29,822 nucleotides of DNA, from IMG/VR virus record IMGVR_UViG_3300037787_000004, positions 1-29,822 of that record; one strand, written 5' to 3'. This DNA comes from a virus (taxonomy: Duplodnaviria; Caudoviricetes). This document shows positions 1 through 29,822 of this stretch, piece by piece. Position 1 is the first letter of the stretch. The number at the start of each line of letters is the position of its first letter. Under the pieces are notes generated by a model. It had not been told where the DNA came from and ran no database searches. It was given only the letters and a program-made list of their open reading frames with translations. Position numbers and translations under genes: made by a program.

Positions 1-127
1 CAACAAACCTTGAGTACGTCGAAGGGGTTTACCTTCCTGAACTCGTACCATTGCATTGGCCTACTATACTCTACTTTTCCCTCCGGTGCAACGGGTGCTA
101 CCTTCTCTACTGAATAAGTGTAAACCG
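1..127. repeat. Terminal direct repeat, left copy (127 bp)
   Basis: caacaaacct...gtgtaaaccg is identical to 29696-29822; the length matches a common assembler k-mer overlap. Confidence 0.95.
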
Positions 128-134
128 CTTTCAT
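1..134 (-). CDS. 5' part of the DnaA domain IV-like gene, crossing the circular junction
   Basis: ATG at 134 overlaps the exonuclease stop (ATGA, 131-134) and reads MKAVYTYSVEKVAPVAPEGKVEYSRP in frame into MQWYEF of ORF 29431..29751. Confidence 0.8.
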   Translation of the reverse strand, partial: MKAVYTYSVEKVAPVAPEGKVEYSRPMQWYEFRKVNPFDVLKVC

Positions 135-742
135 ATCGTCTTAATTAATTGTTTGATGTATTCCCGAGCGTTATTCACTCGTTGCTGAAGGTCCTCGATA
201 ACATACTGATTGTAACCTACCTCATAAACCTTTACGCGATGCTTAGCTTCAACTTGTGAGTAGTCGTAGTGAACGTGCGTTAGATCTTCGGGTGTTTCCA
301 TCAATACGTAAACTAACTCGGCCTTCTTTAATCCAGTCAAGTGCATATAAACCTGCAGCTGGTAATAGTAGTCCTTAGTCGGTATCTCATCCTCAAACAA
401 AGGGAAGGTAAAGCAATCCCAGCTGCTCTTGATATCCACCACCTTTTCGCGTGGGAAGATAACATCGGGTGTACCGGTGAAGAAATCATCCTCGTAGCTT
501 TCTTCGTTTTTAACTGCTAAATCCCAACCGAGCACCTTCTCTGCAAAGTTGATCGAATCCTGCTCCACCTCAATCCCTTTGGTAAGGTACTTGGAAGTGA
601 TAACTTGTCGCACTCCGTAAATCTGCTCCTTAGTCCACTCCTGAAGATAACTCTTAGTGGTTTCGGAAAGAACCTCCCCCTTTTTACGGGGGTTGGTCAT
701 TAATTTACCTGCGGCTGATGCTCTAATTTTGAACTCTTTCAT
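131..742 (-). CDS. YqaJ/lambda-exonuclease-like PD-(D/E)XK recombination nuclease
   Basis: GTPD..DIK catalytic motif, YYYQLQVYM motif, N-terminal RASA; adjacent to ERF. Confidence 0.85.
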   Translation of the reverse strand: MKEFKIRASAAGKLMTNPRKKGEVLSETTKSYLQEWTKEQIYGVRQVITSKYLTKGIEVEQDSINFAEKVLGWDLAVKNEESYEDDFFTGTPDVIFPREKVVDIKSSWDCFTFPLFEDEIPTKDYYYQLQVYMHLTGLKKAELVYVLMETPEDLTHVHYDYSQVEAKHRVKVYEVGYNQYVIEDLQQRVNNAREYIKQLIKTI

Positions 743-1302
743 TTTACTTGGTTTGCTTGGATTAGTAATGCTTCACGGTCTGCACCGGTGAGCTTGAATT
801 TACGATCGATTTGGTTAATGTTTACCGTATTATCTCGGAGTGCTAAGACTGCCTTCTGCCAAGTTGGAGTACCTGGTTTGAGCTCTTCTTTACTCGGTGC
901 GGGTTGGTTACGCTTCATTGCGCGTTCTCCATCGTCGTCGTTTTCTGCATTGAGTGATAATGCTGCGCTGATGGAATAACGCCTCGCATACGTAATGGCT
1001 GAACCCATCGCTTGTGGATCATTCTCCTTCGCAGCTACTAACTCCGTTCCGAGAATGGAAACGTACTGCCCTGATGAATGTACGAAGGTAGTAACGATGT
1101 GATTGTCGTGTACCGGTTGGAATACTGCTAAGCCGTGCTCCTGAAGAACGGGTTCTACCTCGTTGAGGATTGCAGAAAGATCTGCGTACTTGGATTTGAA
1201 AAAAGGGTTTTTACTTCCTTTGGTGATTGAGCCGATGTGACTCTTGGCTGCAACGAGTGCCTTCAAGACCTCGTCTGCATTGGGTGACTGTTGAATAAAC
1301 AT
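739..1302 (-). CDS. erf: ERF-family single-strand annealing protein
   Basis: NPFFKSKYADL and GSAITYARRY..DDDG signatures. Confidence 0.9.
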   Translation of the reverse strand: MFIQQSPNADEVLKALVAAKSHIGSITKGSKNPFFKSKYADLSAILNEVEPVLQEHGLAVFQPVHDNHIVTTFVHSSGQYVSILGTELVAAKENDPQAMGSAITYARRYSISAALSLNAENDDDGERAMKRNQPAPSKEELKPGTPTWQKAVLALRDNTVNINQIDRKFKLTGADREALLIQANQVK

Positions 1303-1305
1303 AAT

Positions 1306-1398
1306 TTAATGGTTTGATTGATTAGTAAACTTGTTGTCTGCATACTGCTGAAGTTTTGCCCAGCCGATGAATAGTGCGATGAAAAGTAGTGCGTTCAT
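1306..1398 (-). CDS. 30-aa small hydrophobic peptide, first ORF of the early operon (below ORF-track cutoff)
   Basis: MNALLFIALFIGWAKLQQYADNKFTNQSNH; lies between the TATATTTG promoter and erf and ends 3 nt before the erf start. Confidence 0.6.
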   Translation of the reverse strand: MNALLFIALFIGWAKLQQYADNKFTNQSNH

Positions 1399-1424
1399 GA
1401 TTGATTAGTTAATGATTACGTAGG

Positions 1425-1453
1425 CAAATATAACACTTATTCACAAACTACAA
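1425..1453 (-). promoter_or_regulatory. Bacteroidota-type early promoter with a DnaA box in the spacer
   Basis: TATATTTG at 1432-1425 matches TAnnTTTG; TTG 18 nt upstream; TTATTCACA at 1437-1445. Confidence 0.7.
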
Positions 1454-1485
1454 CACAAAAAGTATATTTTTTTTCATTGAGGCAT

Positions 1486-1514
1486 AAAAAAAGGCCCGAG
1501 AATCAACCCGAGCC
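1486..1514 (-). terminator. Intrinsic terminator after the lysis cassette
   Basis: GGCUCGGG-UUGAUU-CUCGGGCC stem with two G-U pairs on the minus strand, followed by U7. Confidence 0.85.
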
Positions 1515-1537
1515 ATACTAATCAACTAACAAACTAC
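1486..1537 (-). ncRNA. Candidate ~50-nt small RNA
   Basis: TATCTTTA (-7-like) at 1549-1542, a G/U-rich segment, then the terminator; complementary to early leaders (see findings). Confidence 0.35.
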
Positions 1538-1565
1538 TTCGTAAAGATACGGAATCTAACCCGTA

Positions 1566-2000
1566 CTACATCAAGATCGAAACTAAAAGTAACACCCCCA
1601 AACCAACGCCTCCGTAGATTATTGCGTTCTTGGTGGTATTGAGCCTACGTTCCAGGATTGCTACCTCCTCCCGACAAAAGTCATAGCGCTGAACCATATA
1701 ACCCTTCTGCAACTCTTGCAATTCGATTTGTTTATTGTAGTTCCCAGCTAACTTGCGGAAGTCGATCGCTTGTGCTTTGTAGTGAAGTAATAGCTTGTCT
1801 TGCGTCTGAATGATGCTATCTGCTATTAATAGGTCTTGATACCAAGTCCACACCGCCCGGAATTGCGTACCCGTTAGCGACGTATCTGTCTGCCCATATA
1901 CGGACTTGGTCAATAATGATATCAGTATTAACCATGTAATGTAAAGAATCCACACGTTGCCTTCGCGTTTTGAGGATTTCAAGTTCTGAATTAAGCGCAT
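1566..2000 (-). CDS. Lysis-cassette membrane protein, spanin-like partner
   Basis: Signal-peptide-like N-terminus (..SVYG-Q), coiled coil, C-terminal hydrophobic helix; overlaps the 3' end of the upstream spanin-like gene. Confidence 0.55.
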   Translation of the reverse strand: MRLIQNLKSSKREGNVWILYITWLILISLLTKSVYGQTDTSLTGTQFRAVWTWYQDLLIADSIIQTQDKLLLHYKAQAIDFRKLAGNYNKQIELQELQKGYMVQRYDFCREEVAILERRLNTTKNAIIYGGVGLGVLLLVSILM

Positions 2001-2211
2001 TGATTGTATCTTGTTTCTCCTGCAAAGATAATAAAAGTATCTCGTTGGAGTGTTTTATTTCTGTCAAAACAACGTTAAGACTGTCATATTTGCGTTCTAA
2101 GCGATTATCTTCTTTCGATGGTACTCTATGTCCAAAACGTATCCAAATGCCGTAAGAAGCCGTAAAAACCACTAAAGCAAGGCATATAATATCTTTGGCT
2201 GTTACCTTCAC
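1816..2211 (-). CDS. i-spanin-like protein
   Basis: N-terminal transmembrane helix then heptad coiled coil; located in the lysis cassette. Confidence 0.55.
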   Translation of the reverse strand: MKVTAKDIICLALVVFTASYGIWIRFGHRVPSKEDNRLERKYDSLNVVLTEIKHSNEILLLSLQEKQDTINALNSELEILKTRRQRVDSLHYMVNTDIIIDQVRIWADRYVANGYAIPGGVDLVSRPINSR

Positions 2212-3320
2212 TCGAAGTAATGCGTTAATCGTGCAATCTGTCCTCTATCCCGTGAATGAATGAATCCCTCGATCGCCTTGATTGAACTATACCCGTTTCG
2301 GTGATGCCAACTATCTGTACCTGATGGACTGCGTAAACTCTCCACCGTTACTCCGGTGTAGTCTTTGGCCGTCTTGTGATGCACGTGATGGGTGTAAACA
2401 TATCGGAAGGTTGTTTTACTCCAATCCTCTTTTGCTTCGTGAGCCATCAATAATGGTAGGTCGGCTTGCTTTGCTCCGTCTCCGTGCGTCGTGCCGATTA
2501 GGTTGTTAAAATATCGGTAGTATTTACGATGGCTGATTGAGCAGTCAAAGGTAATCGCATCGTTATTCCTGAACCACGTCTGTATCACATCGGCCAAAAA
2601 GAACCCGTTGGTGTAGTCGTGATTACTTGGATTGAATACGAAGTGGACTGGTGCTACCGTGCAAAGGTATTCCAGGACCGCGATATAAATCTCCTTAGCA
2701 TGAAGGAAGTTATCGTACCACATCCCATCCGTATCTTGTGGTGTGCCTGATGTCGTAGTTCTCTTTGGAGTGTCGATGTGCAGAATATCATTGCCACCTA
2801 CGAATAGAATCTGGTCGATGTCGAATCCCTGCGCTTTGTGTAGGATACCTGCAACGCCCTCCAGGACTCTTTGCTTTGCTATCTTCACGTTGTACTCGTC
2901 GCCCGTTTCTACCTCCCGTGCTAACTTTCCAATGTGAACGTCGGCTGGATCAATAACCAATAGGTGAGGGTTCTCTGAATGTTTGTAGTTGTATTCCGGG
3001 TAACTTGGCGCGTGATTCTGCATCTCAGCAATCAACTCATCGCGAATATCCTCGTACTTAACGGACTCCGGTTTGATATGTGCGCTGATGTGCTTTCCTT
3101 TGAACCAATAGTGATTCACTTGGTCGGCATTGAATCCGTTCTGCTTTGCGAACTCATATAACCCTGAATGTTCTCGTAGTTTCTTTTGCAGGTAGAATTT
3201 CTTGCGAAGGTTGTCTTTATTTACTCCGTATTGAGCAGATAACTCGCGGCAAAGGCCACGTAGATTCTTAGCACCATCAAGTTGATCGTAATGCTTTTCG
3301 ATTATTTCGTTTGTAGTCAT
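2208..3320 (-). CDS. Calcineurin-like metallophosphoesterase
   Basis: DVH, GND, SNHD, THGD and HHVHH metal-binding motifs in canonical order. Confidence 0.85.
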   Translation of the reverse strand: MTTNEIIEKHYDQLDGAKNLRGLCRELSAQYGVNKDNLRKKFYLQKKLREHSGLYEFAKQNGFNADQVNHYWFKGKHISAHIKPESVKYEDIRDELIAEMQNHAPSYPEYNYKHSENPHLLVIDPADVHIGKLAREVETGDEYNVKIAKQRVLEGVAGILHKAQGFDIDQILFVGGNDILHIDTPKRTTTSGTPQDTDGMWYDNFLHAKEIYIAVLEYLCTVAPVHFVFNPSNHDYTNGFFLADVIQTWFRNNDAITFDCSISHRKYYRYFNNLIGTTHGDGAKQADLPLLMAHEAKEDWSKTTFRYVYTHHVHHKTAKDYTGVTVESLRSPSGTDSWHHRNGYSSIKAIEGFIHSRDRGQIARLTHYFE

Positions 3321-3326
3321 AGCTGC

Positions 3327-3737
3327 TTAGTAATACCAAGTCGCGGCTGGCTTGGTCGTGTCGATGTCTAAATGCACAAAGGTCCGCGCGATGCCTATCC
3401 GGGTGATGCCGTGTCGCTTTGCTGATGCTATTATGGTATCTCTTTGTGCTCTGCTTCGTATCTTGATATCTACTGCACAAAAACAAGGATCGGTATGCGC
3501 GCTATTCGCTACTCCTCCAACGTGCCTATTATGCTCTAAGGTGCGAACACCTGAATTGATTACGATCGGGAATCCTACCTCCTCTCGAATGGAATCCAAC
3601 TTGCCTACCAATACCGGACTGATTAACTCACCGCTGGTAATGTCGTCGGGTGAACTGAACTCGTTATAACTGAAATATGTCGCGGCTACTAATCCTACTC
3701 CTGCAATCCACTTCTGCGCCTTGCGTGATGGCCTCAT
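3327..3737 (-). CDS. Endolysin, peptidase M15 family, with N-terminal hydrophobic anchor
   Basis: SGVR..HN..VGG..NSAH..AVDI..FVHLD zinc-peptidase motifs. Confidence 0.9.
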   Translation of the reverse strand: MRPSRKAQKWIAGVGLVAATYFSYNEFSSPDDITSGELISPVLVGKLDSIREEVGFPIVINSGVRTLEHNRHVGGVANSAHTDPCFCAVDIKIRSRAQRDTIIASAKRHGITRIGIARTFVHLDIDTTKPAATWYY

Positions 3738-4030
3738 TTGATTTGGTTTGCTGCTAACGTCTGCTTGATTTCGCTAAGCTGCTCTTGAATGTGGTCTAAT
3801 ATCTTGAATATCTTATCGGTCGTGTCCTCATATCGGCCTAAATCCCTGCGAAGATATTCCACGTCTTTCTTAAGGTCTGATACCTCTACCTCTGCTCTGT
3901 TTACTCGCTCAATGGCCTGCTCGATGTCCTCGTACATCTGCTCGTACTTGCTCCATAATAGTTTGCCTATTACGGTGAATACGGTGCTCACTCCAATACC
4001 TACCAATGTAGCAACTAACTCAAAACTCAT
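3734..4030 (-). CDS. Putative holin or lysis membrane protein
   Basis: One N-terminal transmembrane helix plus coiled coil; ATGA-coupled to the endolysin. Confidence 0.55.
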   Translation of the reverse strand: MSFELVATLVGIGVSTVFTVIGKLLWSKYEQMYEDIEQAIERVNRAEVEVSDLKKDVEYLRRDLGRYEDTTDKIFKILDHIQEQLSEIKQTLAANQIK

Positions 4031-4045
4031 GCTCTTAATTTTTTA

Positions 4046-4082
4046 CAAAAGTGTCTAAATCCTCAAAGACTGCGTTCTAAAT
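4046..4082 (-). promoter_or_regulatory. Putative late promoter (lysis cassette)
   Basis: ATTTAGAACG-N19-CACTTTTG. Confidence 0.6.
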
Positions 4083-4770
4083 GTCCCGTAATTTGAATGT
4101 TTCTACGTACCTCGTTGAGACTCACGGGTGTTAGCTTGTGCTTATGTCGGTTGCGTGTTTTAGCAAAGGCTTCGTAACTCCAGATGTTCTGATCGCTCTT
4201 CACATCCACTACCAATGGATTCGGCCATTTGATTTCTTTGCAATAGTACCCGTGCTTATTAAATCGCATCTCGCTATCGTTGTCGAGTCCTTTGTTTAGC
4301 TTTTCGGTCCATACCAAACCCTCTTCTTCTAAGATGTGCTCCACCATCATTGTACTGATTAACCTACCTGCTCCGACAAACTTGTTTTTAAGGTGTGGTG
4401 CGTACTCAAACTCCACGCACTCATCGTTAAGTGAGTTCCAAAAGTAAAGCGTTTTAAACCCTGCTAAATGAACTCCCTCTGATACCAACTTCCCGATGGC
4501 CTTGAAGTAGTAATCCGATAAAAGGTCATCCGAGCCAACCTGGATAATATAGTCCGTATCTAAACAAGCCTCTAAACCTGCATTCCATTTCGCTCCGAGT
4601 GGATTGTTTTCTGCTCTTATTACCTCCCATCCGTAATGGCGCATAAATGCCTCGTCGTCGTCTGTTGAACAAACCGCTACCTTGTTTATCTCCCACTTGT
4701 CGTAATGCTCGCAGAATAGCTTCAAGATGGCTCTGCGCCCCCATACGCAGGTGAATAGTGTGTAGGTCAT
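4063..4770 (-). CDS. GT-A fold (family 2-like) glycosyltransferase
   Basis: N-terminal TCVWGR strand, GAKWNAG, GSDD (DxD-type) motif, GLD motif. Confidence 0.8.
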   Translation of the reverse strand: MTYTLFTCVWGRRAILKLFCEHYDKWEINKVAVCSTDDDEAFMRHYGWEVIRAENNPLGAKWNAGLEACLDTDYIIQVGSDDLLSDYYFKAIGKLVSEGVHLAGFKTLYFWNSLNDECVEFEYAPHLKNKFVGAGRLISTMMVEHILEEEGLVWTEKLNKGLDNDSEMRFNKHGYYCKEIKWPNPLVVDVKSDQNIWSYEAFAKTRNRHKHKLTPVSLNEVRRNIQITGHLERSL

Positions 4771-7469
4771 GTTGTAAGGTATTGGATTTGTACAAATAAA
4801 GTGCAGCCGTTGCTTAATTGGTCCGCTGCGTTGGTGTTATCCGATTTGAGAATCTGAACCGTGTTTGCGCTTGCTTGCATCCTTGAAACGTAGATATCAT
4901 CTCCGCTTGTGCTGCTTATTAAATGCGCGTGGCCTGAATACACATTAAATGCTTCGGTACTATATGGTAAACCCGTAACGCTTAATGCTCCCGTTGGTGA
5001 AGATACCGTACCGATTGGAATCCGTGCTGATACCATAACGATATTCTGAAACTTGTAATACCTCGCTTGGCCTCCGATCCCGATGGTTACCGATCCACCT
5101 CCAACCGTGATGCCTGGAGTCCAGTTGTCCACCTCTACCGAGTTTACTTGACTCGCTTGTTGTTGAGCCGTTAAGACGATTAAATCGCCCGGACCTATAT
5201 CGAAGTCCGTAGTGGCTGAACTTACGCTAATGGAAGTATCGCCCTGATCAACTTTTGCCGTAGTGGTGAATACCTGACTTTGGCCCGTACTTGCAGAAAT
5301 AACCGTGATATCATCTCCTGAACCGATAACTCCTGACTTGAAGAATCCTCCAATCGTGATACCGGTAATGGTGCTTCCCTTTGCAATCGTCTGATTCACC
5401 GAACCCTGACTTACCGCACCTGCTAACCCTGCCGTTAGTCCTCCCGTTGATGGAATCGTAGGTGTACCTGCGCCCGTTAATCCAGTTGGATTGGGTAGGC
5501 TTGCACTTCCCGAAGTTATTCCCGAGCTCTCGCGCTCTACCAACTCCCAAACGCCCTGCCATCTGTCGTTATTGGCAATGAACTTACCTCCGCAAAATAC
5601 GTAGTACTTTAAAGTCGATCCGTAGCGTAAACATTCATCCGGGTTGTACTCTCCGAAGATAGTCGCATATCTGCGTTCTCTTGGTACTTTCATCATCCGT
5701 AATGCCTCAACCACTGCTAAGTCGTTGAAGAAATACGCTGGACTAACCACGTTAAAATTCCATCTGCCCGTATCAATGGAGTAGGTCGATTTGTTTGATG
5801 TGATTTGTAGAAGGCCTGGCTCTATGGTGCTCTTAAATCTTGAACCGATTAATGCGTTTTGAGGGAAGTCATACTCATTAACCGTATCGCCTGATGTGTT
5901 GGTTGCCGTGAATAGTTTTTCTGATGCGTTGTCGTTATTGCCTCCCTCCAATGCAATGCGCACAAAGTTGGTGCGCCCTTGAAATACCGTATCCCCTGAA
6001 TATATTCCTAAATATGGATCGGTATCAAAATCTAACACAAAATTAGTGCTTACCCCTACGTCTGTTGTTGATCCATATCCGTTAAATATAGTTGGGATTG
6101 TTGCATAATTAAATGCTATTTCCCCAGTTAAATCATCTTCAGTAAATGCGGCCGTACTTATGGTGATTGGAATCTTTCTTCGTATTTGCTCACCATCGGG
6201 TAATAACCCTAAATCAACTGGCTGCGAAAAAGATGAAGGTGAAGTTACCCATCCATTTGAATTTGGATCAGCCCATAAATCCTTTTCTAAATAATATGTT
6301 GTAGTTCCATTTGTTAATTTAATCGCAACTAAGAAATAAATGTAGCTGAGTGGATAAACATATCCCGTACCCGTTCGGTTTGTTATAACCAACTCAACCT
6401 CCGCATCAATAATCAACCTCTTTGAACTACCCGCATTGCCTACTGCAAGAACTTGCTGATTGTAAGGAAATGCTACCGCGTTAAATCCAATCAACCTTCC
6501 AAAATAATTACTCTCTGGAGTAACGATATTCGAATTAAAGCGATGCTCATATATTCGGTTTACCTCGATAACTGGCTTCGCCCATTCGCGCTTCCCTCCT
6601 GCCAACTCGATAACCGTGCTTTGGTTTACTAAGGTTACCGCCTGGCTTGTGCTTGATGCCGTATTATCTCCGTTTCGGTCTATTATCGTTTCCCGTCGGT
6701 TTGCCGTCGTGTAGCTTGTGGCTTGCTCGATTAAGTAGTATCCGTTGGTCAATAAGATTCGTGCATTCCAATCGTGCAGAATGCTTTTTAATACGTCGTA
6801 GCATTTCGGAGCAGATAACCCTCCGCTATCTCGATCACGAACCCAATAATTTTCTACATAAACTGCCGTGTATTCCATCGGTTCGCGGCCCGTAGTCGAA
6901 TGGTCTCCGTGAAACCATTGCGTTGCGAACTTTAAGAAGTCCTTATTTACGATGTCATATCCATTGCCACCTAATTTGATAATCTCGGCAATAATCTCTG
7001 TAAAGCGTTTTCTGCCCGTTGTAGGGTTTCCTGAACCATCTACGTAATCAATCTCTTTAAGTCGCCCTAACGCATCCGTAGCCACTAAATTAATAAGGGT
7101 TGGGTAGGCATTTGGTTCTTTAACCATGTCGGTTAAGATCGGCCCCCACCAATACGGTACGTAGCTTCCCGTTGTATCTTCTGAAACGATTAGAAAGTAC
7201 CTTCCATCGTCGGCTTGTGCTATGTCGGTGATTAAGGTTTCCAATCCCGTATCGCCTGGATTGATAATCATCTCCGCGCTACACTTGCTCGCCTTGATCG
7301 GCTCTAATAGGTCGTCGTTGGGACTTTCGTATTGTATGGTGAATCCTGGTGCAGCTACCTCGAAGTCTAAGATTGTTGGTGTACCGGTTTCGTCTAAGTC
7401 GTAAATCTCTACCTCCCACTCGCGGCCGAGTTCGGAAGTAAATTGCGCCCGTGCTAATACTGCACCCAT
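4767..7469 (-). CDS. Large tail-tip/baseplate protein with C-terminal fibre-head-like domain
   Basis: 900 aa directly after the tape measure gene; beta-rich; C-terminal WTP..YYKFQNIVMV..GLPY pattern typical of receptor-binding heads. Confidence 0.75.
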   Translation of the reverse strand: MGAVLARAQFTSELGREWEVEIYDLDETGTPTILDFEVAAPGFTIQYESPNDDLLEPIKASKCSAEMIINPGDTGLETLITDIAQADDGRYFLIVSEDTTGSYVPYWWGPILTDMVKEPNAYPTLINLVATDALGRLKEIDYVDGSGNPTTGRKRFTEIIAEIIKLGGNGYDIVNKDFLKFATQWFHGDHSTTGREPMEYTAVYVENYWVRDRDSGGLSAPKCYDVLKSILHDWNARILLTNGYYLIEQATSYTTANRRETIIDRNGDNTASSTSQAVTLVNQSTVIELAGGKREWAKPVIEVNRIYEHRFNSNIVTPESNYFGRLIGFNAVAFPYNQQVLAVGNAGSSKRLIIDAEVELVITNRTGTGYVYPLSYIYFLVAIKLTNGTTTYYLEKDLWADPNSNGWVTSPSSFSQPVDLGLLPDGEQIRRKIPITISTAAFTEDDLTGEIAFNYATIPTIFNGYGSTTDVGVSTNFVLDFDTDPYLGIYSGDTVFQGRTNFVRIALEGGNNDNASEKLFTATNTSGDTVNEYDFPQNALIGSRFKSTIEPGLLQITSNKSTYSIDTGRWNFNVVSPAYFFNDLAVVEALRMMKVPRERRYATIFGEYNPDECLRYGSTLKYYVFCGGKFIANNDRWQGVWELVERESSGITSGSASLPNPTGLTGAGTPTIPSTGGLTAGLAGAVSQGSVNQTIAKGSTITGITIGGFFKSGVIGSGDDITVISASTGQSQVFTTTAKVDQGDTSISVSSATTDFDIGPGDLIVLTAQQQASQVNSVEVDNWTPGITVGGGSVTIGIGGQARYYKFQNIVMVSARIPIGTVSSPTGALSVTGLPYSTEAFNVYSGHAHLISSTSGDDIYVSRMQASANTVQILKSDNTNAADQLSNGCTLFVQIQYLTT

Positions 7470-9622
7470 TATCTCAAGTTGTTAAGGTCTTTACTGCTTT
7501 TGTCCAATACCAAGCGAAGTGCATCTCCATCGAACTCACCCGTGATGTTTACGTTTACGTTTGAGCCTCCCATCATATTCATAAATGCGCCCATCTTCTC
7601 GAATGGAATGATCGCCTCCTTTCCTGATGCGTTATCTCCTACCATTGCAAGTGTAGGTCCAGTTACCATACCCCCTTGTGCGAAGGCTGGAATACCTCCG
7701 AATGCAGATGTAACTATTCCCACCGTTGATGCAATAAGGCCGGGTAGTATTAATGCTGCTGCTGGACCTGCGGCTGCTGCCGTTTGAGTAGTTCCTAAAA
7801 TAGCATTTGATATCGAACCTGCTAAGTTTGCAGCAATGATTTCCATAATGGCTGAACCCATTGTACCTGCGAATCTTTGGAATGCGTTCTCGCTATTCTT
7901 CAAGTCGCCGAACAAGGCGTTACTCATCTCACCAAATGCGGTATTAACCGCTTGTGCTGATAACTGCGCAGCTTGTGCCATTAACTCCGTCTTATTGATG
8001 AAGTTGTTAAACATCTCCTCTGAACCTGGAATGTCGGTTGGCATTTCGGGTGGCTCAAGGTCGGTAAAGTCCTCTGTAAAGTTTTCGATTGGAATACGAC
8101 CTGCACCTTGTCCTCCGCCCGTTAATCCGAGTTGCTGCTCCAGTCCAGTTATTCCACCTTGCAATTGTCGCTCTCCAAACAACTCCGCTAACCTCATGTT
8201 CTCATCGGCCAATGCGCTTACTGCTTTCGTAGCTTCTGTTGCTCCCGTAGCAATGTCCTCCATTACTTGAACTCCCTGCTCTGCGCCCTCAATTGGATTC
8301 TCAAGGTCGTATAAGGATTCGGTGAGTTGGAATATAGATGATTCGGTTTGCTTTGTTTCGGCTTCCAGTTGCTTAAGCGTTTCGCTCAATTGCTGAATGC
8401 GCCCTGCTTGAGCACCTCCACCTAACTTGCTGGTCTGCATCGCGCGAATCTCCGCTTTGATGCTTTCCTGAATCGCTATCTTACGCGCTTTGATTTCTTG
8501 AAGTAAGGCCTCCGCGTTCTTTATGATTGCTTTGGTTTCTTCTTTCTTCTGTTTAATAGTTTCCTCGCTGGCCTGAATGCTTCCATCCTGAATGCTATTT
8601 AACTCGTCTTGAGCCTTCTTCAAGCGATCGTAGGCATCCTTTAGTTGTGCTACCTGCTCTCGTGTCTTTTGAGTTACTGAACTATTATCGTCGATGTATT
8701 GGTTTAGCTTAACCATTCCCGCTACCAATGCCGTTACTCCAAGCACCACCAATCCAACTGGCCCAGATATCGCTGCGAATAACGCTGGCAATGCTGCTAA
8801 ACCTACACTAATCTTACCGATGATGATCAATGCCGGACCAATAGCTGCTACCAAACCTCCGATAACTACGATGGTCTGCTTTGTGCTTTGATCCAACTGT
8901 TGAAACTGCTCGGCCATCTCTTTAACGCGCTTGATTAATGGTGCAATCGATTCGGAAACTATCGCTCCGAACTGCTCCATCAAGTCGCCAATCGTGTTCT
9001 TAGTTTGTTGCAGTTGTCCGCTGAAGGAGTTTGCCTCCCCTTCCGCAGCTGCAAACGCTTTCGATAATACGTCTTGAGCAATCGCTACCCGTTCTGCTGC
9101 ATCTGTGGTTTGCTTTAGTGCTGGTATGTATCGGGTTAGCATCGTCGCATCGCCTTGCGCTAAGGCTGATGTATATCGTAACGCACTCTCGGCATTAACG
9201 TTGAAGGCCGCCTGCATTGCAATGGCATTCTTTACTGCGTTCTTAGCGGCCTCTCCAGTTAACCCCAATGATTCGGCCTGCTGAAGCATCGCTAACGTTG
9301 CCTCGTCGCCTACTACCGTTATCTTCTGTAATTCTGATGCGAATGTAGCGTAGTCCTTGAACAAACTCTCTACTTGTCGGCCATTAGCAGCAAGTGCTGC
9401 CCTTAATCTCATCTCGGCCTTTTCCTGAACTGCAAACGCTGCAACTGATGCTGCACCTAATGCCGTGATCGGTGCAGTTACTTTCATGGAAATATCCTTG
9501 CCTAACTTCTCGGCCCTTTTGCCGAACTCCTCGAGCGACTTGGAAGCAGATTGCAAGCCTTTCTTAAGTGCTTCGGGGTTTGCACTAATTATTACGTTTA
9601 TCGCGCCTACCTGCTCTGCCAT
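7469..9622 (-). CDS. Tail tape measure protein
   Basis: 717 aa, Ala-rich helical, hydrophobic middle, C-terminal FAQGG..GPT..GD..G.EAIIP motif; follows the chaperone genes. Confidence 0.92.
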   Translation of the reverse strand: MAEQVGAINVIISANPEALKKGLQSASKSLEEFGKRAEKLGKDISMKVTAPITALGAASVAAFAVQEKAEMRLRAALAANGRQVESLFKDYATFASELQKITVVGDEATLAMLQQAESLGLTGEAAKNAVKNAIAMQAAFNVNAESALRYTSALAQGDATMLTRYIPALKQTTDAAERVAIAQDVLSKAFAAAEGEANSFSGQLQQTKNTIGDLMEQFGAIVSESIAPLIKRVKEMAEQFQQLDQSTKQTIVVIGGLVAAIGPALIIIGKISVGLAALPALFAAISGPVGLVVLGVTALVAGMVKLNQYIDDNSSVTQKTREQVAQLKDAYDRLKKAQDELNSIQDGSIQASEETIKQKKEETKAIIKNAEALLQEIKARKIAIQESIKAEIRAMQTSKLGGGAQAGRIQQLSETLKQLEAETKQTESSIFQLTESLYDLENPIEGAEQGVQVMEDIATGATEATKAVSALADENMRLAELFGERQLQGGITGLEQQLGLTGGGQGAGRIPIENFTEDFTDLEPPEMPTDIPGSEEMFNNFINKTELMAQAAQLSAQAVNTAFGEMSNALFGDLKNSENAFQRFAGTMGSAIMEIIAANLAGSISNAILGTTQTAAAAGPAAALILPGLIASTVGIVTSAFGGIPAFAQGGMVTGPTLAMVGDNASGKEAIIPFEKMGAFMNMMGGSNVNVNITGEFDGDALRLVLDKSSKDLNNLR

Positions 9623-9884
9623 TTTTCATCCAATTTTTACGAATTAACTCTTTTTCCTCTTCGGTAATTGTTCTTCTGTTGTCCTGGTCGATGCTTAACG
9701 GTATCAAGTCCTTTGGATTAACCTTGCGCTTACTGTTCGCGTTGATTAAGATCGCTCCAATGAACCTCGTCTGCTCCCACTCTTTATCCCTTGCTATGCG
9801 ATAACCGTCTAACTTCCATATCGCTTGCCTCATCGTCGCCCTCCAGAAACCTTCCTCCTCCAAGTGCAGATTAACGCACCACAT
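9585..9884 (-). CDS. Tail assembly chaperone, second (gpT-like) frame
   Basis: FW..T...WEQTR..P.DL pattern; the -1 frame is open back into the upstream gene. Confidence 0.75.
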   Translation of the reverse strand: MWCVNLHLEEEGFWRATMRQAIWKLDGYRIARDKEWEQTRFIGAILINANSKRKVNPKDLIPLSIDQDNRRTITEEEKELIRKNWMKNGRAGRRDKRNN

Positions 9885-9904
9885 CCTCCGCAGGTCCGCA
9901 AAGG

Positions 9905-10306
9905 TTATTTTTTTGCCTTCTGCGTCGCTTTTTTTTTGCTCTCATCCACTTCTGGCATATATTGAGCAATAACCCCTGCAAAGGCTTCTATCAGCGTCGT
10001 AGCGTCTTGTCCTAACATCGTGTTGCGAACCCAGCGAAGATTAACCGATAAGGGTTCTTCTTTGTGCTCGTGTCCGGTCTGAATAGCTACGTATATCATC
10101 TTGGCCATCGCGTCGATGCTGGATATCTTAATCGAGCCATCCTCTCCTGGATTAAGTTCTGCTAAGACTTCCACCATCTTGGTTTGTACCTCGTTTACAT
10201 CCTCGATGCCGAGTGCCGTAGCGAAGTCCAATGCACTTGCGTTATCCCAAAAAAGGTGAACGGTATTCTCGCCCACCTCTATTGAATATACTTTGGTTCT
10301 CATCAA
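9905..10306 (-). CDS. Tail assembly chaperone (gpG-like)
   Basis: Between tail tube and tape measure; ends in Lys runs encoded by poly-A. Confidence 0.8.
   Translation of the reverse strand: MMRTKVYSIEVGENTVHLFWDNASALDFATALGIEDVNEVQTKMVEVLAELNPGEDGSIKISSIDAMAKMIYVAIQTGHEHKEEPLSVNLRWVRNTMLGQDATTLIEAFAGVIAQYMPEVDESKKKATQKAKK
9908..9937 (-). promoter_or_regulatory. -1 programmed frameshift slippery sites
   Basis: A9 (9937-9929) and A7 (9914-9908), each A AAA AAA in the zero frame; -1 frame reads SDAEGKKITFADLRR into MWCV. Confidence 0.75.
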
Positions 10307-10713
10307 GTGGTTACTTCAGTCCAGCTAAAGCTACCCGTTGAGCGAAGTGTTACCGAGTAGGTAGTCATTTCGTTTTTAGGTGCGTCGATGGTTACTGACT
10401 CCACCAATGCTGAACCCGTAATGTAGCGATCGCCTACTTGAGCGAATTGCCCCCACTTGTACGTTACCTCTGTACCTGCAACAAGGTCGTCGTATGCTAC
10501 CTCTCCTGATTGAGTGGTTTCATCTACGTTGTGCAAACCTTCGATGCTGATGGTAAGTGAACGCTCTCCGCGAGTGAACTCTTTGTACGCGTTTGAATCT
10601 TTAGTAGTCTTGTCGATCATGTCGGCTGCTACCTCCAAAGAAGTAGAAGTCGTACCAACGTATGTGTTGGAATCTGACTCAACAAGAATTACATCTCCAT
10701 TAACTAATGCCAT
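10303..10713 (-). CDS. Major tail tube protein (TP901-1-like)
   Basis: ID.TTKDS..KEF..G.RS.TISIEG and TYSVTL..TG motifs. Confidence 0.88.
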   Translation of the reverse strand: MALVNGDVILVESDSNTYVGTTSTSLEVAADMIDKTTKDSNAYKEFTRGERSLTISIEGLHNVDETTQSGEVAYDDLVAGTEVTYKWGQFAQVGDRYITGSALVESVTIDAPKNEMTTYSVTLRSTGSFSWTEVTT

Positions 10714-10735
10714 TGTTGTTTATTTTAATTTGTTG

Positions 10736-10772
10736 CTAATTTACTGCCTTGCCTTGTGGTCTTGTTCTAATT
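10736..10772 (-). promoter_or_regulatory. Putative late promoter (tail tube)
   Basis: AATTAGAACA-N19-TAAATTAG. Confidence 0.65.
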
Positions 10773-11010
10773 ACTCGATAATGTCCGTATCGGGATTCCA
10801 CGATTCGTCTAACTCCGCTACCCATTGCATATTGCTATGCTCGTAGTTTTTGTGTTTTACGATTGCGTAAAGGTCGGTCTGCGTAGGGTGTTGTCGTGGC
10901 TCTGCCCATCTCGTGGTTGTGCCGTTGTAACCTTCGCCTTGCGTTACTTTATCGTCGTAGTAGTCCGCTTGTGATTTCGTTCCTAAATAGAAGCCGTCGC
11001 TTTGTGTCAT
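10771..11010 (-). CDS. Small hypothetical protein, possible partner of the upstream lectin-like protein
   Basis: 79-aa ORF filling the gap, with an A-rich leader. Confidence 0.7.
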   Translation of the reverse strand: MTQSDGFYLGTKSQADYYDDKVTQGEGYNGTTTRWAEPRQHPTQTDLYAIVKHKNYEHSNMQWVAELDESWNPDTDIIE

Positions 11011-11022
11011 TGTTTATTGTGT

Positions 11023-12618
11023 TTATGGATAAATGTTGTAATGTCCGTTTATTGCTGCTTCGATGTTTGTTCTGTTAGCAGATTGGTTGGTATCGTAGAT
11101 GATGATTTCTAATATCTTTTTATTGAAAAAGTTACTAATAGAATACCTTCCAATTTCATCTACTGCCGTTAGTCTTGTTGCTGATTGTGGGTTACTTGCG
11201 CTCGCATTGCCATTCATAAACATATAAGCATCAGAACCATCGTAATATGCAGAACCTAAAGATAAATCTGTATATGTTTCGGTATAATTAAAAGGCGACA
11301 AATAGTAAATAGATGTAGATTTTGCAAAAGATAATGCTCTTGACGGACCAGATAGTAATGGTTCAATAGTTGAACCTATATCAGGAGGAATTAATACAGA
11401 AAATACACTATCTATCGTTAAACTTAATCCTTGTAAAAAGTCATCCACCCCATCAAAGTCTAACGCTACTTTCCCATTCTCCGTTATCAAACTCCCCCCA
11501 TCCACGATTTGTGGTTGATATGCTGCCGTTGCTTGTGTGGCATCATTACTCCCTGCTTGGTCGTACCAAGTTGTAACAAACCCATCGTTAGTGCTGGTGT
11601 AAATCGAGTAATAGTCGTTTACATTTGCTTCGATGTTTCCTCTGTTGGAGGATTGGTCGGAGTTGTAGATGATTAGTTCTTTTGCTTTGAAATTGCTATA
11701 ATTTGAACCAGTTGTTGAATTTCCTATTCTTAATAATTTAGCAGTTGAATAGTCTGTTATTGGTGTTATAGAAGCCCCTAAAATGTTATTTGCATAAGTT
11801 GTAAGACTTGAGCCATTAGTGATATTTACATTTAACAACTGCTGACTATTACTAACTGTTGAGGTATTAAAATCTTCTCTATCTCCAGTTGGTGTAAAAT
11901 GCTCAATTTTAGTCCCCGTATATCCATGTATAATTGCTGGTGATGACCCTGTAAGATTGCCCCCTAAAATATAGTTTGTAGTATTTGTAGGACTATTTAA
12001 GGCAAAAAATACAGAGTAATTATTGTTTATATTAACATCCATGTTAAATACATCATCCACCCCATCAAAGTCCACCGCTGGCTTCCCGTTTTCCTCTACC
12101 AATACCCCTGCATCTACTATCTTAGGCTGACTTGCAGCAGTACCTTGTGTAGCATCGTTGCTATTACCGCTTTGGTCGTACCATGTAGTAACGTAGCCGT
12201 TATCACTTGCCGTATTTCCTACCCATGCTAATAAAGTTCCATCCGTTATCTCCGTAGGATTGAAGTCCGCCTCTGCATTGTCTACTGACCTCCGTACCCT
12301 TACCACGTCGGCCGTGTAACTATCGCTTACATACCGCAAAGAATAAGCCGCAGCTGCTCCTGCTCCATAATCCGCTGGTGCTACATCTCGCGCATTCACG
12401 AAGTCTAATAACGTAGTCGTGTCTAACTCCGTTCCCGTAAACCCGATGTCCTGCTCCGTATTGTCGCTCGACCTGCGTACCCGGACCGCATTCGTTGCTG
12501 ACTTGGATAACTTCCGCAAAGAATAACCTGCCGCTGCTCCGCTGAACTTATCCAATAAACCCCTGAACCCTCCAAAGTTGGAAGTAGTGCCGATTCTATT
12601 GCTGATGTCTATCCTCAT
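11023..12618 (-). CDS. Virion appendage protein with two nested concanavalin-like (arabinofuranosidase-B-catalytic-like) domains
   Basis: Duplicated AAxYSLR..VRVRRS.DN, VTTWYDQ.G..DATQ, DFDGVDD and EI/LIIY motifs; start moved to 12618 (ATGA overlap). Confidence 0.75.
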   Translation of the reverse strand: MRIDISNRIGTTSNFGGFRGLLDKFSGAAAGYSLRKLSKSATNAVRVRRSSDNTEQDIGFTGTELDTTTLLDFVNARDVAPADYGAGAAAAYSLRYVSDSYTADVVRVRRSVDNAEADFNPTEITDGTLLAWVGNTASDNGYVTTWYDQSGNSNDATQGTAASQPKIVDAGVLVEENGKPAVDFDGVDDVFNMDVNINNNYSVFFALNSPTNTTNYILGGNLTGSSPAIIHGYTGTKIEHFTPTGDREDFNTSTVSNSQQLLNVNITNGSSLTTYANNILGASITPITDYSTAKLLRIGNSTTGSNYSNFKAKELIIYNSDQSSNRGNIEANVNDYYSIYTSTNDGFVTTWYDQAGSNDATQATAAYQPQIVDGGSLITENGKVALDFDGVDDFLQGLSLTIDSVFSVLIPPDIGSTIEPLLSGPSRALSFAKSTSIYYLSPFNYTETYTDLSLGSAYYDGSDAYMFMNGNASASNPQSATRLTAVDEIGRYSISNFFNKKILEIIIYDTNQSANRTNIEAAINGHYNIYP

Positions 12619-13046
12619 ACTGTGCCGAAGTTCTTGTGTGAGTAAAGGTATAAATCGCTTCCAATGCAAACCGCCTCGAAGATATCCGTACCGCTATTGG
12701 TTACGTTAGGTAAACTGCCTCCCTCTAAGTACATAACCCCTCCCGTTACCACGATCGAGTTTACGTCGTAATTTGCTCCGTTGGTTACCACGAAAACATA
12801 ACGCTCTCCGTCTACCGGGTTAGTCAATGTTACATCCACATCTCCACCTAAGGTAAAAGTGAAGTGATGGCCCGTGCTTAAATCAACGCTAACCGCTCCC
12901 GTAACGCTTCCCGCTGCAACGGTTGTATTACGCATGAAGTTTGAGCGCGTTATCTTCTTCGTAGTGGTACCATTCCAGATTGCTAACTCGTGCGTCTCCG
13001 ATACCGTAGTGATCGCGTCTAATTGTGTTATTGTCTTGTCTGCCAT
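12615..13046 (-). CDS. Short fibre/decoration protein
   Basis: MADKTITQL..TKKIT N-terminal anchor-type motif followed by a beta-rich domain. Confidence 0.6.
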   Translation of the reverse strand: MADKTITQLDAITTVSETHELAIWNGTTTKKITRSNFMRNTTVAAGSVTGAVSVDLSTGHHFTFTLGGDVDVTLTNPVDGERYVFVVTNGANYDVNSIVVTGGVMYLEGGSLPNVTNSGTDIFEAVCIGSDLYLYSHKNFGTV

Positions 13047-13049
13047 TTC

Positions 13050-13547
13050 TTATATCTTAATTCGTGATGAAGCTGCCCATAATAGATTGCTTCCAGCCTC
13101 CCACAACAAATAATCTCCGTTCTCCTGGTATATTACCCTCAAGCTGATTAATTGGCTGAAGATAACCCCATCATTACCGTATTCCTCTATCTCGCGTGTA
13201 TCCTCAACGTAGGTGTGCAGGTTAAGCAACCCCTCGTTTAAGTCAAACGTTCTGCTCTTGCTATCCTTTACCAACTGCAATACCTGCTGGCTGATCGCAT
13301 ACATCGGTAACTTACTTACTCCGCCTTTTCTCTGCTTTGTTACGATGCGAATATCCAAACGCGCTGGACCTCCGAAGTAGTCCTTTGTCAAGTCCTCGAT
13401 GAACCTGAACCCCTCCAGTACGATGTAGTTGGAAGGTGCGTTTTTTGGTACTCCGGTGTAAACTGGCACATCGCTCCCGTCGTAAGATAGATTCCCATCC
13501 AACAACTGAACCAATGCAGATAATATACCGAGTGCTGGCTCTCTCAT
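13050..13547 (-). CDS. Tail completion/terminator protein (DUF3168-like) with C-terminal extension
   Basis: VPVY..VP..AP..YIV motif and position in the neck module. Confidence 0.75.
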   Translation of the reverse strand: MREPALGILSALVQLLDGNLSYDGSDVPVYTGVPKNAPSNYIVLEGFRFIEDLTKDYFGGPARLDIRIVTKQRKGGVSKLPMYAISQQVLQLVKDSKSRTFDLNEGLLNLHTYVEDTREIEEYGNDGVIFSQLISLRVIYQENGDYLLWEAGSNLLWAASSRIKI

Positions 13548-13810
13548 TAATATATAGCTAATAGGTCGCCTGAATACGTTGTGCCTGAAGTCAAAACCTT
13601 CTTCACCGCTACTGGAATGTACTCTGGATCTCCAACGCCTTTGAAAGTAGCCGTAGTGCCGTCTGCCGTTACTACTGCAACGTTACCCGTACCTCCTGAT
13701 GCGCGAACGTAAAAGATACCTAATGGATCGGTTTGGAAGTCCGCTGCCGATACATCGATTTCCTCTGCCGTTTGTCCTTGATAACGCTCAAAACCTCTTT
13801 GTCTTGCCAT
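13547..13810 (-). CDS. Head spike base-like protein (resembles the RcGTA Rcc01079 family)
   Basis: YV..G.GNVAVVTADG...TF..V....IPV.VKKV...GTT....LLAIY pattern, 87 aa. Confidence 0.65.
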   Translation of the reverse strand: MARQRGFERYQGQTAEEIDVSAADFQTDPLGIFYVRASGGTGNVAVVTADGTTATFKGVGDPEYIPVAVKKVLTSGTTYSGDLLAIY

Positions 13811-13815
13811 GATGT

Positions 13816-14250
13816 TTATTTTAATACTTGTTTTACTCTATTTATGAATGGTCTAAAATGCTTCTCTAATGCTGGCCGCATGAATGGTCGCTTCTCCAAG
13901 TTGTTTGCTTGATATCCAAACTCCAATGCGGCTGAATACCGCGCTCCGCTAATTACCCTTCCAGTCATCTCACCCGCTTTGCTTTCCCATCTGATATTCT
14001 GCTTCAAGTTACCCGTATCCGTTGCTGGTGGATTATTGGGTGAACTTGCCGTGTGCGTTCTGTTGGGTAGGTATAACTTTCTTGTTATCCCTGAACCTGG
14101 TTTGCTGATGCTCTCGATAACCGTCTTGTGGACCTCTAAGGTAGTTTCTTTCACCGCCTTAGATATCCGCTTCTGCTGCTTATCAGATGCCTGCTCTATG
14201 CGCCTCTGTAACGCCTTTAATTCGCTATTTGGTATGCTTACCCTAATCAC
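13816..14250 (-). CDS. HK97 gp10-like neck protein
   Basis: P..DTGNL, Y...LEFG and RPFMRPA motifs. Confidence 0.9.
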   Translation of the reverse strand: MIRVSIPNSELKALQRRIEQASDKQQKRISKAVKETTLEVHKTVIESISKPGSGITRKLYLPNRTHTASSPNNPPATDTGNLKQNIRWESKAGEMTGRVISGARYSAALEFGYQANNLEKRPFMRPALEKHFRPFINRVKQVLK

Positions 14251-14566
14251 GTTTGATAAACATTATTAAGGTCCATACATTGCGCCTCTCATCCTTTACC
14301 AAGCTATGCAACTCGTAAACCTCTCCATCGTACTCCACTCGGTAATGCATATCCAATCCGGGTACGTCGTCGTAATACACTTCGCACTCATACGGTTGAC
14401 CGTTTACAATCTGGCTCACCTCCAATGCTTCGCTTCCCTTCATCGGCTGAACGTAGGCCCATGTGCTCACCTCTCCAGTCCATGAAGCAGAATAACCCCC
14501 AAGCGCATCTTTCGTCTGCGTAGAAGTCTGAAACGTTACCCTATCATCCATCTTGCCTACACCCAT
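14243..14566 (-). CDS. Head closure / head-tail adaptor (SPP1 gp16-like)
   Basis: RVTFQ..D..GG...W.....WA.V.P..G.E motif. Confidence 0.88.
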   Translation of the reverse strand: MGVGKMDDRVTFQTSTQTKDALGGYSASWTGEVSTWAYVQPMKGSEALEVSQIVNGQPYECEVYYDDVPGLDMHYRVEYDGEVYELHSLVKDERRNVWTLIMFIKRD

Positions 14567-15111
14567 ATTCTCGTGCGATATGCGTTTAGCATCTTCTGCG
14601 CGTTGAAGTAACTCAACGTGCGCCCTTGATCGTTACTCGAACTCCTTACCTCCCACATCTCGGCCAATATGCTTAAGATAGCCTCCTGAACTGGTCCTGG
14701 ACAACTCGCGCTGGTAGTGTAAACAAACTCGTAGGAATAGGAATTGTCGGTGCTGAATACTTGAGTAACACGAATGGTCGGCTCTGTGTTTCCTATTTTC
14801 CAATAGTTGGTGTTTAGGGTTAATGTCGTAGCCGTGCCCTCCTTATCTATTCTCTTAACGCTGGTGATTGTTGCTACCGGTACGTGAATCAAGTCGAACT
14901 CGGTTATATCTCCTGGTTCGCTTACGTACTGCGTAACGGTTTTGTCAATGAACGCCCGGTTGCAATAACGCTCTGCCCACTCCCTCGCAGAAGTTATCAT
15001 CCGCGTTATCATCGTGTCCTCTTGCGTATTGCTTACCCGTAGATGTGCTTTGGCTTCCGATAACGTGATTGGCTCTGTACCAATGCTCGAAAAAGTGCTT
15101 TCTACTTTCAT
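14557..15111 (-). CDS. Head-tail connector (HK97 gp6-like)
   Basis: EPITLSEAKAHLRV..ED..I...I.SAR..AE.Y motif. Confidence 0.9.
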   Translation of the reverse strand: MKVESTFSSIGTEPITLSEAKAHLRVSNTQEDTMITRMITSAREWAERYCNRAFIDKTVTQYVSEPGDITEFDLIHVPVATITSVKRIDKEGTATTLTLNTNYWKIGNTEPTIRVTQVFSTDNSYSYEFVYTTSASCPGPVQEAILSILAEMWEVRSSSNDQGRTLSYFNAQKMLNAYRTRIWV

Positions 15112-15116
15112 ACTTA

Positions 15117-15153
15117 CGAAGGTATTAATTGCTCTGTTGGTGGTGTTCTAATT
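15117..15153 (-). promoter_or_regulatory. Putative late promoter (neck genes), immediately after the capsid terminator
   Basis: AATTAGAACA-N19-TACCTTCG, 5 nt before the ATG. Confidence 0.65.
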
Positions 15154-15157
15154 GCAT

Positions 15158-15184
15158 AAAAAAAGGGAGGACCGCAGCCCTCCC
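15158..15184 (-). terminator. Intrinsic terminator after the major capsid gene
   Basis: GGGAGGGC-UGCG-GUCCUCCC followed by U7. Confidence 0.9.
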
Positions 15185-15210
15185 CCTGATTACAACTAAT
15201 CAACCAATGC

Positions 15211-16446
15211 TTATGATGCAGCCTCGATTGCAAGTTTGATGTTAGCAAACGTATCCACGAACCATGCAGTTGGGTAGTAGATAGGGAATGCCAAACGCTC
15301 CTCAACAACAACTGTTACCAAGTTGTAGATAGCGTTGTCTTGGTCTTGGTCAAACAAGCGAACCGATACCCCTTCGCGTTGTGCGATTTGAGCAGCGTTA
15401 GTATCTCCAATGTAAAGCGTTCCAGCAGCAACCGAAGTTGACTGATAAACTGGAATACCTTGGAAGAATGCTGATCCACCTTCGTAGGTGATTTGGTCAA
15501 ACAAGTACTGTCCGTTGCTACCTTTGTCGCTCAATGCATCGTAGTAGTCGATTGGGTTAAGTACGATTGCGTTTGCGTTGTGCTTGTTGGAAGCTAATAC
15601 TCCACGTGCAGCGATCATCGCATCCCACTTGTTTGAACCATCGAGTGCATACTTATCAGCGAATACTGTACCAGCGATGTCTGCGTCGGTAAGTGCTCCT
15701 ACTGAAAGTCCAGTCAAGTTTGCTCCAGTTCCCGCTCCAGTTAAAAGTTGAGTATCTTCTACTTTCAACAACTCGATTACTCCGTAGGTTTGAAGGAATC
15801 CAGCCAATGCAGGGATATCATTCAACAACTCCTCGCTGATGCGCTTGTGATGTGCAATCTTGCGAGCAGGTGCTTCTTTCATCTCGAAGTCATTATCTGA
15901 AGCTGGCTTAACAACTCCCTCACCAATAGCAGCAGGTGCTCCGTCTACCGCAGTTTCCTGTGGGTAAGCGAAGATGCTACCAGTCATTGGTACTACGCTG
16001 AACAACGAACGAATGTTGAACGCCTCACGCTTAAGTGGAGTGATGGTGCTCAAACGAGTTGGCTCGATGAATGATACGTTGGTACCGTTAGTCAATGAAG
16101 CTGCTCCAGTCATTGTACCGGCTGCTTTCATGCTAATAGGTGCAGTAGTCTTAGCTTCGCGTGATTGGAATGCTTTAAAGGAAGCATCCTCCATCAAACG
16201 CTCTGCAAGGCCTTTTGAGTTTTTGAACTCTCCACCGTTCTCGCGGAGTTTCTTCACGTCGGTTACCAAACGATCGTAATCGTCTTGAGTGATACCGGCC
16301 ATTGAGTTTACTTTCTCGGCAAGGTTGCTAAGTGCTGACTTTGTTTCTTCTGCGATTCCCGCAGCAGATGTGGCCTCGTTGTTGGCCTTTTCGATTTGCG
16401 CGTTGATTTCATTTTTGATCGCGCCTAATTGTTCTTTCAATTCCAT
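15211..16446 (-). CDS. Major capsid protein, HK97 fold, with N-terminal delta domain
   Basis: EG..KP, ISEELL.D, ED.QLL.G.G, LNP.D and EER motifs; start placed at ATG 16446. Confidence 0.95.
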   Translation of the reverse strand: MELKEQLGAIKNEINAQIEKANNEATSAAGIAEETKSALSNLAEKVNSMAGITQDDYDRLVTDVKKLRENGGEFKNSKGLAERLMEDASFKAFQSREAKTTAPISMKAAGTMTGAASLTNGTNVSFIEPTRLSTITPLKREAFNIRSLFSVVPMTGSIFAYPQETAVDGAPAAIGEGVVKPASDNDFEMKEAPARKIAHHKRISEELLNDIPALAGFLQTYGVIELLKVEDTQLLTGAGTGANLTGLSVGALTDADIAGTVFADKYALDGSNKWDAMIAARGVLASNKHNANAIVLNPIDYYDALSDKGSNGQYLFDQITYEGGSAFFQGIPVYQSTSVAAGTLYIGDTNAAQIAQREGVSVRLFDQDQDNAIYNLVTVVVEERLAFPIYYPTAWFVDTFANIKLAIEAAS

Positions 16447-16458
16447 TTTTTGAATCAA

Positions 16459-17148
16459 TTAAAGGTTATTCCATATGCTTAATAAATCCACCGGCTCGTT
16501 AGTCGCTTGAGTGGATTGCTCCGGCTCTGATACGCTAACAAGTGATTTCAATGCTTTCTCGATATCCGATACCTCGTGCTCTATTAGCTTGAAGGTTTCG
16601 TCGGTGTAGTCGCCGTTGCGTAGTACGTTGTTTAGTTTGGATAACCGCCCTAATAACTCGCTGGCAAACTCTGCTTTCATTTCTGACTTCATTCCCACTA
16701 CTGGAGTGTTTTCATTCGCTCCCCAAGTTACGCTGGAATACTCCCACAACTTGACTTCCTTAATCAGTTGGTATTCTTTGTTCTCGGCCATCTCTGATTT
16801 GATAATTTCAAACCCGATGGAATGCTCCGTAATAACCCCGTCGCGATATAACTTGATGTAGTCGCCATCGCGAATATCTGATACCTTGCTATCTATCAAT
16901 AGTCCGTTCTCATCCTGGACCATTGTAAGTGGTGTACCAATCGGGTTGTATCTATCGTGCTGGAATAAGTGCTTAATGCGTGGTCGTGGTGATTGTGGTC
17001 CGCGTTCCTGAATGGTCTTACTGAATGCGCCCTTCTCGATAATATCACCGTCTGAATCCACGTTGCCGAATGCTGAAGCATACAAGGTAACAATACCTTT
17101 GCTCTCATCTACATCGGCCACCGGTAAAGATGTGTTCTTGTATATCAT
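16459..17148 (-). CDS. HK97-family prohead protease
   Basis: YASAFGNVDS.GD.I..GAF, QH, SIGF and LWEYS.VTWGAN motifs. Confidence 0.95.
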   Translation of the reverse strand: MIYKNTSLPVADVDESKGIVTLYASAFGNVDSDGDIIEKGAFSKTIQERGPQSPRPRIKHLFQHDRYNPIGTPLTMVQDENGLLIDSKVSDIRDGDYIKLYRDGVITEHSIGFEIIKSEMAENKEYQLIKEVKLWEYSSVTWGANENTPVVGMKSEMKAEFASELLGRLSKLNNVLRNGDYTDETFKLIEHEVSDIEKALKSLVSVSEPEQSTQATNEPVDLLSIWNNL

Positions 17149-17152
17149 GCTA

Positions 17153-17189
17153 CAAACTTATTTCTTCTTCTCTTTGTCTTGTTCTAAAT
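17153..17189 (-). promoter_or_regulatory. Putative late promoter (protease-capsid)
   Basis: ATTTAGAACA-N19-TAAGTTTG, 4 nt before the ATG; the TAA is also the upstream stop codon. Confidence 0.7.
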
Positions 17190-17508
17190 CGGTTACTTTG
17201 GCGATCGGGTGGTTCTTGTCGTAAACTATCTGACTCACGAACTGATAACTCACTCCGAATCTAAAAGATAACTCTGCCATCGTTTCGCGTACCTTTCCAT
17301 CGTTCTTGCGTAGGATTTCAAAGTAGTGCTTCCTGATTAATACTCGCTCGGGACTTTTGCGCTTAACGCATCCAAGCTGGTCTAATACGTGCATTAGATT
17401 GAGGGTAACTCTGTCCTCGATTCCGTACTCCTTGCGAATAAACTCGGCAAACGCTTTTCGTGCCCTTAGCTTACCTCGCTGGAGTTCTGCTTTATCGAAG
17501 TCATTCAT
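17158..17508 (-). CDS. Basic protein with C-terminal helix-turn-helix (Mor-like)
   Basis: MAELSFRFGVSYQFVSQIV HTH pattern; start moved to 17508 to avoid overlap. Confidence 0.6.
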   Translation of the reverse strand: MNDFDKAELQRGKLRARKAFAEFIRKEYGIEDRVTLNLMHVLDQLGCVKRKSPERVLIRKHYFEILRKNDGKVRETMAELSFRFGVSYQFVSQIVYDKNHPIAKVTDLEQDKEKKK

Positions 17509-17513
17509 ATTGG

Positions 17514-18359
17514 TTAAGATTGGTTGTACTCTGGATTGTTGGGTGTGATGTAAACCATCGTGCATCGGCAATTAATCACCTCTGATGCTGGTGCTCCTAC
17601 CATCTGCGGCCTATCCATCTGCGTTCCGTTCACGTTGAAGTAGTCATCTAATAGGATAACGGTACCATCTATCGCCTCGTGTGAATCTCTTTGCCGCCCG
17701 TCTATTGATGTGATCCACTTCTTCTTCAACTGCAAACCCGTTGCTTTGGCTGCTTGGAAGCTGGCCTCATTCGCTGCGATGCCTACCTCTGTGCGCATTA
17801 CCCGGACTGCTCTGTAACGGTTCTGCTTTCCCATGTACTCGCGGGTGTAGCTTTGGATTCGCTTCCTCGCTTGGAATACCGACAACCCCTCATTCACTGC
17901 TTCTGCGGTTGCTAATCTGATGGCCCTTAGGAATAACTCTCGGCTGGTTTCGGTCATCATCTTCGCCTTCAATCCCGATTGCGTTGCAGCAAACCGAATC
18001 GCTACCCGTGCCCAGTCATCCAATAAAGCATCTGATACGGGTGGAATAGTCATTGCACCTGCTACCAATGCAACGCCCGTTTCTACCTCTTTTTTTGCCT
18101 TCTGCGCGTCTTTTGCGATTGCTTCGTATGTTCCCCTTGTGAAGGTCTTAAAAGTGTCCTCGTAGGTCTTGTATAGGGTTTTCTCTACCTGCTCCTGCTC
18201 AATGAATGCAGTCAAGGATTCCATCTCGCTCTGCGTAGTGGCATTCCCTAACTCTCGAATCGCTCTGCTGATACCCTGCTGAAGTGCGTTGTACGTTGGT
18301 CGTGTGTACTTTCTTTCAATCCTGGCCTTTGCCCGATTCTGACTTCTGCTTGTGTTCAT
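17514..18359 (-). CDS. Minor head protein (Mu gpF / SPP1 gp7-like)
   Basis: RTE..A.N, KKW....D.R.R..H and INCRC motifs. Confidence 0.92.
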   Translation of the reverse strand: MNTSRSQNRAKARIERKYTRPTYNALQQGISRAIRELGNATTQSEMESLTAFIEQEQVEKTLYKTYEDTFKTFTRGTYEAIAKDAQKAKKEVETGVALVAGAMTIPPVSDALLDDWARVAIRFAATQSGLKAKMMTETSRELFLRAIRLATAEAVNEGLSVFQARKRIQSYTREYMGKQNRYRAVRVMRTEVGIAANEASFQAAKATGLQLKKKWITSIDGRQRDSHEAIDGTVILLDDYFNVNGTQMDRPQMVGAPASEVINCRCTMVYITPNNPEYNQS

Positions 18360-19659
18360 AATCGTCTATGTCGATGTGTTTAAGTGGATCGCCCTCAATG
18401 CTCACATCGTCGATATTTATTCTGCCTCCGTTCATGTAGTTGTAGTCCATTGCCTTATGCCCTTCGTGCATTGCATCTCCTAACTTCTCACGGAATTCGT
18501 TTAGTGTGTATGCGCCCAACTCAACGCCTATCTTGTAAATCTCTGCTAACTCTTTGCGATCGGCTTGGAGTTCTGGTACTTGACTGAAGTCGGGTTCGAT
18601 ATAAACGTTTCCGTAGCTTGGTGCTAACCAACGATTGAACTCATCTGCAAACGCCTGGACCAATGGAATAATAGCGTCGGTGTACGCTACCTTCCGCGCC
18701 GTGCTCATGTTGTTATACGTACTCGCGGAATCATCGTTGAACAACTGACTTGGTACGTGGTAAACTCGGCAAAGGTCTTGGAGTGAAAACTTAAGGTCGT
18801 CGATAATCGCCATATCAACTGGACTAAGGCCTAAGTTGGTGTACTTAATCCGAGCAGAAATAAACGCCATTTTACCTTTGTTGTCCGCTCCGTTGTATTT
18901 CTTATCCCAACCCCGCGCCAATGCTTGAGCCTGCTCCTCTGTAAAATAAGCCTCGCTCATTGGATCGCCATCTGAAGAAATGATACCTATCGCTCCGTTG
19001 TTCTGGAATGCTTTCTGACTTGCTATCTGCGCATCGTTTGATTTGCTGATAGTCCTTGCAGCTGCTCGTAGTGGACTCATCCCGTACAACTCCTCTCCGT
19101 AGTCGAAATCGAAGTTTGGAAACTTATCGTGTAGTACGTCGGAGTAAGGGAAGCGAATCACCTGGTCGCCTATGTTGAGTTTGTACTCGCTTACCGGGTT
19201 CATCCATCCATCGCTTACGATCTCGGTGTAGTGCGCTGGCATGATAAACATCTCCAACGCCTGGCCTATATTCCTCCCGCTTTCAATTCGTGGTGAGTAG
19301 ATGTAAGTATTTCCCGTGATTAGTTTGAATCCGTAGTACTGCTGAAAGAACTCGCTTCGTGCTTGTAGCTGATTTGGAATTTCAAGTAGGTTATATAGAG
19401 GGTGGTCTTCTAATATGTTACCATCGAAGTCCTTTACGTTGAACTTGGTGAGTGCGGCCTTCTGCGATATCCAACTGACTATGGAATAGACTAACGAATT
19501 AACGTTGTAGGCTTGTGTGATGTAGCTTCTACTGGCATCGTCTATGCTTAGTGGAGTGTTCATTCCAATGTAGGAATAAAGTGCCCTTAGAAGTCGGTTA
19601 TTTGCGTCGCCTTCGTACTGCTTTCCGAATAGCTTACCTATGCGTTCTCTGAATGTCAT
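18316..19659 (-). CDS. Portal protein (HK97-like)
   Basis: HPL..LL..PN, GNTY, YGMSPL, VYHVP..L and TYNN motifs. Confidence 0.95.
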   Translation of the reverse strand: MTFRERIGKLFGKQYEGDANNRLLRALYSYIGMNTPLSIDDASRSYITQAYNVNSLVYSIVSWISQKAALTKFNVKDFDGNILEDHPLYNLLEIPNQLQARSEFFQQYYGFKLITGNTYIYSPRIESGRNIGQALEMFIMPAHYTEIVSDGWMNPVSEYKLNIGDQVIRFPYSDVLHDKFPNFDFDYGEELYGMSPLRAAARTISKSNDAQIASQKAFQNNGAIGIISSDGDPMSEAYFTEEQAQALARGWDKKYNGADNKGKMAFISARIKYTNLGLSPVDMAIIDDLKFSLQDLCRVYHVPSQLFNDDSASTYNNMSTARKVAYTDAIIPLVQAFADEFNRWLAPSYGNVYIEPDFSQVPELQADRKELAEIYKIGVELGAYTLNEFREKLGDAMHEGHKAMDYNYMNGGRINIDDVSIEGDPLKHIDIDDYEHKQKSESGKGQD

Positions 19660-21068
19660 ATTATTACGAATCCTTTCTTTTGTTGTCTGCTCTGTAACGC
19701 CATCACCATTACGTCCACTTGATCGTCGTGCTTTGCGTAAGGGAATTGGGTTACCTCATCTAAAAATCTTCTATTCCAACTTCCAGCGATTAACTTAACC
19801 CTTCCAGCCTCTACCATCGCACTCACCGCGTTCGCTCTTGTTACCTTGTCCGTATCTGGTGCTTTGTCCTCTAATACGTTTAACCCCGTCGTGCTTTTGA
19901 TTTGCTGAACGATGCTCTTACCGCTGGCCTTTGGCTCAATGTATATTCTCGAAGCTGACGTGTAGCCGTTGTGCATTACGAAGGTCTTGATGTATTCGCA
20001 AAGTTGCGGAAACTCCAACCAAACCTGTTCTACTTCCCTAAAATAAAAGAAGTTGCCATCTGTTGCATATGCTAACAACGCTGATGGATCGTTGGCCTTG
20101 TTGCTCGTATAGGCCGTGTCCAATCGGTAGTTCCATACCAACCCCTCCGGTACTTCGTTTACGATGTCAAACCATTTCGCCTTGAAGATATTACCCTCCG
20201 GTGGTGCGGGTTGCTGAAGTATCTGCCCTGCATAACCTGCGCTACCTAAACTCACTCGATACTCATGCAGAATCTTATCATTGAATCGCTCTGGCCAAAA
20301 TAGGCCATTTTTATAATACTGTGATAATTTCGTCGGCTTGAGACTTTCTGTGGCCTCTCCTGGAATGCAGATGTGCCTATAACCTCCCTTGTTGAGTAGA
20401 TATCCTGATAGGTCGTCTTCGTGTAGCCTCTGCATTACGATAATACGTACCGCTGTGTGCGGGTTCTTGGTCCTGGAGTAAAAGGTTTCTGAATAGGCTC
20501 GGTTGACGTTGTTACGCTCTATCTCGCTGAATGCCATCTTTGGGTTTAGTGGATCATCCATTATAATCACGTCTGCACCCATTCCCGTTACCGTACCCGT
20601 TACACTTGTCGCGAATCGCTTACCTCCTTTATCGTTTTCGTAGTTGCTCTTTACGTTCTGGTCTGTTACGATTTGGAATAAGTGGCCGAAGTTCTCAATG
20701 AACCAATCGCTCTGTATCAACTGCCTGGACTTCCTCGCGTGTTCGGTGGATAGCTGATTGCTGAAGCTGGCCGTAATGAAACTCATGTAGGGATTGATTA
20801 CCCAACTCCATACCGGGTAGATGATCGTGGTAAGTAGGCTCTTGCTGGACCTAAAAGGTACGTTGATAATGATATCACCGTTGGTTCTATCTCCATCGAG
20901 GATTCGGTAGGTTTCCGCTTGGAGTTCCGTGCAGATGTAGTCGATGTGCCAATTGTGCAGATAGGGGGTTTGCGGCTCTAATACCTTGAATGCATCTCGG
21001 TAAAAGTTCACGAAGTGCAGATACTTAGCTGGTACTTCAATCGTTATTTCCTCGCTTGAGTTCTGCAA
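19656..21068 (-). CDS. terL: Terminase large subunit
   Basis: PFRSSKS Walker A variant, IIMDDP Walker B, MQRLHEDD, IEPKASG, HDDQVD; TTG start. Confidence 0.95.
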   Translation of the reverse strand: MQNSSEEITIEVPAKYLHFVNFYRDAFKVLEPQTPYLHNWHIDYICTELQAETYRILDGDRTNGDIIINVPFRSSKSLLTTIIYPVWSWVINPYMSFITASFSNQLSTEHARKSRQLIQSDWFIENFGHLFQIVTDQNVKSNYENDKGGKRFATSVTGTVTGMGADVIIMDDPLNPKMAFSEIERNNVNRAYSETFYSRTKNPHTAVRIIVMQRLHEDDLSGYLLNKGGYRHICIPGEATESLKPTKLSQYYKNGLFWPERFNDKILHEYRVSLGSAGYAGQILQQPAPPEGNIFKAKWFDIVNEVPEGLVWNYRLDTAYTSNKANDPSALLAYATDGNFFYFREVEQVWLEFPQLCEYIKTFVMHNGYTSASRIYIEPKASGKSIVQQIKSTTGLNVLEDKAPDTDKVTRANAVSAMVEAGRVKLIAGSWNRRFLDEVTQFPYAKHDDQVDVMVMALQSRQQKKGFVII

Positions 21069-21342
21069 GTGCTTCTCGTGTTATCTTTGTTTGTTGTACG
21101 ATGTGGGTATTCTCTTGTTTTACTTCGCTTCGGCTTAGCTTTGGCTTAAAGTATTCGAGGACCTTTAAGTATATCTCGAGGAAGTCTTTATCTTCCATCG
21201 TACCCAGTACCGCGTTGAATCTTTCGGTGTGAGTAGTGGTGATCGCCTCTCCAAGTTCCTTCCATTGCTCGGTGCGCTTGTGTACTGCACCCTTTGGTTT
21301 ACCTGGATTGCCTTTTACGAATCTTCCTTTCTCATCTTGCAT
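21037..21342 (-). CDS. terS: Terminase small subunit
   Basis: GRFVKGNPGKPKGA N-terminus; directly upstream of terL. Confidence 0.75.
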   Translation of the reverse strand: MQDEKGRFVKGNPGKPKGAVHKRTEQWKELGEAITTTHTERFNAVLGTMEDKDFLEIYLKVLEYFKPKLSRSEVKQENTHIVQQTKITREALAELKRGNND

Positions 21343-21380
21343 AGTGCCGTTTTTTTTCCGTATTTATCGGAATTACTCCG

Positions 21381-21421
21381 CAAAGATAGTGCCTCTGTTC
21401 ACTCGGTTGTTCTTTCTAATT
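21381..21421 (-). promoter_or_regulatory. Putative late promoter (terminase)
   Basis: AATTAGAAAGAACA-N19-TATCTTTG. Confidence 0.7.
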
Positions 21422-21518
21422 AAATTCCTACTAACTTGGTAGGCTTTTATTTTTGGTTGTTCCTCCCTTTTCTGTGATACCTCTATTAAATAAAGTATTA
21501 CCCTTATCTAATTAGTTG

Positions 21519-21725
21519 CTCGAGTTTAGTTCTTTCTATTCTGACCTCAAACAGAAAACAGTGCTTCACCGGGTTTTGGTTATCACATTTGGGTCGGTCG
21601 GTTGTCGGAGTTGGGACATTGCCGCCTTTACACTGCTTTTGAAAGAACACTTTTTATCTCCTTTTTGGTTGCCAATATGCATCACTCGAGAAAATTGGCC
21701 AGCAGTTGGGAGTTGAAAACTACTG
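21519..21725 (-). ncRNA. Candidate structured non-coding RNA
   Basis: Multiple nested inverted repeats and a repeated loop motif in the largest intergenic gap; TTTG-N21-AACCTTTG just upstream. Confidence 0.4.
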
Positions 21726-21794
21726 TATTTGCAAAGGTTAGTCAATTAAAGACATATATCCAAACATTGATGCATAAAGTTATCAACAGTCTTA

Positions 21795-22019
21795 CTAACA
21801 AGCGCACTTATCCACGATCGGGTTGTACGTTATCTTGTATCGGTGAAATTCCTTTTCTATCTGGAATCCGTTTTTCTGAAGTAGATGAAAGTATCTGTAC
21901 ACGGTCCGTTGGCCTATTCCAATTTCCTCTGCTAACTTGGGAATGCTTATTGGCTCATTCATTAGGACCATCATTTGGATTAGTCTGTGCAGACTTCTTT
22001 GGTTGAACTGTTCACTCAT
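21795..22019 (-). CDS. Stand-alone winged HTH protein (HTH_11-like)
   Basis: RL..M..L...LAEEIGIGQRTVYRY...L...GF.I pattern, 74 aa. Confidence 0.8.
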   Translation of the reverse strand: MSEQFNQRSLHRLIQMMVLMNEPISIPKLAEEIGIGQRTVYRYFHLLQKNGFQIEKEFHRYKITYNPIVDKCAC

Positions 22020-22203
22020 CGAAGCTATCTCTTATATCCTTTAATGCTTGTAATTCGGCCTCCTTATCGAAGTCGTGCTCTGCATTCCTTATCCTGATGT
22101 AAACATCTCCACCGTTGCCTATGGTTAAGGTGAGGGTGAAGTCTTTCCATCGGTAAATGCACTTATCGTCTGCGATGGTTAATTTGCGGCCGGTTACCTT
22201 CAT
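22012..22203 (-). CDS. Hypothetical protein
   Basis: 63 aa, overlapping both neighbours in coupled fashion. Confidence 0.7.
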   Translation of the reverse strand: MKVTGRKLTIADDKCIYRWKDFTLTLTIGNGGDVYIRIRNAEHDFDKEAELQALKDIRDSFDE

Positions 22204-22358
22204 AACTTCTGCTTCACCACTTGGTCAAGTAAGTTTCGAACAACTGTTGATATAGGAACGCCTGTTTTGGCACTCCATGCGTTGTACTTTGCCTGTTGTT
22301 CCTCTGTTACTCTAATTACAAAGTTTTTGCTTTTGGGTTGCTTCTCTTTTGCTTCCAT
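22200..22358 (-). CDS. Ribbon-helix-helix (Arc/CopG-like) DNA-binding protein, not in the ORF track
   Basis: MEAKEKQPKSKNFVIRVTEEQQAKYNAWSAKTGVPISTVVRNLLDQVVKQKL; ATGA overlap with the next gene. Confidence 0.8.
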   Translation of the reverse strand: MEAKEKQPKSKNFVIRVTEEQQAKYNAWSAKTGVPISTVVRNLLDQVVKQKL

Positions 22359-22364
22359 ATCATT

Positions 22365-22613
22365 TTACCAATTCCATCCAATATCATCTAAGACCTGGTC
22401 TAAATACTCTGCATCTTTACCTGCTTTAGTGTATTTTAGGTGTGAGTTATACAATTCTTGTAATTTCTTCTTTGTCCTGCTTTTACTCACGGGACATGAT
22501 ATCCCACGAATAAGATGCAGAATAGCTGACTGAAGGCTTTTGTGCTTTTGTATGCTTAGTTGCAATGCAGATAGCATAAACGCTTCTCTCGGCTTTAATT
22601 TTACTTCACTCAT
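22365..22613 (-). CDS. Hypothetical protein
   Basis: 82-aa ORF tightly packed in the operon. Confidence 0.65.
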   Translation of the reverse strand: MSEVKLKPREAFMLSALQLSIQKHKSLQSAILHLIRGISCPVSKSRTKKKLQELYNSHLKYTKAGKDAEYLDQVLDDIGWNW

Positions 22614-22617
22614 GATG

Positions 22618-23013
22618 TTATTCTTCCATTGTTTTTTCCAGCTCTGAAACTAAATCCTTGAATTCAACTTCCTTCTCTCCTTCCTCGTGTCCTACCATGT
22701 AGGTTGCTTGGGGGAATGGAAAAATATCCTTAATGTAATTTTCTTCAATGAAAATGCCTAAAATGTATTTCAATCCGATCACATCAACATCAAGTCTTAC
22801 CAAAATTTCTTCTTTTGGAGCTTCATTAAGATAAACTTCGTTTTCTTCAACCGGGTAGTACTTCTCGATAATCATTTCCTGAATATACATTGGATTGTTG
22901 GGGTGCTTATTTTCCCATGCTTGTTGAGCTTCCTCAAAATTCCACATTGCAGCCTGAATCAACTCAAGCTCTACACCTTCGTAGCGCGTTTGCTTGGATT
23001 CTTTTACTATCAT
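22618..23013 (-). CDS. Acidic hypothetical protein
   Basis: 131 aa, ATGA-type overlap with the upstream gene. Confidence 0.7.
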   Translation of the reverse strand: MIVKESKQTRYEGVELELIQAAMWNFEEAQQAWENKHPNNPMYIQEMIIEKYYPVEENEVYLNEAPKEEILVRLDVDVIGLKYILGIFIEENYIKDIFPFPQATYMVGHEEGEKEVEFKDLVSELEKTMEE

Positions 23014-23192
23014 AATAATTGTTTTAACTTTTCAAGGTACACAACAAAGTCCATCGCTTCCTCTTGAGCGTGTTGCACCCATTCTTTCACGGTGAGGTCG
23101 TTTCGGTCCATTGTAGTTCCGTACTTCCTTTGGCCTCTATCGCTTCGCTCCTGGAATTGGTCTTTGATGCTTTGGATTATTTGGTCATTCAT
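23010..23192 (-). CDS. Small all-alpha protein, possibly MazG/NTP-pyrophosphatase-like
   Basis: G..KYG and EEAMD...Y acidic motif. Confidence 0.55.
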   Translation of the reverse strand: MNDQIIQSIKDQFQERSDRGQRKYGTTMDRNDLTVKEWVQHAQEEAMDFVVYLEKLKQLL

Positions 23193-23649
23193 CGATGCTT
23201 GACAATTTACGTTCGCACCATCTTAGCATTGGATCGCCTCCCCAAGCTGCATACATTACTGAACCGCATACCTCTTTACCATCTTCATCGGTAAGGTTTC
23301 CCGTGTTATACACTTCCGCTCTGCTCAAAAAGGAATAGGTTCGCTTAATGGTTCTAACCGATAATGGCTCACGGTTTGCCAATTGCCGTGCTCGTGCCCA
23401 TCCAACTGGAGTACCGCAGTTGCTTCCGTTCTCCTCTCGATGTCTGATGGCCTTCTTCGCTTCGTTTGATGCGCTTTTAGGGTAGTCTGCGTAGGTTTCC
23501 TCCTTCTCGGTGATTCCTTTCCATTGAGCGTAACAAACCGCTAAGCGTTGACTGCCTATTGGATATTCCTCCTCCATCAATGGCTCGGAGTAACATCTGC
23601 TGATGAACTCGCGCTCGGTTTCCTCTGGTCCGGGTTTAGGAATTGGCAT
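23185..23649 (-). CDS. Two-domain phage protein of unknown function
   Basis: PIPKP...E....FISRC..QRLAVC domain plus GT.VG.ARA.QLA..WGG domain. Confidence 0.75.
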   Translation of the reverse strand: MPIPKPGPEETEREFISRCYSEPLMEEEYPIGSQRLAVCYAQWKGITEKEETYADYPKSASNEAKKAIRHREENGSNCGTPVGWARARQLANREPLSVRTIKRTYSFLSRAEVYNTGNLTDEDGKEVCGSVMYAAWGGDPMLRWCERKLSSIDE

Positions 23650-23872
23650 CGTCGTTGTTTTTTAGGTTGTAATATAAACCCAACCCTGCAATTACTGCTA
23701 CCACAATCGAGCAGATTTGCGCTAAGGTGAGTAAAGTTGCCGTTAGAAACCCAACCCCGTTATCGGTTACTACCCATATCAATAGGAATAAACCTACTCC
23801 AAACATACTAAGGAATGCAAGAAATATGCGTACTAACTTCTCGGTGTGATCGTCTTGTTCTTCGTATTTCAT
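23636..23872 (-). CDS. Two-transmembrane-helix membrane protein
   Basis: Two long hydrophobic stretches in 78 aa. Confidence 0.7.
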   Translation of the reverse strand: MKYEEQDDHTEKLVRIFLAFLSMFGVGLFLLIWVVTDNGVGFLTATLLTLAQICSIVVAVIAGLGLYYNLKNNDDANS

Positions 23873-23906
23873 AATCTAAATTTAGTGAATTGTTTTAATA
23901 TATCAG

Positions 23907-24449
23907 TCAAATATCGGACTTTTTTTGCATTGCGTTACCCAGCATTCGATACTTGGCCTTCATCTCTTTGAGTTCCTCAATGGAATACTTCTTTATTTTG
24001 CCTCTCCTGGACTTTAACTGCTCAAACCTCTTATCCCCTATGCGAAGTGGTAATCGCTCCGTGTAGTCGATTAAATTGCCGTGTAGGTGCTGATTACATG
24101 CTACGCATTGGCCGTGTACGTTATCCGCATCGAATCTTAACTCTGGAGTGCTGCCTACTGAATAATAATGCCCTGCATCGTACTTGCCTACTAATGGCTT
24201 TCCGCAACTGATGCAAGGCTTATTCTTATCGCGTAGCCTGATGTAACGGTTGAACTGCGTCTGTACCTCCTTCAGCCAATCGGACTGCGTCTTGAGTGCA
24301 TCTCTGCGTTCCTTCTTCTCCTTATTCCACCGCTTTTTCTCTTGTTGCTTAGTGTACGCCATCGCGCAGATCGGACTGCATACCATTTGCGTCGTAGTGT
24401 ACTTAGGAGTGAAGGTGTTCTTGCAGATCTTACACTTCTTTGGTTTCAT
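23907..24449 (-). CDS. ninG: NinG/Rap-family recombination endonuclease
   Basis: CxxC..CS..C, FN.YIRLRD..CISCG..DAGHY..N.H.QC..CN motifs. Confidence 0.92.
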   Translation of the reverse strand: MKPKKCKICKNTFTPKYTTTQMVCSPICAMAYTKQQEKKRWNKEKKERRDALKTQSDWLKEVQTQFNRYIRLRDKNKPCISCGKPLVGKYDAGHYYSVGSTPELRFDADNVHGQCVACNQHLHGNLIDYTERLPLRIGDKRFEQLKSRRGKIKKYSIEELKEMKAKYRMLGNAMQKKSDI

Positions 24450-25332
24450 ATTGGCTTATTGCTTTGAATATCTGTAACGCTACTTGTGGTACTATTGCGT
24501 TTCCGTAGGCCTTGATGGATTCGTTTCTCCACTTAGAAAAGGTAATACCGTCCAGTTCCCTGGGAAGCCCATCATCTCCTCCACAAAGAGAGGGTTTAGA
24601 TGGAAACTTTTCGAAGTTTGATTGAGGTAATTTACCGCATCTCCTAAATTGTTGGTCATTGGATTTGCTCCTTTTCTCGGATTGGTTCCTTTCCGGCCTC
24701 CCTTCTCGCATTGTGCCGTTGGAGTTGGAAGCATCCCGTACTTCACTTGGCTCAATAGACTGCCGTACTTCGTGCCGTTCTTGTACCCGTTCTTCTCCGC
24801 TCTTGCTCTCATCTTCTCCGGACTCTCGTCGGTCATTACTGCCGTTGGAGTGAGCAACAAACCATATTCGATCTCTTCTGTGCGGTGCGTTGAGGCCTGC
24901 AGCTGGAAGTAGAAACGGCTGGACTTCGTACCCTTCAGTTTCCAGCTCAAGTTGCACCTCGTCGAATACCAACCCTCCATTCCAATTAACAAGGCCGCGA
25001 ACGTTTTCGCCCACAACCCATTGGGGTTTAATTTCTCGAATTGCTCTAAGCATTTCTGGCCATAAATGGCGTTCATCTTCTTTTCCTCTGCGTTTTCCTG
25101 CGCTGGAGTAGGGTTGGCAAGGGAATCCCCCTGTGAGGATATCGATGCTTCCTCTATGGCATCTAAAATCGATATTTGTAACATCTTCATAACTTATTGC
25201 GTTTGGCCAATAATGGTGTAAAACTCTTCGCCCGAATGGATTCCACTCGCAATGGAATATATTCTCCCACCCCATCCATTCTGCTGCAAGGTCGAATCCT
25301 CCGATTCCTGAAAATAAGCTTCCGTGTCTCAT
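24430..25332 (-). CDS. C5 cytosine DNA methyltransferase, alpha subunit
   Basis: Motif I LFSGIGG, IV GFPCQ, VI ENV, VIII HRRDR and X GNAIV; motif IX not found in this frame. Confidence 0.93.
   Translation of the reverse strand: MRHGSLFSGIGGFDLAAEWMGWENIFHCEWNPFGRRVLHHYWPNAISYEDVTNIDFRCHRGSIDILTGGFPCQPYSSAGKRRGKEDERHLWPEMLRAIREIKPQWVVGENVRGLVNWNGGLVFDEVQLELETEGYEVQPFLLPAAGLNAPHRRDRIWFVAHSNGSNDRRESGEDESKSGEERVQERHEVRQSIEPSEVRDASNSNGTMREGRPERNQSEKRSKSNDQQFRRCGKLPQSNFEKFPSKPSLCGGDDGLPRELDGITFSKWRNESIKAYGNAIVPQVALQIFKAISQYETKEV
24492..25190 (-). CDS. Overlapping alternative-frame methyltransferase beta subunit
   Basis: 232-aa nested ORF ending in motif IX-like LNPLFVEEMMGFPGNWT, with two L.TPTA repeats. 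Confidence 0.75.
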   Translation of the reverse strand: MKMLQISILDAIEEASISSQGDSLANPTPAQENAEEKKMNAIYGQKCLEQFEKLNPNGLWAKTFAALLIGMEGWYSTRCNLSWKLKGTKSSRFYFQLQASTHRTEEIEYGLLLTPTAVMTDESPEKMRARAEKNGYKNGTKYGSLLSQVKYGMLPTPTAQCEKGGRKGTNPRKGANPMTNNLGDAVNYLNQTSKSFHLNPLFVEEMMGFPGNWTVLPFLSGETNPSRPTETQ

Positions 25333-25517
25333 AACACATCTACCATCTTGAGGAATCCGTTATCGACTGGTACTATCTTTGTTTCTCTCAATCGCTTGGC
25401 CAACTGTTGGTAGTTGTATTCGCTCGTTTCCGCCATCGCGCTCTTTACGGTCTTGTAAACCTTGATATTGTTCACGCTCTCAAAATAAACTACTACTGGC
25501 CTCTCTTTATATTTCAT
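25329..25517 (-). CDS. Small basic protein, possibly NUMOD1-like DNA-binding
   Basis: PVV.Y......VY.TV..A pattern; ATGA-coupled to the methyltransferase. Confidence 0.5.
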   Translation of the reverse strand: MKYKERPVVVYFESVNNIKVYKTVKSAMAETSEYNYQQLAKRLRETKIVPVDNGFLKMVDVL

Positions 25518-25554
25518 CGAATGTAGGTGTTTCTGTTTTTAGTCTGTTCTAATT
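25518..25554 (-). promoter_or_regulatory. Late-type promoter motif ahead of the methyltransferase/ninG block
   Basis: AATTAGAACA-N19-TACATTCG. Confidence 0.55.
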
Positions 25555-25948
25555 AAAATGGTAATGAATCGTCCAGCCCTTCTAAGAAGTCTTTGCTACC
25601 TTCTTGATCGTGTGCAGCGCAGGGTGTAGCTACCTTCGCTTGGCTCTGGACCACTCGCTTAACATCCCGTGCGATGATGTTGGTGTACCTGGTACCGTCT
25701 TTCTCGGAGTAACTCAACTCGCCCTCGATGTACACTAAGTCGCCCTTCGCGAATCCTGATGCTTTCTTCGCAGCGTAGCCGAAGGTGGTGATGTTGTGCC
25801 ATTGGGTTTCCTCTTTCCAGTTCCCTTCTTTGTCCTTGTAGTTTCTGCTCGTGGCAAGTGAGAACGTTGCCATTGTAATTTCACCGTTGCGTTCGGTGGT
25901 TCTTGGTTCTTGGCCAATGCGGCCCAAAATAATGCTCTTGTTGATCAT
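25553..25948 (-). CDS. ssb: Single-stranded DNA-binding protein
   Basis: INK.I.LGR.G..P, FSLATS, ETQWH, KG..VYIEG and acidic DDSLPF tail. Confidence 0.95.
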   Translation of the reverse strand: MINKSIILGRIGQEPRTTERNGEITMATFSLATSRNYKDKEGNWKEETQWHNITTFGYAAKKASGFAKGDLVYIEGELSYSEKDGTRYTNIIARDVKRVVQSQAKVATPCAAHDQEGSKDFLEGLDDSLPF

Positions 25949-26154
25949 TGTGTTTAATTAAAGGGTTAAATTATTAGTTGTTTGTTCGTTGCTTTTAAAT
26001 ATAGTTTTCGCTCCTGATGCTTTTTCTGTTGCTTCTGCATATAATCGGCTGATGTGCAGAAAGTGCACTAACCACTATTTTCATCTCTCTCTTCGGTGTT
26101 ATAAATTGTCAAGGCATAACCTGACGTTACTGCAATTATTGTAAGGTTATATCC

Positions 26155-26601
26155 TTACTCTATACTTTCCACTTGGTTTGGATCGGGAATCGCGATATCG
26201 AATACCTCCGATGCAAACATCTGCGCCTCATTCACTAACTCCATAAATTCGGAAGTGCTCAAGTCCGACGTTCCCCGCTTCTCCTGGAATACCTCACCTT
26301 CCAAAACGCTCTCCTGCAAAATTACCGAATCGCCATACTTTTGGATAATTAGGTCCGTGATTAGCTGATGCGTCTGCTCTTTGTTTCGCACCATTCCAGC
26401 CTCTCTAAAGCAGTCTTGGAAGATTGGTACTATAACACCCCACCAATAGGCATTCTGTTCGTTAGATCGCTTCTTACGCCATCTCTCGATGGTGATGCTT
26501 ACCTCCCGACCTTCGTGCTGTTTTAATGCTGCCACGAGTAGCGGCCTATTCTTGCGAACCTGACCGCCCTCGATTGAGCACTTTATCTCTATCTTTCTCA
26601 C
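26155..26601 (-). CDS. NinB/Orf-like recombination accessory protein
   Basis: KRS.EQN.Y.W and TS.LS..EF motifs. Confidence 0.7.
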   Translation of the reverse strand: MRKIEIKCSIEGGQVRKNRPLLVAALKQHEGREVSITIERWRKKRSNEQNAYWWGVIVPIFQDCFREAGMVRNKEQTHQLITDLIIQKYGDSVILQESVLEGEVFQEKRGTSDLSTSEFMELVNEAQMFASEVFDIAIPDPNQVESIE

Positions 26602-27032
26602 AATCCCCCGTGAATGTATTCAAAGCTATCATCGTAGGGTGAGCCGTTCTTCATGTAACGGTCTGAACACACATCTAAGATGTCCTGCACCTCGTCGCTG
26701 ATATTCACCTTGTACACTAACCCGGTGTTGTCGTTCTCGATGTATGCGTAGTGGTTAAGGTTATCCAAGTGAATCTCCTTTGTCTTGTGGTTATTGCGAT
26801 CGTCTTGGAAAACCTTGTAAGACACCTCCGCAAAGTACATTACCTCATCTCGGTACTTTACATCTACCTCCAAACGTTCGTGGTCTGAATCTCCATCTTG
26901 ATACGTATCGAATGCGTAGCTGAAGTTCTCCTCTAAGTTGTTGAGGAATATCTGAATGTAGTCCTTGTGGCCGAAGATATCAATCGCGGCTCTCCATTGG
27001 TCTAAGCTAATTTCTATATCTGCAACTCTCAT
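26598..27032 (-). CDS. Acidic hypothetical protein
   Basis: 144 aa with 4-nt overlaps on both sides. Confidence 0.7.
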   Translation of the reverse strand: MRVADIEISLDQWRAAIDIFGHKDYIQIFLNNLEENFSYAFDTYQDGDSDHERLEVDVKYRDEVMYFAEVSYKVFQDDRNNHKTKEIHLDNLNHYAYIENDNTGLVYKVNISDEVQDILDVCSDRYMKNGSPYDDSFEYIHGGL

Positions 27033-27319
27033 AACTCGATCTCTTCATTGATTACTGAATAGTGCAATTCGCTGGTCGTGTCGATGTCAAAGTATTGGTC
27101 ACCGATGTTAATCCGGGTGGTGCAGCTTTTAATCTCTACCTCGACCATTCCGATATCGTGGTCCTTTCTCCAATTCCACTTGGCTCGGGTTTCCAAGACT
27201 AATTTACCGTCGATATTGGCTCGAATGTAGGTCTCATCCTGCTGGTAGTGGTTTACGATGTGATTGGTTACGCGCTCCAACTCGGACTCGATAACCTCTT
27301 GAAAATAACTGTAATTCAT
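27029..27319 (-). CDS. Hypothetical protein
   Basis: 96 aa, first gene after a TATATTTG promoter. Confidence 0.7.
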   Translation of the reverse strand: MNYSYFQEVIESELERVTNHIVNHYQQDETYIRANIDGKLVLETRAKWNWRKDHDIGMVEVEIKSCTTRINIGDQYFDIDTTSELHYSVINEEIEL

Positions 27320-27342
27320 TGTAGTAAGTGTTGATTCGAAAA

Positions 27343-27350
27343 CAAATATA
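27343..27350 (-). promoter_or_regulatory. Bacteroidota-type -7 box (early-type promoter)
   Basis: TATATTTG in an AT-rich gap; upstream AAGTG shared with the 1425 promoter. Confidence 0.65.
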
Positions 27351-27369
27351 CACTTTATTTTAATATAAA

Positions 27370-28662
27370 CTAAAAAGGTGCTGAATTTTTTTGCTCTTGG
27401 ATAACGTCGTCGGCATATCTGATTAACTCGGGAATCCAGCTTACCTTCATCTTACCCGTACTTCCTGCTCGGTTCTTAGCTATTATCCATTCACCCTTGC
27501 CTTCGGTATTCGAGCCGTCGTCGAACTCCATTAGTCCGTAATACTCTGGCCGGTGAAGAAAGCAAACCATATCGGCCTCTTGCTCTATTGAGCCTGATTC
27601 ACGAAGGTCTGATAGCATCGGTTGCTTATTTCCGCGCTCCTCTACCTTTCGGTTTAATTGGCTCAATGCGATTACCGTGCACTTGTGTTGCTTAGCAAGG
27701 TTTTTCATTGCCGTTGCAATCTCGTTAATCTCCTGCTCTCGCATATCCTTTGTACCTGATATCCTTTGAATGTAGTCCACCGCTATTAGGTCTATCTTGC
27801 GCTTTCCTGCTTCCACCTGGATTCGGTTCTGAATCTGCGGAAGGGTTACCGATTCATCAATGGTTAAGTTCCACTTCTCGATTAGTGCAGCTGCTTTGTT
27901 GATCTTAATCCACTCGTCTTGGCTCAATCTCTTGCGTCGCATCTGCTCGGAATCTATCTTGGTGAGTTGGATAATCATTCGGCCAATTAACTCCGATGCA
28001 GTCATCTCTGCACTTACTACGTGAACGGACTTGCCATCGTAGCAGGCTTGCATTACTTCTCCAATCATTGCGGCCGTCTTACCCATTGCTGGCCGTGCTG
28101 CGAAGATGATTAGCTGGCCGGGTTGATATCCTCCGGTGAACTTGGTCATCATCTCAATGCTGGACCTGATTCGGCTCGTGTCCGATTCTTGCAGTTGATC
28201 AATGAAGGTTTTTATCTGTGTAGTCGTGTCCTCAATTCGGTTGCCGTCTATCTGGACTGCCTCCTGGTAGTATTCGCCTACTTTTTTAAGTACAGTATCT
28301 ATTGGATCGGTAAGGTTTATCGTCTTTATCTTGAGTGCTAACATCTCAATGTTTCGCTTCATCTCCATCTCCAGCAGTTGCGTAACGTAATATTCGATGC
28401 GCTCATTAGCTACCTTTTCCTGAAGGGTGAGTAACATTACGGACCAACCCTCTTCCGGTGGTGTTTCGGTTTTTAGTTCGTGATCGAGTGCGAATACGTC
28501 GATTGTACCTTTGTTGGATAACCGTTGCATTGCTCTCCATATCTTGCGATGTGGTTCGAAGTAGAAACTGGTTTCTCGAATCATTGATGCATATTGGAAG
28601 TAAAGCTGGTTCCAGATGATGAACCTGCCCAGTACGCCTTCTTCGATGGTCTTGTCGTTCAT
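27370..28662 (-). CDS. dnaB: Replicative DnaB-type helicase
   Basis: AARPAMGKT, SAEM, VDYIQ, LSQLNR, SDLRESGSIEQEAD and IAKNR.G motifs. Confidence 0.97.
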   Translation of the reverse strand: MNDKTIEEGVLGRFIIWNQLYFQYASMIRETSFYFEPHRKIWRAMQRLSNKGTIDVFALDHELKTETPPEEGWSVMLLTLQEKVANERIEYYVTQLLEMEMKRNIEMLALKIKTINLTDPIDTVLKKVGEYYQEAVQIDGNRIEDTTTQIKTFIDQLQESDTSRIRSSIEMMTKFTGGYQPGQLIIFAARPAMGKTAAMIGEVMQACYDGKSVHVVSAEMTASELIGRMIIQLTKIDSEQMRRKRLSQDEWIKINKAAALIEKWNLTIDESVTLPQIQNRIQVEAGKRKIDLIAVDYIQRISGTKDMREQEINEIATAMKNLAKQHKCTVIALSQLNRKVEERGNKQPMLSDLRESGSIEQEADMVCFLHRPEYYGLMEFDDGSNTEGKGEWIIAKNRAGSTGKMKVSWIPELIRYADDVIQEQKNSAPF

Positions 28663-29315
28663 AAGTTGATTGATTGGTAGTTGTTAGTTTTGGTGGGTAA
28701 TTTACTAAATTGATTCCGATCGTCGTTGCGTAGCCAATTACTCAATGCGCTTTTGTAGTTCTTGTACTTCTTGTTCTTAGCTTGGCAATAGTCCACTAAC
28801 GTATCGAAGGCCTTGCCGATGTCCTTATCCTTGAACTTCGGCTCGAGTTCGCGGATCACTCTCTCCCTTTCCTGAATGAAGTTGTTTAAGGTGTTATATA
28901 TATTAGTTTCTTTATTACTATCTATATTATTATTATAGTGTAAACTTTGTTTACTATCATCGTGTAAACTTTGTTTACTATCGGTGTAAACTTTCTTTAC
29001 AGGGTGTAAACTTTGTTTACTATCCTCATTTAGCTTCTCAACGGTATCATACCACAAGGTCGTGGACCGAAGATAGCTGGTGTTCTCGTCTTTTTCAATA
29101 AGGCCCTTTTCAATCAAACGATTAATAATCTTATGGACCGCGATTCGTGAAATGTTTAATGTATCTGCAAACCATTGCTTCGATGCGTAGCACCATCCTG
29201 GAATGTTACTTCCGTTATAAGCACTCAGCCTATAAACCATTGAAGCTACTATGTATTCATTGGTGCTGATGTCGAGCTTCTTCTGCTCCTCGTGAAAAAT
29301 TGTGGTGTATCTCAT
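28659..29315 (-). CDS. Phage replication initiator (lambda O-like) with N-terminal winged HTH
   Basis: WCYAS...A..L.IS...V...I..L..KGLI; internal iterons; coupled to dnaB; start moved to ATG 29315 because the upstream extension spans a terminator hairpin. Confidence 0.85.
   Translation of the reverse strand: MRYTTIFHEEQKKLDISTNEYIVASMVYRLSAYNGSNIPGWCYASKQWFADTLNISRIAVHKIINRLIEKGLIEKDENTSYLRSTTLWYDTVEKLNEDSKQSLHPVKKVYTDSKQSLHDDSKQSLHYNNNIDSNKETNIYNTLNNFIQERERVIRELEPKFKDKDIGKAFDTLVDYCQAKNKKYKNYKSALSNWLRNDDRNQFSKLPTKTNNYQSINL
28890..29024. repeat. Replication origin: four iterons plus an AT-rich tract
   Basis: GTGTAAACTTTGTTTACTATC at 28938, 28962 and 29004, variant at 28984; AT-rich 28890-28937. 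Confidence 0.88.
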
Positions 29316-29321
29316 AATGTA

Positions 29322-29362
29322 CAAATAAAAACCCCCGCGTCGATTGGACAAAACGCAGGGGT
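29322..29362 (-). terminator. Terminator/attenuator hairpin immediately upstream of the initiator gene
   Basis: ACCCCUGCGU-loop12-ACGCGGGGGU with one U-G pair, followed by UUUUAUUUG. Confidence 0.7.
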
Positions 29363-29413
29363 AATCATAGAAACTAAAACTAAATCTGTACGGAAGGTGT
29401 CCAATCTTCATTG

Positions 29414-29421
29414 CTAATATA
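29414..29421 (-). promoter_or_regulatory. Possible -7 box for the initiator leader
   Basis: TATATTAG, one mismatch to TAnnTTTG, in AT-rich context. Confidence 0.45.
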
Positions 29422-29430
29422 ACAAAATTA

Positions 29431-29822
29431 TTAATACCTCCGATAAAACTCAAATAATTTTTTGCGAAGTGTATCCAACGTGTCCTCTATCCGTTCGTCG
29501 AATGGCATCTGGTTATTGATGGTTCGAACGTAATGAATAACGCTGGAGTGATCGCGATTGATAAACCCCCCTATCGTGTAATAGGTGAGTCCTGCATCCT
29601 CTTTGAGCAGATAACCGTAGTACATCCGCGCCATAACTTTGGGTTGCTTACGATTGGCCGATTGCGCCTCCTGGACCGTAACTCCGAAGTGATCGCAACA
29701 AACCTTGAGTACGTCGAAGGGGTTTACCTTCCTGAACTCGTACCATTGCATTGGCCTACTATACTCTACTTTTCCCTCCGGTGCAACGGGTGCTACCTTC
29801 TCTACTGAATAAGTGTAAACCG
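29431..29822 (-). CDS. Stand-alone DnaA C-terminal (domain IV) DNA-binding protein, 132 aa across the junction
   Basis: V..HFGV......S..R......AR....YL.....LT...IG....RDHSSVIH matches the DnaA signature RDHTTV; true start at position 134. Confidence 0.88.
   Translation of the reverse strand, partial: VYTYSVEKVAPVAPEGKVEYSRPMQWYEFRKVNPFDVLKVCCDHFGVTVQEAQSANRKQPKVMARMYYGYLLKEDAGLTYYTIGGFINRDHSSVIHYVRTINNQMPFDERIEDTLDTLRKKLFEFYRRY
29696..29822. repeat. Terminal direct repeat, right copy (127 bp)
   Basis: Identical to 1-127. Confidence 0.95.

Follow-up and report, generated by a model that had tools for sequence, protein, structure and literature searches.

Conserved G/U-rich tracts before late-gene terminators of a Bacteroidota-type phage complement the leaders of its first early genes and may seed late antisense RNAs

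The window, by which we mean the whole 29,822-nt stretch of viral DNA analysed here, contains a complete circular phage genome of 29,695 bp together with a 127-bp terminal repeat. All annotatable genes lie on the minus strand. PHROG matches identify a siphovirus-type late block running from terminase to tail, with holin/endolysin and metallophosphoesterase, after which come erf, an exonuclease, a replication initiator, dnaB, ninB, ssb, a methyltransferase, and ninG. The host is likely to be a member of the Bacteroidota, since TAnnTTTG boxes precede the operon starts in the window, the exonuclease relatives located within genome contigs all fall in Bacteroidota bins (7 out of 7), and the best cultured relatives are the Nonlabens phages P12024L/S. 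A search of cultured phages with dnaB returned distant matches only. Scanning 51 ORFs, about a third of which have no family, we found neither an integrase nor an antirepressor or CI-like repressor family. The first-pass annotation had described the phage as having no visible repressor, which is too strong: small DNA-binding proteins of the HTH_11 (21795-22019) and RHH_3 (22200-22358) families are encoded, as is a DnaA-type HTH. A search of Rfam 15 at E ≤ 5 assigns no family to the window, its only matches being two chance snoRNA ones elsewhere, and a scan of seven related loci gives none either.

The replication-initiator gene contains three to four copies of a motif of ~20 nt (29032-28936, minus strand), which are iteron-like and probably mark the origin. 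The methyltransferase gene (24430-25332) is overlapped in another frame by a 232-aa ORF (24492-25190) that also matches a methyltransferase PHROG family.

At the boundary between the late and early genes, a hairpin, a -7-like box, a G/U-rich anti-leader tract (E1), and a predicted intrinsic terminator follow one another behind the last late ORF, and a predicted early promoter box separates them from the first early gene, orf30, which encodes a hydrophobic 30-aa peptide (Table 1). The tract and terminator form a real and conserved block. All strings reported for this region by the first-pass annotation lie on the minus strand where it had placed them. The loop of the upstream hairpin resembles both the terminator loop and the seed.

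Table 1. Coordinates of the tracts, terminators, promoter boxes, and candidate target leaders in the window
Feature	Position	Strand	Remarks
Last late/lysis-block ORF	1566..2000	minus	144 aa, no family match
TAnnTTTG box of the 144-aa late ORF	2030-2023	minus	
Upstream hairpin	1548..1565	minus	Right behind stop of 144-aa ORF; 0 variable sites in four haplotypes
-7-like box TATCTTTA	1542..1549	minus	Last base off TAnnTTTG consensus
E1, G/U-rich anti-leader tract	1515..1537	minus	One variable site, 1529
E1 core GTTGATTAGT	1526-1517	minus	Invariant; complements orf30, erf, and exo leaders
9-mer TTGATTAGT of E1	1525-1517	minus	
Predicted intrinsic terminator	1486..1514	minus	Stem 1514-1493, loop 1506-1501, seven U; base 1504 polymorphic
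Predicted early promoter box TATATTTG	1425..1432	minus	Between E1 and first target
orf30 and leader	1306..1420	minus	ORF 1398-1306; core site ACTAATCAA at 1409-1401
erf and leader site	739..1327	minus	Gene 1302-739; site 1327-1318 inside orf30, 10-nt exact match; ACTAATCAA at 1326-1318
Exonuclease (exo) and leader site	131..767	minus	Gene 742-131; site 767-760 inside erf, 8-nt exact match; ACTAATC at 766-760
dnaB leader (weak target)	28662..28689	minus	9-nt exact match to E1; AACTAACAACTAC at 28689-28677, one bulge against E1 tract; AATCAAC at 28671-28665
Leader of 96-aa (27319) gene (possible weak target)	27319..27337	minus	7-nt match to E1/E2; GAATCAAC at 27337-27330; second early-type promoter at 27350
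E2, G/U-rich tract in major capsid gene 3′ UTR	15187..15210	minus	Core GTTGATTAGT at 15204-15195
Predicted intrinsic terminator behind E2	15158..15184	minus	

An RNA containing E1 could arise in two ways. The box TATCTTTA is indeed present, as had been claimed, but its last consensus base is off and the nearest TTG upstream is 22 nt away. With the -7 box taken to lie at -12 to -5 (PMC9723704), transcription would start at G1537 and yield a 52-nt RNA (1537-1486). Because the box departs from consensus, the RNA could equally well come from the 3′ end of the last late mRNA, and since the 144-aa ORF has a box of its own, a short transcript could end at the E1 terminator. One RNA-library contig spans 1435-1571, though it may derive from DNA. 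The hairpin and its TATCTTT box (1565-1542) resemble a hairpin and TATCTTTG box ahead of the last late gene of a sister phage (L117:8990-9020), hinting at a promoter-type module. As a general mark of late promoters the inverted repeat was rejected: it occurs at E1 and at the sister's last late gene and is absent at the window's terS and 2030 boxes.

The core recurs in a second place. We scored all 29,695 coding-strand windows of 25 nt for complementarity to the leaders, which allows for the place having been chosen beforehand; E1 ties for the top score with two others, and 0.08% of the windows reach it. The next match, newly found here, is a second tract (E2) that adjoins the stop codon of the capsid gene and is followed by a hairpin and U run. 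E1 and E2 share the 10-mer GTTGATTAGT, an overlap equalled in seven of 5000 shuffles and in eight of 467 cross-cluster pairs of G/U-rich tracts, and TTGATTAG has exactly two coding-strand occurrences, both just before a terminator. The E2 terminator shows a two-sided stem change in five of 10 sequences; the tract itself is identical in all 10, but its flanks vary little (nine sites in ~300 nt). E2 can fold on itself into a small hairpin, the core being 31% unpaired in the form tested. A TAnnTTTG match (15253-15246) precedes E2 inside the capsid gene.

The window has a third terminator-like unit, before the replication-initiator gene (29415-29325, minus strand; ATG at 29315). Within it, an 8-nt segment at ~29403-29396 complements the loop of a GC-rich hairpin (29361-29332), and segment and loop change together in a relative (L429/L096). 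Its sequence suggests that the replication gene has here a leader of the pseudoknot or attenuator type.

The exact complementarity of E1 to the orf30, erf, and exonuclease leaders, put forward in the first-pass annotation, is confirmed and proves longer than described at erf (10 nt) and at exo (8 nt). Both tracts rank orf30 first among 45 leaders in the window (-20.4 kcal/mol for E1 and -17.0 for E2). Accessibility-aware co-folding also places orf30 first with the 52-nt form (-15.7) and with E2 (-13.2), while ssb ranks above it for an 80-nt form. The predicted pairing of E1 with orf30 runs across the AUG to about +15 to +17, and that of E2 is a 14-bp helix that includes G-U pairs. Some late genes come near the top in duplex energy as well, namely the metallophosphoesterase (-18.3/-14.9) and the 2211 gene (-20.1). 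The annotated pairing with dnaB does exist as a string with one bulge, but dnaB is not a conserved target (see below). A further pairing had been assigned to the terminator loop. We drop it: only UUGAUU is free, the flanking G and C belonging to the stem, and the common polymorphism at base 1504 breaks the match. The supported targets are thus, on predicted pairing, the first genes of the early operon (the first gene, erf, and exo).

The matches exceed chance. The first-pass annotation had suggested a comparison with shuffles, and this favours the tract: judged on the five early leaders that score best (erf, orf30, dnaB, the 27319 gene, and exo), only two to three of 400 shuffled seeds do as well as the real one. 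Accessibility-aware co-folding gives a borderline result, 3 of 60 shuffles equalling the real seed. A reversed-seed control is uninformative for E1 and E2, because the core reads identically backwards. The comparison with late leaders, also suggested at first pass, splits. Overall pairing energy does not differ between early and late leaders (P = 0.30; P = 0.36-0.38 with accessibility-aware co-folding), but exact matches of at least 7 nt favour early ones, both for E1 (6 of 21 early vs. 1 of 24 late leaders; P = 0.03, rank test P = 0.13; an overlapping window, 1554-1530, has such matches in 8 of 24 late leaders) and for E2 (7 of 21 vs. 1 of 24, P = 0.014). An initial concern had been that A/C-rich leaders would inflate matches to a G/U-rich RNA. 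E1 fits the phage's own leaders better than those of other phages (z = 3.6, P = 0.005), and the target 9-mer is no generic leader word, as it occurs in only four of 3594 leaders of other phage clusters and in one of 371 host leaders.

We also ran two pattern scans. The exact seed pattern returned 11 loci, comprising six close relatives and five unrelated chance or reverse-strand-leader matches. A promoter plus anti-AUG pattern returned 120 loci, only 12 with a terminator behind, mostly opposite-strand gene starts, and proved of little use. Four units (L269, L301, L333, and L344) combine promoter box, anti-AUG tract, and terminator; read on the opposite strand, they encode what resembles the initial 17-27 codons of a gene, in the manner of inverted gene starts.

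The block at the late/early boundary changes little. Across four haplotypes, 2 of 80 sites vary in 1565-1486, whereas the stretch upstream varies at 31 of its 144 third codon positions and the downstream spacer at 11 of 37 sites (P < 1e-4); for the seed alone the figure is 1 of 27 (P = 0.019 and 0.008). The assembled contigs of four public runs, which speak to variants only and not to RNA start, end, or strand (two of the runs hold <0.1 of the words), carry no changes in 1505-1571, against nine in 1449-1479 and 10 in 1572-1650.

The erf site is unchanged in all seven loci that hold it and the exo site in all eight, although both lie within coding DNA. In five of seven related loci, the first position is taken by an inserted gene, and the match (10 or 8 nt) is now found in the leader of that gene and no longer in that of orf30, while orf30 and E1 persist. 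The dnaB leader, on the other hand, has been rewritten in three of the seven. With sites kept or the match moved to the new first gene, the constant targets are the first gene, erf, and exo. The expected covariation between RNA and targets is not seen: core and targets are invariant among close relatives, and no compensatory change appears there.

The first slot of the early operon (1425-1398; L001, L429, and run X3) is a swap site, where at least four leaders or genes stand behind the same promoter box, all retaining TAATCAA. One sister group, with a capsid 63% identical, has no E1, its late/early junction lacking both terminator and tract. The tract of its capsid gene complements the first early leader in one allele and not in the other, and the energy test shows no self preference in this group. 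No sequence orthologue of E1 was seen among exonuclease relatives at 43-66% identity.

We asked whether tracts before terminators match their own genome's leaders in other phages. From 380 loci of at least 4 kb, 261 with Bacteroidota-type signals were retained, falling into 79 clusters, with genes and terminators called by our own heuristics; each pre-terminator tract was compared between its own leaders and equal-sized draws from other clusters. Of 131 phage tracts, 32 from 20 clusters are G/U-rich (G+T ≥ 0.64, a cut-off set after examples had been seen). These match their own leaders better than those of others, with 17 of 20 clusters positive (P = 0.0008). The remaining 99 tracts show no such signal (seven at P < 0.05; P = 0.36). 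The signal persists without the window's own cluster (27 tracts, P = 0.0017), with GC-matched draws (P = 0.005), and without tracts in which a long opposite-strand ORF starts (23 tracts, P = 0.005), and it is gone when tracts are shuffled (P = 0.21). Individually, 13 of the 32 reach P < 0.05 and 19 have no significant self-match.

In this test, E1 and E2 have z-scores of 3.6 and 3.0. G/U-rich DNA lies upstream of each of the window's three coding-strand terminators, the tract before the replication gene showing no self-match to leaders (z = -1.0). As a host control, 400 kb of one Flavobacteriaceae genome contains no G/U-rich tract among 27 before terminators, the DNA there being A-rich. In other phages the tracts lie behind endolysin or holin genes in four of nine annotated cases, and the best targets, kilobases up- or downstream, include Erf/Sak and primase-helicase genes, erf targets being favoured by the manner in which loci were collected. 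A promoter lies upstream of nine of the 32 G/U-rich tracts and of 46 of the 99 others, so that stand-alone transcription as a rule is without support.

Among these units, the cultured Nonlabens phage P12024L has, behind its holin gene, a TATATTTG box, a G/U tract, and a terminator (L257:9810-9900); gp25 and gp31, the genes whose leaders this tract matches (z = 3.4), each come directly after a promoter box. In another (L144:8590-8660, also L142 and L145), the arrangement of late end, terminator, and early promoter is like that of the window, with two exact 16-nt complements to early starts of the phage itself, those of erf and of a 51-aa gene, in which the AUG is included; on the opposite strand, the same interval contains the start of a 45-codon ORF.

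We infer from these data that E1 and E2 are transcribed, pair, and act as RNA. Specifically, the tracts would be the exposed seed segments of RNAs made late, binding the first early leaders in trans and blocking their translation, a reading that we place just on the probable side. The RNA would be either the 52-nt product of the TATCTTTA box or the tail of the last late mRNA, and E2 would add the same seed from the capsid mRNA. Capsid mRNA is usually the most abundant late mRNA, and Bacteroidota start translation without Shine-Dalgarno pairing. Adenines at -3, -6, -12, and -13, together with low structure, are described as determinants of initiation in this phylum (PMC6847099). The duplex would cover the A-rich region from -14 to +1 that Bacteroidota ribosomes use in place of a Shine-Dalgarno sequence, and translation of the early and recombination genes would be wound down late in infection. 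Where a transcript occasionally reads through the terminator, E1 would in addition mask the first gene in cis. This keeps the core of the first-pass proposal, a multi-target RNA shutting off early genes, to which the second copy, the conservation, the rare target motif, and the class test lend weight, and it gives up the dnaB and loop pairings.

The alternative to be taken most seriously, although we consider it unlikely, is that complementarity is a by-product or that the tract works single-stranded: E1 would be an inverted copy of a repeated leader, or a G/U element serving termination, stability, or protein binding. Early leaders share one motif, so a single inverted copy yields several matches, and the same string elsewhere is the reverse strand of ordinary leaders (L087 and L088). 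The G/U-rich DNA before all three terminators, the third without self-match, also fits this explanation, as do the lack of an overall energy difference between early and late leaders and the hairpin that E2 forms by itself. It sits poorly, however, with two independent inverted copies each placed directly before a terminator, with the strong conservation of E1, and with a target motif that is rare among other leaders. The self-over-other signal in unrelated clusters of differing sequence, and host terminators without such tracts, also count against it.

Masking in cis alone, in which E1 folds onto the first early leader only in late read-through transcripts, strikes us as distinctly improbable. 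The layout itself would suit it: with the early promoter placed downstream of E1 and upstream of the orf30 leader, transcripts from this promoter lack the tract; in the predicted fold of 1570-1380, E1 and the orf30 start are paired (~16 bp expected); the match follows whichever gene comes first; and phage T4 offers a precedent (PMC3014915). Against it, E2 lies 13.8 kb from the targets without a match to its own next gene, so that a cis-only model has no use for it. Moreover, the best targets in other phages are kilobases away or upstream, and a predicted terminator stands between E1 and its target.

That the motif is a DNA operator, with TAATCA/TGATTA half-sites bound by a small phage HTH or RHH protein, is very improbable. 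Two TAATCA repeats do lie behind the early promoter, E2 has an inverted pair of half-sites, and HTH_11 and RHH_3 proteins are encoded; but the number and spacing of repeats vary among haplotypes, the erf and exo sites have no adjacent promoter, the orientation is always antisense before terminators and sense in leaders, and TAATCA occurs 21 times on the coding strand. Still less credence goes to RNA immunity of the P1 c4 or P4 CI type silencing a prophage, which the first-pass annotation had entertained. The antisense direction toward the start of the early operon and the absence of a CI-like repressor family among the scanned ORFs would agree with it, yet against it count the lack of an integrase among the 51 ORFs, the genes all on one strand with no divergent immunity region, the lack of an Rfam match or of an antirepressor target, and the position of both tracts at late-gene ends. 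Least probable of all is a pair of the type I toxin-antitoxin kind in which the RNA keeps the orf30 peptide untranslated: orf30 is short, hydrophobic, and the top predicted target, with pairing that spans the AUG, but five of seven related loci lose its leader match while orf30 and E1 remain, and the peptide has no Pfam or PHROG match and only Atlas leads below 0.8.

Trans-acting late RNAs might extend beyond this phage. A general RNA timer in Bacteroidota phages is a tentative idea, which we hold to be short of probable: the 3′ tails of late mRNAs (capsid and lysis) would carry a genome-specific anti-leader code, a matching word would tag the phage's own early leaders, and late transcription would in this way silence early translation without a repressor protein. 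Little is known of the means by which small lytic phages that lack a dedicated repressor or nuclease bring early expression to an end. If the idea is true, early translation would be under feedback from the 3′ ends of late mRNAs by way of a self-specific seed, and as cultured P12024L carries a self-matching unit of promoter, tract, and terminator, it can be tested at the bench in a harmless marine host. A search of the openly accessible literature, at the level of titles and abstracts, turned up no comparable sRNA described from a Bacteroidota phage.

Known systems resemble the proposed one in part. In T4, the start regions of genes e, soc, 49, and I-TevI are sequestered intramolecularly in early transcripts (PMC3014915). 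Here, too, a promoter lies between the anti-start strand and its target, and a predicted fold exists, for E1 but not for E2; unlike T4, the direction is reversed (late onto early), E1 is separated from its target by a terminator, and there is a second copy far away. The T4 nuclease RegB, a protein that inactivates early mRNAs at start regions and is proposed there to free ribosomes (PMC3014915), is alike in purpose, early messages being shut off at their start regions, but the agent here would be RNA. P4 CI RNA is a phage RNA that pairs around a ribosome-binding region of the phage's own mRNA, as the element in the window is predicted to do. The c4 of P1/P7, an antisense RNA controlling antirepressor and immunity, is comparable as a phage RNA pairing around the ribosome-binding region of its own mRNA, as predicted here. 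Its pairing segments are described as lying in the loops of a structured RNA (PMC12197685), whereas the seed in the window is a linear tract before a terminator; in further contrast to c4, the loop match is unconserved, no sign of lysogeny was found, and no c4-type model matches.

The closest parallel is with FopS/GibS of Bacteroides thetaiotaomicron. These are RNAs of ~65-70 nt, terminator-ended and in several copies, one of them 3′ UTR-derived; they block initiation by means of a 5′ seed that base-pairs close to a start codon, which as a rule is that of the leading gene in a polycistron (PMC11697453). The unit in the window is likewise short and terminator-ended, with a 5′ seed predicted to complement the start of an operon's first gene. 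The canonical FopS promoter is TAnnTTTG, from which the E1 box differs in its last base, while E2 has a match inside the capsid gene. FopS/GibS are bacterial, aimed at glycan-transport operons, and antagonised by RbpB (PMC11697453); the window element is phage-encoded, predicted to act on the phage's own early genes, has no Rfam family match (R1/R1′ seed model), and bears a seed that differs from phage to phage. Our best reading, by analogy, is that the element would work like FopS without being a member of the FopS family.
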